From assembly GCA_965204775.1 (NCBI GenBank), contig CBDBFH010000022.1, forward strand, positions 19,015 to 83,014: a DNA stretch of 64,000 nucleotides, in the 5' to 3' direction. The stretch comes from Alphaproteobacteria bacterium. GTDB taxonomy: Bacteria; Pseudomonadota; Alphaproteobacteria; JAPOUT01; G958296285. Below the pieces are notes generated by a model. It ran no database searches and had not been told where the DNA came from. It worked only from the letters and a program-made list of their open reading frames with translations. Shown here piece after piece: positions 1 to 64,000 of the stretch (its first letter is position 1; each line of letters starts with the position of its first letter). Position numbers and translations under genes: made by a program.

Positions 1-286
1 CTTCCTTCAGGCGACGTTTGGCGCGCTGCTTTTCGACTGCGGGCGACACCCCGTCCGCGATCGCCTTCTTCACCTCGATAAGCCGCTCGCGGGCTTGGGC
101 CAGCGTCAGTCCGGCCCGACCGTAGCGACCGAGCGTCAAGGTCTCTCGACGGCCGTTGAAGCGATAGTCGTAGCGGAATGAGATTGCGCCGCCCGTCGAG
201 ACATAGACGTACATGCCGTCCCTGTCGGTAATCTTGTAAGCCCTTGCTTTCGGACGCAAATTCTTCAGTGCGGTGTCGGTAAGCAC
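1..286 (-). CDS. P4-like tyrosine integrase, N-terminal arm-DNA-binding domain (partial, runs off the window)
   Basis: Not in the ORF track. Manual translation from GTG at 286 gives MLTDTALKNLRPKARAYKITDRDGMYVYVSTGGAISFRYDYRFNGRRETLTLGRYGRAGLTLAQARERL..., the typical P4 Int N-terminus. It lies directly downstream of guaA. Confidence 0.9.
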   Translation of the reverse strand, partial: MLTDTALKNLRPKARAYKITDRDGMYVYVSTGGAISFRYDYRFNGRRETLTLGRYGRAGLTLAQARERLIEVKKAIADGVSPAVEKQRAKRRLKE

Positions 287-588
287 GGTATAATCGCCTC
301 TGTCCGTCGATCCTCGAATTCGGTCACGCCGAGACGGTTTTTTCCTAGTTATCTCAACGACTTGCTGGGAATAAATACCGTCAGGGCGGGGCCCGATGTC
401 ACAACGGTATGAGCCCGAGTCCGCCAGATCAATGCAGCCGCGTACCGTCGCGCAGTCCGACAAAACGGAAAAAGACCCTCCGAATGGCTCCGAAGGGTCT
501 CGACAGAATTCACAATGTTGTCAGGCCTTTAGAGGCTGTTTCGGAAGCGATACCGAATGCTACCGAAGGGTCGGGACTATTCCCACTC
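1..588 (-). mobile_element. Left end (attL region) of an integrative element inserted at the guaA 3' end
   Basis: P4-type integrase 290 bp downstream of guaA; GAGTGGGA at 588-581 within the last guaA codons; repeated TACCG-containing motifs between 375 and 572. Confidence 0.7.
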
Positions 589-2139
589 GATCGTGCCCGG
601 CGGCTTCGACGTCACGTCGTACACCACGCGATTGACGCCGCGGACTTCGTTGATGATGCGGGTGGCGGTTTTGGCCAGGACGTCCCAGGGGAATTGGTAG
701 AAGTCGGCGGTCATGCCGTCGGTGGAGGTGACGGCGCGGAGGGCCAGGACTTTTTCGTAGGTGCGGGCGTCGCCCATGACGCCGACGGTCTTGACCGGCA
801 GAAGCACGGCGAAGGCCTGCCAGATGTCGTCGTAGAGGCCGGCCTTGCGGATTTCGTCGAGATAGATGGCGTCGGCCTGTTGCAGGGTCTCGACGGCGTC
901 GGGGGTGATCTCGCCGGGGATGCGGATGGCCAGGCCGGGTCCCGGGAACGGGTGGCGGCCGACGAAGGCGTCGCTCAGGCCCAGTTCGCGGCCCAGAGCG
1001 CGGACCTCGTCCTTGAACAGTTCGCGCAAGGGCTCGACCAGTTTCAGCTTCATATAGTCGGGCAGGCCGCCGACATTGTGGTGGCTCTTGATGACGTGGG
1101 CCTTGCCGCTGGACGAGGAGACGCTCTCGATCACGTCGGGATAGAGGGTGCCCTGGGCCAGGAATTCGGCGCCCTCGATCTTGGCGGACTCGCGGTCGAA
1201 CACCTCGATGAACAGGCGGCCGATGGTCTTGCGCTTGGTCTCCGGGTCCGAAATCCCGGCCAGTTCGCCCAGGAATTCCTTCGATGCATCAACATGCACC
1301 AGAGGGATGTTGTAGTGCTCTCGGAACAGGGTCGTGACCTGGGTCGCCTCGTCCTTGCGCAGCAGGCCGGTGTCGACGAACACGCAGGTCAGTTGGTCGC
1401 CGATGGCCTCGTGGATCAGCACGGCGGCGACCGAGGAGTCCACGCCGCCCGACAGGCCGCAGATCACCTTGGCGTCGCCGACCTGTTCGCGGATCTGGGC
1501 GATCTTTTCGTCGCGATAGGCGGCCATGGTCCAGTCGCCCTTCAAGCCCGCGATGCCGTGGGTGAAGTTCTTCAGCATCTGGTGGCCGCGCGGGGTGTGC
1601 ATCACCTCGGGGTGGAACTGCACGCCATAGAAGCGGCGGGTCTCGTCGGCGATCGCCGCATAGGGCGATCCGTCAGACGAGGCGACGACGTCGAAACCTT
1701 CCGGGATGGCGACGATCTTGTCGCCATGGCTCATCCAGACGGTTTCTTCCTCGCCGACCGGGGCCAGGCCGGCCAGCAGGGGCGAGGTTTTTTCGACCGT
1801 GATCTCGGCGCGGCCGAACTCGCGGGTGTGGCCGCCTTCGACCTTGCCGCCCAGCTGTTCGCACATCGTCATCTCGCCGTAGCAGATGCCCAGCACCGGC
1901 ACGCCCGCCTCGAACACGCCATGCGGCGCGCGGGGACTGCCTTCCTCGTGAACGCTTTCCGGCCCGCCCGACAGGATGATGGCCGCCGGGTTCATGGCGG
2001 CCAGGGCGGCCTCGGCCTTCTGGAACGGGTGGATCTCGCAATAGACGCTGGCCTCGCGCAGACGGCGCGCGATCAGTTGCGTCACCTGGCTGCCGAAATC
2101 GACGATGAGGACCTTTTGGTGGTCTTGCGGCGTGGTCAT
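577..2139 (-). CDS. guaA: GMP synthase (glutamine-hydrolysing), copy 1
   Basis: [30 protein letters not shown] and C-terminal KPPGTIEWE motifs. Confidence 0.98.
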
Positions 2140-2843
2140 GGCGTGATCGAATCCGGGGCGGGAAGTTGCGCGGGGTCTTGGCCGGGTAAGGCCGAAAGTT
2201 CAAGGGCGGCGAGGCCGTCGGCCTCAAGTACCGCGATCAGGCGATCCAGCGCGATGGCCATATTCCGGTCGACGTGATCCAGGGCGGAGGTCCAGTCCTC
2301 CAGCGCCTTCAGCTCGGCGCGGCCGTCCGATACGCCGCGCAGGGCGATCAGCGGCAGGCCGAACGTCTGGGCGGCGCGGACCAGGGCCCAGGTCTCCATG
2401 TCCACCATCTCGGCGTCGATGGCGTCATAGGCGGCGCCGGACACGACATTGCCGCCCGTCGACAGGCGCGCGACCGGCACGCCGGGTATCGGGCACGGCA
2501 GGGGCAGGACCGCAGGCTGGTCCAGCAGCGGCGTCACGCCCTTGGGAAAGCCCAGCGGGCTGGCGTCCATGTCGCGGTAGGCGACCGATGAGGCCTGATA
2601 GACGACGGCGTGCTCCAGCACCCGGGATCCGCACGACCCCAGCGACACGATCAGGTCCGGCAGGTCGCCCGCCGCCTCCAGCCGCGCCAGGGCGGTGCTC
2701 AGCACCACCGCCGCCTCGACAGGACCGATGCCGGTCATCAGGGGCTGGATGCGGGCGCGCAGGTCTTCGCCGTATTCGGCCGGGGCCGCCATGACGCACA
2801 GGACCGAGACGTCGCCGTATCGCTCCTGGCGTCCCGTCCTCAC
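2136..2843 (-). CDS. 5'-methylthioadenosine/S-adenosylhomocysteine nucleosidase (PNP/UDP family)
   Basis: [23 protein letters not shown] and RGVSDG motifs; 4-bp overlaps with both neighbours. Confidence 0.85.
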
Positions 2844-4141
2844 GCGGTGCGCTCGTAAACGGCGGCGAAGAAGCCGTCGGTGTCGGCGGACGCCGGCGAC
2901 AGTCGCAGGCGCGCGCCGTCAGCCAGTTCGGCGAACTTCGAGCGCGCCGCATCGGTCAGTTGACCCGCCGCCAGAAGCTCGGCGACGGCGACCGGACGGA
3001 ACTCGCTGTTGGCGGCCTCAAAGGCGTCCACGCTGGCCTCGTTCTCACGCGCCAGCATCGAGCAGGTCACATAAACCAGTCGTCCGCCCGGTTTCACCAG
3101 CTTGGCCGCCTGACCCAGGATGCGGACCTGCAGGCCGTGCAGCTTCTCGACCTCTTCCGCCGTCAGACGCCAGGCGTCCTCGGGGCGACGACGCCAGGTG
3201 CCGGAACCCGAACAGGGCGCATCGACGAAGACCAGATCGGCCTGACCGTTCAGGTCCTCCAGACCGCCGCCGTTCTGACCGATCAGGACCAGATCGGCCT
3301 CGACGCCCGCGCGTTGCAGACGGGGGCGGATGTTCTCAAGACGCTTGTTCACGACATCGGAGGCCACCAGCTTGCCCTGCCCGCCCATGGCCTGGGCCAG
3401 ACCCAGGGTCTTGCCGCCGCCGCCCGCGCAGTAGTCCACCACCGTCGCGCCCGGTTCGGCGCCCGCCAGCCAGCAGACGACTTGGCTGCCTTCGTCCTGA
3501 ATCTCGAACTTGCCGGCCTTGAAGCCTTCCATCGCCTGGATGTTGGGCGGCGGCTCGGACGGCACGCGCAGACCCCATTCGGACCAGGGCGTGCGCGACA
3601 CGTCCAGACCGGCCTCGCGCAGTTCGGTCTCGACCTCTTGCACCGTCGCGACGGCGCCGTTGACGCGCAGGTCGATGGGCGCGCGGGGCGCCATCAGGGC
3701 GTGGGCTTCCCCGGCCCAGCGCTCGCCGAAGACAGCCTTGAAATCTTCGACCACGAACTCGGGCAGACCGGCGGCGACCCAGCCGGGCAGTTCGCCCTGC
3801 CCGGCCGTGATGCGGCTGCGCTCCTGTTTCGACAGCGGACGCGGCCCATAGCCGTCGCCCGAATGCAGGGCCTCGATCTCTTCCAGCGGCAGGCCGTCGA
3901 TGGCGTGCAGCGAGCCGATGACCAGGGCGCGCCCATCCTCGCGACCGCCCATGATCCACGACAGGCGGCCGCGCGCGCGCAGCACCTTGTAGACGCGGTC
4001 GGCGATGGCGCGACGATCCTTGGACCCGGCGTAGCGGTTGGCGGTCCCCCAGGCCTTCATCACGGCCTCGGCCGGTTGGCGGCCCTGGGCGATGGAATCC
4101 AGGACGGAGGCGGCGGCGGCGAGGCGGGCGGCTGGGGTCAA
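2840..4141 (-). CDS. RsmB/NOP family m5C RNA methyltransferase
   Basis: IQDEGSQ, DYCAGGGGKT, VDAPCSGSGTWRR, YVTCS, DGFF. Confidence 0.95.
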   Translation of the reverse strand: MTPAARLAAAASVLDSIAQGRQPAEAVMKAWGTANRYAGSKDRRAIADRVYKVLRARGRLSWIMGGREDGRALVIGSLHAIDGLPLEEIEALHSGDGYGPRPLSKQERSRITAGQGELPGWVAAGLPEFVVEDFKAVFGERWAGEAHALMAPRAPIDLRVNGAVATVQEVETELREAGLDVSRTPWSEWGLRVPSEPPPNIQAMEGFKAGKFEIQDEGSQVVCWLAGAEPGATVVDYCAGGGGKTLGLAQAMGGQGKLVASDVVNKRLENIRPRLQRAGVEADLVLIGQNGGGLEDLNGQADLVFVDAPCSGSGTWRRRPEDAWRLTAEEVEKLHGLQVRILGQAAKLVKPGGRLVYVTCSMLARENEASVDAFEAANSEFRPVAVAELLAAGQLTDAARSKFAELADGARLRLSPASADTDGFFAAVYERTA

Positions 4142-4142
4142 G

Positions 4143-4544
4143 TCAGGCTTTCAGGAAAAACAGGGACGCCAGCACCATGACCAGTCCCGCAAGCGAGACC
4201 AGCCAGACCAGCGACCGAACATAGGGAACGCCAAAGGCGTAAAGCGGCACATAGACGACGCGCGCCCAGAAATAGAGCGCCGTCCCCCACAGTGTCAGGG
4301 GGCTTTCCGCCCCGCTCACATGGGCGATCAGCACGGCGCCGATGAACAGCGGCAGGGTCTCATACAGATTGGCCTGGGCGCGTTCCAGACGGCCGGTCAG
4401 CGGGCGCGTCGCCGCCGGCGTCGTGTCGCGCGCGCCCGCATTCCATTTCGAACCGAACTCGACCGTCCGCGCCCCTGCCGGCAGGAAGACCTGCACCAGC
4501 GCCAGGATCAGCGTCAGGGCCAGATAGGTCAGTTCGGTCGTCAT
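4143..4544 (-). CDS. MAPEG family membrane protein
   Basis: 133 aa, four hydrophobic segments, RLERAQANLYE and ARVVY motifs. Confidence 0.85.
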   Translation of the reverse strand: MTTELTYLALTLILALVQVFLPAGARTVEFGSKWNAGARDTTPAATRPLTGRLERAQANLYETLPLFIGAVLIAHVSGAESPLTLWGTALYFWARVVYVPLYAFGVPYVRSLVWLVSLAGLVMVLASLFFLKA

Positions 4545-4548
4545 GGCC

Positions 4549-5344
<796 letters not shown>

Positions 5345-5370
5345 GGGGCTTCCGCCTTGTGCTGGGAACT

Positions 5371-5595
5371 TCAGCAACAATCGGTATCGCCATCCGTCCG
5401 GTCAGGCAAGACCCCGGCGGCGGCCTCCTTCAGGGGCAGGCGCACCTCAAAGGGCAGGCCGTTTTGCAGAACCGACTGGCGGTAAAAAACCGCTATCGCC
5501 TGCGAGGCGCTCAAGCCCAGCGACTTGAAAACACTCTCGGCGGCCTGTTTGAGTTCCGGCTCGATCCGGGTGCAGATCATCGCGCTCTTGGTCAT
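5371..5595 (-). CDS. RelB/DinJ family antitoxin (orphan)
   Basis: 74 aa MTKSAMICTRIEPELKQAAESVFKSLGLSASQAIAVFYRQSVLQNGLPFEVRLP, a ribbon-helix-helix pattern with GLPF motif; this is the C-terminal part of ORF 5371..6285; GGAG-type RBS upstream. Confidence 0.85.
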   Translation of the reverse strand: MTKSAMICTRIEPELKQAAESVFKSLGLSASQAIAVFYRQSVLQNGLPFEVRLPLKEAAAGVLPDRTDGDTDCC

Positions 5596-5629
5596 GGGGG
5601 AGACTCCTCTGTATGTCCTTTGTATATAT

Positions 5630-5642
5630 AATGTAATACATT
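5630..5642. promoter_or_regulatory. Palindromic operator candidate AATGTA-A-TACATT
   Basis: Perfect 6-bp inverted repeat in the AT-rich divergent intergenic region upstream of the antitoxin; resembles RHH antitoxin operators. Confidence 0.5.
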
Positions 5643-5697
5643 TTGTCAGAGAAGTCAAGTGGTAAAATGACTTTTTCAGATCAGGGGAAGAAGCCGA

Positions 5698-6570
5698 ATG
5701 CCGGAAAAAATCCATCACGAAGCGGTCAAGGCAGGCAACAGCGCCGTGGTCACCGGAGGCGCGAGCGGCATTGGGCTGGCGGCGGCGCAGCGGTTTGCGC
5801 AGGCGGGGATGAATGTCCTGATTGCCGACCGGGATCAGGAGGGTCTGGAGGCGGGGCTGCAATCCCTGCGCCGGGCGGCGTCCGGCTCCGGCGAAGTCCA
5901 TTCCATGCTGTGCGATGTTTCTCAGGAGGATCAGGTTCGGGGTCTGGCGGATTTCGCCTTCGGCAAATTTTCGGGCGTCTCGGTCCTGATGAACAATGCC
6001 GGGGCCGCAATCATGGATGCGGGCAAGCCGTGGGAAAATGTTGCGCGCTGGCGCAAGCAGCTGGAGGTCAATCTGTGGGGCGTCATTTACGGCGTGCAGG
6101 CTTTCGTGCCGGCGATGATCGAGCAGGGCGGGGCGGGCGCCGTCATCAACACGGGTTCGAAGCAGGGGATTACGCGTCCGCCGGGCAATGCGGCCTATAA
6201 TCTTTCCAAGGCCGGGGTGATCGCCTTCACGGAATCTTTGGCCCATGAGCTGCGCCAGCTGAAAGACTGCCGCCTGTCGGCGCATCTGCTGGTTCCCGGC
6301 CTGACCTATACGGGCATGATCGCACGCTTTCTGCCGAAGAAGCCGCCTGCGGCCTGGACATCGGAGCAGGTCGCCGATTTTATGCTGGAGCGTCTTGGGC
6401 GGGGGGACTTCTATATTTTATGCCCGGACAATGACGTAAGCCGGGCCGTGGACGAGCGCCGGATCCGGTGGCATGCCGACGACATGATCCAGAACCGCCC
6501 GGCGCTTTCCCGGTGGCATGAAGACTACGCGGAGGAATTCAAGCGGTTCATGCAATCTGCGAACCGGTGA
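5698..6570 (+). CDS. Short-chain dehydrogenase/reductase
   Basis: TGGASGIG, NNAG, YNLSK. Confidence 0.93.
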   Translation: MPEKIHHEAVKAGNSAVVTGGASGIGLAAAQRFAQAGMNVLIADRDQEGLEAGLQSLRRAASGSGEVHSMLCDVSQEDQVRGLADFAFGKFSGVSVLMNNAGAAIMDAGKPWENVARWRKQLEVNLWGVIYGVQAFVPAMIEQGGAGAVINTGSKQGITRPPGNAAYNLSKAGVIAFTESLAHELRQLKDCRLSAHLLVPGLTYTGMIARFLPKKPPAAWTSEQVADFMLERLGRGDFYILCPDNDVSRAVDERRIRWHADDMIQNRPALSRWHEDYAEEFKRFMQSANR

Positions 6571-6599
6571 GCGTCTGCTCCGCTTCGTGGTCAAGCAGC

Positions 6600-6628
6600 T
6601 TGCCGGGCAAGTATGATTATTGTATGAT
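6600..6628 (+). promoter_or_regulatory. Sigma70-like promoter for the MaoC pair
   Basis: TTGCCG(6600-6605)-N17-TATGAT(6623-6628); GTATGAT is repeated with 11-bp period. Confidence 0.45.
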
Positions 6629-6675
6629 CTATGACAGACCGCTAAAATAGAAACGGCTAAACAGGGGGGACGATC

Positions 6676-7230
6676 ATGGGCCAGCAGGTCAAAGTCCAGG
6701 ATTTCATCCAGACGAAAAAGCAGAAGGAATTTGAGAACGATTTCTTCAAAAATGCCGCCAAATTCGAAAGATGGGAAGACATTGACGATGAAGGCTGGGT
6801 AGACGGTAAAATTGTCTTTGAGGTTGAGCTCGAAGACATTTTGAGTTTTTCACGAGGCGTCCTGGACGATAACCCGCTATTCAGCGATCCGGAGGCGGCC
6901 AAGGACGGACCCTTCGGGGGGATCATCGCACATCCGCTGTTTATGACGCCGATTGTTTTTTGGTCAACCGGCAAGGATGGTCCGGGCAGCTGGATCAAGA
7001 CTCCCGGCGCGATCAACCCGGGCCAGGAGATTGAATACGGCGTCCCTATCAGGCCGGGCGACAAGATTCGCAACCGCTCGCGCTTCTATGACAAGTACAT
7101 CAAGCGCGGCAAACGCTACCTGTTGTTTGAGACTCACTATCTGAATCAGAAGGACGAAATCGTCTACAAAGTGCGCGGCGGTTTAATTTTACCGGTCTCG
7201 ACAGGCAGTGAAGCGCATCAATTTTTGTGA
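6676..7230 (+). CDS. MaoC-like (hot-dog) dehydratase subunit, N-terminal/FAS1-type
   Basis: DDNPLFSDPEAAKDGPFGGIIAHP, GQEIEYGVPIRPGD, NQKDE. Confidence 0.8.
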   Translation: MGQQVKVQDFIQTKKQKEFENDFFKNAAKFERWEDIDDEGWVDGKIVFEVELEDILSFSRGVLDDNPLFSDPEAAKDGPFGGIIAHPLFMTPIVFWSTGKDGPGSWIKTPGAINPGQEIEYGVPIRPGDKIRNRSRFYDKYIKRGKRYLLFETHYLNQKDEIVYKVRGGLILPVSTGSEAHQFL

Positions 7231-7289
7231 GTTCATGCGATCATCAGCCGACATTCGCAGACCGCCAAACCGGGAGGATTTTTGGGAAA

Positions 7290-7742
7290 ATGACAGAGTT
7301 GCACTTTGATGAAGTCGAATTAGGCTTCGAGTTGCCGCCAATCGTCAAAAAGATCGATCAGGAATTGATTACGCGCAATGCGGTGGCGTCGCTTGACTTC
7401 AATCCGATTCATACCGACCCTGAATGGGCGAAGAAAGTCAACCTGCTGGGGCGGGGAACGACGATTGTGCACGGCTTGTGCACATTTTCCTTTATGGCGT
7501 CGGTCGTGACCGACTGGTGTTATGCGCGCGGCGGTTATATCAAGGCAATGGAGAGCAAGTTTATTTCGCCGGTGCGTCCGGGAGACACGTTGACCTGCAA
7601 GGGGGTTGTGACAGAGCTTCACCCGCGAGTGCGGACGGTTCCGTTTGTGGTGGTCAAACTGACGGCGGAAAAGCAGGACGGGGAGGTCGCGGCGATTGTC
7701 CATGCGAAGGTTTCGCTCCCGGTCAAGCCGTCAAGCGGTTGA
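7290..7742 (+). CDS. MaoC family (R)-specific enoyl-CoA hydratase/dehydratase
   Basis: Hydratase-2 motif SLDFNPIHTD, IVHG, FISPVRPGDTL; ATG at 7290 after GGAGG. Confidence 0.88.
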   Translation: MTELHFDEVELGFELPPIVKKIDQELITRNAVASLDFNPIHTDPEWAKKVNLLGRGTTIVHGLCTFSFMASVVTDWCYARGGYIKAMESKFISPVRPGDTLTCKGVVTELHPRVRTVPFVVVKLTAEKQDGEVAAIVHAKVSLPVKPSSG

Positions 7743-7777
7743 GAGTGTCATTGTCATCACCGGCAAGGATCAGCCTT

Positions 7778-8605
7778 TCACTTTGATCTTGCGTTTAAGG
7801 GTGGCGAAGCGGTTAATGTGGGGTGTGCTCCGTCTAATGTAAGCTGGTGGCTTTTCTGCCGACCGCCGCTTTTCTTTTGCTTCTGCAATAGCGCTACCCT
7901 CTCCTCTATTTTTTGGAATACGGAACCCATATTCGCTCGCCCTGTAATGCGGCTTTTCATTAACCTTGTTGCTCCTTTTGCCAAGAGGGTGCGGTTGCCC
8001 ATTGTCGTTTCGCCTTCCTCCCCGTAAACGAGCGCATATAAGGGGACATCCAGCTCGAGGCTGGTTTTTCCGGCACTGATCGTGCCTCCCTTCTCCCGCG
8101 CCTCTATGAGGATCATGGCGTCCGACAGACGAATGATGAGTTCGTTGCGCTGCATGGCCCTTCCGGCGCGCCAGATCGCCTCGTTGGGAAATTGGCTCAA
8201 CACAAGCACTCGATCCCAGTCCCAATGCTCCTTTATCTCGGCCCGGATGCGGAAGTGATCCAACCCTTGGGGCAAGACAGCAATAGTTCCCCCTCCCTCC
8301 TTCAGGGCCGTCTGATGGACGAGACTGTCGATCCCTCTCGCATAACCGGAAACAATCGTCAGGCCTTTCTCCACGGCCTGCCGGGCGCAGTCAACCGCAG
8401 CGCCAAGCCCTTTTTCCGAAGCATCGCGCGAACCACAGAAGCCGAGAGTTTTTTCCTTGAGAAGATCCTGGTTCCCGATATAGTGAATTCGAGATAGGGC
8501 TTTGCTTCTTGTCCCGCTGCGCAATTTAGAGGGGTAAAGAGGGTCAGCCCGTTCCAGCACTCCCCCGTCTTGCCATGCCTTGCAGATTTTTTCAGCTTGG
8601 CGCAT
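7778..8605 (-). CDS. DprA/Smf (SLOG Rossmann fold) protein, ShosA-like
   Basis: GFCGSRDAS, IVSGYARGIDS, TIAVLPQG, QRNELI, IEAREKGGT; no obvious N-terminal SAM domain. Confidence 0.9.
   Translation of the reverse strand: MRQAEKICKAWQDGGVLERADPLYPSKLRSGTRSKALSRIHYIGNQDLLKEKTLGFCGSRDASEKGLGAAVDCARQAVEKGLTIVSGYARGIDSLVHQTALKEGGGTIAVLPQGLDHFRIRAEIKEHWDWDRVLVLSQFPNEAIWRAGRAMQRNELIIRLSDAMILIEAREKGGTISAGKTSLELDVPLYALVYGEEGETTMGNRTLLAKGATRLMKSRITGRANMGSVFQKIEERVALLQKQKKSGGRQKSHQLTLDGAHPTLTASPPLNARSK
7791..7814. repeat. Direct repeat copy A (displaced 3' end of the MNT-HEPN gene)
   Basis: gcgtttaagggtggcgaagcggtt, 23/24 identical to 9565-9588; the minus strand reads NRFATLKRKIKVKG*. Confidence 0.85.
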
Positions 8606-9536
8606 GATCCCCGCCCGCGCTCTCCTGCGCGCTAAAATTATCCCGGTCTCTTCTTGTTTTCACCAAGCATAGCCCGTAAACGAGCCTGACGCCCTTTTGC
8701 TGCAGCTTCCATGCCACATAATTGGCCGTCGCTCCAGATTGATACTTATCATCCAGCAATATCACGGATTTTCCCTTCAGGGAATCACTGTTTATGATCA
8801 AATTTTTCTCATTCAAAACCCTCAATCTCTCCTGGAATGGTGTATTTTTCATTGATGGTCCCGATTTTGTGAAGGATAGGGCCGGGCAGCATGGTTTTTC
8901 AATTTGGTCTGAGACGATTTGCGCAACCTGCAAGGGTAAATTATAATCCTTACCCGGTGTGGTGGGGGCGGGGATAACCAGATCAGCTTCCTGATAAAAA
9001 GGCAGTCCCTTGATCCTGCGCGCCGCCAGTCCGGCCAATCTTTCAACTGCGCCAGCATCTTCTTCATATTTAGCCCTGTATTCCAATTTACCTATTGGGG
9101 TGCGTTCTGACTTGGTTCCCGCAAAATTCTCCCCCAAGGCAATCGACAATGAGAGCAGGTCACGCAAGAAAACGAGCGTGCCGCACTCTTCCATCCATCT
9201 CTTGATTAGATCATATTCTTTTTTCTTTTCCGGCTCTATTCCGTGCCATATGCTTAATCCCGATCCTCTTGGGGGGAAAAGTTGCAAACCTGTTTGCCGC
9301 TCGAAAATATACCTCACCGTATTCGGAAAGGGGAGACTGAAAGCCCATTGAAATTTTCCTCCGTAATCCCGCAAAGCATTCTTGTGCGTTGTGGCGAAGC
9401 ATATGCGATGCGCCGTTCCACCGGCGTTTGATTCGCGCTCTCTCATGAAATCTTCCAACCTTTCAAGGGTTATGGAAAGATAGGGTGGGGGCGTAGTCTC
9501 GCCCATCCGCCAGCTAAGAATATCGTTCAGGCTCAT
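8592..9536 (-). CDS. ComF-like phosphoribosyltransferase with uncharacterised N-terminal domain, ShosT-like toxin candidate
   Basis: PRPP loop VILLDDKYQSGAT, RTPIGKLEYRAKY, VYGLCLVKT; 14-bp overlap with the DprA gene; low GC. Confidence 0.8.
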   Translation of the reverse strand: MSLNDILSWRMGETTPPPYLSITLERLEDFMRERESNAGGTAHRICFATTHKNALRDYGGKFQWAFSLPFPNTVRYIFERQTGLQLFPPRGSGLSIWHGIEPEKKKEYDLIKRWMEECGTLVFLRDLLSLSIALGENFAGTKSERTPIGKLEYRAKYEEDAGAVERLAGLAARRIKGLPFYQEADLVIPAPTTPGKDYNLPLQVAQIVSDQIEKPCCPALSFTKSGPSMKNTPFQERLRVLNEKNLIINSDSLKGKSVILLDDKYQSGATANYVAWKLQQKGVRLVYGLCLVKTRRDRDNFSAQESAGGDHAPS

Positions 9537-9549
9537 TTTTCGCTCTTTT

Positions 9550-10482
9550 TTACCTTTTTATCCGGCGTTTGAGGGTGGCGAAGCGGTTTTTGCATTTGCG
9601 CTCGATAAGTTTGTGGAGTTCGGCGACCTGCGCGCCCAGCCAGTCGAGCTCCTTTTCGGTAATCACGTAATGCGGGGAATAGCGCGCCTTGACATAGGCA
9701 TCCTTGAGCAGCTGGAACAGCCGCTGGTCGCGGCGGTAATAGCGCGGCCAGACCGGGACCAGACGCCGGTTCACACGCTCCGCGTCCGAACGCAATTTCT
9801 CAATATCATGATGCCGGGGCGCATAATGGGTCAGCGTCAGAAGAAAAGCCCGATAAGCATGTTCAACCGCCTGATGGAGCTGGAAGGCTGATTCTTTTAG
9901 CCGCCCCTTGTCTAGAACATAGCGTGACGTATCTAGAAATCCTCTCGCACCCGGAAACCAGATTTCATAATTGTTCTGCGATTCCTCAAGGGCGGCCTGG
10001 GGGGTGAGCGGTTCGGGGTCGGCGAGTTTGCGGGTGTGCGGGGCCTCGTAGAGCAAAATCCCCTCTTTGGCGACGTCAACAAAGAAATAGGCTCCGCGCC
10101 TCAAACGCTGATTGACATAGCGGTTGGAGTGCACGATCAGTTTGACCTGCGGGCGGGTGGGGCCTCTTGAGGGAAAGCGGAGAAAGCGGTCATTGGCCCT
10201 CGTCCAGTAATCAAAGTCGGTCAGCCGCCGGTCATTGACGGTCACCAGAAGATCGTAGTCGCTGACATAGCCGGAATGGGGGCCGCTATAGGGATCTATA
10301 ACGTAATCATTCCGCGCGAATGAGCCGTAGAGGATAATCCGCTGAATACGTCCATTTTTGACGAATTTGGCCTTTGAGCGCCGGAGCGACTTGTCAAACT
10401 CCTCAAAGAGGATTTCGACGGCCCGCTCCAGTTCTTTCTGGCACCGGGCGGGGAGAAAGCCGATGTCGGTCTTCATTTCCAT
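9550..10482 (-). CDS. Nucleotidyltransferase (MNT)-HEPN fusion protein
   Basis: ILYGSFAR..SDYDLLV (pol-beta GS/DxD motif), then HEPN-type AFQLHQAVE..HDIEKL..AYVKARY. Confidence 0.88.
   Translation of the reverse strand: MEMKTDIGFLPARCQKELERAVEILFEEFDKSLRRSKAKFVKNGRIQRIILYGSFARNDYVIDPYSGPHSGYVSDYDLLVTVNDRRLTDFDYWTRANDRFLRFPSRGPTRPQVKLIVHSNRYVNQRLRRGAYFFVDVAKEGILLYEAPHTRKLADPEPLTPQAALEESQNNYEIWFPGARGFLDTSRYVLDKGRLKESAFQLHQAVEHAYRAFLLTLTHYAPRHHDIEKLRSDAERVNRRLVPVWPRYYRRDQRLFQLLKDAYVKARYSPHYVITEKELDWLGAQVAELHKLIERKCKNRFATLKRRIKR
9565..9588. repeat. Direct repeat copy B (within the MNT-HEPN gene 3' end)
   Basis: gcgtttgagggtggcgaagcggtt; encodes NRFATLKR. Confidence 0.85.
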
Positions 10483-10544
10483 AGGCGATCATAATGCCTG
10501 ATTCGCCCCGCCTGTAAAGGCGGAGTCGGGAGTCTGGTTGATGG

Positions 10545-11150
10545 GGATTCCCGCCCCCGCTTTCGCGGGGGTGACGTGCTTTCGCGGGAATGACGAGAGA
10601 GAAAGGCGGGAATGACGAGAGAGAAAGGCGGGAATGACGAGAGAGAAGGGCGGGAATGACAGGAGGGGCGGGGGAAAGTCCAGTTCTTTTCTCCGTCACT
10701 CCCGCGCAAGCGGGAGTCCATTTCGCGGATGTGGCTGGATTCCCGCCCCCGCCTTCGCGGGGGTGACGTTCTTTCGCGGGAATGACGAGAGAGGCGGGGA
10801 TGACGAGCTGGATTCCCGCTTTCGCGGGAATGACGAGAGAGAAGGGCGGGAATGACGAGAGAGAAGGGCGGGAATGACGAGAGAGAAAGGCGGGAATGAC
10901 AGGAGGGGTGGGGGAAAGTCCAGTTCTTTTCTCCGTCACTCCCGCGCAAGCGGGAGTCCATTTCGCGGGTGTGTCTGGATTCCCGCCCCCGCCCCCGCCC
11001 CCGCTTTCGCGGGGGTGACGTTCTTTCGCGGGGGTGACGTTCTTTCGCGGGGGTGACGAGAGAGGCGGGGATGACGAGCTGGATTCCCGCTTTCGCGGGA
11101 ATGACGAGAGAGAAGGGCGGGAATGACGAGAGAGGCGGGGGAAAGTCCCG
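10545..11150. repeat. Hierarchical dRS3/REP-like palindromic repeat array (BIME-like)
   Basis: ATTCCC-GCTTTCGC-GGGAAT at 10812-10831 and 11083-11102; opposite-orientation ACTCCC-GCGCAAGC-GGGAGT at 10698-10717 and 10938-10957; 22-bp, 19-bp and 6-bp tandem subunits; 240-bp higher-order period. Confidence 0.92.
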
Positions 11151-11233
11151 CCCGCCACCTCTCCGGGCGCGGGGCACGTCAATTCTTGATGCCTCAATTA
11201 TTCGCGCTCCCCCTTCCGGCAGGCACAGGTTTT

Positions 11234-11301
11234 GCGGGAAAGTCCGGCGACCGCCGCTCGGCGGCTGGCGGGAAAGTCCCGCCACCCCCGCTCGGCGGCT
11301 G
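11234..11301. repeat. 34-bp tandem duplication overlapping the tRNA 3' end
   Basis: gcgggaaagtccggcgaccgccgctcggcggctg followed by gcgggaaagtcccgccacccccgctcggcggctg. Confidence 0.8.
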
Positions 11302-11369
11302 GGGGAGGTGGATTCGAACCACCATTGACGAATTCAGAGTCCGCTGTCCTACCGTTAGACGATCCCCCA
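11299..11369 (-). tRNA. tRNA-Gln (anticodon CTG), CCA not encoded
   Basis: TGGGGGATCGTCTAACGGTAGGACAGCGGA-CTCTGAA-TTCGTCAATGGTGGTTCGAATCCACCTCCCCCAG; acceptor, D, anticodon and T arms all pair. Confidence 0.95.
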
Positions 11370-11428
11370 TTGCGCGCGTGCTATACTAAACCACAGCCCA
11401 GACCCCAAGAGCAAAACCGCCAACCACC

Positions 11429-12079
11429 ATGCGCCGCCCGTTCCATCGCCAGCCCCGCGCCGGAGGCTCAAACCGCCGGGGCTCCTCACAAAACTGGGTC
11501 GCGCGCCAGGCCCGCGACCCCTTCGTCAAAGCCGCCGCCAGCCAGAATTTCCGCTCCCGCGCCGCCTTCAAACTCGCCGCCGTCGACAAGCACAAAAACC
11601 TGATCCGGCCCGGACAGAAAATCGCCGACCTCGGCGCCGCACCCGGCGGCTTCTCCCAATACGCCGCGCAAAAAACCGGAACCGGCGGCCTTGTCGTCGC
11701 CGCCGACCTCCTGCCCATCCAGCCCATCCCCGGAGTCGCCACCCTGCAGATCGACCTCACACAGGACGACGCCCCCCGGCTTCTGCTCGACGCCCTCGGC
11801 GGACAGGCCGATCTCGTCCTCAGCGACCTCGCCCCCAAAACCTCCGGGAACAAGGACCTCGATCAGACCCGCTCCGACGACCTCTCGCTCGCCGCCGCCC
11901 GAATCGCCAGCCAAATCCTCCAGCCCGGCGGACAACTCCTCCTCAAAGCCAGACAGGGCGGCGAAAGCCAAACCCTCGCCTTCCTCTCCGACAACTTCAC
12001 CTCCCTCTCGCGCCAAAAACCCCCCGCCAGCCGCTCCGAATCGCCCGAATTCTATTTCCTCGCCGCCAAAACCCAATAA
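11429..12079 (+). CDS. rlmE: 23S rRNA Um2552 2'-O-methyltransferase
   Basis: RSRAAFKL, DLGAAPGG, VLSDLAP, KPPASRSESPE. Confidence 0.95.
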   Translation: MRRPFHRQPRAGGSNRRGSSQNWVARQARDPFVKAAASQNFRSRAAFKLAAVDKHKNLIRPGQKIADLGAAPGGFSQYAAQKTGTGGLVVAADLLPIQPIPGVATLQIDLTQDDAPRLLLDALGGQADLVLSDLAPKTSGNKDLDQTRSDDLSLAAARIASQILQPGGQLLLKARQGGESQTLAFLSDNFTSLSRQKPPASRSESPEFYFLAAKTQ

Positions 12080-12159
12080 CCCCCTTCCTTTCCAAACCCT
12101 TTAATGATACAAAGCGCCGCCAATACCCCTCACGCCCCGCCCAGAGGGCCAAAATTGGC

Positions 12160-13632
12160 ATGATCCGCGAAGCCCTCACTTTCGATGACGTCCTCCTCTG
12201 CCCCGCAGAGTCCAACGTCCTGCCCGCGCAAACCCGGACCAACACCGAAATCGCACCCGGAATCACCCTCAATATCCCCCTCGTCTCCGCCGCCATGGAT
12301 ACCGTCACCGAAGCGGCGCTGGCCATCGCCATGGCCCAGGCAGGTGGCCTCGGCGTCCTCCACCGCAATATGACCCCAGAAGCCCAGGCCCTCCAGGTCA
12401 AGGCCGTCAAAAAATTCGAGTCCGGCATCGTCGTCGACCCCGTCACCATCAGCCCCGGCGCAACCCTCGCGCAGGCCCTCAACCTCATGCGAACACATAA
12501 AATCTCCGGAATCCCCGTCGTCGAAAGCAACGGCAAACTCAAGGGAATCCTCACCAATCGCGACGTCCGCTTCGCCGATAACCCCGAAGAACCCGTCCGC
12601 AGCCTCATGACCAAAGAAAAACTCGTGACCGTACATGAAGGCGTCAACCTCGCCGAAGCCAAGCGCCTCCTCCACGAACACCGAATCGAAAAACTCATCG
12701 TCGTGGACGACGCCTATCGCTGCACCGGACTCCTGACCGTCAAGGATATCGAAAAGTCCACCCTCCACCCCCGCGCCTGCAAAGACGAACAGGGCAGGCT
12801 GCGAGTCGCCGCCGCAACCGCCGTCGGCGGCGAAGGCCTGCGACGCGCCGACGCCCTGATCGAGGCCGGCGCAGATCTCATCGTCGTCGATACCGCGCAT
12901 GGACACTCGGCCCGCGTCATCGAAACCGTCCGCCAAATCCGCCGCAACCACAATAACGCCCGAATCATGGCCGGAAACGTCGCAACCGCCGACGGCGTCA
13001 AAGCCCTCGCCGACGCCGGCGCCGACGCCGTGAAAATCGGAATCGGACCCGGCTCCATCTGCACCACACGCATGGTCGCCGGCGTCGGCGTCCCACAACT
13101 CACCGCCGTCATGGACGCCGCCGAAGCCGCACAAAACGCCTCCATCCGAATCATCGCCGACGGCGGAATCAAATACTCCGGAGACCTCGCCAAAGCCCTC
13201 GCCGCAGGCGCAGACGCCGCCATGATCGGAACCCTCCTCGCCGGAACCGAAGAAACACCCGGCGAAGTCTTCCTCTATCAGGGCCGCAGCTACAAAGCCT
13301 ATCGCGGCATGGGATCCATCGGCGCCATGGCCGACGGCTCCGCCGACCGATACGCTCAGGAAGAAATCGGAAATATGATGAAACTCGTCCCCGAAGGCGT
13401 CGAAGGCCGCGTCCCCTTCAAAGGACCCGCCGCCGCCGTCATCCATCAACTCGTCGGCGGCCTGCGCGCCGCCATGGGTTACACCGGCGCGCAAAACCTC
13501 GGCCAATTCGCAAAGCGCGCACGCTTCACACGAATCTCCGCCGCCGCCCTGCGCGAAAGCCACGTCCACAGCGTCACCATCACGCGCGAATCGCCCAATT
13601 ACCCAGGCAGCGCATGGATGGGGGAGGGATAA
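12160..13632 (+). CDS. guaB: IMP dehydrogenase (complete)
   Basis: [19 protein letters not shown] pair, [22 protein letters not shown]. Confidence 0.98.
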
Positions 13633-13634
13633 AA

Positions 13635-14105
13635 ATGAAACCGCCCCGCCGCCTCCAACTCCTCGCCGCCGCCGCCATCTTCGCCGCGCTCGCCCCGCCC
13701 GCCCCCCCGGCTCAGGCCGAAGCCCGCCTCTCCCCGGAAGCCCGACGCCACGCCGCCGTCCTCATCCGCCAGGCCGAAGCCGCCATCAACCGCCGCGCCT
13801 ACCAGAAAGCCGCCGGCCTGTGCGAACAGGCCATCGTCGCCAACCCCTCCAACGCCCGCGCCCGCGCCTGTCTGGGGCGCGCCTATGGCAAAATCGGAAA
13901 CCTCGACAAGGCCCGAAAATATTACAGCGCCGCCCTCAAAATCGACCCCGACAACCATGACGCCCTGCGCTGGAGCGGCATGGAAGACCTCGACGCCGGA
14001 AACCCCAAAGCCGCACGCCAGAAACTGCGCCGTCTGGGAGAACTGTGCGGCTATTGCGCCGCATGGACCTCGCTCCGCGACGCCATTCAGGCCGGCGCGC
14101 AGTGA
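13635..14105 (+). CDS. Exported tetratricopeptide-repeat protein
   Basis: Signal-peptide-like N-terminus; TPR patterns ([28 protein letters not shown]); C-terminal CxxC. Confidence 0.8.
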
Positions 14106-15664
14106 CGCAACCGCCCGACGCCGAGCGAATCCTCCTGATCGATTTCGGCAGTCAGTTCACCCAGCTGATCGCCCGCCGGGTCCGCGAAAGCGGCGTCTAT
14201 TGTGAAATCGCTCCCTGCCATGCGCTGCGCGGACATCTCGACCCCAAACCCGCCGCCGTCATTTTGTCCGGCGGCCCGGCCAGCGCCGCCGCCGGGCAGG
14301 CCGGACCACCCGCCCCGCCCGAACTCTTTCAGCTGGGCGTCCCGATTCTGGGAATCTGCTACGGCCAGCAGGCCATGTGCGCCGCTCTGGGCGGGCGCGC
14401 CGCACCCGGCGAAGCACGCGAATTCGGACGCGCCCGGATCACCATCGCCGCCGCCTCCCCTCTCTTCGACAGCCTCGCCCCGCCCGGCGGAACCGAAGAC
14501 GTCTGGATGAGCCACGCCGACCGGGTTGTCGAACTCCCCAAAGGCTTCGTCCCCCTCGCCCATTCCGGCCACGCCCCCTATGCCGCCATCGCCGACGAGC
14601 GCCGCAAACTCTACGGCGTCCAGTTCCACCCCGAAGTCGTCCACACCCCCGGCGGCGCAAAACTGATCGAAAACTTCGCGCGCCGCATCGCCAACTGCGC
14701 CGGGCGCTGGACTATGCAGGCCTTCCTCGACCAGGCCGCCGAAAATATCCGCGCCCGCGCCCCCAAAGGCCGAATCCTCTGCGCCCTGTCCGGCGGCGTC
14801 GACTCCGCCGCAACCGCGCTCCTCCTCCACCGCGCCGTTGGCGAACGACTCGTCTGCATCTTCGTCGACAACGGCCTCCTGCGCGAAAACGAGGCCGAAG
14901 ACGTCACCCGGCTCTTTCGCGAACACTTCAATATCCCACTGATCGCCGTCGACGCCGCCGACCGCTTCCTCGCCGCGCTCGGCAAAACCTCCGGCCCCGA
15001 AGAAAAACGCAAAATCATCGGAAAACTCTTCATCAAAATCTTCGAGGAAGAAGCCAAAAAAATCGGCAACGCGCAATTCCTCGCCCAGGGCACCCTCTAT
15101 CCCGACGTCATCGAAAGCGTCTCGGCGCATGGCGGCCCCAGCGCAACCATCAAAAGCCACCACAATGTCGGCGGCCTGCCGAAGCGCATGAAACTCAAAC
15201 TGATCGAGCCGGTCCGCGACCTCTTCAAGGACGAAGTGCGCGCGCTGGGCCGAACCCTGGGCCTGCCGGAAACCTTCCTGCGCCGCCACCCCTTCCCCGG
15301 ACCCGGCCTCGCCGTCCGAATCCCCGGACCCGTCACCGCAGAAAAATGCCGCATCCTGCGCCGCGCCGACGCCATCTATATCGACGAAATCCGCAAACAC
15401 AAACTCTATGACCACATCTGGCAGGCTTTCGCCGTCCTCCTGCCCGTCAAAAGCGTCGGCGTCATGGGCGACGCACGCTCCTACGAATATGTCTGCGCCC
15501 TGCGCGCCGTCACCTCCGTCGACGGCATGACCGCCGACGCCTTCCCCTTCCCACCCAACTTCCTCGAACAGACCGCAACCCGCATCATCAATGAAACCAA
15601 AGGCATCAACCGCGTCGTCTATGACGTCACCTCCAAACCGCCCGGAACCATAGAATGGGAGTGA
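14102..15664 (+). CDS. guaA: GMP synthase, copy 2
   Basis: Same motif set as copy 1; GTG at 14102 overlaps the upstream stop. Confidence 0.98.
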
Positions 15665-15739
15665 ACTTGACTCCCGACCCCGCATGATCAAAACTCTGCG
15701 CTGCGGGAAGCGATCTTCTCCAGAGGGGGCCTGACTCCC

Positions 15740-16555
15740 GTGAACGCAGGCGGAGCGCCTCTTATACGCGCCATCGGCGCAGGCTTGATCGCCGGACTGA
15801 CGGCTTCTGTTGCTCACGCGCAGGACGCCCGGCCCGTAGCGGTGCAGCCGGTCGAGCAGCGGCAGGCTCAAACCGCCGCGCAATTGCAAAGCCGCCTGCC
15901 CATCCGGCGCGGGCAGGACCTCGCCATCATCCGCGCCGACGCCCAGGGCAAAACGCTGGTCATCACCTACCGCCTCGACCGCCCCGCCTCCGAAGTCGAT
16001 ATCAAAGCCTGGCGCGCCGGGCTGGCCGCCGAACTGACCGCCTTCGTCTGCGGCAATGCGCGCATGCGCGACACCGCCGGGCAGGGCGGTCGCTTCTCTT
16101 ACGTCTATCTCGACGCGCAAAACAAGCCGCTCGTCCGCATCGACATCGCCGGCGAAGACTGTCGGACCCGGCAGACCGCCGCCCAAGCCGGCCCGAAACC
16201 CGTCAATCAGCCCGGCGCGGCGGCGCGCGAGGCGCTCTCCGCCGCCCTCCTCGAAAAACTGGCGGTGCAGGTCAAACAGGCCAATGCCGGGCTGCCGCAG
16301 AAAATCGACCAGCTGACAACCCTCGTCAAACTGGAACTGCGCAACAAGGCTCTGATCCACACCTATCGTCTGAATGTCGCCAAGGAGACCATCAATGCGC
16401 GGAGTCTGGCCTCCACCGTCGCCGCCGCCAACTGCTCCGGACAAGACACCCGCGCCCTGCTCGAAATAGGCGCATCCTATTCCCACCTCTTCTATGACTC
16501 CCAGGGCGCGCTGGCCGCACAGATCGGGGTCAAATTGACAGACTGCACAAACTAG
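15740..16555 (+). CDS. Exported protein with two tandem PA3611/QSregVF- or GspS/AspS-like domains
   Basis: Signal peptide; two internal repeats LP..L(V/I)xTYRL..C..G..(F/Y)S..D..I...DC. Confidence 0.6.
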   Translation: MNAGGAPLIRAIGAGLIAGLTASVAHAQDARPVAVQPVEQRQAQTAAQLQSRLPIRRGQDLAIIRADAQGKTLVITYRLDRPASEVDIKAWRAGLAAELTAFVCGNARMRDTAGQGGRFSYVYLDAQNKPLVRIDIAGEDCRTRQTAAQAGPKPVNQPGAAAREALSAALLEKLAVQVKQANAGLPQKIDQLTTLVKLELRNKALIHTYRLNVAKETINARSLASTVAAANCSGQDTRALLEIGASYSHLFYDSQGALAAQIGVKLTDCTN

Positions 16556-16598
16556 GGCAGGAAGCCCTTTGCAGTCCGGTTCCGGGAGAGGCCTTCCG

Positions 16599-17285
16599 GT
16601 GAGCGATATCTTCAGAGAAGTCGAGGAGGCGGTGCGCCGCGAGCGCCTCAACCGCCTGTGGCGGCGCTACGGCAGTTTGATCGTCGGCGCGGCGGTGCTG
16701 TTCGCGCTGGCCGTGGGCGGCTTCACCCTCTGGCGCTGGTGGGACGAGACCAGCCGCGCACAGGCCGGCGCGCGCTTTGAAACCGCGCTGGCCCAGACCG
16801 ATGAAGACGACCGCCGCCGCGCCCTGGAGGCGCTCGCCGCGCAGGAGCCGGGCGCTTATGGCGCGCTCGCCCGCTTCCACCGCGCCGCCGAACACGCCCG
16901 CGCCGGAGAGCGCCGGAAGGCCGTCGCCGTCTATGACCGCCTCGTCCAGGACCCCGAACTGCCCCCGATCATGCAGGACCTCGCCCGGCTCAATGCCGGG
17001 TTTTTGCTCGCCGGACAGATCGACTTCACCGCCCTGCGCGCCCGGCTCGGTCCGGCGGCGGCAGACGGGCGGCCTTTTCGCTTCTCGGCCCGCGAAGCGC
17101 TGGCCGTCGCCGCGCTGGAGGCCGGAGACGCCGAAGCCGCCCGCTCCTATCTCGAAGCCCTGATCGCCGCCCCCGAAGCCCCGCCCTCGCTCGCCGCCCG
17201 CGCCCGCGCCCTGATCGAAACCGCTCTGCCCGCCCGCTTCGACACGCCCGAAGAGCCAAAAGAACAAAAAAAGCCGGAACAATAA
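16599..17285 (+). CDS. YfgM-like membrane-anchored TPR protein (DUF2659-like)
   Basis: SDIFREVEEAVRRERL, one TM helix; upstream of bamB-like and der. Confidence 0.85.
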   Translation: MSDIFREVEEAVRRERLNRLWRRYGSLIVGAAVLFALAVGGFTLWRWWDETSRAQAGARFETALAQTDEDDRRRALEALAAQEPGAYGALARFHRAAEHARAGERRKAVAVYDRLVQDPELPPIMQDLARLNAGFLLAGQIDFTALRARLGPAAADGRPFRFSAREALAVAALEAGDAEAARSYLEALIAAPEAPPSLAARARALIETALPARFDTPEEPKEQKKPEQ

Positions 17286-17290
17286 ACCCC

Positions 17291-18568
17291 ATGCGACCGA
17301 CCGCCTTTCCGCTCCTCGCCGCCGCGCTCGCGCTTGGCGCTTGCGCCGCCGAAGAACTTTTGCCCGGTGAGCGCATCGCCGCCTTCCCCGGGCCGCAAGC
17401 CGCGCCCGCCGACGCACAGGCCCCGGCTGACTCAATCGCGGTGCGCCTGCCCCCCCCGGCGGCGAACCCCGTCTGGGCGCAAACCGCCCACGGCCTGCGC
17501 CATCCGGCCCTCGCCGGAACGCCCCGCCAGCGCTGGCGGGTCCAGGCCGGCGCGCCGGGGTCCGGCGCGCTGGCCGCCCGCCCCGTCGCCGGAAATGGCC
17601 GCGTCTTCGTCCTCGACGGGCGCGCCTCCGTGCGCGCCTTCGACGCCGAAACCGGCCAGCGCCTCTGGCGGCAATCCCTCCGCGTCACGGGCGAGGAGAG
17701 CAACCTCGCCTTCGGCGGCGGCCTCGCCCTCGAAGGGGAAAAACTCCTCGCCGCAACCGGATTGGGCTCCCTCGCCGCCCTCAATGCGCAAAGCGGCGAA
17801 ATCCTCTGGCGGGTCGACGGCGCAATCCCCTTCCGCGCCGCCCCCGCCGCCGGACAGGGCCGCCTCTATGCCTTCGCCTACAACAACCGCCTCTCCGTGC
17901 GCGAAACCGGAACCGGCAACGAAATCTGGACCCATCAGGGCATCCCCGAAAGCGCCGGACTGCTCACCGCCCCGGCCCCCGCCCTCGCCGGACGGCTGGC
18001 GGTCGTCCCCTATAGTTCGGGCGAAGTCTTCACCCTGCGCGCCGAAAACGGAAACTTCATCTGGAGCGAAACCCTCGTCCAGGGGGGAATCGCCGACCCC
18101 AACACCACCATCACCTCGGTCGCCACCCCGGCCATCATGGACGGAGCCGTCTTCGCCCTGAGCAGCAGCGGACGCATGATCGCCGCCGCCCTCAACAGCG
18201 GGCGCAGACTCTGGTCACGCGATTTCTCCGGCAGCGCCCCGCCCTGGAGCGCAGGCAACGCCGTCTTCATCCTGACCGCCGAAGGCCGGGCCGTCGGCCT
18301 GGCGGCGCAAAGCGGACAAACCATCTGGTCAACCGCCTTGCCCGGCTCCGGCCCCGCCGGGCAGGGGATCATCTGGTCCGGACCCGTCCTCGCCGGGGGC
18401 AGACTCCTCTTCGCCTCCTCCGGCGGAACCCTCGCCGCGCTCGACCCTGGAACCGGAAAGCCCGGACCCTCCCTGAAACTCGCCGACGGCTTCCTGACCG
18501 CGCCCATCGTCGCCCAGCAAACCCTCTATCTGCTCTCCTCCTCCATGGAACTGATCGCCCTGCGCTGA
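17291..18568 (+). CDS. PQQ-like beta-propeller lipoprotein (BamB-like)
   Basis: Lipobox LGAC, repeated AxDAxTGxxxW motifs, synteny with der. Confidence 0.85.
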   Translation: MRPTAFPLLAAALALGACAAEELLPGERIAAFPGPQAAPADAQAPADSIAVRLPPPAANPVWAQTAHGLRHPALAGTPRQRWRVQAGAPGSGALAARPVAGNGRVFVLDGRASVRAFDAETGQRLWRQSLRVTGEESNLAFGGGLALEGEKLLAATGLGSLAALNAQSGEILWRVDGAIPFRAAPAAGQGRLYAFAYNNRLSVRETGTGNEIWTHQGIPESAGLLTAPAPALAGRLAVVPYSSGEVFTLRAENGNFIWSETLVQGGIADPNTTITSVATPAIMDGAVFALSSSGRMIAAALNSGRRLWSRDFSGSAPPWSAGNAVFILTAEGRAVGLAAQSGQTIWSTALPGSGPAGQGIIWSGPVLAGGRLLFASSGGTLAALDPGTGKPGPSLKLADGFLTAPIVAQQTLYLLSSSMELIALR

Positions 18569-18577
18569 ACGCACCGC

Positions 18578-19921
18578 ATGGTCTGGACTATCGCCATCGC
18601 CGGACGCCCCAATGTCGGCAAGTCCACCCTGTTCAACCGGCTGTGCCCGCCCCGGCGCGGCCAGTCGCGCGCGCTGGTCTCGCCCGCGCCCGGCCTGACC
18701 CGCGACTGGCGCGAGGGCGAGGCCCGCCTCGGAAATCTGCGCTTCCGCCTCATCGACACCGCCGGACTGGAGGAAGCACGGGCCGGAAGCCTCGCCGCCC
18801 TTATGACCCAGGGCGCACAACAGACTTTGAGACAGGCCGATCTGTGCCTCTTCCTGATCGACGCCCGCGCCGGTCTGACCCCCGCCGATGAACGCTGGGC
18901 GCTTTACCTGCGCCGCCATGCCCGCGCCGTGGTCCCGGTCGCCAACAAATGCGAAGGCCGCGCCGGAGACGCCGGCTGGCTGGAAGCCCATCGGCTGGGC
19001 TTCGGCGCGCCGGTCGCGCTCTCCGCCGAACATGGCGAAGGCTTGAGCGCCCTCGCCCAGGCGCTCGAAGATGTTCTGCCCCAAACCAAAGCCTCCGAAG
19101 AAGAAAACCCGGACCGGCCCCTGCGGCTGGCCGTGGTCGGGCGGCCCAATGCCGGAAAATCCACCCTGATCAATCGCCTGCTGGGGCGCAACCGCGTCCT
19201 CGCCGGGCCAAAGCCGGGGACAACCCGCGATGCGGTCGCCGTCGCATGGCGCTGGCGCGAGCATGACGTCCTGCTTTTCGACACCGCCGGGCTGCGCCGC
19301 CGCGCCCGAATCTCGGAAAAAGACGAAGCGCTGGCCGCCGGAGCGGCGGTCGAGGCCATCCGCTTCGCCGATGTCGTCGTCCTGCTGATGGAGGCCGACG
19401 CCGCCTTCGAAAAGCAGGATCTGCAAATCGCCGATCTGATCGCCCGCGAAGGCCGCGCCGCCGTCTTCGCCTTAAACAAGATCGATCTCGCGCCGGCCAT
19501 TGCCGTTGCGGCCCTGCGCCGCAAGGCCCGCGCCCTTTTGCCGCAATTGCGCGGCGCAGCCCTCGTGCCGCTCTCGGCCTTGACCGGCGCGCAGGTCGAA
19601 ACCCTGATGCCCGCCTGTCTGCGGACCGGGCGCGTCTGGAATCGTGAAATCGCAACCGGACCCCTCAATCGCCGCCTGCAGGAAGCCTTGCGCCGTCATC
19701 CGCCCCCGGCGCCGCAGGGCCGCCCGCTCCGGATCAAATATATCGTCCAGACCTCGGCGCGCCCGCCTTCCTTCACCCTGTTCGCCTCGCGCCCGCGCGC
19801 TTTTCCCGAATCCTACCGGCGCTATCTGACCAATGAGCTGCGCGCAGGCTTCGCCCTTTGGGGCACGCCGATCCGCCTGCGCCTGCGCGCCTCGCGCAAT
19901 CCTTATGCGCCCGGCGCATAG
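18578..19921 (+). CDS. der: Ribosome biogenesis GTPase Der
   Basis: Two G domains (GRPNVGKS/DTAG/NKCE and GRPNAGKS/DTAG/NKID) plus KH-like tail. Confidence 0.97.
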   Translation: MVWTIAIAGRPNVGKSTLFNRLCPPRRGQSRALVSPAPGLTRDWREGEARLGNLRFRLIDTAGLEEARAGSLAALMTQGAQQTLRQADLCLFLIDARAGLTPADERWALYLRRHARAVVPVANKCEGRAGDAGWLEAHRLGFGAPVALSAEHGEGLSALAQALEDVLPQTKASEEENPDRPLRLAVVGRPNAGKSTLINRLLGRNRVLAGPKPGTTRDAVAVAWRWREHDVLLFDTAGLRRRARISEKDEALAAGAAVEAIRFADVVVLLMEADAAFEKQDLQIADLIAREGRAAVFALNKIDLAPAIAVAALRRKARALLPQLRGAALVPLSALTGAQVETLMPACLRTGRVWNREIATGPLNRRLQEALRRHPPPAPQGRPLRIKYIVQTSARPPSFTLFASRPRAFPESYRRYLTNELRAGFALWGTPIRLRLRASRNPYAPGA

Positions 19922-20616
19922 CAGACCCGCTCGCCGTGCCGCGTGCAGCCGGGCGCGGCCAGATCAAGCAGGGCAGGGCAGACCTCCTCAGGCGCGGGAA
20001 GGGTTTGCGCATCCTCGCCGGGCATGGCGCGCGCCCGCAACACCCCGCGAACCGGGCCGGGGTCGAAAAGATTGACCCGCAGCGCCGTCTTGCGCAACTC
20101 CCCGGCCCAACTCAAAACCAGCGCCTCCAAAGCCGCCTTGCCCGCCGCATAGGCTCCCCAGAAAGGCGCCGCCTCGCGCGCCGCCGCACAGGTCAAAAAG
20201 ACCGCGCGGCCTCGCGGCGCGGCGCGCAATAACGGCTCCACCGCACGGATCAAGCGCCAATTGGCCCCGGCATTGACCGCCATGCCCTCGCTCCAGACCG
20301 CCGGAGACAGATGCGCAACCGGACCCAGAGGCGGCAAAATCGCCGCGCAACTCACCAAAACATCCAGACGCCGCCAGCGCTCGAAAAGTGCCGCCCCCAG
20401 CCGGTCCAGCGCCGGGCCGTCGGTCAGGTCAAGCGGAACCAGCGTCGCCACCCCGCCTTGCGCCACAATCCGGTCGTCCAGCGCGGTCAAGGCGCTCTCC
20501 CGGCGCGCAACCGCCGCAATATGCGCCCCCTCGCGCGCCAGCGCCAGCGCCGCCGCCCGCCCAATCCCGGAACCGGCACCCGTGACCAGCGCAATCTGAC
20601 CCGAAAAACGCCCCAA
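19903..20616 (-). CDS. SDR family oxidoreductase (YciK-like)
   Basis: TGAGSGIG, YAAGK; downstream of purF. Confidence 0.88.
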   Translation of the reverse strand: MGRFSGQIALVTGAGSGIGRAAALALAREGAHIAAVARRESALTALDDRIVAQGGVATLVPLDLTDGPALDRLGAALFERWRRLDVLVSCAAILPPLGPVAHLSPAVWSEGMAVNAGANWRLIRAVEPLLRAAPRGRAVFLTCAAAREAAPFWGAYAAGKAALEALVLSWAGELRKTALRVNLFDPGPVRGVLRARAMPGEDAQTLPAPEEVCPALLDLAAPGCTRHGERVCYAPGA

Positions 20617-20620
20617 TCCC

Positions 20621-22090
20621 CTAGGCCGACTCCGCCAGCAGCGACAATTGCCGGTGACCCAAATCCCGCCGCCGGTCCGTCAGCGGCGTCGGATAGTCGC
20701 CGGTGAAGCAGTGATCCGTAAATTGCGGGCAGTCCGCATTGCGCCGCTCATGACCCATCGCCCGGTAGAGGCCTTCCAGCGACAGAAAGGCCAGACTGGC
20801 CGCGCCCACAAACGCCTGAACCCCGGCTTCGTCAAAGCGGTTGGCGAGAAGCTCCTCCGGATCGGGCGTGTCGATCCCGTAAAAATCGGGATGGCGAATC
20901 GGCGGACAGGCAATCCGCATATGCACCTCGCGCGCCCCGGCGTCGTAGACCATCTGAACAATCTTCTTCGCCGTCGTCCCCCGCACAATGCTGTCGTCAA
21001 TCAATACAACCCGCGAACCGCCGATCAGCGCCCGGTTCGGATTGTGCTTCAGCTTCACACCCAACTGCCGAATCTGCTGGCTGGGCTCGATAAAGGTCCG
21101 CCCCACATAATGACTGCGGGTGATCCCGAACGCGCACGGAATCCCGCTTTGCGCCGCAAAGCCCAGCGCCGCCGGAACCCCGGAGTCCGGAATCGGAATC
21201 ACCATATCGGCCTGCACCGGGGCCTCGCGGGCCAGTTCCTCGCCCATCCGCTTGCGGTGCTCATAGACGCTCTTGCCCCCGGCCAGACTGTCGGGGCGGG
21301 CGAAATACACATATTCAAAAATGCAGGGCCGCGCCGGACGCGGCAAAAACGGGCGCAGACTCTCCAGACCGCCCCCGGCCCGCGCAATGATCAACTCGCC
21401 CGGCGCAACCTCGCGCACAAAACTCGCCCCGATGATGTCCAGCGCGCATGTCTCCGAAGCCAGTATGTGCGCCCCGTCCAGCGAACCCAAAACCAGAGGC
21501 CTGATCCCCAAAGGATCGCGCACGCCGATCAGCATGTCGTTGGCCAGAACCACCAGCGCATACGCTCCCTCCACCTGGCGCAGCGCCTTGATCAGGCGGG
21601 CGGTCGCATCGCCGCCCCCAGCCCGCGCCGCCAGATGCAAAATCGTCTCGGTGTCGCTGGTCGATTGAAAAATGCACCCCTCCCGCACCAACTCCTGGCG
21701 CAGGGCGACCGCATTGGTCAGATGGCCGTTATTGGCGCAGGCAATCCCGCCCCCGGCCAGGTCGGCAAAGAGCGGCTGAATGTTGCGCGCTATCGCGCCC
21801 CCGAACGTCGCATAGCGCACATGCCCGATCGCGCACGCCCCGGCCAGACGGGCGATCACCTCCTCCCGGGTGAAATGATCGCCGACCAGGCCGGGCCGAC
21901 GCTCGGAGTGAAAGCGCGTCCCGTCAAAGGCCGTGATCCCCGCCGCCTCCTGACCCCGGTGCTGAAGCGCGTGAAGCCCCAGCGCCGTCAGCGCGGCGGC
22001 GTCGTCATGACCGGCAACCCCGAAAACCCCGCATTCCTCATGCAGGCGGTCGTCGTCACAGCAGGCGGCAGGCAGGGAATGAATCTTCAT
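20621..22090 (-). CDS. purF: Amidophosphoribosyltransferase
   Basis: EECGVFG, LQHRGQE, CIFEYVYFARPDS, DDSIVRGTT; start could be 22150. Confidence 0.97.
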   Translation of the reverse strand: MKIHSLPAACCDDDRLHEECGVFGVAGHDDAAALTALGLHALQHRGQEAAGITAFDGTRFHSERRPGLVGDHFTREEVIARLAGACAIGHVRYATFGGAIARNIQPLFADLAGGGIACANNGHLTNAVALRQELVREGCIFQSTSDTETILHLAARAGGGDATARLIKALRQVEGAYALVVLANDMLIGVRDPLGIRPLVLGSLDGAHILASETCALDIIGASFVREVAPGELIIARAGGGLESLRPFLPRPARPCIFEYVYFARPDSLAGGKSVYEHRKRMGEELAREAPVQADMVIPIPDSGVPAALGFAAQSGIPCAFGITRSHYVGRTFIEPSQQIRQLGVKLKHNPNRALIGGSRVVLIDDSIVRGTTAKKIVQMVYDAGAREVHMRIACPPIRHPDFYGIDTPDPEELLANRFDEAGVQAFVGAASLAFLSLEGLYRAMGHERRNADCPQFTDHCFTGDYPTPLTDRRRDLGHRQLSLLAESA

Positions 22091-22146
22091 CGCTCTCCCT
22101 CTTTCGGCGGAGCGCGCCCAATCTATACCCCTTTCCGCCCCCCCTG

Positions 22147-22719
22147 TCATGAGACGTTTTCGCCCGCCCCCGGCTCCGGCGGCAGGAGGGGCGTGGTCTC
22201 GTCCGGCAAAAATGGCCGCACCGCCGCCAGAAGCAGGTTAACCCCCAGCTCAAGCGCCGGACGGGTGCGCGCCTCCGCCAGCCAGGGTGGAAAATTCGCC
22301 TCCGCCACCAGACGCCCATAAAGAAAATAGCAAACCACAATCACCGCCATACCCCGCACCGCGCCGAACAAAAACCCCAGCGCCCGGTCCGCAAAACTCA
22401 GCCGCAGCGACCGAATCGCACGCCACAGCGAGGCATTGATCAGACTCCCCGCCACCATCACCGCAAGGAAAATCAACAAGCCGGCCAGTCCGATCTCCAG
22501 CCAGGGCTGCAACTCATACCCCCATTGCGCCTCAACCTGACCGCCCAGCCAGGCCCCCCAGGGCGGGGCCAGATAAAAAACCGCAAGGATCGAGGCAATC
22601 CACGCCGCCAGACTCAAAACCTCGCGCATAAAACCGCGAATAAACGCAAAAACGCTCGAAAACAAAACGCCCCCGATCACAATCAGATCGAAAACATTCA
22701 AACCCAGCTCGGCGGCCAC
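22147..22719 (-). CDS. cvpA: CvpA (colicin V production) family membrane protein
   Basis: RGFMREVLSL, DRALGFLFGAVRG; upstream of purF. Confidence 0.92.
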   Translation of the reverse strand: MAAELGLNVFDLIVIGGVLFSSVFAFIRGFMREVLSLAAWIASILAVFYLAPPWGAWLGGQVEAQWGYELQPWLEIGLAGLLIFLAVMVAGSLINASLWRAIRSLRLSFADRALGFLFGAVRGMAVIVVCYFLYGRLVAEANFPPWLAEARTRPALELGVNLLLAAVRPFLPDETTPLLPPEPGAGENVS

Positions 22720-22736
22720 CGCTCCGGCCCCGCCCG

Positions 22737-23540
22737 CTATCGCCCGCGCCCGGGCGCGTCCGCCCCAAACCGAATCGGCCCCGCCGCCCGGCCATGAATG
22801 AACTGGTCAACATAGGCATTGCCGCTCCGCTCAATCTCGCCCGCCGCCCCCGACCAGATGATCCGCCCCTCGTACAGCATCCCGATTCGCCCGGCAATCT
22901 TGCGCGCACTCGCCATGTCATGCGTGATCGAAAGCGCCGTCGCCCCCAAATCCCGAACCGTCGAAACAATCAAATCATTGATCACATCAGCCATGATCGG
23001 ATCCAGGCCCGTCGTCGGCTCGTCAAACAAAATGATCTCCGGATCAACCGCAATCGCGCGCGCCAGACCCACGCGCTTCTTCATCCCCCCGGATAACTCC
23101 GCAGGCCGCAACTCCCCGGTGCGCGAATCCAGACCAACCTGCGCCAATTTGTCCATCGCAATCTCGCGCGCCGCCGCCGCCTTCATCCCCCGCCCGTGAA
23201 TCAGGCCAAACGCAACATTCTCCCAGACGCAAAGACTGTCAAACAGCGCCGCATTCTGAAACAACATCCCGATCCGCCGCCGCGCCGCCCCCGCCGCCCC
23301 GCGCCGCGCGCCGCGCCCGGCAATCTGCCGCCCGTCAACGAAAATCCCGCCCCCGTCCAGCCGCAGCAGGCCCAGAAGACATTTCAGCGCAACCGATTTG
23401 CCCGACCCCGATCCCCCGATCACCACAAAAGACTCGCCCGCGCCAACCGACAGATCAAACCTGGTCAAAACCCGGTTGCCGCCAAAATGCTTGCGAACAT
23501 CGCGGAACTCAATCTTGGCGCTGCCCGCCGCGCCGCTCAT
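22737..23540 (-). CDS. mlaF: ABC transporter ATP-binding protein (MlaF type)
   Basis: GGSGSGKS, LSGGMKKRV, FDEPTTGLDP; follows mlaE. Confidence 0.88.
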   Translation of the reverse strand: MSGAAGSAKIEFRDVRKHFGGNRVLTRFDLSVGAGESFVVIGGSGSGKSVALKCLLGLLRLDGGGIFVDGRQIAGRGARRGAAGAARRRIGMLFQNAALFDSLCVWENVAFGLIHGRGMKAAAAREIAMDKLAQVGLDSRTGELRPAELSGGMKKRVGLARAIAVDPEIILFDEPTTGLDPIMADVINDLIVSTVRDLGATALSITHDMASARKIAGRIGMLYEGRIIWSGAAGEIERSGNAYVDQFIHGRAAGPIRFGADAPGRGR

Positions 23541-24310
23541 GAGGTGAAAAACACCGACGTCATCAGATAATTCGAGGCCAGAATCAAAATCGAGGACGTC
23601 ACCACCGCCGTCGTCGCCGCCCGCCCCACGCCTTGCGCGCCCCCGGCGCTGTGAAAGCCCTGATAGCAGCCGATGAGCGCAATGATGAAGCCAAACACCG
23701 CCGCCTTGATCATCCCCGACGTAACCGCCTCCAAAGTGATGAAGTCGGCGGTCGCCTGGATATAAACCCCGGGCGAAAAGCCCAGCGCCTGCGTCCCCAC
23801 CACAAAGCCCCCCATGATGCCGATAATGTCGGCTATCAGAACCAGCAGCGGCAGGGTTACAACCGCCGCCGCCAGGCGCGGAACCACCAGATATTTATGC
23901 GGATTGGTCGACAATGTGACCAGCGCATCAATCTGTTCGGTCACCCGCATCGAGCCCAGCTCGGCGGCAATCGCCGCGCTGATCCGCCCCGCCACCATCA
24001 GCCCGGTCAGCACCGGACCCAGCTCCCGCGTTATCCCCAGCGCGACAATCGTGGCGATGATCGTCTCGGAATTGAAATTGTTGCCGCCGTAATAAATCTG
24101 AAGGGCAAAAACCGCCCCCGTAAAAAAAGACGTCAACGCCACCACCGGCAGCGAATTATAGCCGATCCGAACCGCCTGCCCCGCAAACAGCCGGATGAAA
24201 AACGGCGGGCGCAACAGATGACTGACCGCAATCGCAGCGAAAACCGAAAAACGCCCGCCCTGCCCGCACAGGCGCAGCACCGCCCGCCCAACTGACGCCA
24301 GCGCGCTCAT
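23537..24310 (-). CDS. mlaE: MlaE family ABC permease
   Basis: RELGPVL, AELGSMRVTEQIDAL, GGAQGVGRA. Confidence 0.93.
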   Translation of the reverse strand: MSALASVGRAVLRLCGQGGRFSVFAAIAVSHLLRPPFFIRLFAGQAVRIGYNSLPVVALTSFFTGAVFALQIYYGGNNFNSETIIATIVALGITRELGPVLTGLMVAGRISAAIAAELGSMRVTEQIDALVTLSTNPHKYLVVPRLAAAVVTLPLLVLIADIIGIMGGFVVGTQALGFSPGVYIQATADFITLEAVTSGMIKAAVFGFIIALIGCYQGFHSAGGAQGVGRAATTAVVTSSILILASNYLMTSVFFTS

Positions 24311-25479
24311 GCCGCCTGCGGCTCCCGTCCGGCGCGCAGCTCCTTGCGCGCGCAGCGCCCCAGCCCAATCGCAATCTCATGCGGAATCGTCCCCGCCGCC
24401 CGCGCCCAGTCGTCGAGCGTGATATGGCGGCCCAGCAACTCAACCGGCGCATCGGGCCGCGCAACATCGCCGGGCAGCGCGCTCACATCCAGCATCAGCA
24501 TATCCATCGAGACCCGTCCGATAATCGCCGCCCGCAAGCCGCCAATCGCCGCCGCCCCGCCGCCCGGCTGCGCGCCCCATAACGCGCGCGGAACCCCGTC
24601 GGCATAGCCCGCCGGGACAATCGCAATCTTCATCGCCGCCGGCGCCGTGAACGCACCCCCATAGCCGACTTTCTCCCCCGCCGCCACCCGCCTGATCTGA
24701 GCGATAAAACTCGTCAGCGAAACCACCGGCGCAAAATCCGCCCCGCCCGGAGAGGGATTGCCCCCATAAAGGCCAATCCCGGGCCGGGTCAGATCAAAGC
24801 GAAACGCCTCCCCCAGTCCCAGCCCCGCCGTGTTGGACAGACTCGCCCGCGCCCGCCCCGCCAGCGGCTTCAGCAGCGCCAGAGACGCGCGAAACCTCTC
24901 CAGCTGCAGCGCATTCATCGGATCATCGGGCGCATCGGCGCAGGCCAGATGACTCATGATCAACTCAACCTGGATCCCGTCCAGGCGCGGCGGCTCTTCG
25001 GCAATGCGCCGCAGCGCCGCCGGCGAAAGACCCAGCCGGTTGATCCCGGTCTCCACATGCAGCGCAGCGGGCAGGGAGCGCCCGGCGCGCCGCGCCTCGG
25101 CCTGCCAGGCTTCAAGCTGATCCAGGCTGCACAGGCAGGGGCGCAGATCATGCGCCCGGCAGGCCTCGGCGCTCCCCGGCAGCAGGCCGTTCAAAACGTA
25201 AATCCGCGCCTGCGGCGCCAGAACCCCAAGCCGCGCACCGCCTTCGGCATGAGCCGTGAAAAACGTCCGGCACCCGGCCCCGGACAAAGCGCGCGCGGCA
25301 GTTTCGATCCCCAGACCATAGGCATCGGCCTTGACCACCGCCCCCGCCTCCGCATCCCCGGAAAGACGCTGCGCCCGCCGGTAATTCTCCACCAGCGCCG
25401 CGCGGTCTATCGTCAAAACCGGCGCAGCCGAAAGACGCGGCGCGCGCTGCGCAGTTCCAGTCATCGCGCCGGTTCGCAC
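24307..25479 (-). CDS. alr: Alanine racemase
   Basis: AVVKADAYG, MSHLACAD, RPGIGLYG, GYADG, GRVSMD. Confidence 0.96.
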   Translation of the reverse strand: MRTGAMTGTAQRAPRLSAAPVLTIDRAALVENYRRAQRLSGDAEAGAVVKADAYGLGIETAARALSGAGCRTFFTAHAEGGARLGVLAPQARIYVLNGLLPGSAEACRAHDLRPCLCSLDQLEAWQAEARRAGRSLPAALHVETGINRLGLSPAALRRIAEEPPRLDGIQVELIMSHLACADAPDDPMNALQLERFRASLALLKPLAGRARASLSNTAGLGLGEAFRFDLTRPGIGLYGGNPSPGGADFAPVVSLTSFIAQIRRVAAGEKVGYGGAFTAPAAMKIAIVPAGYADGVPRALWGAQPGGGAAAIGGLRAAIIGRVSMDMLMLDVSALPGDVARPDAPVELLGRHITLDDWARAAGTIPHEIAIGLGRCARKELRAGREPQAA

Positions 25480-25488
25480 CTCCCCGGC

Positions 25489-27012
25489 CTAGTAAAAACT
25501 TTGCGGAGTCCTGTCGTCGCTCGCCAGGTCCCGGAACCGCGTGTAGCGGGAATCAAAATGCAGCGAAACCTCCCCCGTCGGGCCATGACGCTGCTTGCCG
25601 ATAATAATCTTCGCCAGACCCTCGCAGCTTTCCATCGCCTCCTTCCAGCGCGAAAACTCCTCCGCATCCTCGCGGGGCTTCGCGTTTTGCAGGTAATACT
25701 CCTCGCGATAGATGAACAAAACCACATCCGCATCCTGCTCAATCGCCCCCGACTCGCGCAAATCCGCCAAATGCGGCCGCTTGTCGTCGCGCGCCTCCAC
25801 CGCCCGCGACAATTGCGAAAGCGCAATCACCGGAATGTTCAACTCCTTGGCCAGCGCCTTCAGACCCTGCGTCACCTCGCTGACCTCCTGAACCCGCCGG
25901 TCGCCGCCCCGCGAACCCCCGGAGGTCACCAATTGCAGATAATCCACAATCATCAGGTCCAAACCCTGCCGCCGCTTGAGACGCCGCGCCCGCGCGCACA
26001 ACGTCGCCAGAGGAATCGCCCCCGTCTGGTCAATATAAAGCGGAATGTCGTTGATCTCCTGACAGGCGCGGACGATATTCTGAAACTCCTCCTCCGACGT
26101 CTGACCTTGCCGCATGTGATGCGCCGGAACCTCGGCCCGGTCGGCCAGCAGACGCATCGCCAGCTGGGCGCGGGACATCTCCAGCGAGAAAAAGCCCACA
26201 ATCGCACCCGAAACGGTCTGAACCGATCCGTCCTTGTCCTTCTGTCCGCGCCAATTGCGCGCCGCGTTAAACGCAATATTGCCCGCCAGACCCGTCTTGC
26301 CCATCGACGGACGCCCGGCAATGACGATCAGGTCGGACGGCTGCAGACCGCCCAGCTTCTCGTCCAGATCATGCAGATAGGTCGGAAGGCCCGAAACCCG
26401 CCCCTTCGCGGCGTGCGCCTGCGAGGCAATCTCCAGCGCCTCCTCCAGACTGCCGCCAAACTCCTGAAAGCCTCCCTCATAGCGCCCCTTCTCGGCAATC
26501 CGGTAGAGCGCCTCCTCGGCGGCCTCAATCTGGCGCGGCGGCGGATCTTCCAGCCGGACCGACGCCGCCCGCTCATAAATATCCTGTCCGGCCCGAAGCA
26601 ACTCACGGCGCTGGGCAAGACTGTGAATCGTCCGCCCATAGGCCTCGGCATTGATCAAAGTCGCCGCGCTGCCCGCCAGCCGGACCAGATAATCCGCGCC
26701 CCCTTTGCGCGACATCCCCTCGTGACCCTCAAAATAGGGCCGCAACGTCACCGGCGAAGCCGGATGGCCCTCGCCGATCAGCGAACAGAGATGCTTGTAA
26801 ATCTCCCCGTGAACCGGATCGTAAAAATGCCACGGCTCCAGAAAATCATTGAGCCGGTCGTAAAGCTCGTTGTTGATCAAAAGCGCGCCCAGAACGGACT
26901 GCTCGGCCTCAAAATTATGCGGCGCGCCCGCTCCCGCCGCAACCGCCGCGCCGCCGGACGCCTCCTTCTGCGCCCCGCCGCCGATAACCTTGAAATCTGA
27001 TGATTGCGACAT
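25489..27012 (-). CDS. dnaB: Replicative DNA helicase
   Basis: PHNFEAEQSVLG, AGRPSMGKT, VDYLQL, DLRESGAIEQDAD, KQRHGP. Confidence 0.98.
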   Translation of the reverse strand: MSQSSDFKVIGGGAQKEASGGAAVAAGAGAPHNFEAEQSVLGALLINNELYDRLNDFLEPWHFYDPVHGEIYKHLCSLIGEGHPASPVTLRPYFEGHEGMSRKGGADYLVRLAGSAATLINAEAYGRTIHSLAQRRELLRAGQDIYERAASVRLEDPPPRQIEAAEEALYRIAEKGRYEGGFQEFGGSLEEALEIASQAHAAKGRVSGLPTYLHDLDEKLGGLQPSDLIVIAGRPSMGKTGLAGNIAFNAARNWRGQKDKDGSVQTVSGAIVGFFSLEMSRAQLAMRLLADRAEVPAHHMRQGQTSEEEFQNIVRACQEINDIPLYIDQTGAIPLATLCARARRLKRRQGLDLMIVDYLQLVTSGGSRGGDRRVQEVSEVTQGLKALAKELNIPVIALSQLSRAVEARDDKRPHLADLRESGAIEQDADVVLFIYREEYYLQNAKPREDAEEFSRWKEAMESCEGLAKIIIGKQRHGPTGEVSLHFDSRYTRFRDLASDDRTPQSFY

Positions 27013-27125
27013 CGCCAGGCCCCGCTCTCCCCCCGCCGGACAGAACTGCCCCGCCTGCGGCGGGAGGCGCATTATGCGTCATGCGCGCCCCGCGCGCCAG
27101 AGGGCCGAACCCCCCGGCCCCGAAT

Positions 27126-27743
27126 TTATCCCTGCGCTTCCTCAGCCCCCGCCGCCGCCGGGGCCGACTCCGGCTCCGCCTCCGCCGCGCCCTCCTGCTC
27201 CGCCTCCTCGGCGAAGCGCCGGGCGGCCTCCTCCTCCAGCATCTCCTGCGCCATCTCTTCAATCCCGGCGCCCGCCTCGGCCTCCTCGCCCGCCTCCTCC
27301 TGCGAGCGGGCGACGCTCAAATTGATCGAAACGCTCACCTCCGGATGCAGCCGAATCTCCGCCCGATGAACCCCCAGCGTCTTGATCGGCTTCTCCAAAA
27401 CAACCTGCCGCGGCCCCATCTCAATCCCGCTCTCCGCCAGAAGCGCAGAAATGTCCCGCCCGCGAACCGAGCCATATAACTGCCCCGCCTCGCTCGCCTG
27501 CCGGATGATCGTAAAACGCCGCCCCTCCAGCGCCGCGGCCTGCGCCTGCGCCGCCTCGCGCGCCGTGCGCATCCGCTCCTCCAAATGCGCCCGCTCGCCC
27601 TCAAAACGCTCCAGATTGGCCTTCGTCGCCCGCAAGGCCTTGCCCGACGGCAGCAGATAATTCCGCGCATAGCCGTTCTTGACCCGAACCCGGTCCCCCA
27701 GGCTGCCCAGCGCCCCGACCCGCTCCAGCAAAATCACCTCCAT
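27126..27743 (-). CDS. rplI: 50S ribosomal protein L9
   Basis: MEVILLE..VKNGYARNYLLP, LYGSV. Confidence 0.97.
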   Translation of the reverse strand: MEVILLERVGALGSLGDRVRVKNGYARNYLLPSGKALRATKANLERFEGERAHLEERMRTAREAAQAQAAALEGRRFTIIRQASEAGQLYGSVRGRDISALLAESGIEMGPRQVVLEKPIKTLGVHRAEIRLHPEVSVSINLSVARSQEEAGEEAEAGAGIEEMAQEMLEEEAARRFAEEAEQEGAAEAEPESAPAAAGAEEAQG

Positions 27744-27752
27744 CGCCGGGCC

Positions 27753-28034
27753 CTAGCGCACCACATAGGGCAAAAGCGCCAGATAGCGCGCGCGCTTGAT
27801 CGCCTGCGCCAGCAGACGCTGCTTCTTCAGCGAAACCACCGTGATCCGGCTCGGCACAATCTTGCCCTGCTCGGAAATATAACGCTGGAGAAGCTTGACA
27901 TCCTTATAGTCAATCTTCGGCGCGCTCGGCCCCGTGAACGGGCACGTCTTGCGCCGCCGCGCAAAAGGCCGCCGCGTCGGCAATTGCGCCAGATTGATCT
28001 GACGGCCCGATGAGCCGCTCCGCTTCTTGCCCAT
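27753..28034 (-). CDS. rpsR: 30S ribosomal protein S18
   Basis: [24 protein letters not shown]. Confidence 0.97.
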
Positions 28035-28037
28035 GAC

Positions 28038-28526
28038 TCAGCCCCCCTTTGCTTCCTCGGCCTTGTCCGCTTCCGGCTCTTTGGGGGCCGGTTCTTCGGG
28101 AGCCGTCTCCCCGGCCTTCTCCTTGCCCTCCGCCGCCTCCGGCTTCGCCTCGCGCTTCTCTTTGTCCTCCGGCCCCGACGGGGCGGACTCCGGCGATTCG
28201 GCAGGCGCTTTGGGCATCAAAGGTGAGGGATCGGGATTATGCGCCTCAACCCGGATCGTCAAAAAACGCACAATGTCGTCATTCAGGGTCATCTGCCGCT
28301 CCATCTCGGCGATCGCCTCAGGCGGCGCAGCTATGTTGAGCAGCGCATAATGCGCCCGGCGATTCTTCTTGATCCGGTAGGCCAGAGGCCGCAGACCCCA
28401 ATATTCGCTCTTGGAAACCTCGCCCCCCTGACCCGTGATCAGAGTGGTGAAGGTGGCGATCAACCCCTCGACCTTTTGAGCCGAGATGTCTTGCCGGGCT
28501 ATGAAAACATGCTCGTAGAGAGACAT
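28038..28526 (-). CDS. rpsF: 30S ribosomal protein S6
   Basis: LYEHVFIARQD, WGLRPLAYRIKK. Confidence 0.97.
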   Translation of the reverse strand: MSLYEHVFIARQDISAQKVEGLIATFTTLITGQGGEVSKSEYWGLRPLAYRIKKNRRAHYALLNIAAPPEAIAEMERQMTLNDDIVRFLTIRVEAHNPDPSPLMPKAPAESPESAPSGPEDKEKREAKPEAAEGKEKAGETAPEEPAPKEPEADKAEEAKGG

Positions 28527-28574
28527 TCGCGTAAAATCCTGCCGGGTCCTCCGGCTCTCGCCGCCTTGACAAAA

Positions 28575-28603
28575 TTGACAAACAGGTCCGGCGGGGGACT
28601 ATA
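28575..28603 (+). promoter_or_regulatory. Putative housekeeping promoter of the fab operon
   Basis: TTGACA(28575-28580)-N17-ACTATA, similar to the alphaproteobacterial sigma70 consensus; a second TTGACA at 28566. Confidence 0.5.
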
Positions 28604-28670
28604 CAAAACCGGCGCGTGGAGGCAAGCTCCCGTCTTGCCCGCGCCGCAGGGCCGGAGGAGGGGCAGCGTC

Positions 28671-29624
28671 TTGGCGCGCGCATTTGTATTTCCGGGACAG
28701 GGAAGCCAGGCGGTCGGCATGGGGGTAGCCCTCGCCGAGGCCTTCCCGGCGGCCCGCGAGGTCTTCGAGGAGGTCGACGAGGCCGCCAAAGCCTCTCTCT
28801 TTCGCCTGTGCCGCGAAGGGCCGGAAGAAGAACTGCGCCGCACCATCAATGCCCAGCCCGCCCTGATGGCCGTGAGCATGGCCGTGATCCGGGTCTTGCA
28901 GCGCGAAGGCGGCTGGAACCTCGCCGCCAAAGCCCGCTTCGCCGCCGGACATTCGCTGGGCGAATATTCGGCGCTGGCCGCCGCCGGAGCCCTCGCGCTG
29001 GCCGACGCCGCCCGCCTCCTGCGCCGCCGCGGACAGGTCATGCAGGAGGCCGTCCCGGAAGGGAAGGGCGCAATGGCCGCTCTCCTGGGAATCGACTGCC
29101 CCGCCGCCGAGGAAGTCGCCCGGATCGCACAAAAAGAAACCGGGAAGGGCGTGTGCGAGGTCGCCAATGACAACGCCCCCGGACAGGTCGTCATCAGCGG
29201 GACGGCGCAAACCGTCGAGGCGGCGGGCCGAATCGCCCGCGACAAGGGCGCGCGCCGGGCGATCCCCCTGCCGGTCAGCGCTCCCTTTCACTGCCGCCTG
29301 ATGGCCCCCGCCGCCGAAGCCATGTCCGAAGCCCTCGCCCAAACCCCCATCCACCGCCCCGAACTGCCGGTGGTCGCCAATATCTCGGCGCGCCCGGTCG
29401 AGGAGCCGGAGGCCATCCGCGAGAGTTTGATCCGGCAAATCGCCGGACGGGTGCGCTGGCGCGAAAGCGTCGCCTTCATGGCGCAAGCGGGCGTGACCCA
29501 TCTGGTCGAGGCCGGGGCCGGGCAGGTCCTCACCGCCATGACCCGGCGAATCGACAAAAATCTCACCGCCCGCCCCCTCAACAGCCCCGCCGATATCGAA
29601 ACCTTTCTCAAAGAGGAGGCCTGA
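28671..29624 (+). CDS. fabD: Malonyl-CoA:ACP transacylase
   Basis: FPGQGSQ, GHSLGEY, VSAPFH; TTG start after GGAGGAGG. Confidence 0.96.
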
Positions 29625-29632
29625 CCCGCCCC

Positions 29633-30370
29633 ATGTTCGACCTGAAAGACAGAGCAGCCCTGATCACCGGCGCTTCGGGAGGGATTGGCGGGGCCATCGC
29701 CCGCGCTTTCCACCAGCTGGGCGCGCAGGTCGCGCTTTCAGGCAGACGGCGCGACCGGCTGGAGGCGCTCGCTCAGGAACTGGGCGGGCGCGCCCATATC
29801 CTGCCCTGCGCCCTCGAAGACCCCGAAGCCGTCAAGGAACTGCCCAGGCAGGCCGAGGCCCAAATGGGCGGCGTCGATATTCTCGTCAACAACGCCGGAC
29901 TCACCCGCGACGGCCTCGCCATCCGGATGAGCGACGAGGACTGGAACGAAGTGATCCGGGTCGATCTGACCGCCGGATTCCTCCTGGCCCGCGGCGTTCT
30001 GCGCGGCATGATCCGCCGCCGCCGGGGCCGGATCATCTCGATCACCTCGGTGGTCGCCGCCGCCGGAAACCCCGGACAGGCCAACTACGCCGCCGCCAAG
30101 GCCGGAATCACCGGCATGACCAAAGCACTGGCCCAGGAAGTCGCCGCGCGGGGGATCACCGTCAATTGCATCGCCCCCGGCTTCATCGAAACCGCCATGA
30201 CCGAAGCCCTCTCCGGCGACCAGCGCACCGCCCTCGCCGCCCGAATCCCGGCGGGCCGCTTCGGCCAGCCCCAGGACATCGCCGCCGCCGCCGCCTTCCT
30301 CGCCGCCGACGCCGCCGCCTATATCACCGGGCAAACCTTCCACATCAATGGCGGCATGGCCATGCCCTAG
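29633..30370 (+). CDS. fabG: 3-oxoacyl-ACP reductase
   Basis: [28 protein letters not shown]. Confidence 0.97.
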
Positions 30371-30507
30371 ACCCCCGCCATCTCCCGCCCCCTCCCGCTT
30401 GGCGCAGGCGGCAAGGGTGTGCTAGGAAGGGCGCTGATCCAAAGCCGGTCACACACCGGTCGCACACACCGGTCCAACAAGGGCAATCGCCGAAGGGGTG
30501 GCACACA

Positions 30508-30759
30508 ATGGAACGAGAGAAGATTTTCGAGAAGGTCAAAAAAATCATCGTCGAGCATCTGGGCGATGAGGTCGCCGAGAAAATCAGCGATACGGCCGGA
30601 TTCGTCGACGATCTGGGGGCCGACAGCCTCGACACCGTCGAATTGGTCATGGCCCTGGAAGAGGCATTCGACATCGAAATCCCCGATGACATGGCCGAGT
30701 CGATTATGACCGTCGGGGATGCGGTCTCCTTTATCGAAAAGAAGGCCGGCGAGAGCTGA
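30508..30759 (+). CDS. acpP: Acyl carrier protein
   Basis: [19 protein letters not shown]. Confidence 0.97.
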
Positions 30760-30799
30760 GGCGGAGCGCCTCTCCCTTCATGACCCGAAGCGCGCCGGA

Positions 30800-32068
30800 A
30801 TGAGCAGACGGGTTGTCGTAACCGGTTTGGGCTTGCTGACCCCTCTGGCCTGCGGAGTCGAAGAGAGCTGGCAGGCGCTGATCGCGGGCCAGTCGGGCGC
30901 CGGGCCGATCACCCGCTTCGATCCCGCCCGCCTGCCCTGCCGAATCGCCTGCCAGGTGCCGGAAGACGGGCCGCAGGCCTTCCGCGCCCAGGACTGGGTC
31001 AGCACCAAAGAGCGCCGCCGCCTCGACCGCTTCTCCCTCTATGCCGTCATCGCCGCCCGGCAGGCTCTCGAACACGCCGGATGGAAGCCGCAGACCCCAC
31101 AGGATCAGGCCGCAACCGGCGTCGCCATCGGCTCCGGAATCGGCGGCCTCGCCGCCATCGAAGACGCCGTGATCGCCACCCGCGGCCAAAAGCCGATCAG
31201 CCCCTTCTTCCTCCCCAAGGCGCTGGCCAATATGGCGGCGGGCAACGTCTCAATCCGCTTCGGCCTCAAGGGGCCGAACATCTCGCCGGTGACCGCCTGC
31301 GCCGCCAGCTCCCACGCCATCGGCGACGCCGCCCGCCTGATCATGTCCGGCGACGCCGAAGTGATGGTCGCCGGGGGCGCCGAGTCGGCCATCACCGAAA
31401 CCTGCGTCGGCGGCTTCGCCGCCTGCCGCGCCCTCAGCACACGTTTCAACGACGACCCCCGGCGCGCCTCGCGCCCCTATGACAAAGACCGCGACGGCTT
31501 CGTCATCGGCGAAGGGGCCGGAATCGTCGTCCTGGAATCCTGGGAGCACGCCCGCGACCGCGGCGCCAAAATCCATGCACAAATCGCCGGATACGGCCTG
31601 TCGGGCGACGCCCATCACATCACCGCCCCGGCCCGCGACGGCGACGGCGCGCTGCGCGCCATGCAGGCCGCCCTCAAACATGCACGCCTGAAACCCGCCC
31701 AGATCGACTACATCAACGCCCACGGAACCTCGACCCCGCTCGGCGACGAAATCGAACTCACCGCCATCTCCCGCCTCATCAACGGCGAGGATACAGGCGG
31801 CCTCAACCAGACCCTCACCGTCTCCTCGACCAAATCCGCCATCGGCCATCTGCTGGGCGCCGCCGGGGCGGTCGAGGCCATCTTCTCGATCCTCGCCATG
31901 CGCGACGGCATCGCGCCCCCCACCCTCAATCTCGACAATCCCGACGTCGAGACCGGTATTGATCTCGCCCCCAAAACCGCCCGGCGCAAGCGGATCGACA
32001 CCGCGATGAGCAATTCCTTCGGCTTCGGCGGCACCAATGCCTGCCTGGTCTTCACAAAACCGGACTGA
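30800..32068 (+). CDS. fabF: Beta-ketoacyl-ACP synthase II
   Basis: RRVVVTGLG, VTACAA, NAHGTST, GHLLGAAG, NSFGFGG. Confidence 0.97.
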   Translation: MSRRVVVTGLGLLTPLACGVEESWQALIAGQSGAGPITRFDPARLPCRIACQVPEDGPQAFRAQDWVSTKERRRLDRFSLYAVIAARQALEHAGWKPQTPQDQAATGVAIGSGIGGLAAIEDAVIATRGQKPISPFFLPKALANMAAGNVSIRFGLKGPNISPVTACAASSHAIGDAARLIMSGDAEVMVAGGAESAITETCVGGFAACRALSTRFNDDPRRASRPYDKDRDGFVIGEGAGIVVLESWEHARDRGAKIHAQIAGYGLSGDAHHITAPARDGDGALRAMQAALKHARLKPAQIDYINAHGTSTPLGDEIELTAISRLINGEDTGGLNQTLTVSSTKSAIGHLLGAAGAVEAIFSILAMRDGIAPPTLNLDNPDVETGIDLAPKTARRKRIDTAMSNSFGFGGTNACLVFTKPD

Positions 32069-33082
32069 ATGCAGGACACCGGACCTCCCCGCCGCTCCCG
32101 CCGCCTGCTCGCGGCTTTCCTGATCGCCGCCGCCGGGCTGGGCGGGGGCGCGCTGGCGGACCGGGCGCTGATCCATCTCGCCGGACAGCCTGGACCCGCG
32201 CCGGACGCTTCCGTCATCGTCATCACTCCCGGCGCGAGTCTCGCCGAAGCCGCCCGCCTTCTCGACCGCGCCGGGCTGATCGAAAACCTCCTCCTGTTCC
32301 GCTACGCCGCCTGGCGCGGCGCGCAGGAGGGAATCATCAAGACCGGCGAGTACGAGATCCCCGCCCGCGCCAGCGCGGCGCATATCCTCGCCATTCTGCG
32401 CAGCGGGCGCTCCGTCCTGCACCGGCTGACCATCCCCGAAGGCTGGACCGTCCATCAGGTCGCCGAAATCCTGCGCGCCAACACCCTGCTCACCGGCGAG
32501 ACCGGCCCGCCGCCGCCCGAAGGCTCCCTCCTGCCCGAAACCTATTATTTTATCCGGGGCGACTCACGCCGCAAACTGCTCACCCGGATGCGCCAGGCCC
32601 GCCGCAAGCTGCTCGCCGACCTGTGGGCCGCCCGTGCCCCCGATCTGCCTTACGCCAATCCCGGCGAAGCCGTCATCCTCGCCTCGCTGATCGAGAAAGA
32701 GACCGGCAAAGCGGAGGAGCGCCGCACGGTCGCCGCCGTCTTCCTCAACCGGCTGCAGCGGGGGATGCGCCTCCAGTCCGATCCGACCGTGATCTACGGC
32801 CTGACCGAAGGGCGCGCCCTGCTCCGCCGCCCCCTCTCCCGGCGCGACCTCGCCCGCCGGACCCCCTATAACACCTATCTGATCAAGGGCCTGCCGCCGG
32901 GCCCAATCGCCAATCCGGGGCGCGCCGCGCTCGAGGCCGCCCTCTCTCCGCCGGTCAGCGATCATCTCTATTTCGTCGCCGACGGCAAAGGCGGGCATCT
33001 CTTCGCCCGCACCCTCGAAGACCACGAGCGCAATGTCGCGCGATGGCGAAAGATCGAAAGCCGCCGCGCCCGAAAACCATGA
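32069..33082 (+). CDS. mltG: Endolytic transglycosylase MltG (YceG)
   Basis: TIPEG, LASLIEKE, LQSDPTVIYG, PYNTY..GLPPGPIANPG. Confidence 0.95.
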   Translation: MQDTGPPRRSRRLLAAFLIAAAGLGGGALADRALIHLAGQPGPAPDASVIVITPGASLAEAARLLDRAGLIENLLLFRYAAWRGAQEGIIKTGEYEIPARASAAHILAILRSGRSVLHRLTIPEGWTVHQVAEILRANTLLTGETGPPPPEGSLLPETYYFIRGDSRRKLLTRMRQARRKLLADLWAARAPDLPYANPGEAVILASLIEKETGKAEERRTVAAVFLNRLQRGMRLQSDPTVIYGLTEGRALLRRPLSRRDLARRTPYNTYLIKGLPPGPIANPGRAALEAALSPPVSDHLYFVADGKGGHLFARTLEDHERNVARWRKIESRRARKP

Positions 33083-33723
33083 CCCTCTCCTCGCGTGGCC
33101 TGATGCTGATCCTGTCCTCGCCCTCAGGGGCGGGCAAGACCACCCTCTCGCGCAGGCTGGTCAAGGACGACCCCCGCCTGACCCTCTCGGTCTCGGCGAC
33201 AACCCGGCCCCCCCGTCCGGCGGAAAAAGAGGGCAGGGATTATTTCTTCGTCACCCCCGAACGCTTCGCCCAGATGCGCAAGCACAGGGAACTCCTCGAA
33301 TGGGCCGAAGTCCTGGGCCACGCCTACGGAACCCCCCGCGCCGCCGTCGAGCAGACCCTGGACGAAGGCCGCGACGTCCTCTTCGACATCGACTGGCAAG
33401 GCGCGCAACAGCTTACCGCCGCCCGCCCCGGCGACGTGGTCACCGTCTTTGTCCTGCCGCCCTCGGCGCAGGCGCTGCGCGAGCGTCTGGCCAAGCGCCG
33501 CCAGGACTCCGCCCCCGTTCGCCGCCGCCGCCTCGCCCACGCCCCCGGCGAGATCACCCGCTTTGCCGAATATGACTATATTCTCGTCAATGACGAGATC
33601 GAGGGAAGTCTGGCCGCCCTGCAGGCCATCCTGCGCGCCGAACGCCTGCGCCGCCGCCGCCGGCAGGGGCTGACCCAATTCGTCGAGCGGCTGCGCAAAG
33701 ACCTCGAAGCCGCCGGCTCCTAG
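33079..33723 (+). CDS. gmk: Guanylate kinase
   Basis: SSPSGAGKT, SVSATTR, YGTP, DIDWQG. Confidence 0.97.
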   Translation: MTLSSRGLMLILSSPSGAGKTTLSRRLVKDDPRLTLSVSATTRPPRPAEKEGRDYFFVTPERFAQMRKHRELLEWAEVLGHAYGTPRAAVEQTLDEGRDVLFDIDWQGAQQLTAARPGDVVTVFVLPPSAQALRERLAKRRQDSAPVRRRRLAHAPGEITRFAEYDYILVNDEIEGSLAALQAILRAERLRRRRRQGLTQFVERLRKDLEAAGS

Positions 33724-34859
33724 CCCAGCGCTTCCTTGATCATCATCTCGTAATCCTGCGGCGTCGCGGGCCGGGGATTGGTGAAGGAACAGGCGTCGCC
33801 GGCGGCATTCTCAATCAGGCCCGGCTCGCGCCCCGTCACCCCCATCGCCGACAGATTGGGCGGCAGGCTCAGACGCGCATTCAGCGCCGTGATCTCCTCG
33901 GCCAGATCGGCTTGCGGGGACAGGCCCATCGCCTCGCGCAGGCGGTCATATTTATCCCCGGTGTGGGCCTTGTTGAAGCGCAGAACCGTCGGCAGGAAAA
34001 TCGCATTCAACGTGCCGTGGTGCAGCTTCAGCTCCCTGATCCGCCCGCAGGCATGACTCATCGCATGAACCGCGCCCAGCCCCATGATAAAGGCCATCGC
34101 GCCCTCGCTGGAGGCCATCATCATGTTCCAGCGCGCCTCGCGGTCGGCGCCGTCCTGATAGGCCTTCTCCAGCCAGCCCTCGCGAATCCCACGCCGCAGC
34201 CCGTCCAGACCAACCGCCTCGGCGGGCGGATTGATGATCGGCGACAACACCGCCTCAATGCAGTGCGTCATCGCATCCATCCCGGTCCCCGCCGTCAACT
34301 TGGGCGGCAGGCCCAGCGTCAATTCCGGGTCGCAGACCGCAACCAGCGGAATCAAACCCTGCCCCTGCCCGACAAAGGTCAATTTGCGCCCGTCTTTGGT
34401 GACGATCACCGAGCCGACCGAAACCTCGCTGCCCGTCCCCGACGTGGTCGGAACCGCGACCAGCGGCGGCAGGGGCTTGATCTTGTCGCGCCCGCCTTCG
34501 ATCATCGAATATTGCGCCAGCGGCGCAGGGTTGGAAACCAGTATCCCCACCGCCTTGCCCAGATCCATCGACGAGCCGCCCCCAACGCATAACAGGCCGT
34601 CGCATTTCTCCTCGTGATAGAGGGCCAGCGCCTCTTCCACCGCCTCCTCGGTCGGATTCTCCGGCGTGCCGTCGAAAATCACCGGCGACACATCATTGCC
34701 CAGCGCCTCGCGCACCTTGTCGATGATCCCCGCCGCGATCAGACCCTTGTCCGTGCACAGCAAGGGGCGCTTGATCCCCGTATCCTTGAGAATCTGCGGC
34801 AACTGCGAAATCGCTCCAAAATCAAATTCGGTGCGGGTCAAATAGCTGAGCGTGGGCAT
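33720..34859 (-). CDS. Iron-containing alcohol dehydrogenase
   Basis: GGGSSMD, PTTSGTGSE, DAMTHCIE, HAMSH, HHG; AGGAGGAG RBS. Confidence 0.93.
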   Translation of the reverse strand: MPTLSYLTRTEFDFGAISQLPQILKDTGIKRPLLCTDKGLIAAGIIDKVREALGNDVSPVIFDGTPENPTEEAVEEALALYHEEKCDGLLCVGGGSSMDLGKAVGILVSNPAPLAQYSMIEGGRDKIKPLPPLVAVPTTSGTGSEVSVGSVIVTKDGRKLTFVGQGQGLIPLVAVCDPELTLGLPPKLTAGTGMDAMTHCIEAVLSPIINPPAEAVGLDGLRRGIREGWLEKAYQDGADREARWNMMMASSEGAMAFIMGLGAVHAMSHACGRIRELKLHHGTLNAIFLPTVLRFNKAHTGDKYDRLREAMGLSPQADLAEEITALNARLSLPPNLSAMGVTGREPGLIENAAGDACSFTNPRPATPQDYEMMIKEALG

Positions 34860-35005
34860 TGGGCTCTCCTCCTCCTGAATGGGCCGGTTCAAGTCTCGCA
34901 TGGCCGCCCCCGGACGGCAAGAGCCGTCTGGCCTGCGCCGGGCCGGGTCTGCTATAGATTGAGACTCCCCCAAAGGCGGCGGGAAGCAGCAGGAAAAGGA
35001 GAAAA

Positions 35006-36229
35006 ATGAGCGCCGACGCCGCCTCCGCCGAAGCCGCGCCCCCGCCCGTCGCCTTCACCGGCGACCGGCGCGAATTGCTCGGCATCGTCCTCACCAATAC
35101 CGCCCTCAACCTGCTCACCCTCGGCATCTACCGCTTCTGGGCGGTGACCAATCTGCGCCGCTTCTACTGGCGCAACACCAGCGTCGACGGCGATCCCTTC
35201 GAATATACCGGAACCGGCCTTGAACTCCTGCTCGGCGCAGTGATCGTCCTCGCCGTCATCTTTGGCTTTACCCTGCTGCTGCAGGTTTCCGGTGGCATAG
35301 CCGCCAATCTGACCAGCCTGATCATCCTGCTCTATCCCCTCGCGGTCTGGCGCGCCCGGCGCTACCGCCTCGCCCGAACCCGCTGGCGCGGAATCCGCTT
35401 CAGCCAGCAGGGCGGACAATGGGCCTACACAGTCAAATTCTATGGCTGGTATCTGCTCACCACCCTGACGCTGGGGATCGCCTATCCTTTCCTGCGCCGC
35501 CACCGCCACGGCGCTTTGCTCGCCGCCATGTCCTTCGGCAATCAACCCGCCCGCTTCGCCGGAAACGGCAGCGAACTCCTCCAGCCCTGGCTGGCTGCCA
35601 ACGGCATCTATGTCGCCTTCTTTTCGCTCTTTCTGTTCCTTGTCTTTGGGCCGGCTCTCTTCGCCCCCCAGGCCGCCGAATCCCCCGTCCAGGAGGTTCT
35701 ATCCCTCCTGGAGACTCAGAATGCCTTCGCCATCTTCACCGCCTATATTCTGCTCACCGTGCTGGTCGTAATGACCCTCCTCGTCTATTATCGGGTGCGC
35801 GAATTCCAATTCTTCGCCCGGCATCTGCGGATCGGAGAACTCCATTTCTGGGCCTGGCTCAATCTCAAGCCGATCATCTTCCTCTATCTGCGCTATCTGG
35901 CGATCCTGCTCCTTCCCCTGATCCTCTTCGTGGGAGTTGCCGTTTATGCGTTTTTCGATCTGGTCGCGGCAGGGAGCACGGAAGGAGGAAACTTCGATCA
36001 GTTCGCCTCCTTTGCCGTCATTGCTTTTTTTGTCTTTGCGGTTCTCTTCTTCCTCTTCCAGAGTGTTGTGCGCCATGTTTTCTGGATCGCGCCGCTTCTC
36101 GCCTATGGCGCAGGGCGCGTGGCGATTGGCCGCTTCGACGAAGTTGAGCGGATTCAGCAAAGCGCCTCCCAGGAAATCGAGCGCGGCGAGGGCCTGGCCG
36201 AGGCGCTCGATATCGACGCCGGATTCTAG
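35006..36229 (+). CDS. DUF898 (YjgN) family membrane protein
   Basis: LTLGIYRFWA, FEYTGTGLEL, RTRWRGIRF. Confidence 0.88.
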   Translation: MSADAASAEAAPPPVAFTGDRRELLGIVLTNTALNLLTLGIYRFWAVTNLRRFYWRNTSVDGDPFEYTGTGLELLLGAVIVLAVIFGFTLLLQVSGGIAANLTSLIILLYPLAVWRARRYRLARTRWRGIRFSQQGGQWAYTVKFYGWYLLTTLTLGIAYPFLRRHRHGALLAAMSFGNQPARFAGNGSELLQPWLAANGIYVAFFSLFLFLVFGPALFAPQAAESPVQEVLSLLETQNAFAIFTAYILLTVLVVMTLLVYYRVREFQFFARHLRIGELHFWAWLNLKPIIFLYLRYLAILLLPLILFVGVAVYAFFDLVAAGSTEGGNFDQFASFAVIAFFVFAVLFFLFQSVVRHVFWIAPLLAYGAGRVAIGRFDEVERIQQSASQEIERGEGLAEALDIDAGF

Positions 36230-36240
36230 AGGCCGCACAC

Positions 36241-37407
36241 ATGCGCTATTCCACCTATTATGACGGCTTGAGCGCCCGGGTTCACAACGTCTTCCCGGTT
36301 TTGGAGCCGGGTCTGCTGCGCCTGCGCGACCATGAAGGCCGCACTCTTGCGCTGTGGATCGTCGAGGAAATCATCCGCCGCAAGTCGGGGGAAAGGGGCG
36401 TCTGGCTGCTCGTCCATGAGGGCGGCGAGGGCCGCCTCTTCCTGCGTGACACGCGCACCCAGGCCCGGCTGCGCGAGATCAATCCGCGTCTGGGCCTGAA
36501 CTTCGATGCCGCCCGCGCCGCCCGCATTTCCGGCCTCAGCCTCGCGCTGCTCGCGCTGGGCGGGCTGATCCTCTGGCAGGGTCTGCCGGTTCTGGCCGCA
36601 CAGCTGACCGCCGCCGTCCCGCCCGGGCTGGAGCGCAGAATGGGCGAGCGAATCCGCGGCGATCTTCTGGGGCAGGTCGCCTCCTCCCTCCCCGCCCCGG
36701 ATATCCTGACCTGCTCCCGCGAAGAGCGCATCGCCGGGGAATGTCCGGCCCGGCGCGACCTGCCCAAATCCGCCGCCCTGTGCGCCGAACCCGAAGGCAG
36801 CGCCGCCCTCCGGCGCCTCGCCGATCACGTCGCCCGCGATGTCGATCTGCCCTGGCCGCTCTCGGTCGAGGTCGTCAATATGAAAATCTCCAATGCCGGA
36901 GCCATTCCGGGCGGCTATATCGTCCTCTTTCGCGGCCTGATCGAAGAGGCCGAAAGCCCCGATATGATCGCCGGAGTCCTCGCCCATGAGATCGGCCATG
37001 TCGCCGCCCGCCACGGACTTCAGGGCCTGATCCGAAACACCAGCGCATGGTTCCTGCTCGGCCTGATCACCGGCGATCTGACCGGCGCGCTCGCCATCGC
37101 CGGGGTCGCTCTGGTCGGCGCGGCCTACAGCCGCGAAATGGAGCGCGAGGCCGACGCCTACGCCGTCGACTTGATGCGCCGCCGAAAGATCGACCCCGAA
37201 CCGCTCGCCGCATGGATGGAGAAATTGGGACAAGACGGACCGCCGGGACTCTTCTCCCTCTTCCTGACCCATCCCCGCTCACCGGAGCGGGCCGCAGTGC
37301 TGCGCGAGATTCAGGTCGAAAACCCCCGGCCCGTTTTGTCCGACTCCGACTTCGCCGCCCTCAAGAAAATCTGCGGTGAAAAACAGGAAAAGCCGGAACA
37401 GGAATAA
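36241..37407 (+). CDS. M48 family metallopeptidase
   Basis: HEIGH, YSREMEREAD, THP; usual partner of DUF898. Confidence 0.9.
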   Translation: MRYSTYYDGLSARVHNVFPVLEPGLLRLRDHEGRTLALWIVEEIIRRKSGERGVWLLVHEGGEGRLFLRDTRTQARLREINPRLGLNFDAARAARISGLSLALLALGGLILWQGLPVLAAQLTAAVPPGLERRMGERIRGDLLGQVASSLPAPDILTCSREERIAGECPARRDLPKSAALCAEPEGSAALRRLADHVARDVDLPWPLSVEVVNMKISNAGAIPGGYIVLFRGLIEEAESPDMIAGVLAHEIGHVAARHGLQGLIRNTSAWFLLGLITGDLTGALAIAGVALVGAAYSREMEREADAYAVDLMRRRKIDPEPLAAWMEKLGQDGPPGLFSLFLTHPRSPERAAVLREIQVENPRPVLSDSDFAALKKICGEKQEKPEQE

Positions 37408-37449
37408 GAACAAGAACGGGAAAGGCCCCGGCCCGGATCCGCCGGTCTT

Positions 37450-38304
37450 TTACGCTTCCCCGGCGGCCTCCCAGACGCGGGCCAGTGCGCAGAACGCCTC
37501 GACCGGCAGCTGTTCGGGGCGCAGGCCGGGGTCGATCCCGGCCTGCGCCAGCAAAGCGGGCGAGTCGGGGGTGAGGGTGCGCAAACTGTTGCGAAGCATT
37601 TTGCGCCTTTGCGAAAAAACCGCCGACGCCACCTCCCGCAAAGCCGCCAGACTGGCCGGAGCGCGCGGGCGGGGCAGGGGCTCCAGCCGCAAAATGCAGG
37701 CGTCCACCGCCGGTTGGGGCCGAAAGGCTTGCGCCGGAATCGAAAATAGAATCCGCGCCCGCGCCCGCCATCCGCATAAAACCGAGAGAAAGCCGTAATC
37801 CCGCCCGCCCGGCGCGGCGGTGATCCGCTCGCCCGCCTCGCGCTGAACCGCGACGGTGATGCTGGAAAAAACCGGCGGCCACGACTCGCCCCCCAGCCAA
37901 AACCCGATCAGCGCCGAGGCGATGTTGAAAGGCAGATTTCCCGCAATCCGCAAATGCCCCCGCTCCGCCGCGAAGCGCTCCGGGGCGAGGGCGAGCGCAT
38001 CGCCGATCACAAACTCGCAACGTCCGGGAAAGGCGGCGGCGATCTCCGCCAGCGCCGGGGCAAAGCGCCGGTCGCGTTCAATCGCCGTCACCTGCGCCGC
38101 ACCCTCATCCAGCAGCGCCCGCGTCAGCCCGCCCGGCCCCGCCCCGATCTCCAAAACCGCACTCCCCGCAAGCGGACCCGCCGCCCGCGCAATCCGCCCC
38201 AGCAGACTCAAATCCAGAATGTAATTCTGCCCCAGACTTTTGCGCGCCCTCAGGTCTTGCCGCCTGATCACCTCGCGCAGAGGCGGCAGACCCGCGCCAC
38301 TCAT
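37450..38304 (-). CDS. rsmA: 16S rRNA dimethyladenosine transferase
   Basis: KSLGQNY, EIGAGPGGLT, NLPFNI, QRRKMLR. Confidence 0.95.
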   Translation of the reverse strand: MSGAGLPPLREVIRRQDLRARKSLGQNYILDLSLLGRIARAAGPLAGSAVLEIGAGPGGLTRALLDEGAAQVTAIERDRRFAPALAEIAAAFPGRCEFVIGDALALAPERFAAERGHLRIAGNLPFNIASALIGFWLGGESWPPVFSSITVAVQREAGERITAAPGGRDYGFLSVLCGWRARARILFSIPAQAFRPQPAVDACILRLEPLPRPRAPASLAALREVASAVFSQRRKMLRNSLRTLTPDSPALLAQAGIDPGLRPEQLPVEAFCALARVWEAAGEA

Positions 38305-39329
38305 CGCGCCCGCGCCCGCGCCCGTGTTCGTGCAATCTCCCCGGCCAGCCTCAATGCCGCCAGCAAACTCGACGGGTCCGCAACGCCCCGCCCCGCAATG
38401 TCCGAACCCGTCCCGTGATCCGGAGACGCGCGCACAATCGGCAGGCCCAGCGTCACATTCACCCCATGCGCAAAATCCAGCGTCTTCAGCGCAATCAGCG
38501 CCTGATCGTGATACATGCACAAAGCCGCGTCATAGGTCTTGCGCGCCGCTTCGTGGAACAGGCTGTCCGCCGGGTGCGGACCGGAAACCAAAACCCCCCG
38601 CTCCGCCAGATCGCCAACCGCCGGAGCAATCACCTCCAGCTCCTCCCGGCCCAAAATCCCGCCCTCCCCGGCATGGGGATTCAGGCCGCAAACCGCAATC
38701 CGCGGCGCGGACAGGCCGAAGTCCTCCTCCAGACCGCGGGCCAGGCGCAGTCCGGCCTCCAGAATCTTCTCCCGCGTCAGCGCCGCCGGAACCTCCAGCA
38801 GGGGCAGATGCGTCGTAACCAGCGCCGTCTTCAGCGCCGGAGCCGCCAGCAGCATCAGTCCGGCCTGCGCCGCCCCGCAGCGCGCCGCGATATATTCGGT
38901 CTGCCCCGCCTCCGCCATCCCCGCCGCCCGCGCCATGCGCTTATCAATCGGATTGGTGACCAGCCCGCCCGCCCGCCCGCTTTGCGCCAGTTCAATGCAG
39001 CGGTCCAGCGAGGCCAGCGCCGCCCCGGCCCCTGCGCAGTCCGAATATCCCGGCCTGGCCGCAACCTTCCGCCCCAAAGGCAAAACCGGCAAAGCCTCCG
39101 GAAAAATCGCCGCCGCCTCCTCCGGCTCCCCGATTGCCCGGATGCTGCCGCCGATCCCCAAAGCGCGGGCCAGACCGCTCAGCCTTTCCGGATCGTCAAC
39201 CGCAAAAAACGCCGGAACCCCCCCCCCCGCCCGCCGCGCCCAGGCCTGCAGAGTAATCTCGCCGCCAATCCCGGCGGGGTCGCCCATGCTCAGCGCAAGC
39301 GGCCCGCCCGCCTCAACGCAGCTCGACAT
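38301..39329 (-). CDS. pdxA: 4-hydroxythreonine-4-phosphate dehydrogenase
   Basis: MGDPAGIG, GLNPHAGE, MYHDQ, SPDHGT. Confidence 0.96.
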   Translation of the reverse strand: MSSCVEAGGPLALSMGDPAGIGGEITLQAWARRAGGGVPAFFAVDDPERLSGLARALGIGGSIRAIGEPEEAAAIFPEALPVLPLGRKVAARPGYSDCAGAGAALASLDRCIELAQSGRAGGLVTNPIDKRMARAAGMAEAGQTEYIAARCGAAQAGLMLLAAPALKTALVTTHLPLLEVPAALTREKILEAGLRLARGLEEDFGLSAPRIAVCGLNPHAGEGGILGREELEVIAPAVGDLAERGVLVSGPHPADSLFHEAARKTYDAALCMYHDQALIALKTLDFAHGVNVTLGLPIVRASPDHGTGSDIAGRGVADPSSLLAALRLAGEIARTRARARAR

Positions 39330-40578
39330 GCGCGCCGCGCCTCAAATCGCGCAGGCGCTGGCGGGACAGCATTTCCGCATGCCGGTTCAAAAGGCCGATC
39401 TCCACCGACTCGCGAGTCACCGTCAACTGCCGGGCCTGCGTCTTCTCGCACAAAACGATGATGTCCACCCCCTCGGCCCCGCTTTGAACCTGCGCCGCCC
39501 GGTTCGGCTCAAGAACGGCAACCGCTTCGCGCAGCGCCCGCGACAAATCCGCCGACTCAATCTCCCCCAAATCCTTCGCCCGGCCCGAAAATCCCGCCGC
39601 CCAGGCTTCCGCCTCGCCGCAGCCGGGAAACTCGGCAGCCACTTTGCTCCGCCAATTGGCCTCCGTATCCGGCGCAGAACCCGCCCGCTCCTTCGGAACA
39701 AAAACCGACGCCAAATGCACCCGCCAGCGATCCGCCTGCTCCGCACGACTCAAACGCCGGTCGCGCAAATAGAGAAGATAAACCCCGTCATCCGTCCGAA
39801 TCGGAACCGAAACCCCCCCCGGCTCCAGACGCCCCAGCGCCTCAGCCAGCCTCTCATTCAGCGCATCCCGTTGAAGCCAGCCAACATCGCCGCCCTGCGC
39901 CGCCGACGGCGCATCACTGAACTCCCCGGCCAGCGCCGCAAACGAAGCCCCCTCCGCCAACTGCCGCCGCAGACGGCGCGCCTGCGCAACCGCCTCCTTC
40001 TCTCCCCCAATACGCGCCGCAGACAGAAAAATCTCCGACAGCAAATAACCCGGCTCGTCCAGACTGCGCAGAGCGCTTTGAAAAGACTCCTCAATCTCCT
40101 GCTCGCTCAGCAGAATCTCCGGCGCAATGGTCTGGCCGACCACCTTCTCCCAGGCCAGCTCGGCCATAAAGCGGCTGTGCAGCGTCTCCGGCGCAATGCC
40201 CCTCTCCCGCAAAAACGCGTTGAAAGAATCACGCGACGAATTGTTGCGCGCAATCATCGAGTCAATCGCCTGCTCAACCTCCCGCTCGCTCACCGTGATG
40301 TTGATGCGCCGCGCCTCCTGCCGGCGGAGTATGTCTTCAATCAGGCGCTCCAGACTCCGCGCGCGGATGCGCGCCTCGTTCTCCGGCGTGACCCGAAGAC
40401 CCGCCATCACCAGAAGCAGACGGACATATTGATCAAGATCATAGTTCGAAACCGGCGCGTGGTTGACAATCGCCGCAATTGCCAGCCCCGGCCGGTCCTG
40501 CGCCGGAGCGCCGCCCGGCAGCCCACTCAGCGCGGCCACAAAAAACAACACAGCAAACAAAGCGGCAAACACGGGCAT
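39313..40578 (-). CDS. surA: SurA-like peptidyl-prolyl isomerase/chaperone
   Basis: IAAIVN, FAALAGEFSD..GGDVGW; lptD-surA-pdxA-rsmA synteny. Confidence 0.88.
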   Translation of the reverse strand: MPVFAALFAVLFFVAALSGLPGGAPAQDRPGLAIAAIVNHAPVSNYDLDQYVRLLLVMAGLRVTPENEARIRARSLERLIEDILRRQEARRINITVSEREVEQAIDSMIARNNSSRDSFNAFLRERGIAPETLHSRFMAELAWEKVVGQTIAPEILLSEQEIEESFQSALRSLDEPGYLLSEIFLSAARIGGEKEAVAQARRLRRQLAEGASFAALAGEFSDAPSAAQGGDVGWLQRDALNERLAEALGRLEPGGVSVPIRTDDGVYLLYLRDRRLSRAEQADRWRVHLASVFVPKERAGSAPDTEANWRSKVAAEFPGCGEAEAWAAGFSGRAKDLGEIESADLSRALREAVAVLEPNRAAQVQSGAEGVDIIVLCEKTQARQLTVTRESVEIGLLNRHAEMLSRQRLRDLRRGAHVELR

Positions 40579-40619
40579 GAGACAAAATTCTGATCGCCAA
40601 GGCGCGCAACCTTATACCA

Positions 40620-42836
40620 TTACGGCCCGCCCCGAAACCCCTGCCGCCGGGAAAGAAAATCCAGCCCCCGGGCCCGGCTGTCCAGCAGAGCCGAAAGCCG
40701 CCCGCTCCCCAGGGTCCGGAACGAAATCCGCAGGCCGATCCGGGTGTCGGGATCAATCTCCCGGTCGCGGGTGAAGTCCTGCTCCAGGGACAGGTCGAGG
40801 ATCAGGCACTCGTCGGCATAGCGCAGGCCAAAGCGGCTGTGAACGCTGCGGTTGTCCTCAAGACTGCGCCGGAACTCGCCGTAGAGCTTCAGATTCTCAA
40901 ACGGCCTCAGCGCTCCCCCGGCGTGAATCTCCTCGCGCGCCTCCGGGACCGGCCCGGCCCCCTCCTCGATATTCACATAACCGACAAAAAAAGACCCCAA
41001 ATGGCTGGTGAACAGAAAATCCACCTCGTTGCGGCGCAGATCAAACGTGCTCCGGTCGAGGCGAAGGCGCTGGGTCAGCTCGATATTCTCGGCGGGGGAG
41101 AGGATGATCCGGGCGATATAGTCCGACGAATCACCCGCCGCGCCGCGCACCGGGTCGGAGGCGGAGTCATGGCGCAGGCGAAAACTTTGACCGGCCAGAA
41201 AATCCAGCAGACCCCCCGCCTGCCCCTGCAGGGAAAGCGACAAAGCCGCATCAACCCGCAACCCGCTCTCCCATTGGTCAAACCCGTCGAACCGGTTGCG
41301 GCTGAGCAGATTGGAGTCGTCCAGCTCGGCGATCGGACCGTCCTCAATGGGAATCCGGGTGTCGCTCGCGCTGTTGCCGGAATAAACCAGCTGCACAACC
41401 GGCTTGATGATCTGACTGGTGTCGCGCCCGTGCCGGATCAGCGGCCACTGCCAGACCGCCCCGGCCAGCGGGAGCAGGCGGGTCTCCAGCCGGCTTTCCG
41501 CCCGCGTCATCCCCGGCGGCGTCTCCTCAATATGGTAGAGGTCGCCGCGCATACGGGCGAACAGCTGCAGCGCTCCCCCCCACGGATCCACGAACGTCCG
41601 CTCCCAGGCCGTCGCCAGCGAAAGACGCCTTTGATCGCGTCCGCGCCCCTCGCGCAGCAGGGAAAGCGCATTGATCCGAAACGACAGACTGCCCCCAAAC
41701 AGCCGCGCCGCCGGACTCCCGATATAGTCAAAATACGGCCCGACCGACGGCGTCTCCTCCTCTTCGACCAGAAGGTCCTTAAAATAATAGCCGATCAGGG
41801 ACAGGCGGTGCTCTTCGCCCGTCGCCTCGACGAACAGGCGCGAGATCAGGCTGGTCTCCTCGGACAGGTCATAAAAGCGCAGATAGGTGTCGTCGCTGGC
41901 GGCCTGAATGTCAAAGCCCCAGCGCCCATGCAGCCCCAGCCGAAACCGGCCACGCCCAAACAGATGACCGCGAAACGACGGCTCCCCCGCCGCCCGCTCC
42001 GCCGGCCAGGTCGCGCTGCCCGACAGCGCATAATAGCCGTTGCCCACAACATGGCGCAGACCGCCCTCGAAAACCACGCCTTTCCGGCTGGTGATCACAG
42101 GCTCGACGATCAAGTCGGCGCGCCGGCCCAGCGTCGCAAAATAGGGCAGGGAAAAGCGGAAGCCCAGATTGCCCGACCGGCTCGCATCCGGAATCAAAAA
42201 GCCGCTCTTGCGCTTCACTTCCGGGCTGGGATGCCACAGATAGGGAAGATAAAAGACCGGAACCCCCAGAATCTCCATAACCGCGCCGCGATATTCAACG
42301 GTCCGGCTGTCTTGATCATACGTGACCCGCTGCGCCCGAATCTGCCAGACAGGCCGGGTGCGCCCCTCTTCCGGGCAAAGCCGGCAGGGGCTGTAGACGG
42401 CGTTGAGCAGCACGTTCTCGCGCCCCCCGCGCCGCGCCGCGCGCGCGGCAAGGCGCGACTCATCTCCCCAGCGCAGCGCCGGCCAGCTGATCCGCCCGCT
42501 CTCCAGATCGCGCTGGAAAACCGCCCGCCGCGCCGACAACACCGCGCGCCCCGGCTCGAAAAACTGCACATTCCCCTCAACCCGGATCACCCCGGAGCGC
42601 TCATCGTAAGAGGCATAGTCCGCGGTCAGCAGACGCCCGCCCTGCGCAATCTCCACCCGCCCTCTCGCCTCCACCCGGCGGCGCGGGCGGTCATAGACCA
42701 GCTCCTCGGCCTCAAACAAAATGTCCCCCGATATGCGCAAATTGTAGCGCCCGTCCGCCCCGGCCTCCGCCTCCTGCGCCTGCGCACCCCCGCCCGCCAG
42801 CAGAACCGCAAGAAAAACCGCAAGCCGCAGGCGCAT
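40620..42836 (-). CDS. lptD: LPS assembly protein LptD
   Basis: YSPC, VKRKSGFLIP, YADECL; operon position. Confidence 0.92.
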   Translation of the reverse strand: MRLRLAVFLAVLLAGGGAQAQEAEAGADGRYNLRISGDILFEAEELVYDRPRRRVEARGRVEIAQGGRLLTADYASYDERSGVIRVEGNVQFFEPGRAVLSARRAVFQRDLESGRISWPALRWGDESRLAARAARRGGRENVLLNAVYSPCRLCPEEGRTRPVWQIRAQRVTYDQDSRTVEYRGAVMEILGVPVFYLPYLWHPSPEVKRKSGFLIPDASRSGNLGFRFSLPYFATLGRRADLIVEPVITSRKGVVFEGGLRHVVGNGYYALSGSATWPAERAAGEPSFRGHLFGRGRFRLGLHGRWGFDIQAASDDTYLRFYDLSEETSLISRLFVEATGEEHRLSLIGYYFKDLLVEEEETPSVGPYFDYIGSPAARLFGGSLSFRINALSLLREGRGRDQRRLSLATAWERTFVDPWGGALQLFARMRGDLYHIEETPPGMTRAESRLETRLLPLAGAVWQWPLIRHGRDTSQIIKPVVQLVYSGNSASDTRIPIEDGPIAELDDSNLLSRNRFDGFDQWESGLRVDAALSLSLQGQAGGLLDFLAGQSFRLRHDSASDPVRGAAGDSSDYIARIILSPAENIELTQRLRLDRSTFDLRRNEVDFLFTSHLGSFFVGYVNIEEGAGPVPEAREEIHAGGALRPFENLKLYGEFRRSLEDNRSVHSRFGLRYADECLILDLSLEQDFTRDREIDPDTRIGLRISFRTLGSGRLSALLDSRARGLDFLSRRQGFRGGP

Positions 42837-43930
42837 CACTCCTCCTGGTAAAGCAGAAGCGCCAGACCCAGCGCGCCCGTCAGCAGAATCGGCCCCGCAA
42901 CCGTCAGCGCCGCCGGAACAATGCCCGACAGACTCAACATTCGGGTCAATGACAGGAACCCGTAGATCACAAAGCCGGAGGCGGTCCCCAGACAGACCAG
43001 CGCAACCATTCGCCCCCGCCGGTCGGCATAGAAAAGCGCAAACGCCGCCCCCAGCAGAGTCATCGCACACAGGAAAAAGGGCCGCGCCGCCAGCTCATAA
43101 AAATGCAGACGGTGCGCCGCCGCCGAAAACCCCGCCGCCCTCGCCAGCTCAATGAAGCGGGGCAATTCCCAAAAGGAAATCGTGACCGGCAGGGCAAAAC
43201 TTTGCCGAACCCGGCGCAGGGTCAGCGTGGTCGGATGGCGGTGGGCGGCGGCGAAGCGGCCCAACGCGTCGGGCGAGGAAATCCAGACATTCCTCAAATC
43301 CCAATAGCCCTCTTCGAGGACGGCCCGCTCGGCATCAAGGCGTCCGGTGAGCAGGTCGCCGGGCTCGTAGACAAAGAAGGTGACGTCATAGAGTTCGCGG
43401 CCCTGATCCGCCGCCCGCAGCGCATGAATGACCGAAGGCGCCTGCGCGCCGGGCTGGCGCAGCCACAGTCCGGTGTCGGAAAAGGCCAGCAGGCTGGTCC
43501 GCCCCTTCAGATGCCGCGCTTCCAGCGCCTCAAACCGCGCCGAAAATTGCGCAGAGACCGGATTCAACACCCCCGTCGCAATCACGCCGGACAGAAAGGC
43601 AATCAACAGCGCCGGAATCAAAAACAGGCGCGCCGGCAGGCCGCTCGTCCGGGCGACAATCAGCTCCCGGCTTCGGGTCAGCGCAAGAAAACAAAACAGC
43701 CCCCCCAACAGAAAGGCGAAGGGCAGCACGGCTTCGATCACGCCGGGAGTCTGAAGCAGGGCCATCTCAGCCGTCCGGCTGAAGGGAACCGGATCCTTGC
43801 CGGCCAGGCGGCGAAGGAGTTCGGCAAGATTGGCGAAAAAAATAATCGCAAAGCAGGCCGCCAGAACCGCGGCAATATGCAGAACAAAGCGCCTGGCAAT
43901 GTAAAAGAACAGTGTGCGGAAATGCGGCAT
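42836..43930 (-). CDS. lptG: LPS export permease LptG
   Basis: ELIVARTSG, GLWLRQ, ISFWELP. Confidence 0.9.
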   Translation of the reverse strand: MPHFRTLFFYIARRFVLHIAAVLAACFAIIFFANLAELLRRLAGKDPVPFSRTAEMALLQTPGVIEAVLPFAFLLGGLFCFLALTRSRELIVARTSGLPARLFLIPALLIAFLSGVIATGVLNPVSAQFSARFEALEARHLKGRTSLLAFSDTGLWLRQPGAQAPSVIHALRAADQGRELYDVTFFVYEPGDLLTGRLDAERAVLEEGYWDLRNVWISSPDALGRFAAAHRHPTTLTLRRVRQSFALPVTISFWELPRFIELARAAGFSAAAHRLHFYELAARPFFLCAMTLLGAAFALFYADRRGRMVALVCLGTASGFVIYGFLSLTRMLSLSGIVPAALTVAGPILLTGALGLALLLYQEE

Positions 43931-45144
43931 TATTCGGCTGCCGGCCTGACAAAGAACAGACGCCGCCAGTCAGGCCCCGCCGCCGGCGCGCGGGAAATCG
44001 CCAGGGCGGCCAGCAGACATGCGCCAAGCGGAAGAATGTAGAGCAAGGGCAGCGCCGCCGGGCTTCGCACCACCAGACTGGAGGCGATGTAGCCCAGCAG
44101 GCGCAATCCGGCGGCGGCGGCGGCGGCGCGGGCAATGCGCAGGCCATAGCCGCGCCGGTTGATCTCCCCGGCCAGAAGGACGGCCAGCGCCAGCATCGCA
44201 TAGGCCAGACAATAAAGCGGCGCGGCGGTCCGGTCATGGAAGAGCGCCAGACGCGCCCGGCGCTCCCCCGGCGAAAGACCCGCCCCGTCCCTCAGCAACT
44301 CGCCGGGATACAACTCCCGGCGGCGCAAATCCCCAATCCCCCGGTCCGGAATCAAGCGGGATATGTCATAGGAATATTTGTCAAAAGAAAGAAGCGTCAG
44401 GCCGCTGTTCCCGGAGGGTTCCTGCTCCGCGCCGGAGCGCCGCCGCTCGGTGGAGCGCCGCCGCTCGGCGGGGCGCCGCCGCTCGGCGGAGCGGTCGTAA
44501 TGGTGAATCTGGCCGTTGAACATGACCAGACGCGCATCCGCGCCGCCGCCGTGAAGCAATGCGCCGGTCTCGGCGGCGTAGGTGACCGGATTGTCCGGGT
44601 CGCGCCCGTCCTGAATCAAAATCCCGTGGATCGTGCCCTCAAAATCGTGACGGCGCACGAAAAGCGTCACCCCGGCGACCGGATTGGTGAAACTGCCCGC
44701 ATTCAGCATCGCCGAGGTGATGATCTCGGTGCGCAGCTGAAACGTCTTCAGCCGCAGCGCATGCTGGCTCCAGGGCAGGCCGTAAAGATTGAGGATAAGG
44801 GTGAGAAAGGCCGTCCCGGCGGCGGTCAGCAGGATCGGGCGCATGAAGGCGGCCCGGCTCATCCCGGCGGCGAACATCACCGCCGCCTCGTTGTCGAAAA
44901 ACAGCCGGTGCAGCGTGTAGAGCAGCGCGATAAACAGCGCCGGCGGAAGAATCAAAACCAGAATCGAGGGCGCCGTGTAGAGCAGCAATTGAACATAGAT
45001 CGACAGACTCTGGCTGCTGACCCCGACCGAGTCGAGCAGGCGCAGCGCATACAGCAGCCAGACCAGGCCGAGCAAAATGGCGGCGCTCAGGGCGAAGGGC
45101 GGCGCAAGCTGGGAGAAGATGTAGCGGGACAGCTGGGTCATCAA
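43930..45144 (-). CDS. lptF: LPS export permease LptF
   Basis: RYIFSQL, DNEAAVMFAAG; upstream of lptG and divergent from pepA. Confidence 0.9.
   Translation of the reverse strand: MMTQLSRYIFSQLAPPFALSAAILLGLVWLLYALRLLDSVGVSSQSLSIYVQLLLYTAPSILVLILPPALFIALLYTLHRLFFDNEAAVMFAAGMSRAAFMRPILLTAAGTAFLTLILNLYGLPWSQHALRLKTFQLRTEIITSAMLNAGSFTNPVAGVTLFVRRHDFEGTIHGILIQDGRDPDNPVTYAAETGALLHGGGADARLVMFNGQIHHYDRSAERRRPAERRRSTERRRSGAEQEPSGNSGLTLLSFDKYSYDISRLIPDRGIGDLRRRELYPGELLRDGAGLSPGERRARLALFHDRTAAPLYCLAYAMLALAVLLAGEINRRGYGLRIARAAAAAAGLRLLGYIASSLVVRSPAALPLLYILPLGACLLAALAISRAPAAGPDWRRLFFVRPAAE
44434..44493. repeat. In-frame 18-bp tandem repeat (~3.3 copies) in lptF
   Basis: ggagcgccgccgctcggt / ggagcgccgccgctcggc / ggggcgccgccgctcggc, encoding AERRRP AERRRS TERRRS. 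Confidence 0.9.
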
Positions 45145-45306
45145 AGGCGGGCGCGGCAGGAGAGGAAATCTCCCCCGGCAGATTTACTCCATTTCCCCTC
45201 TTCAGGCAAAGCCGCCGGCGGGTTCCGATTTGCCAAAGGCAAACTTTCCGGTTATTGCCTGTGCGGGAGGCCCGGCGCGGCCTGAGGCGAGAGAGGAGAT
45301 CCAGAC

Positions 45307-46815
45307 ATGCAGATTTCTTTTGGACCGGCGGCCATGCCCAAAACGGGCACCGTTGTCGTTCCGGCGCTGGACGGGGGCAAACTGCCCGGAGCCGCCGCCG
45401 CGCTCGACCGGCAGACCGGCGGCCTCCTCAAGCGGGCCATGCGCACCGCCGCCGCCACCGGAAAAAACGGAAGTTTCGTCGAACTCCTCGCCCCCGCCGC
45501 AACCAGACTCGAGCGGATTCTCATCGCCGGGCTGGGCAAACCCGCAGACCGCACCCTGCATGATTTCGAAAATCTGGGCGGGCGGCTGGTCAAGCGCCTC
45601 GCCGCCGCATCCCCAAAGCGCGTGACCGTCCTGCTTGACGCCATCCCCGGCCTCAAGCCGGAGCCCGCCGAAATCTGCGCCCATGCCGCCTTCGGCGCAA
45701 CCCTGGGCGGCTACCGCTTCGACAAATACCTGACCCGAAAATCGGCCGGGATCAGAAAAAAAGAAATCGGCGCGCTCGTCCTCGCCACCAGACAAAAGCA
45801 GGCCGCCGCCCGCGCCTTCAAGGCCCTCGACGCCCTCGCCGCCGGAGTCACACTCGCCCGCGACCTCGTCCACGAACCCCCCAACGTCCTCTATCCCGAA
45901 GCCTTCGCCGCCGAAGTCAAAAAACTCGCCCGGCTGGGCGTCAAGGTCGAAATCCTCAACGAGCCCCAAATGAAGCGGCTGGGCATGAACGCCCTGCTCG
46001 GCGTCGGACAGGGCAGCCGCCGCGAAAGCCGCCTCGCCGTCATGCGCTGGCAGGGCGGCGGCAAAAACGACCCGACCGCCGCCTTCGTCGGAAAGGGCGT
46101 CTGCTTCGACACCGGCGGAATCTCCCTCAAACCCCCACCCAATATGGACGCCATGAAGGCCGATATGGGCGGCGCCGCATGTGTCACCGGACTGTTCAGC
46201 GCCCTCGCCCGGCGCAAGGCCCGCGTCAATGCCGCCGGCGTCATCGGCCTCGTCGAAAACATGCCCGGCGGCAACGCCCAGCGCCCCGGCGACATCGTCA
46301 CCTCCATGTCGGGCCAGACCATCGAAATCCTCAACACCGACGCCGAAGGCCGCCTCGTCCTCGCCGACGCCCTCTGCTACGCACAGACCAAATTCAAGCC
46401 CGCCGTCCTCATCGACCTCGCCACCCTCACCGGCGCAATCCTGATCGCGCTGGGCCAGGAATATGCCGGCCTCTTCTCCAATGACGACACCCTCGCCCAG
46501 CGCCTCGCCGGCGCCGGCGAAGCCGAAGGCGAGCGCGTCTGGCGCCTCCCCATGGCCAAAAACTATGACGAAATGATCGATTCCAAAAACGCCGACGTCA
46601 AAAATATCGGCGGCGGGCGAAATGCCGGATCCATCACCGCAGCGCAATTCCTCAAGCGCTTCGTGACCGGAACGCATTGGGCACATATCGACATCGCCGG
46701 AACCGCCATGGCAACCTCCCCAACCCCGCTCTCGCCGGGATGGGCTTCCGGCTTCGGCGTCCGCCTGCTCAACCGCTTCCTGATCGACAATTACGAAAAG
46801 CCCGCCCGCCGATGA
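45307..46815 (+). CDS. pepA: Leucyl aminopeptidase (M17)
   Basis: VGKGVCFDTGG, MKADMGG, NTDAEGRL, LATLTG. Confidence 0.96.
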   Translation: MQISFGPAAMPKTGTVVVPALDGGKLPGAAAALDRQTGGLLKRAMRTAAATGKNGSFVELLAPAATRLERILIAGLGKPADRTLHDFENLGGRLVKRLAAASPKRVTVLLDAIPGLKPEPAEICAHAAFGATLGGYRFDKYLTRKSAGIRKKEIGALVLATRQKQAAARAFKALDALAAGVTLARDLVHEPPNVLYPEAFAAEVKKLARLGVKVEILNEPQMKRLGMNALLGVGQGSRRESRLAVMRWQGGGKNDPTAAFVGKGVCFDTGGISLKPPPNMDAMKADMGGAACVTGLFSALARRKARVNAAGVIGLVENMPGGNAQRPGDIVTSMSGQTIEILNTDAEGRLVLADALCYAQTKFKPAVLIDLATLTGAILIALGQEYAGLFSNDDTLAQRLAGAGEAEGERVWRLPMAKNYDEMIDSKNADVKNIGGGRNAGSITAAQFLKRFVTGTHWAHIDIAGTAMATSPTPLSPGWASGFGVRLLNRFLIDNYEKPARR

Positions 46816-47261
46816 CGCCCCCGGTTTCGATCTATCGCCTGGGCCGCTCGCCGCTCGACGCCGTCCTGCCTGTCCTGCTCCAGAAAAGTCTGGAGCAGGG
46901 CATGCGCGCCGTCGTCCGCGCCGCCCCGGAGATGGTCGCCGCCCTCAACCGGATGCTCTGGACGTGGCGCGACGACAGTTTCCTGCCCCACGGCAGCCGC
47001 GAAGACGGCCCGCCGGGCCAACAGCCCGTCTATCTGACCGGCGGCGGCGAAAACCCGAATGACGCCGAACTGCTCGTCATTCTCGATGGGGCCGAGGCGG
47101 TCTCACTGGACAACTGCCGCCGCTGCCTTTACCTGTTCGACGGCGGCGACCCGGAAGCCGCGCCCCGCGCCGACGCCCTGCAGCGCGACTGGCAGGCGCA
47201 GGGCGCACAGATCACCCGCTGGCAGCAGGACGACTCCGGAAACTGGAAACAGGCGCAGTGA
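46812..47261 (+). CDS. holC: DNA polymerase III subunit chi
   Basis: LWTWRDDSFLPHG, QPVYLT; follows pepA. Confidence 0.9.
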   Translation: MTPPVSIYRLGRSPLDAVLPVLLQKSLEQGMRAVVRAAPEMVAALNRMLWTWRDDSFLPHGSREDGPPGQQPVYLTGGGENPNDAELLVILDGAEAVSLDNCRRCLYLFDGGDPEAAPRADALQRDWQAQGAQITRWQQDDSGNWKQAQ

Positions 47262-47264
47262 CCT

Positions 47265-47687
47265 ATGGCGGTCGAACGCACCCTCTCAATCATCAAACCC
47301 GACGCCACCAGGCGCAACATCACCGGGCAAATCATCACCTGTCTGGAAGAGGCCGGCCTGCGCATCGTCGCCCAGAAGCGCCTCGTGCTGAGCCGGGAGC
47401 AGGCCGAAAACTTTTATGCCGTCCATAAGGAGCGCCCCTTCTTCCGCGATCTGGTCGCCTATATGACGTCGGGGCCGGTGGTCGTTCAGGTGCTCGAAGG
47501 CGCCGGAGCCGTCGCCCGCAACCGCAAACTGATGGGGGCGACCGATCCGGCCAGCGCCGAGGCCGGAACCATCCGCGCCCGCTTCGGCCAGTCCGTCGAG
47601 GCCAACGCCGTCCACGGCTCCGACAGCCCGCAGACCGCCCGGCAGGAAATCCGCTTCTTCTTCCGCCCCGGTGAGATTCCCGGCTAG
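47265..47687 (+). CDS. ndk: Nucleoside diphosphate kinase
   Basis: [19 protein letters not shown]. Confidence 0.98.
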
Positions 47688-48769
47688 GCCGCTATTTGCG
47701 GAAAGCCCTCTATGTGAATGGCGGGCATCTCCGGCTCCCGCTCGCGCAAAACCCCGATCCGCGCGACCCGTTCGCCGGCTTTCTCCAGAATCTGCGCGAC
47801 CCCCGCTCCGTCTTCCGGTGCGCAGATCACCGCCAGGCCGATCCCGCAATTAAAGACCCGGAACATCTCCTCGCGCGAGACGGAACCGGCCTGCGCCAGC
47901 CAGCCGAAAATCCCCGGCATCGCAATGCGCGCCGCGTCAATATGCGCCGCCAGCCCCTGCGCCCCGATGGCGCGGGGAATATTGTCGGTCAGACCCCCTC
48001 CGGTGATATGCGCAACCCCCTTGATCCGCCCCGGCAGCGCCCGCAGCAGGGCCAGCACAGGCCGAACATAAATGCGGGTCGGGGCCAGCAATATCTCCGC
48101 CAGCGTCCGCGAGGCATCCGGCGGAAAAGGCGAGGCGAGCGTCAGACCCGCCTCGTCCATGATCTTGCGGACCAGCGCAAAGCCGTTGGAGTGAACGCCG
48201 TCCGAGGCCAGACCCAAAACCAGATCGCCGGGCGCGGCCAGCGCCCCCGGCAACAGCGCCCCGCGCTCGGCGGCCCCGACCGCAAAGCCCGCCAGATCAT
48301 AAGCCCCTTCGGCATAAAGGCCGGGCATCGCGGCGGTCTCGCCGCCGATCAGCGCCGCCCCGCTCTCCTTGCAGGCCCGGCAAATCCCCTCCACAATCTC
48401 GCGCGCCCGGACGGGATCAAGCCGCTCCGAGGCCATGTAGTCCAGAAAAAAAAGCGGCTCCGCGCCTTGCGAAATCAAATCATTGACGCACATCGCCACC
48501 AGATCATAGCCGGCAATGTCCAGCCGCCCGGCCTCGGCGGCCAGCATGATCTTGCTCCCGACCCCGTCCGCCGCAGCGACCAGAACCGGATCACGAAACC
48601 CCGCCCGCGCCAGATCGAAAATCCCCCCGAAGCCACCCAGAATCGGCATCGCCCCGGGCCGGGCCGTCGCCGCCGCAAGTGGCGCAATCACCGGAATCAG
48701 CGCATTCCCGGCGGTAATATCAACCCCGGCCCGCGCATAGGCCCCCCCTTCAGCGTCCGCTTTGCTCAT
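47684..48769 (-). CDS. purM: Phosphoribosylformylglycinamidine cyclo-ligase (AIR synthase)
   Basis: [37 protein letters not shown]. Confidence 0.96.
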
Positions 48770-48939
48770 CGGCAGACTCCTGATCCCTCCAAATCTCAGT
48801 CGAATCAGCCCCTCATCATCTCATAATAAATTCCGGCAAGCACCCCGCGCTTGCAGGCAAACGGGAAGTCGGGCACTCTGCCCCGCCTCCGGAGCGCCTG
48901 CCGGGGGAGGAAAGGGAAGGGAAACGGGAGGGGAAAATT

Positions 48940-50031
48940 GTGATTCGCCTGTTCGCGCTTCTCGCCGCCGTCTTGATCTTCGCCCCGCCCGCCCGCGCGC
49001 AGGGCGACCTCTATGTCGTGCGCGATGTGCCGATAGAAGCCGCCGCCCGCTCGGCGGCGCAGGCCAGATCACGCGCGCTGGGCGAGGGCCATGTCCGCGC
49101 CCTGCGCCGCCTCCTGCGCCGTCTGACCCTGCCCGAAGACCATCACCGCCTGCCCGGTCTCGCCGCCCGCCCCGCCCGCGCCCTGGCCGTCAGCTTCGAG
49201 CCCGCCCGCGAAAAAACCAGCCGCACCCGCTACATCGCCCGCCTCTCGGTGCGCTTCTCCCCCCGCAAAGTGCGCGCCCTCCTGCGCCAGCGCGCCATCG
49301 CCTATAGCGATGTGCAGGCGCGCGCCGCCCTGCTCATCCCCCTCTATCAGGCCCCGCCCGATCCCCCCGTCCTCTGGGAAAACCCCAATCCCTGGCGCGC
49401 CGCGTGGAGCGAGCGCGACCTCGAAAATATCCCCACCCCCCTCGTCCTGCCGGTCGGCGATGTCACCGATATCGTCGCGCTGCCCGCCCGCAATGCCGCT
49501 CGCCTCGACCGCGGCGGCCTCCTCGCCCTCGCCCAGAGGCAGGGACTGGATTACGTCCTCCTCGCCCGCGCCCGATATGAGGGCGGCGGGGCCATGGGCG
49601 TCGAGATCACCCCCCTCTTCGCCGCCGATGACAGCCCCGCCGCCCCTCTCGCCTTCGTCGTCACCGGCCCCGACGACCCCCAGGCCCTCGCCCGCAAGGC
49701 CGCCGCAACCGTCTTGCGCCTCGCCGCCGACAGCTGGAAGCGCCGCATGCTCATCCAGCATGAGGAAACCATGCGCGGCCTCGTCGAAATCCGCTTCGCC
49801 TCCTTCGCCGAGTGGCGCGCCATCCGCGAGAGGCTGAACCGCGTCCCCATCCTCGAAGCCCAGGAACTGCACGCTTTGGGCAGCCGGCAGGCCCTCCTCG
49901 AAATCGCCTTTCGCGGCAGGCCCGAAGTCTTCGCCCTCGCCCTCGCCCAGCACGGAATCGCCTTCTCCGCACAGGCCGAAGACCCCACGCCAGACAGGCA
50001 GAACACATGGACGATGCAACTGCAAAAATAA
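48940..50031 (+). CDS. DUF2066-like exported protein
   Basis: Signal peptide; LWENPNPWRAAW, LPVGD; usual position divergent from purM. Confidence 0.65.
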   Translation: MIRLFALLAAVLIFAPPARAQGDLYVVRDVPIEAAARSAAQARSRALGEGHVRALRRLLRRLTLPEDHHRLPGLAARPARALAVSFEPAREKTSRTRYIARLSVRFSPRKVRALLRQRAIAYSDVQARAALLIPLYQAPPDPPVLWENPNPWRAAWSERDLENIPTPLVLPVGDVTDIVALPARNAARLDRGGLLALAQRQGLDYVLLARARYEGGGAMGVEITPLFAADDSPAAPLAFVVTGPDDPQALARKAAATVLRLAADSWKRRMLIQHEETMRGLVEIRFASFAEWRAIRERLNRVPILEAQELHALGSRQALLEIAFRGRPEVFALALAQHGIAFSAQAEDPTPDRQNTWTMQLQK

Positions 50032-50078
50032 GATCTGCCAACCGCGCCGCCCGGACCCAAAAGGCCCTGAAAGAGGCC

Positions 50079-50663
50079 GTGGTCACCCTGCCCAACGCCA
50101 TCTCGCTGACCCGCCTCCTGCTCGCCCCCGTGATCATCTGGCTGATCACCGCCGGAGCGGACGTACTGGCCTTCGTCCTGTTCCTCGCCGCCATGATCGG
50201 CGACGCCCTCGATGGCTTCCTCGCCCGCCGCCTCGGCGTCGAAACCCATATCGGCGCATATCTCGACCCCGTCGCCGACAAGGTTCTCGTCGTCAGCCTC
50301 TATACGACCTTGACCCTCGCCGGACCGATCCCGGCCTGGCTGGCAATCGCCGTCATCAGCCGCGATCTCCTCTTCGTCGGCGGCGTCATGCTCACCTGGA
50401 TCGCTCTGGGACGCTGGTGGTTTCCGCCTTTGTGGATCGGCAAAATCGCAACCTTCTCCCAATTGAGCCTGATCGTCATCGTTCTGGGCCTGCCCCTGCT
50501 GGCCGCAGGCGGACCGGTCTTCGAGGAGGCCGGGCAGGCCGCCATGATTGCCGGAATCTATGCCGCCGGAATCCTGACCCTCCTCTCCGGGGGCGCATAT
50601 GCCGCGCGCTGGCTGGTGCGCGTCGCCAATTGGGAAAAAACCGCCGCACCCCGCGAGCCGTGA
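50079..50663 (+). CDS. CDP-alcohol phosphatidyltransferase
   Basis: LPNAISLTR, DALDGFLARR..GAYLDPVADK. Confidence 0.93.
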   Translation: MVTLPNAISLTRLLLAPVIIWLITAGADVLAFVLFLAAMIGDALDGFLARRLGVETHIGAYLDPVADKVLVVSLYTTLTLAGPIPAWLAIAVISRDLLFVGGVMLTWIALGRWWFPPLWIGKIATFSQLSLIVIVLGLPLLAAGGPVFEEAGQAAMIAGIYAAGILTLLSGGAYAARWLVRVANWEKTAAPREP

Positions 50664-51337
50664 GAGTGGTGAAAGACAGGCAGCTGGCCATCCCCTTGCC
50701 CCACCGTCCGGCCTGGGGCCGGGAAGATTTCCTCGCCACCCCCGCCAATCGCGCCGCTATGGATATGATCGAGCGCTGGCCCGGCTGGCCCGGCCCGGTC
50801 TTGATCCTCACCGGTCCACCGGGCAGCGGCAAGACGCATCTCGCCCAAATCTGGCGCGCCGCCGCCCGCGCCGCGCCGTTCCCGCCGCCCGGCGGCGATC
50901 CCCTCCGGGGGCGGCCCTGTCTGTTCGACAACGCCGACCGCATCCAAAAGTCCGATCAGCAAACCCTCCTGCATCTCATCAACCATGTGCAGGAAAACCG
51001 CAGCAGCCTGCTCCTGACGGGCCGCCGCCCGCCCGGCCATTGGCCTCTGGACTTGCCTGATCTGCGCTCCCGGATCCGGGCGCTGCCGGTCGTCTCTTTG
51101 CCCCCGCCCGACGATGATCTGATCACCGCGCTCCTCGTCAAACTCTTTGCCGACCGCCAACTCGCCCCCGCTCCGGCGGTGATCGCTTACCTCGCCGCCC
51201 GGATGGAGCGCTCCGCCGCCCGCGCCCGCGAACTGGTCGCCGCCCTCGACCACGCCGCGCTGGCCCGCGGCGCGCCGGTCACCATCCCTCTCGCCCGCAA
51301 AATCCTCGACCGGAGCGGAGGCCCCCTCAACGCGTGA
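50660..51337 (+). CDS. hdaA: DnaA regulatory inactivator Hda/HdaA
   Basis: QLAIPL clamp-binding-like motif, GPPGSGKTHL, LPDLRSR, RMERS. Confidence 0.85.
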   Translation: MRVVKDRQLAIPLPHRPAWGREDFLATPANRAAMDMIERWPGWPGPVLILTGPPGSGKTHLAQIWRAAARAAPFPPPGGDPLRGRPCLFDNADRIQKSDQQTLLHLINHVQENRSSLLLTGRRPPGHWPLDLPDLRSRIRALPVVSLPPPDDDLITALLVKLFADRQLAPAPAVIAYLAARMERSAARARELVAALDHAALARGAPVTIPLARKILDRSGGPLNA

Positions 51338-52490
51338 TCTCTTCTGCCTCGGGGCGCGTCACGTCAATCACCCCGCCGCGCACGGTCAGCGCCGCCTCGC
51401 CCGCCAACAGCGCCAGCGCGCGCTCCCCGAAAACCTCCCGCCGCCAGCCCGACAAAAACCTCACTCTCTCCCGCTTGCCCGCCGCCAACTGTTCCAGCTC
51501 TTCGCCGGTGGCGATCAGCTTCTGCGCAACCCCGCAGACCTCCCCCCGCCGCTTCAGCAAAAGCCGCAACAGCTGAGTAATTTGCGTCTGCGCCGGGGTC
51601 AGAACCGGCCCGTTGCATGCCGGAGGCGGAGGCAGCCCGGCGCGCAAAGCCTCCAGGAGCCGCTCGCCCGCCGCGCTCCCAACAATGTCCTTGCCAAGAC
51701 CCTTGATCCCCTGCAGATCACGCCGCTGCGCCGGTGCGCGCTCGGCCAGCTGGCGCAAAACCTCGTCGCGAACAACCCAGCTGCGCGGACAATTGCGCCG
51801 CTGCGCCTCCCGCTCGCGCCAGGCCGCCGCCGCCGCCAGACGCCCCCGGCGCTTCGAATCGCGTGGCAAGGGCTTAATCCGCCGCCACGACTCCTCCGGC
51901 GCATTGGCGTAAAGACCCGGAGATTGCAGCGCCGCCAGCTCCTCGCCAATCCAGCCGGCCCGGCCATTCTCCTCCAGCGCCGCGCGCAAATGCTCATAGA
52001 CCCGGCACAGATGAACTACATCGGCGGCGGCGTAGGCCATCTGACGGGCCGACAGCGGACGCCGGCTCCAGTCGCTGGTCTGAAGCGACTTGTCCAGCTT
52101 GCGCCGCGCAATCTGCCTCACCAGCATCTCATAAGAGGCCGACTCCCCAAAACCGCAGACCTCGCTCGCCAGCTGGGTGTCGAACAGCGGCGAGGGAATC
52201 ACCCCGCCCTCATGGTGGAAAATCTCAATATCCTGCCGCGCCGCATGAAAAACCTTGATCGCCGGAGACCCCCCCAGAAACGCATAAAAAGGGGCAAGAT
52301 CCAGCTCCGGCGACAGGGGATCAATCACCGCCGCCTCGCCGTCATGCGCCATCTGGATCAGGCAGAGTTTGGGCCAGTAGGTGGTGCTGCGGGCAAACTC
52401 GGTGTCGAGCGCGCAGTAGGACACTTCAGACCATCGGGCGCATAAAGACGCCAGATCGCCGGTCCGGGTGATGATTTGAACGCCGGTCAT
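51327..52490 (-). CDS. rnd: Ribonuclease D
   Basis: LDTEF, FHAARQD, FDTQ, DWSRRPL..YAAADV, HRDC region. Confidence 0.95.
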   Translation of the reverse strand: MTGVQIITRTGDLASLCARWSEVSYCALDTEFARSTTYWPKLCLIQMAHDGEAAVIDPLSPELDLAPFYAFLGGSPAIKVFHAARQDIEIFHHEGGVIPSPLFDTQLASEVCGFGESASYEMLVRQIARRKLDKSLQTSDWSRRPLSARQMAYAAADVVHLCRVYEHLRAALEENGRAGWIGEELAALQSPGLYANAPEESWRRIKPLPRDSKRRGRLAAAAAWREREAQRRNCPRSWVVRDEVLRQLAERAPAQRRDLQGIKGLGKDIVGSAAGERLLEALRAGLPPPPACNGPVLTPAQTQITQLLRLLLKRRGEVCGVAQKLIATGEELEQLAAGKRERVRFLSGWRREVFGERALALLAGEAALTVRGGVIDVTRPEAEEITR

Positions 52491-52579
52491 GCTATACCCG
52501 CCTTCTTCTATCGGATCGGCGCAGGCCTGTCGCCCCTTTTGACGGCCCCCGCCGGAGCAGGCAGGCCTGACCGGGCATC

Positions 52580-54403
52580 ATGCACCCCTATCGAACCCAT
52601 CATTGCGCCGCGCTGCGCAGCTCGGATATCGGCCAAAAAGCCCGCCTGTCGGGCTGGGTGCACCGCATCCGCGATCACGGCGGGCTGCTCTTCATCGACC
52701 TGCGCGACCATTACGGCCTGACCCAATGCGTCGCCGATCCGCAGGGGCCGTGCTTCGCGCAGGCCCAGCGCCTGCGCCCCGAATCAGTCATCCGCCTCGA
52801 CGGCGCCGTCGCCGCCCGCCCTGCCGACACCTTGAACCCGAATATTCCCACCGGACAGGTCGAATTGCGCATCGAAGACATCACCCTCCTGTCGCAGGCC
52901 GCCGCCCTGCCGCTGCCCGTCTTCGGCGAGCCCGACTACCCGGAAGACCTCCGCCTCGCCTGGCGCTTCCTCGACCTGCGCCGCGAAACCATGCACCGCC
53001 GCATCGTCCGGCGCAGCGAAATCATCGCCGCCCTGCGCCGCCTGATGCACGCCGCCGGATTCCTCGAATTCCAGACCCCGATCCTCACCGCCTCCAGCCC
53101 TGAAGGCGCGCGCGATTTCCTCGTCCCCAGCCGCCTCCACCCCGGCGCTTTCTATGCCCTCCCGCAGGCCCCGCAATTGTTCAAGCAACTGGCAATGATC
53201 TCCGGCTTCGACCGCTACTTCCAGATCGCACCCTGCTTCCGCGACGAAGACGCCCGCGCCGACCGCAGCCCCGGCGAATTCTATCAACTCGACATCGAAA
53301 TGAACTTCGCCACCCAGGAAGACGTCCTCGCCGCGGTCGAGCCGATCCTGCACGGCCTCTTCGACCAGTTCAAAGGCGGGAAAAGCCTCGCCCCCATGCC
53401 CTTCCCCCGCCTGAGCTGGGCGCAGGCCATGCGCGACTATGGCACCGACAAGCCCGATCTTCGCAATCCACTCGTCATCCGCGAGGTGGGCGGCCAGTTC
53501 GCCGCCGAGGGAGCCGGATTGCGCGCCTTCCGCGAGATCGTCGAGAAGGGCGGCGTCGTGCGCGCCATCCCCGCCCCCGGCGCGGCGGCAAGGCCGCGCT
53601 CCTTCTTCGACCGCCTCAATGAATGGGCGCGGCGCGAAATGCGCGCCCCCGGCCTCGGCTACATCATTTTCCAACAGGAGGACGAACGCCTGGCCGCCAA
53701 AGGGCCCATCGCCAAATTCCTCTCCCCCGAAATCCACGCCGCCCTCGCCGGACAATGCGGGGTCGGCGCAGGCGACGCCCTGTTCTTCGCCGCCGGACCG
53801 GAAAAACAGGCCGCCGCCCTCGCCGCCGCCGCCCGCAACGAACTGGGCCGCGCCCTCGGCCTGATCGACCAAAATCACTTCGCCTTTTGCTGGATCGTCG
53901 ACATGCCCCTCTATGAATGGAGCGAAGAGGAAAGAAAAATCGTCTTTTCCCACAACCCCTTCTCCATGCCCCAGGGCGGTCTGGACGCGCTCGAAGCGCG
54001 CGATCCGCTCGGCATTCTCGCCCATCAATATGACATCGTCTGCAATGGCGTCGAATTGTCGTCCGGGGCAATCCGCGCCCATGACCCGGAAATCCTCTTC
54101 CGCAGTTTCGGTATCGCCGGTTATGGCCGCGACGAAGTCGAAGCCCGCTTCGGCGCGCTCCTGCGCGCCCTGCGCTGCGGCGCCCCGCCTCATGGCGGCA
54201 TTGCCCCCGGCCTCGACCGAATCGTCATGCTGCTCACCGGCGCCGCAAATCTGCGCGACGTCGTCATGTTCCCGATGAACCAGCAGGCTCAGGACCTGTT
54301 GATGGGCGCTCCCGCCCCCGCCGACCCGTCCCGCCTGCGCGAATTGCATATCCGCCCCGCCCCGCCCCCGGACGCGCAGAACAAACAAACAAAGGCAAAG
54401 TAA
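52580..54403 (+). CDS. aspS: Aspartate--tRNA ligase (probably non-discriminating)
   Basis: [42 protein letters not shown]. Confidence 0.97.
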
Positions 54404-54476
54404 CTGGTCTTGATCGCCGCCGCCCTTTATGGTGCGGGCAGAGGGACAAAACAGCTTCAGGCCCAAGCGCAATCTT

Positions 54477-54884
54477 ATGAACTTTCTGCGGGAATTGTTC
54501 ACATGGTGGAACGCCCAGACGCCGGGAACGCGCTGGTATACGTTTCGGCGCGGACGCCTGATCGGCGCGGATCAGGCCGGAAACCGCTACTATCGCGATG
54601 ACCGGAGCGGACGGCGCTGGGTGATCTATAACGGCCTCGTCGAGGCCTCGAAAGTGCCGCCCGACTGGCATGCCTGGCTGCACGCCATGCGCCCCGATCC
54701 GCCCGCCCGCCCCGCCCCCGCCCCGCGCTGGCGCAAGCCGCATCTGCCCAATATGACTGGAACCCCCCGCGCCTGGCGTCCGCAGGGCAGCCTGCTCACC
54801 CAGGCGCAGCGGCCCGCCGCAACCGGCGACTACCAGCCCTGGCAGCCCGGCGGCGCGGTCAAAACAAAACAGGAGAAACCCTGA
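54477..54884 (+). CDS. NADH:ubiquinone oxidoreductase subunit NDUFA12 (17.2 kDa) family
   Basis: GADQAGNRYY, RRWVIY, VPPDWHAWLH, PNMTGT. Confidence 0.92.
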   Translation: MNFLRELFTWWNAQTPGTRWYTFRRGRLIGADQAGNRYYRDDRSGRRWVIYNGLVEASKVPPDWHAWLHAMRPDPPARPAPAPRWRKPHLPNMTGTPRAWRPQGSLLTQAQRPAATGDYQPWQPGGAVKTKQEKP

Positions 54885-55333
54885 TGCAAGGCAATATCGT
54901 CGAAACCCTGATCGGCGCGGTCGTGCTGGTCGTGGCCGGTGTCTTCTTCGTCTATGCCTATCGCACGGCGGGCCTGTCTGCCAGCCGGGGCTATGAGGTC
55001 GTCGCCGAATTCGATCGCGTCGACGGCCTCGCGCTGGGCGCGGATGTTCGCCTCGCCGGAATCAAGGTCGGATCGGTCAGCGCCATGCGCCTTGATCCCG
55101 ATAATTTCAGCGCCCTCGTCTCCATGGACCTCGACCCCGCCTACCGCCTGCCCGAAGACACCAGCGCGCGCATCACCAGCGCCGGACTCCTCGGACAGCA
55201 ATATATTTCCCTCACCCCCGGCGGCGCAGAAGATGCGCTCGAAAACGGCAGCGAAATCTCCGTGACCACCGGTGCGGTCGATCTGATGGGGTTGATCGGC
55301 AGATTCATCTTCGGCTCCGGCGGACAGCAGTGA
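54884..55333 (+). CDS. mlaD: MlaD/MCE family protein
   Basis: ETLIGAVV, GLALGADVRLAGIKVGSV, GLLGQQYISLTPG. Confidence 0.9.
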   Translation: MQGNIVETLIGAVVLVVAGVFFVYAYRTAGLSASRGYEVVAEFDRVDGLALGADVRLAGIKVGSVSAMRLDPDNFSALVSMDLDPAYRLPEDTSARITSAGLLGQQYISLTPGGAEDALENGSEISVTTGAVDLMGLIGRFIFGSGGQQ

Positions 55334-55740
55334 AGCGGGCGGCCCCGGCGGCGGCCCTGGTGCTGGCGCTCGCCGCCGCCGCCGTCAATGCCGAAGAAAA
55401 CCCGCCCCCCACCGCGTGGTTCAAGGCGCTCGACAAAATCTCGGGCCGCGTCAGCGACCTGCCCGTCGCCGTCGGCGCAACCGCCTCTTTTGGAACCCTC
55501 GACATTCGCGTCTCCTCATGCAGCGCCGCGCCGCCCGAAGAAAGGCCGGAAAGCTTCGTCTTCGTCGAAGTCTTCGACCGCGCCCGCCCCGCCTCCGGCA
55601 GCCGGCAGGGTGCGCGCATCTTCTCCGGCTGGATGTTCGCCTCCAGCCCCGCCGTCCATCCGCTCGAACATCCGGTCTATGACTTGTGGCCGGTCAAATG
55701 CACGACTGCCGCCGGATCGGCCCCGTCCGGCAAGGAGTAA
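55330..55740 (+). CDS. DUF2155 domain protein
   Basis: LDKISG, FSGWMFASSP, LEHPVYDLW. Confidence 0.9.
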   Translation: MKRAAPAAALVLALAAAAVNAEENPPPTAWFKALDKISGRVSDLPVAVGATASFGTLDIRVSSCSAAPPEERPESFVFVEVFDRARPASGSRQGARIFSGWMFASSPAVHPLEHPVYDLWPVKCTTAAGSAPSGKE

Positions 55741-56345
55741 AAATCCGCCTCAACCGCCCGCGCCTCCCGCAGGCGGCGGCGAAACAGGGCGGCGGGAATC
55801 TCTTCCGCCCCGAATTGGCGCAAATGTTCGGTCAGAAATTGCGCGTCGAACAGGCGAAACCCCCCGGCAATCAGCCGCGCCGCCAGATAGACCAGCGCAA
55901 TCTTCCCGGCGTCGCGCAGGCGGGTGAACATGCTCTCGCCGAAAAACGCCCCGCCGACCGCAACCCCATACAGGCCCCCGGCCAGAACGCCGTCGAGGCG
56001 GCATTCAACCGAATGCGCATGACCTTGCGCGTGCAGCAGGCAATAGGCGTCGTGAATCTGCCGGTTGATCCAGGTCGTCTCGCGTCCGCGCCCCGGCGCG
56101 GCGCAGGCCGCGACCACCCCCGCGAAATCATGGTCGATCCGCACCGCAAACGGCGCGCGCCGAATCGTCCGCCGCAGGCGCACCGGAATATGAAAGCGGT
56201 CCAGCGGCACCACCGCCCGCATCGGCGGCTCGATAAAGTGAAACTCCCGCGCCTGCCGCGCCTCCGCCATCGGAAACGACCCGCGCGCCAGCGCCCATAA
56301 AATCCGCGAGGCATCCCTCTGCGCCGATGGCGGAAAAGCCCGCAT
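55677..56345 (-). CDS. aat: Leucyl/phenylalanyl-tRNA--protein transferase
   Basis: FPMA, TWIN, AHSVEC, GGLYGV..FFGESMF. Confidence 0.93.
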   Translation of the reverse strand: MRAFPPSAQRDASRILWALARGSFPMAEARQAREFHFIEPPMRAVVPLDRFHIPVRLRRTIRRAPFAVRIDHDFAGVVAACAAPGRGRETTWINRQIHDAYCLLHAQGHAHSVECRLDGVLAGGLYGVAVGGAFFGESMFTRLRDAGKIALVYLAARLIAGGFRLFDAQFLTEHLRQFGAEEIPAALFRRRLREARAVEADFYSLPDGADPAAVVHLTGHKS

Positions 56346-57706
56346 CAGCCGGACGCCCGCTCCTTGCGCCGCCCCTCCAGCCAGCCCTCCAGCCAGTGAA
56401 TGTGATAGGCCCCGTCGGCAATGTCCGGCTCCTTCAACAATTGGCGGAACAGCGGAATCGTCGTCTGAACCCCCTCGATCACAAACTCGTCCAGCGCCCG
56501 CCGCAGGCGCATCAGACACTCGGTGCGGCTGTTGCCATGCGCAATCAACTTGCCAATCATGCTGTCGTAATGCACCGGAATCCGGTAGCCGCCATAAACC
56601 CCCGAGTCAATCCGAACCCCCGGACCCCCCGGCGGATGATAGGCGCTGATCGTCCCCGGACTGGGCATCAGAGTCTCCGGATTCTCCGCATTGATCCGGC
56701 ATTCAATCGCATGGCCCCGGAAGACAATATCCCGCTGGCGCATCTCCAGCGCCGCGCCGCTCGCAATCCGAATCTGCTCGCGCACCAGATCAATCCCGGT
56801 CACCAGCTCCGTCGCCGGATGCTCAACCTGAAGCCGCGTGTTCATCTCGATAAAGAAAAACCGCCCCTGCGAATACAGAAACTCAAACGTCCCCGCGCCG
56901 CTGTAGCCCAATTTGCGCGAAGCCCGAACCGCCAGATCGCCGATCCGCCTGCGGTCCGAGGCATTGAGGGCGGGGGAGGGGGCCTCCTCCAGAATCTTCT
57001 GATGCCGCCGCTGCAAGGAGCAGTCCCGCTCGCCCAGATGAACCGCCCGGCCCTGCCCGTCGCCCAGAACCTGAATCTCAATATGGCGCGGGCGGTCCAG
57101 ATATTTCTCGATATACAGCGTGCCGTCGCCAAACGCCGCCTGCGACTCCGCCGCCGCCGACGCCAGCGCCCGCGCCAGCTCGCCGCTTTTGCGCACAACC
57201 TTCATCCCCCGCCCGCCGCCGCCCGCCGCCGCCTTGACCAGAACCGGATAGCCCAGCTCCTGCGCAATCCGCCCGGCCTGTTCGGCATCGGCGACCGCCT
57301 CGGTCGAGCCCGGAACCACCGGCAGCCCCAGCCGCGCCGCCGTCTCCCGCGCCGCAATCTTGTCGCCCATCAGACGAATATGCTCCGCCGACGGGCCGAT
57401 AAAGGCAATCTCGTGCTCCGACAAAATCTGCGCAAAACGCGCATTCTCCGACAAAAACCCGTAGCCCGGATGAACCGCCTCCGCCCCCGTGATCTCGCAC
57501 GCGGCAATGATCGCCGGAATGTTCAGATAACTCTCCCGCGCCGCCGCCGGGCCGACGCAAACGCTCTCATCCGCCAGCCGCACATGCATCGCATGCTCGT
57601 CCGCCGTCGAGTGAATCGCCACCGTCGCAATCCCCATCTCCTTGCAGGCCCGGTGAATCCGCAACGCAATCTCACCGCGATTGGCGATCAGAACCTTCTC
57701 GAACAT
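56345..57706 (-). CDS. accC: Acetyl-CoA carboxylase biotin carboxylase
   Basis: IANRGEIA, HPGYGFLSEN, GGGGRGM, EMNTRLQVEH. Confidence 0.97.
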   Translation of the reverse strand: MFEKVLIANRGEIALRIHRACKEMGIATVAIHSTADEHAMHVRLADESVCVGPAAARESYLNIPAIIAACEITGAEAVHPGYGFLSENARFAQILSEHEIAFIGPSAEHIRLMGDKIAARETAARLGLPVVPGSTEAVADAEQAGRIAQELGYPVLVKAAAGGGGRGMKVVRKSGELARALASAAAESQAAFGDGTLYIEKYLDRPRHIEIQVLGDGQGRAVHLGERDCSLQRRHQKILEEAPSPALNASDRRRIGDLAVRASRKLGYSGAGTFEFLYSQGRFFFIEMNTRLQVEHPATELVTGIDLVREQIRIASGAALEMRQRDIVFRGHAIECRINAENPETLMPSPGTISAYHPPGGPGVRIDSGVYGGYRIPVHYDSMIGKLIAHGNSRTECLMRLRRALDEFVIEGVQTTIPLFRQLLKEPDIADGAYHIHWLEGWLEGRRKERASG

Positions 57707-57715
57707 CCCGCACCC

Positions 57716-58210
57716 TCACGCGATGACCATCAAGACATCGCCATATTCAATCGGCTGGCCGTCCTCAATCGCAATCTGCCGGACCGTCCCCCCATGCGGC
57801 GCGGGAATATGGTTCATCGTCTTCATCGCCTCGACAATCAGAAGAACCTGGCCCTGGGCGACCGTGTCGCCGACTTTGACAAAAACCGGCGCGCCCGGCT
57901 CAGGCGCAAGATAGGCCGTCCCCACCATCGGCGAGGTGACCGCCCCTGCCGGTGGACCGGCACCAGCCGTCGGACCGGACTCCGCCGCCGAAGCAGGCTT
58001 CACCTCAGACGCCGCGCCCTGCGCCGAAGCCGGGGGCGCCGCCGGAACAGACGGCTGCGCCGCCACCGCCGCCCGCGCCACCCTCATGCGCACCCCGCCC
58101 GCGTCCAGCTCGATTTCCGTCAGGCCGGTCTCTTCCATAAGTTTGGCCAGATCCCGGATCAGTCTCCGGTCAATCTGCGGGCCGCCATTTTTGCCGCCCC
58201 CCGCCGCCAT
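57716..58210 (-). CDS. accB: Biotin carboxyl carrier protein
   Basis: SPMVGT, EAMKTMN. Confidence 0.96.
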   Translation of the reverse strand: MAAGGGKNGGPQIDRRLIRDLAKLMEETGLTEIELDAGGVRMRVARAAVAAQPSVPAAPPASAQGAASEVKPASAAESGPTAGAGPPAGAVTSPMVGTAYLAPEPGAPVFVKVGDTVAQGQVLLIVEAMKTMNHIPAPHGGTVRQIAIEDGQPIEYGDVLMVIA

Positions 58211-58665
58211 CAGACTTTCGCCAGACCGCCGGACCCCGCCAGCGCCTCCAGCGCCAGCAGATAGCCCCGGCCCCCCAGACCGCAAATCACCCCGTCCGCC
58301 GCACGCGAAATCAGCGAACGCCGCCGGAAAAACTCCCGCCGGTAAATGTTAGACACATGCACCTCAATCACCGGCGCCTCCACCGCCAGCAGCGCATCCA
58401 GCAGCGCAACCGATGTATGACTGTAACCCCCGCCATTGATCACCAGACCCGATGCCCGCGACCGCGCTTCGTGAACCGCCTCAATCAACGCCCCCTCCCC
58501 GTTGCTCTGCAGAAAAATCAACTCAACCCCCAACGCCCCGGCCCGCGCCCGGCAGGCGCGCTCAATCTGGGACAGCGTCTCGCGCCCGTAAATCTCCGGC
58601 GTGCGCGAACCCAAAAGATTAAGATTGGGGCCGTTGAGAATGTCAATCCGCTTCGCGTCAGGCAT
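58210..58665 (-). CDS. aroQ: Type II 3-dehydroquinate dehydratase
   Basis: LNGPNLNLLG, QSNGEG, HTSVAL, EVHVSN. Confidence 0.96.
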   Translation of the reverse strand: MPDAKRIDILNGPNLNLLGSRTPEIYGRETLSQIERACRARAGALGVELIFLQSNGEGALIEAVHEARSRASGLVINGGGYSHTSVALLDALLAVEAPVIEVHVSNIYRREFFRRRSLISRAADGVICGLGGRGYLLALEALAGSGGLAKV

Positions 58666-58819
58666 GAGGCGATCCGCCGCTGGGAAACCGAAGGCCGAAC
58701 GGGTTATAGGCCCTTTCGCCCGAAAGCAAAAGCCGCTTGCCCCTGGCCGCCTTTGCGCGCATGATCGCCCGGAATAGATTGACGGGCCGTTAAGAGCCGC
58801 CGAAAGAGCCGCGAGAGCC

Positions 58820-59023
58820 GTGCAAGTCACCATCAATGGCCAGCCGCGCGACCTGCCCGAAGCCCTCACCCTGCGCGCCATGCTCGCCATGCTGGGCATT
58901 CCCGACGGCACGGTCGCCATCGAGCGCAATCTGGAGATCGTCCCCGCCTCCGCCTATGACGCGGTGCGGATCGCCCCCGGCGACCGGCTCGAAATCGTCC
59001 ATTTCGTCGGCGGCGGCGCATGA
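58820..59023 (+). CDS. thiS: Sulfur carrier protein ThiS
   Basis: [27 protein letters not shown](A). Confidence 0.93.
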
Positions 59024-59802
59024 GCCGCCCCCCGCCCCCCGCCCCGCTTGTCATCGGGGGCCGGTCGTTTCGCTCGCGCCTGATCGTCGGCACGGGCAAA
59101 TACCGCGACTACGCCGAAACCGCCCGCGCCATCGAAGCCTCCGGCGCCGAGATCGTCACCGTCGCCCTGCGCCGCGTCAACCTCACCGACCCCGCCAGCC
59201 CCCGCCTCACCGATTACGTCGATCCCGAACGCTACACCTACCTGCCCAACACCGCCGGATGCCGCACCGCCGAAGAAGCCGTCCGCGCCCTGCGCCTCGC
59301 CCGCGCCGCCGGCGGGTGGGACCTCGTCAAACTCGAAGTCATCGGAGACGAGACAACCCTCTATCCCGATATGCCCGAAACCCTCCGCGCCGCCAAAATG
59401 CTCCTCGACGACGGCTTCACGGTTATGGTCTATTGCAGCGACGATCCGCTCCTCGCCGCCAGACTGGAAGAAATGGGCTGCGCCGCCATCATGCCGCTGG
59501 CCGCGCCCATCGGCTCCGGGCTGGGGATTTGCAATCCGGTCAATATCCGCCTGATCGTCCGGCAGGCCAAAGCGCCGGTTCTGGTCGACGCCGGCGTCGG
59601 CACCGCCTCCGACGCCGCCATCGCCATGGAACTGGGCTGCGACGGCGTCTTGATGAACACCGCCATCGCCCAGGCCCGCGACCCCGTCCGCATGGCCCGC
59701 GCCATGAAACACGCCGTCGAAGCCGGAAGATTGGCCTGGCTCGCCGGACGCATGAAGCGCAAATGGACCGCCGATCCCTCCTCCCCGGCCCCCGACGCTT
59801 AG
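59020..59802 (+). CDS. thiG: Thiazole synthase
   Basis: [35 protein letters not shown]. Confidence 0.97.
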
Positions 59803-59806
59803 TCCC

Positions 59807-60583
59807 CTACCGGCCCCGGTGGGCCAGCCGGGCGCGGGTTTCGCGGAACAGCGACAGAAAACCGCTCCGATCCGCCCCGCGATTGAGCAATTCGCCGCCC
59901 AAAATAAACGCCGGAGTGCCTTTCGAACCCAAACTGCGCGCCAGATCACGATTGCGCGCCAAAGCATCCGCCAGCGCAGAACTTTGCATATCATTGCGCA
60001 GCCGGGCGGCGTCCAAACCCAGCTGCCCGGCAATCGCCAAAATCCGCGCCTCGTCCAGCCGCCCCGGCGTCGTCATCAGACCGCTGTGCAGCTGCAAATA
60101 TTTCCCCTGCCGCGCCGCCGCCGCCGCCGCCTGCGCCGCCAAAGTCGAAACCGGGCCGAAAACCGGCATCTCGCGCAAAATCAGCCGAATATCCCCGTCT
60201 TCGCGCACCGCCTCCATCAATTCCGGAAACGTCGCGCGGCAGGCCGAGCATTGATAATCAAAAAACTCAATCACAGTCAAAGTCCCCGCCGGATTGCCCG
60301 CGACAAACGCCGCCAGACCCGGCGAGCCCAACTCAGTCATATGGTCCGCAATCTTCTCGCGCTGCGCCGCCGCCGCCTGCACCCGAACATGATCTTGCGC
60401 CTTGCGCATGATCTCAACCACCGCATCCGGATTCTCCAGAAGATAGCCGCGCACAATCTCGCGAATCTCCGCCTCCTCCCCCGGCGTGAAAACCCGACCC
60501 GGCTCGCCCGCCCCGGAGACCCCCGCACCCCCAAGCCCCGCAATCAGAAACGCCAGGCACCCCCTCAGCCAACGCCGAAACAT
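59807..60583 (-). CDS. DsbA family (Com1/BcfH-like) thiol-disulfide oxidoreductase
   Basis: YLLENP, EFFDYQCSAC, GTPAF. Confidence 0.9.
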   Translation of the reverse strand: MFRRWLRGCLAFLIAGLGGAGVSGAGEPGRVFTPGEEAEIREIVRGYLLENPDAVVEIMRKAQDHVRVQAAAAQREKIADHMTELGSPGLAAFVAGNPAGTLTVIEFFDYQCSACRATFPELMEAVREDGDIRLILREMPVFGPVSTLAAQAAAAAARQGKYLQLHSGLMTTPGRLDEARILAIAGQLGLDAARLRNDMQSSALADALARNRDLARSLGSKGTPAFILGGELLNRGADRSGFLSLFRETRARLAHRGR

Positions 60584-62058
60584 GTCTTCTTCAACTCGGA
60601 ACCCAGACGGCGGAAAACTCGTGGATGAAAACGCTCCAACTGCTCGCGATTGACAAGATCAATATCCTGCGCCCGCAGACGCCCAACCCGATTGCCCGCC
60701 GGAAGCCGCAACAAGGCCCGGCTCGTGTGACAAATCGTCTGAACCCGGTATTGCGCAATCGCATCGCGCGCCTGATCGCTCGCCCCCAGCCGGTACAGCT
60801 CGTCGAGCCTCTCGGTCTCGGCGCTCAGCGCCTCCGCCTGCGCCAGCGCCGCCATCCCCGGCCTCCGCAAACGATCATAGGCCACCGCCAGATGGCGATG
60901 CGCATAAGGCCGCGTCACCACCCGCGCCCCCGCCAGCTTCAAATAGGGCAGCGCACGCCGGATCGCACCTTCATCCTCGGAAAGAACCAATGCCTCCCCA
61001 ACCGCCAACTGCAAAAGCGCATTCTCCGGCGCAAGCGCAACCGACTTCTCATATTGTTCGCCCGCTTCCTCGTAAAGACCCGCCCGCGAGAAAACATAGC
61101 CCTTCAACTCATGGAAAAAGGGATTGGACGGCTCCTCCGCAATCAGCCCGTCAATCCGCTCCAGAGCCTTCTTCAGCTTGCGCTCCTTCGAGAACATCAA
61201 AACATGCGCATAACGCGCCGGCTGGCTCTCGTCGTCAAGCGGGTAGCGGGCCAGCGTCTCGCCGGAGCCGCGCAGAAAGGCAAATAATTTCGCCTGAACC
61301 ATCCGGTGGCGATGCTGAAGGCCGGGCGGCGCTTCCGCCCCGGCGTAAGGACTCTCGGAAACCCGCGCCTCCAGAGCCTGAAGACGCTCGCGGGGCAGCG
61401 GATGCGTCACAACATAGGGGCTGATCCGGGTGCGGTAGGCCTCCTCCTGCAGCCGAATCTCCGAAGCAAATTCACGCCGGAAAAAATTGATCAAACCCCG
61501 CCCCGAAATCCCCGCACGATCCATATACGTCAAAGCGGCGCTGTCCGCGGCGGACTCGGTCGTGCGGCTGACCGACAACTCGCTGCTGCGCGCAATGTGC
61601 AGCGCCGCCGCCGGGGCCAGAATCGCCCCCTCCGGCTGCCCGGCCAGAACCGCCCCCACCCCCAGCAAAACCGAGGCCAGCGTGATCAACACACCGCCCT
61701 CCCGCGCCCGGCGGCGAACCGGAAAATGCGCCAGCGCAATATGCGCAATCTCATGGGCGATAATCCCCTGGATTTCCTCCGGGGCTTGGCTCCTCAGGAA
61801 CAATTCACTGTTCACCTGAACCAGACCCGGCAGGGCAAACGCATTGACCTGCGGCGACCCTTCGATCAAAACCCGAATCGAGCCGGGCGGCTGTCCGGCG
61901 GCCTCAATCAAGGGCGCCGCATAGCTGTGCAACAGCGCTTCCGTTTCCGCATCAAGAATCTCGGCCCGCGAGGCCAGAGGAGCCAGGCCCAGCGTCAGCG
62001 CAAATCCGGCAATCGCAGGGAGCGCCGACAGAAAATATCCGGATACAGATCGCAACAT
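60565..62058 (-). CDS. M48 metalloprotease with TPR repeats (BepA-like)
   Basis: VNAFA, HEIAH, ESAAD, THP, C-terminal TPR-like helices. Confidence 0.88.
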   Translation of the reverse strand: MLRSVSGYFLSALPAIAGFALTLGLAPLASRAEILDAETEALLHSYAAPLIEAAGQPPGSIRVLIEGSPQVNAFALPGLVQVNSELFLRSQAPEEIQGIIAHEIAHIALAHFPVRRRAREGGVLITLASVLLGVGAVLAGQPEGAILAPAAALHIARSSELSVSRTTESAADSAALTYMDRAGISGRGLINFFRREFASEIRLQEEAYRTRISPYVVTHPLPRERLQALEARVSESPYAGAEAPPGLQHRHRMVQAKLFAFLRGSGETLARYPLDDESQPARYAHVLMFSKERKLKKALERIDGLIAEEPSNPFFHELKGYVFSRAGLYEEAGEQYEKSVALAPENALLQLAVGEALVLSEDEGAIRRALPYLKLAGARVVTRPYAHRHLAVAYDRLRRPGMAALAQAEALSAETERLDELYRLGASDQARDAIAQYRVQTICHTSRALLRLPAGNRVGRLRAQDIDLVNREQLERFHPRVFRRLGSELKKTCFGVG

Positions 62059-62126
62059 AATCAGGCCCTTCCGTGGCCTCCCTCTGCCCTCCCGCCAGCC
62101 TAGAACCCGCAGGCCGGGGGGTCAAA

Positions 62127-64000
62127 TCAGCCTTCCACGGCCTCGCTCTGGGCCGGGTCGGGGGGCGGAGCCTCCTCCGGCCAGTCCTCTTGCGGCGCAG
62201 AGGGTGGGGCGCCGGCGGCCTCGGCGTCCCGCTCCCGGTCGCGCCGCCGTCCGCCGCGCCTGCCGCGCCGCGCACGCCGCCGCCCCGACTCATCCTCCTC
62301 CGTCCGGCCCGCCGCCCCGGCCTCCTCTTCCGAAGAACCGGCATCGGCCCCATAAGCCGTCTCAATCCGAACCGCTCCTTCCGCCCGCGAAGACCGCCCG
62401 CCGCCCCGGCTCCGGTCCCGGTCCCGGTCACGCGCGGCCTCCACCGCAAAGCCCTCCGGCAGAGTCTCATGCCCCGGATCGGCGCTGATCTCAACCTCAA
62501 CCCCGTGCCGCTCCTGAAAGCGCGACAGCCATTCACGCTTGTGGTTGAAAATGTAAAGCGCGCTTCGCCACGGGACCCGCAGAACAATCCGGCCTCCGCC
62601 GCGATGGCTCCGCGCCCGTTTCTCAACTGCGCGCAACGCGCGCAACGTCAAAGCCGCCGCCGAATAGACCCGGCCCCGCCCTTCGCAATGCGGACACGAC
62701 TCCATCCGCCCTTCCCAGAAACTCGGACGCAAATGCTGGCGCGACATCTCGAAAAGCCCGAAGGCGCTGATCCGCCCCGTCTGAACCCGCGCCGGGTCGC
62801 CCTTCAGGCAGTCCCGCACCCGCCGCTCCACATCGCGAATATGGCGCGCCTCGGTCATGTCGATGAAGTCAACCACAATCAGCCCCGCCAGATCGCGCAG
62901 GCGAAGCTGGCGGCCCAACTCCTCGGCGGCCTCCAGATTGGTCTTCAGCGCCGTCTCCTCAATATTATGCTCCCGCGTCGCCCGCCCCGAATTCACATCG
63001 ATCGCAACCAGCGCCTCGGTCGGATTGATCACCAGATAGCCCCCCGACTTCAGCGGAACCCGCGGCGACAAAATCTCCTCAAACTGCTCCTCCGCCCCGC
63101 TGCCGGCAAACAGCGGCTCCGGACCCTCATGCTTGTGAATGTTCTTCACATGGCCGGGCAGCAAAAGGCGCATAAACGCCCGCGCCTCCCGCCAGGCCTC
63201 CTCGCCCTCAATGACCACTTCCTCAATGTTCTTGCCATAGAGATCGCGCAAGGCGCGGCGGACAAGATTGCCCTCCTCATAGATCAAACTGGGGGCCGTC
63301 GATTCCAGCGTCAGACTGCGGATGTTCTCCCACAGGCGCAGGAGATAGTCGAAGTCGCGCCGAATCTCCGGCTTCGAGTGGCCCGACCCCGCCGTGCGCA
63401 CAATCAGACTCATCCCTTCCGGCACGTCCAGCGCGCCGGAAATGCCCTTCAGGCGCTGGCGGTCTTCGCCCTCGATCCGGCGTGAAACGCCCCCGGCGCT
63501 GCGCGTGTTCGGCATCAGAACGCAATAGCGCCCGGCCAGCGACAGATAACTCGTCATCGCCGCCCCCTTGCCGCCGCGCTCCTCCCGAACCGCCTGAATC
63601 AAAATCACCTGCCGGTTCCGGATCACCTCCTGAATCTTATAGGTGTCGTGAAAAGACACCCGGCGCGGCGCAGAACGCTGACTGGAGCGCGGCGCGCGCG
63701 CCGCGCGCGGCGCGCCGCGCGTCAGGCGCGGCGCAGGGCGGCCCCGATCCAACTCGTCCAGATCGGGATAAAAGTCGGGTGCAAAACTGCCGGGGCCGGA
63801 AAGAGCGTCGTCGAGCCAGTCGTCCTCGCCCCCGTCTCCTTCTGTCGTCTCTCCGGCGGAAACCGCCGTCCCGCCCTCAGCCTCGTCCGCAGTTTCTGCT
63901 TCTTCCCGGGCCGACTCGGCCTGCTCCTCCTCGCGCTGGCGCGCCTCCAGCGCCTCGCGGTCGGCCACCGGTATCTGAAAATAGTCGGGGTGAATCTCCG
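62127..64000 (-). CDS. rne: Ribonuclease E/G (partial, 5' end outside the window)
   Basis: EIHPDYFQIPVADR at the window edge, ERGGKGA, SLAGRYCVLMP, IDVNSG, DFIDM, CPHCEG. Confidence 0.96.
   Translation of the reverse strand, partial: EIHPDYFQIPVADREALEARQREEEQAESAREEAETADEAEGGTAVSAGETTEGDGGEDDWLDDALSGPGSFAPDFYPDLDELDRGRPAPRLTRGAPRAARAPRSSQRSAPRRVSFHDTYKIQEVIRNRQVILIQAVREERGGKGAAMTSYLSLAGRYCVLMPNTRSAGGVSRRIEGEDRQRLKGISGALDVPEGMSLIVRTAGSGHSKPEIRRDFDYLLRLWENIRSLTLESTAPSLIYEEGNLVRRALRDLYGKNIEEVVIEGEEAWREARAFMRLLLPGHVKNIHKHEGPEPLFAGSGAEEQFEEILSPRVPLKSGGYLVINPTEALVAIDVNSGRATREHNIEETALKTNLEAAEELGRQLRLRDLAGLIVVDFIDMTEARHIRDVERRVRDCLKGDPARVQTGRISAFGLFEMSRQHLRPSFWEGRMESCPHCEGRGRVYSAAALTLRALRAVEKRARSHRGGGRIVLRVPWRSALYIFNHKREWLSRFQERHGVEVEISADPGHETLPEGFAVEAARDRDRDRSRGGGRSSRAEGAVRIETAYGADAGSSEEEAGAAGRTEEDESGRRRARRGRRGGRRRDRERDAEAAGAPPSAPQEDWPEEAPPPDPAQSEAVEG

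Follow-up and report, generated by a model that had tools for sequence, protein, structure and literature searches.

The locus described here lies within a 64-kb stretch of alphaproteobacterial DNA (the window, meaning the whole stretch that was analysed). [quoted passage not shown] The cassette (7815-9555) would encode a candidate PRTase toxin together with a DprA-like antitoxin of the abortive-infection class of phage defence, and it would have inserted into the last 11 codons of the MNT-HEPN gene, duplicating 33 bp of the target without a recombinase of its own. The upstream repeat copy would have been kept in the HEPN frame, which is now terminated by the first leader bases of the cassette, AGG TAA (...KRRIKR), and the downstream copy would have been orphaned (...KRKIKVKG, then stop). 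At the same junction the DprA-like gene would have lost its last codon and its stop codon, so that it now reads the orphan copy in the other frame. The features of the locus are as follows (positions are those of the window):

7770-7814, minus strand: orphan HEPN tail (NRFATLKRKIKVKG, then stop), taken to be where the MNT-HEPN gene originally ended
7778-8605, minus strand: candidate antitoxin, DprA-like protein of 275 aa with a Rossmann domain only and no SAM domain
7782-7814: repeat copy L, 33 nt, 29/33 identical to copy R; orphan copy, whose other frame gives the last residues of the DprA-like ORF
7815-7834, minus strand: 20-nt filler joining the truncated DprA-like gene to copy L
7815-9555, minus strand: putative inserted cassette, 1741 bp, 51.6% G+C, made up (in gene orientation) of a 19-nt leader, the PRTase gene, the DprA-like gene and the 20-nt filler
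8592-9536, minus strand: candidate toxin, PRTase of 314 aa with a front domain (~1-140) and a ComF-like PRTase domain (~145-300)
9550-10482, minus strand: MNT-HEPN fusion gene, 310 aa, putative insertion target (Pfam HEPN 5.9e-16; weak match to Polbeta nucleotidyltransferase)
9556-9588: repeat copy R, 33 nt, inside the intact MNT-HEPN frame (codons N-R-F-A-T-L-K-R-R-I-K)
10491-10518, minus strand: promoter-like site just upstream of MNT-HEPN
11297-11369, minus strand: tRNA-Gln, the right-hand boundary of a variable islet (~5.9 kb, about 5381-11296)

The flanking repeat and the setting of the cassette

The first-pass annotation of this DNA had reported a 24-nt direct repeat around the two genes (7791-7814 and 9565-9588, identical at 23/24 positions, 1774 bp apart), and we reproduced both its coordinates and its identity. 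A local search lengthens the repeat to 33 nt (7782-7814 and 9556-9588, 29/33, E 3.3e-7; repeat family D5), with an uninterrupted 17-nt identity common to copies L and R. A degenerate pattern allowing up to three mismatches has only two sites in the 64-kb window, none of 100 shuffles contained two pattern matches, and by these counts a chance origin of the repeat is ruled out. Genome-wide, the 24-mer is found three times when up to five substitutions are allowed.

On the minus strand, copy R reads as the end of the 310-aa ORF at 9550-10482 (...KNRFATLKRRIKR, then stop), and copy L reads as an orphan tail (...NRFATLKRKIKVKG) with its stop codon at 7770-7772. The translations thus returned the two readings given in the first pass, a HEPN C-terminus and an orphan tail, and the orphan copy proved to be a genuine HEPN C-terminus, as NRxxTLKR.. 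ends all five paralogues examined. Homology of the neighbouring MaoC block to two relatives (G002 and G003) stops at 7770, the last base of the stop codon of the orphan tail. The DprA ORF likewise crosses the distal copy before reaching its stop, as had been annotated, and does so in a frame other than that of HEPN.

The MNT-HEPN family has three copies in the genome with a common C-terminal DNA motif; one paralogue, on a different contig, is 93% identical, its homology stopping at 9556. Outside the repeat, two manual comparisons were made: beyond it, copies L and R each resemble the paralogue on contig C28 at about 7/12 bases, which does not discriminate between them, and the DNA ahead of both copies is similar at 9/11 positions by eye, a value judged compatible with chance.

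The low G+C content noted earlier for the cassette genes (21/60 at 8761-8820) gave the same value on recounting, and the cassette as a whole has 51.6% compared to 65.5% across the window and 65.7% genome-wide. Since low G+C is shared by the MNT-HEPN gene (55.8%) and by the MaoC genes (51-55%), composition does not set the cassette apart from its neighbours. The surrounding islet is variable: in one relative (G001), the thioesterase gene corresponding to window positions 5071-5305 lies only 67 bp from tRNA-Gln. As no promoter-like site was found in the 13-nt gap between HEPN and PRTase, transcription of the PRTase/DprA-like pair probably starts at the HEPN promoter. Inspection of the ORFs and a domain search found no recombinase-like ORF or domain within or beside the cassette, in agreement with the first-pass annotation; the nearest such sequence, at 2-463 (minus strand) and ~7.3 kb away beside a guaA copy, encodes the Arm DNA-binding N-terminus of a tyrosine integrase.

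Flanking repeats in relatives and possible origins of the repeat

Our data also allow a comparison with related cassettes. Among the 58 related cassettes with full 1500-nt flanks, six carry flanking direct repeats at E<=1e-6, compared to one of 107 mock positions taken from these loci (Fisher one-sided p 0.008), and the other 52 carry none. The repeats of the six measure 39, 71+50, 134, 141, 177 and 234 nt, and their sequences are all different. For the cassette with the 39-nt repeat (L051), three relatives (G068, G064 and G073) have the empty site: the flanks are contiguous there, with an overlap of 33-37 nt and only one repeat copy. This locus has the geometry of an intact gene end followed by the cassette and an orphan copy, its target gene is non-paralogous, and from the aligned empty sites its repeat is a proven target duplication. 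For two other cassettes (L028 and L081) no empty site was found, their relatives being too distant or also cassette-bearing. The empty-site allele predicted for the window locus (HEPN ending in ...KRKIKVKG) was sought in 40 related genomes, 4 family genomes, a metagenome scan and 4 sequencing runs, and none was found. The comparison genomes all come from outside the genus, and the metagenome contigs scanned with the HEPN protein yielded no relative. Three of the sequencing runs (X2-X4) contain contigs with the filled arrangement and no joint that skips the cassette; the remaining run (X1, share 0.19) covers only 6854-7370, 9599-10278 and some repeats, and is uninformative on the part between.

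Besides insertion, copy L may be explained as the remainder of a second MNT-HEPN gene once located beyond the cassette, or as a piece brought in by recombination between paralogues, a deletion having taken away the body of that gene and also the end of the DprA-like gene, without any target duplication. Such a remnant fits with the three MNT-HEPN paralogues in the genome and their shared C-terminal DNA motif, and also with the missing last codon and stop of the DprA-like gene, which a deletion would be expected to leave. The C28 paralogue agrees with each copy at 31/33 positions, compared to 29/33 between the copies themselves, and because the copies differ at four positions and this paralogue from each of them at two, copy L could stem from another paralogue. 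That the repeat and the homology to the C28 paralogue both end at 9556 is predicted by a remnant origin as well. However, two events would be required, a tandem arrangement and a deletion that spares exactly the tail, instead of one for insertion; the genome holds no other orphan tail (the 24-mer occurs only three times, with up to five substitutions); and the same geometry in L051 is the proven target duplication of a non-paralogous gene. We regard a remnant as unlikely. Site-specific integration at an att-like core in the HEPN 3' end by a recombinase encoded elsewhere, which was the model of the first-pass annotation, would account for the 17-nt stretch identical in both copies and for the replaced gene 3' end, as it is seen with tRNA-targeting islands, and a tyrosine-integrase N-terminus is present at 2-463. 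This integrase, however, lies ~7.3 kb away beside the 3' end of the guaA copy and points out of the window, and the repeats of the six related cassettes agree in neither sequence nor length. In addition, with only two ORFs and the 19-nt leader, the cassette has no space in which to carry its own attachment site. With repeats that range from 39 to 234 nt and L051 empty sites that correspond to plain target duplication, the att-like part of the earlier model is not supported, and such an integration is very unlikely.

Insertion with target duplication, as the preferred reading, leaves room for a further-reaching idea. PRTase/DprA-like pairs might be minimal self-mobilising defence cassettes, in which the DprA-like protein drives the insertion of its cassette through short-homology recombination at replication forks, thereby producing variable target duplications, the front domain of the PRTase representing a new sensor or regulatory fold. 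DprA-like proteins load RecA, ShosA reportedly promotes recombination between repeats of 6-8 bp, and the C-termini of DprA-like proteins in the family often resemble the beta-clamp-binding motif; all three would fit such self-mobilisation, which we nevertheless rate as speculative and quite improbable.

The candidate toxin-antitoxin pair and its family

A contig search of 185,579 species genomes returned 215 related loci from several phyla, and the neighbourhoods of the best 80 of these 215 were read. In 79 of the 80, a DprA-like gene lies directly downstream of the PRTase gene on the same strand, and at the remaining locus the contig sequence stops 234 nt past the PRTase match. Judged by this gene order, the PRTase/DprA-like pair is a conserved module. 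None of the same 80 cassettes has an MNT-HEPN gene within 6 kb, which bears out the earlier view of the cassette as foreign to the HEPN gene. The PRTase family comprises 72 cluster representatives at E<=1e-30 and extends over hundreds of 50%-identity clusters, and in some relatives the unit of front domain and PRTase is fused to FRG+TPR or to a DprA-like domain. Searches of mobile-element collections gave no family match among phages, four partial matches to the PRTase domain among plasmids, and one IMG/VR locus (L095), where a DprA-like gene follows downstream as well.

The assignment of the pair to the ShosTA/PsyrTA class, already made in the first pass, is supported by Pfam and PADLOC matches of both proteins, the PADLOC results being HMM profile matches alone, without system rules. 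The PRTase matches PsyrT (2e-9, 34.3 bits) and ShosT (4.7e-7, 28 bits) modestly and over the PRTase domain only, the PsyrT match being limited to positions 537-686 of 689. Within the family, all 108 aligned members match the PsyrT profile and 86 of the 108 the ShosT profile. The PRPP loop reads VILLDDKYQSGAT, and D262, D263, Y265 and G268 are invariant in the 108 members. Among solved structures, the modelled PRTase domain comes nearest to H. pylori ComF (7p0h_A, Z 15.1, rmsd 2.7, 161 residues aligned), and the alignment to ShosT (8zvb_A, Z 9.8) places residues 117-298 on 165-366, that is, on the PRTase domain only. In a PDB sequence search, the family profile found generic PRTases only (E>=0.004), and ShosT was absent at E<=1.

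The front domain (~1-140) is predicted to be a conserved alpha/beta domain, with a pLDDT of 85.7 when folded alone (9102-9536). Against solved structures, VIA gave a best Z of 3.6 with no chain at Z>=5 and Foldseek a best E of 0.45, where an absent match does not amount to proof of a different fold; a search of the ESM Atlas led to unnamed clusters with top scores of 0.79-0.81 and was uninformative. The remark in the first-pass annotation that this part of the protein shows no recognisable HAD motif is in line with the missing match to a solved fold and with the restriction of the ShosT alignment to the PRTase domain.

The first 14 nt of the DprA-like gene overlap the end of the PRTase gene, including its stop. 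The DprA-like product matches Pfam PF02481 (2.2e-38) and, in PADLOC, PsyrA (3.9e-48; PDLC03927, 162.6 bits, profile positions 93-313 of 398) and ShosA (3.7e-34). The Pfam DprA domain begins at residue 16, so that 15 residues precede the Rossmann domain, and the alignment to the ShosA chain 8zva_A begins at residue 102 of that chain. DprA-like relatives are 224-311 aa long and often terminate in Qxx[LM][LF], a motif resembling the beta-clamp-binding motif, which provides a lead on where these proteins act. In the window, the protein lacks its own last codon and stop and continues after QLTLD (residues 254-258) with 17 residues from the filler and copy L. Given this disruption of the conserved C-terminal motif of the antitoxin family, the system in the window may have been altered or be in decay; relatives of the L030 or L066 type are intact. 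A complex prediction for the two proteins, run without controls, scored 0.00 and gives no answer either way.

By analogy with the characterised ShosTA system, the PRTase would use PRPP via its conserved Asp-Asp loop and poison nucleotide or DNA metabolism, and the DprA-like protein would offset the toxin, via ssDNA and RecA, for as long as it is made, until phage infection tips the balance between the two. A regulatory role is probable for the toxin's front domain.

A grouping with competence ComF, which the earlier annotation had named as evidence against a defence role, is only in part borne out. ComF is the nearest structure to the PRTase domain (7p0h_A, Z 15.1) and the DprA-like protein matches DprA models, as would be expected if the pair were a second ComF-DprA set for DNA uptake and neither a toxin-antitoxin nor a defence system. 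However, both proteins score far below the NCBIfam cut-offs (comF TIGR00201, 26.9 vs 233.55 bits; dprA TIGR00732, 111.1 vs 191.15 bits), and the genome encodes a canonical dprA on contig C8 (233 bits vs 132 for the cassette copy) and a canonical comF on contig C28 (81 vs 28 bits for the cassette PRTase). ComF has a four-cysteine zinc finger, whereas the front domain contains two cysteines. Furthermore, the defence profile PsyrT is matched by all aligned family members, relatives carry the PRTase unit fused to sensor-type TPR/FRG domains, and the cassette combines low G+C, a variable islet and a sporadic occurrence (215 loci among 185,579 species genomes). An additional competence pair is extremely unlikely.

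Comparison with known systems

ShosTA, from E. coli APEC O1 and also as the DprA + PRTase system of P2-like prophage hotspots, consists of an adjacent PRTase toxin and DprA-like antitoxin, an adjacency shared by the PRTase and DprA-like genes of the window. The PRPP-binding Asp-Asp loop of ShosT (D331/D332) corresponds to the invariant D262/D263, and the exchange D331A/D332A abolished toxicity according to the accessible part of the ShosT study (PMC11961720). As far as the accessible text of two studies goes (PMC11961720, PMC12961424), ShosTA and the window pair are also alike in the C-terminal tail of the antitoxin, which is non-conserved or disordered. In contrast, ShosT is a protein of 424 aa whose N-terminal residues 1-164 form a Rossmann-fold pyrophosphatase (HAD-like) domain, whereas the window protein has 314 aa and a front domain of ~140 aa without a fold match, and the N-terminal SAM domain of ShosA (residues 1-94) is absent from the window antitoxin. 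By fold, the modelled PRTase (Z 9.8 against ShosT 8zvb_A) resembles ComF more closely (Z 15.1). PsyrTA / RqlHI, the best PADLOC match of both window proteins, is described in the accessible part of its report as a DprA-like antitoxin with a toxin that has a PRTase domain (bioRxiv 10.1101/2022.05.11.491447); the PsyrT profile spans 689 positions, and its long N-terminal part is missing from the 314-aa window protein. With the competence proteins ComF(C) and DprA, the pair shares the folds of the catalytic domains, but its genes are strictly adjacent and the zinc-finger-type N-terminus is lacking. Taken as a member of the ShosTA/PsyrTA class, the pair would widen this class by a compact branch with a toxin front domain of unknown fold and an antitoxin without SAM domain.

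With regard to mobility, insertion with long target duplication is a mode described for restriction-modification gene units (Furuta, Abe and Kobayashi 2010, PMC2853133). The accessible part of that paper defines such events by a whole gene unit of <20 kb, no mobility gene and a direct repeat of >30 bp, and reports repeats that duplicate the target, often overlap gene 3' ends, as 46-bp ones do, and vary in length between events. Next to these, the window insert measures 1741 bp, carries two ORFs without a mobility gene, and lies between the copies of a 33-nt repeat (29/33). Our literature search, within the accessible text of its sources, brought up no report of such an insertion for PRTase/DprA-like or other toxin-antitoxin cassettes. 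Backed by the empty sites of L051, the locus would be a concrete case of a recombinase-less defence cassette landing inside another gene, and a mobility mode previously described for restriction-modification genes would extend to PRTase/DprA-like cassettes.

The PRTase/DprA-like pair and its relatives

The cassette encodes a PRTase protein of 314 aa, the toxin candidate, and a DprA-like protein of 275 aa, the antitoxin candidate, and this pair very probably belongs to the PRTase/DprA-like defence class. The features discussed here lie as follows.

7778-8605 (minus strand): DprA-like ORF, which reads through the orphan repeat copy in a different frame
7782-7814: copy L of the repeat, the orphan copy
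7815-9555: cassette
9550-10482 (minus strand): MNT-HEPN ORF, 310 aa
9556-9588: copy R of the repeat, inside the MNT-HEPN frame

No Pfam family exceeded its cut-off for the PRTase protein (Pribosyltran E 0.012), and it matches the PRTase part of the PADLOC profile PsyrT (2e-9, profile positions 537-686 of 689) as well as ShosT (4.7e-7). HMMER against 1.84 billion representatives gave 1192 relatives at E<=0.001 (72 at E<=1e-30), most of them about 280 aa long; their alignments cover roughly residues 40 to 300 and thus include the front domain, the first ~140 residues. P191, D262, D263, Y265 and G268 are invariant in 108 aligned members, with VILLDDKYQSGAT as the sequence of the PRPP loop. AlphaFold2 modelled the full-length protein with confidence (pLDDT 92.2, pTM 0.89). 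Compared with one chain per PDB cluster, the model is most similar to H. pylori ComF (7p0h_A; Z 15.1, rmsd 2.7, 161 residues, model 120-295), followed by PurF (Z 10.9) and many other PRTases; the genome's own comF lies elsewhere (81 bits). The match to ShosT (8zvb_A; Z 9.8, 154 residues) is limited to the PRTase domain, because residues 117-298 of the model pair with 165-366 of the chain. The front region, folded separately as residues 1-145 (pLDDT 85.7), adopts a beta-beta-alpha-beta-alpha-beta-beta arrangement, contains two cysteines and has no convincing structural match (VIA best Z 3.6, no chain at Z>=5; Foldseek best E 0.45).

The DprA-like protein consists of a DprA-type Rossmann domain (PF02481, 2.2e-38) and fits the PADLOC profiles PsyrA (3.9e-48) and ShosA (3.7e-34). 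It stays below the NCBI dprA cut-off (111 vs 191 bits), and the dprA of the genome's own is found elsewhere (233 bits). Since only 15 residues precede the Rossmann domain, a SAM domain is absent.

Scanning one genome per species, we found 215 loci encoding a relative of the PRTase protein. Among the best 80 of these, a DprA-like gene follows immediately 3' on the same strand in 79, and in the remaining one the sequence stops 234 nt past the PRTase match; an MNT-HEPN homologue within 6 kb was found in none of the 80. According to the record titles, the hosts include Pseudomonadota, Bacteroidota, Acidobacteriota, Chloroflexota, Nitrospirota, Myxococcota and others. In four relatives, the front domain and PRTase form the end part of long proteins, with a separate DprA-like gene downstream.

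L016:4084-6777: long fused toxin form
L023:3913-6798: long fused toxin form
L046:4333-6843: long fused toxin form
protein P0065: long fused toxin form

Three of them start with a DprA-like domain and ~450 unassigned residues, and in one the shared part is preceded by an FRG domain and TPR repeats. Swapping of sensor-type parts on a fixed effector would be usual in defence systems.

Flanking repeat and probable mode of insertion

The first-pass annotation, which described the cassette as bracketed by a 24-bp direct repeat at the end of the MNT-HEPN gene, proved accurate in all details that could be checked. Positions 7791-7814 and 9565-9588 match at 23/24 nt with a spacing of 1774 bp; with up to three mismatches allowed (<=3), the pattern occurs at these two sites only in the window, and two matches appeared in 0/100 shuffles. 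A longer form covers 33 nt (7782-7814 / 9556-9588, 29/33 identical). On the minus strand, copy R reads ...NRFATLKRRIKR and a stop, the end of the MNT-HEPN ORF, and the orphan copy reads ...NRFATLKRKIKVKG and a stop. In the source genome (1.71 Mb, 29 contigs, 65.7% G+C) the 24-mer has three copies in total, even with five substitutions allowed, the third encoding the C-terminal end of an MNT-HEPN paralogue (93% identical) on a different contig. All five paralogues examined, from the source genome and two family relatives, end in NRxxTLKR and a short Lys/Arg-rich tail, which identifies the orphan copy as a real HEPN gene end; with the intervening DNA removed, it would lie exactly where the HEPN gene ends. 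This 1.7-Mb genome encodes the fused nucleotidyltransferase-HEPN protein of ~310 aa three times (9550-10482 and contigs C27 and C28), and the relatives G002 and G003 have it as well.

In gene orientation, copy R is directly followed by a 19-nt leader that opens with AGG TAA and leads to the PRTase ATG, so the current HEPN stop was supplied by inserted DNA. At the other end, the motif Qxx[LMVF][LFI] forms the exact C-terminus in 24 of 70 related DprA-like proteins (ORFs of loci L014-L086; e.g. QLSLF, QLGLF, QPSLF, QLALL), the strict form Q[LPMVI]x[LM][LFI] in 14, and 13 of 17,054 internal five-residue words fit. The window protein has QLTLD at this position and is extended by 17 residues read from the 20-nt filler and copy L; at the junction, the gene thus lost its own last codon and stop. 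The motif is similar to the beta-clamp-binding consensus QLxLF known from protein C-termini (PMC4549789); we treat this as a lead and not as a finding, and the available sections of the ShosTA papers PMC11961720 and PMC12961424 do not mention the clamp.

The proposal that the cassette had entered as at an att site is at odds with the related cassettes, whose flanking repeats have no sequence in common and measure 39 to 234 nt. With 1500-nt flanks, direct repeats at E<=1e-6 flank 6/58 related cassettes and 1/107 mock cassettes set 1.6 kb either side at the same loci (Fisher one-sided p 0.008, kinship among the 58 not corrected for). The six belong to different lineages, and their repeats are parts of neighbouring genes. 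In L051, the gene upstream is agmatine-deiminase-like as read from sequence; its final 39 nt recur directly after the DprA-like stop, in the same geometry as in the window, and three relatives (G068, G064, G073) carry the empty site, with contiguous flanks overlapping by 33-37 nt and one repeat copy, as the junction alignment confirms. The L028 cassette sits between infB and rbfA (identities likewise read from sequence), flanked by a 134-nt duplication of 97% identity (5737-5870 and 7760-7892), and the initial eight codons of its PRTase ORF are those that begin the rbfA-like ORF downstream; these flanks also contain repeat elements that are multi-copy in that genome. In L081, the duplication covers 234 nt at the 5' end of a gene whose product has a Tat-type signal. 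A regular repeat array, CRISPR-like by its repeated translated motif, directly adjoins this cassette (L081:8159-10307).

The same appearance would be expected if copy L were the leftover of a second MNT-HEPN paralogue after a deletion. Copies L and R differ at four positions with the C28 paralogue two from each, the repeat and the homology to that paralogue both stop at 9556, and the empty-site allele anticipated for the window locus did not turn up in 40 related genomes, four family genomes, a metagenome scan and sequencing-run contigs; all this fits such a remnant. However, a remnant requires two events, and L051 demonstrates that cassettes of this family do arrive by the one-event route, so that we consider a remnant unlikely. 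Insertion with long target duplication, the mode seen in L051, is described (PMC2853133) for restriction-modification units without a mobility gene, with repeats of variable length often over a gene's 3' end. The window has what is listed there: a whole unit, <20 kb, and a repeat >30 bp. We conclude that the feature is real, a variant of the PRTase/DprA-like defence class located inside an MNT-HEPN gene, and that its insertion most likely duplicated 33 bp of the target. Taken by itself, this mode of insertion is probable, and together with the class assignment it is favoured slightly less firmly.

Genomic setting of the cassette

The cassette lies in a variable, mosaic islet of ~5.9 kb adjoining tRNA-Gln; in the relative G001, a thioesterase gene is found 67 bp from tRNA-Gln. 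The surroundings contain the following features.

2-463 (minus strand): tyrosine integrase N-terminus (Arm DNA-binding domain, 1.5e-20), adjoining the left guaA 3' end and running past the window edge
577-2139 (minus strand): left guaA copy
4549-4947 (minus strand): C-terminal IMPDH (guaB) fragment, facing the full guaB
5371-5598 (minus strand): RelB/DinJ-type antitoxin gene (PF04221, 1.8e-09); no toxin partner is evident next to it
6623-7770: two MaoC-type dehydratase genes
10500-11300: GC-rich repeat block upstream of MNT-HEPN (~46-nt and 115-181-nt families with short palindromes)
12160-13632: full guaB
14129-15660 (plus strand): second guaA copy, inverted

Copies of the MaoC genes with 88-89% identity are found in G002 and G003 at unrelated places, and since core genes such as guaB reach 65-73% identity to relatives (guaB itself 69-73%), a recent horizontal exchange of this block is suggested. 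Its homology to G002 and G003 stops at 7770, where the stop codon of the orphan tail has its final base. A promoter-like site is present upstream of HEPN and none ahead of the PRTase gene; the cassette is likely transcribed by read-through from the HEPN promoter. The guaA pair (arms ~78% complementary), together with the guaB fragment and full guaB, makes up an inverted segmental duplication bracketing the islet, and the integrase fragment probably marks the border of an island that integrated at guaA. The same GC-rich repeat units also occur ahead of the 93%-identical paralogue, on other contigs and in family relatives; in the source genome, contigs C24, C28 and C29 have them.

Proposed action in comparison with known systems

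Phage protection is reported for DprA + PRTase pairs (PMC9122126) and PsyrTA (bioRxiv 10.1101/2022.05.11.491447). According to the ShosTA papers (including PMC11961720 and PMC12961424), ShosT binds PRPP, depends on an Asp-Asp pair for its toxicity and perturbs purine metabolism; ShosA, a binder of ssDNA and RecA, neutralises ShosT without binding it and owes its instability to a C-terminal tail; ShosT is released by T7 Gp0.7 host-transcription shut-off or phage ssDNA. By analogy, the window pair would be expected to work along these lines, with the front domain probably as a regulatory part, and the disrupted antitoxin tail could alter stability or targeting. The suspicion that the toxin is a variant gains support from its front domain, which lacks a convincing fold match: E. 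coli ShosT (424 aa) begins with a Rossmann-fold pyrophosphatase domain and its partner ShosA includes a SAM domain (PMC11961720, PMC12961424), whereas the window PRTase protein has 314 aa and its DprA-like partner carries no SAM domain.
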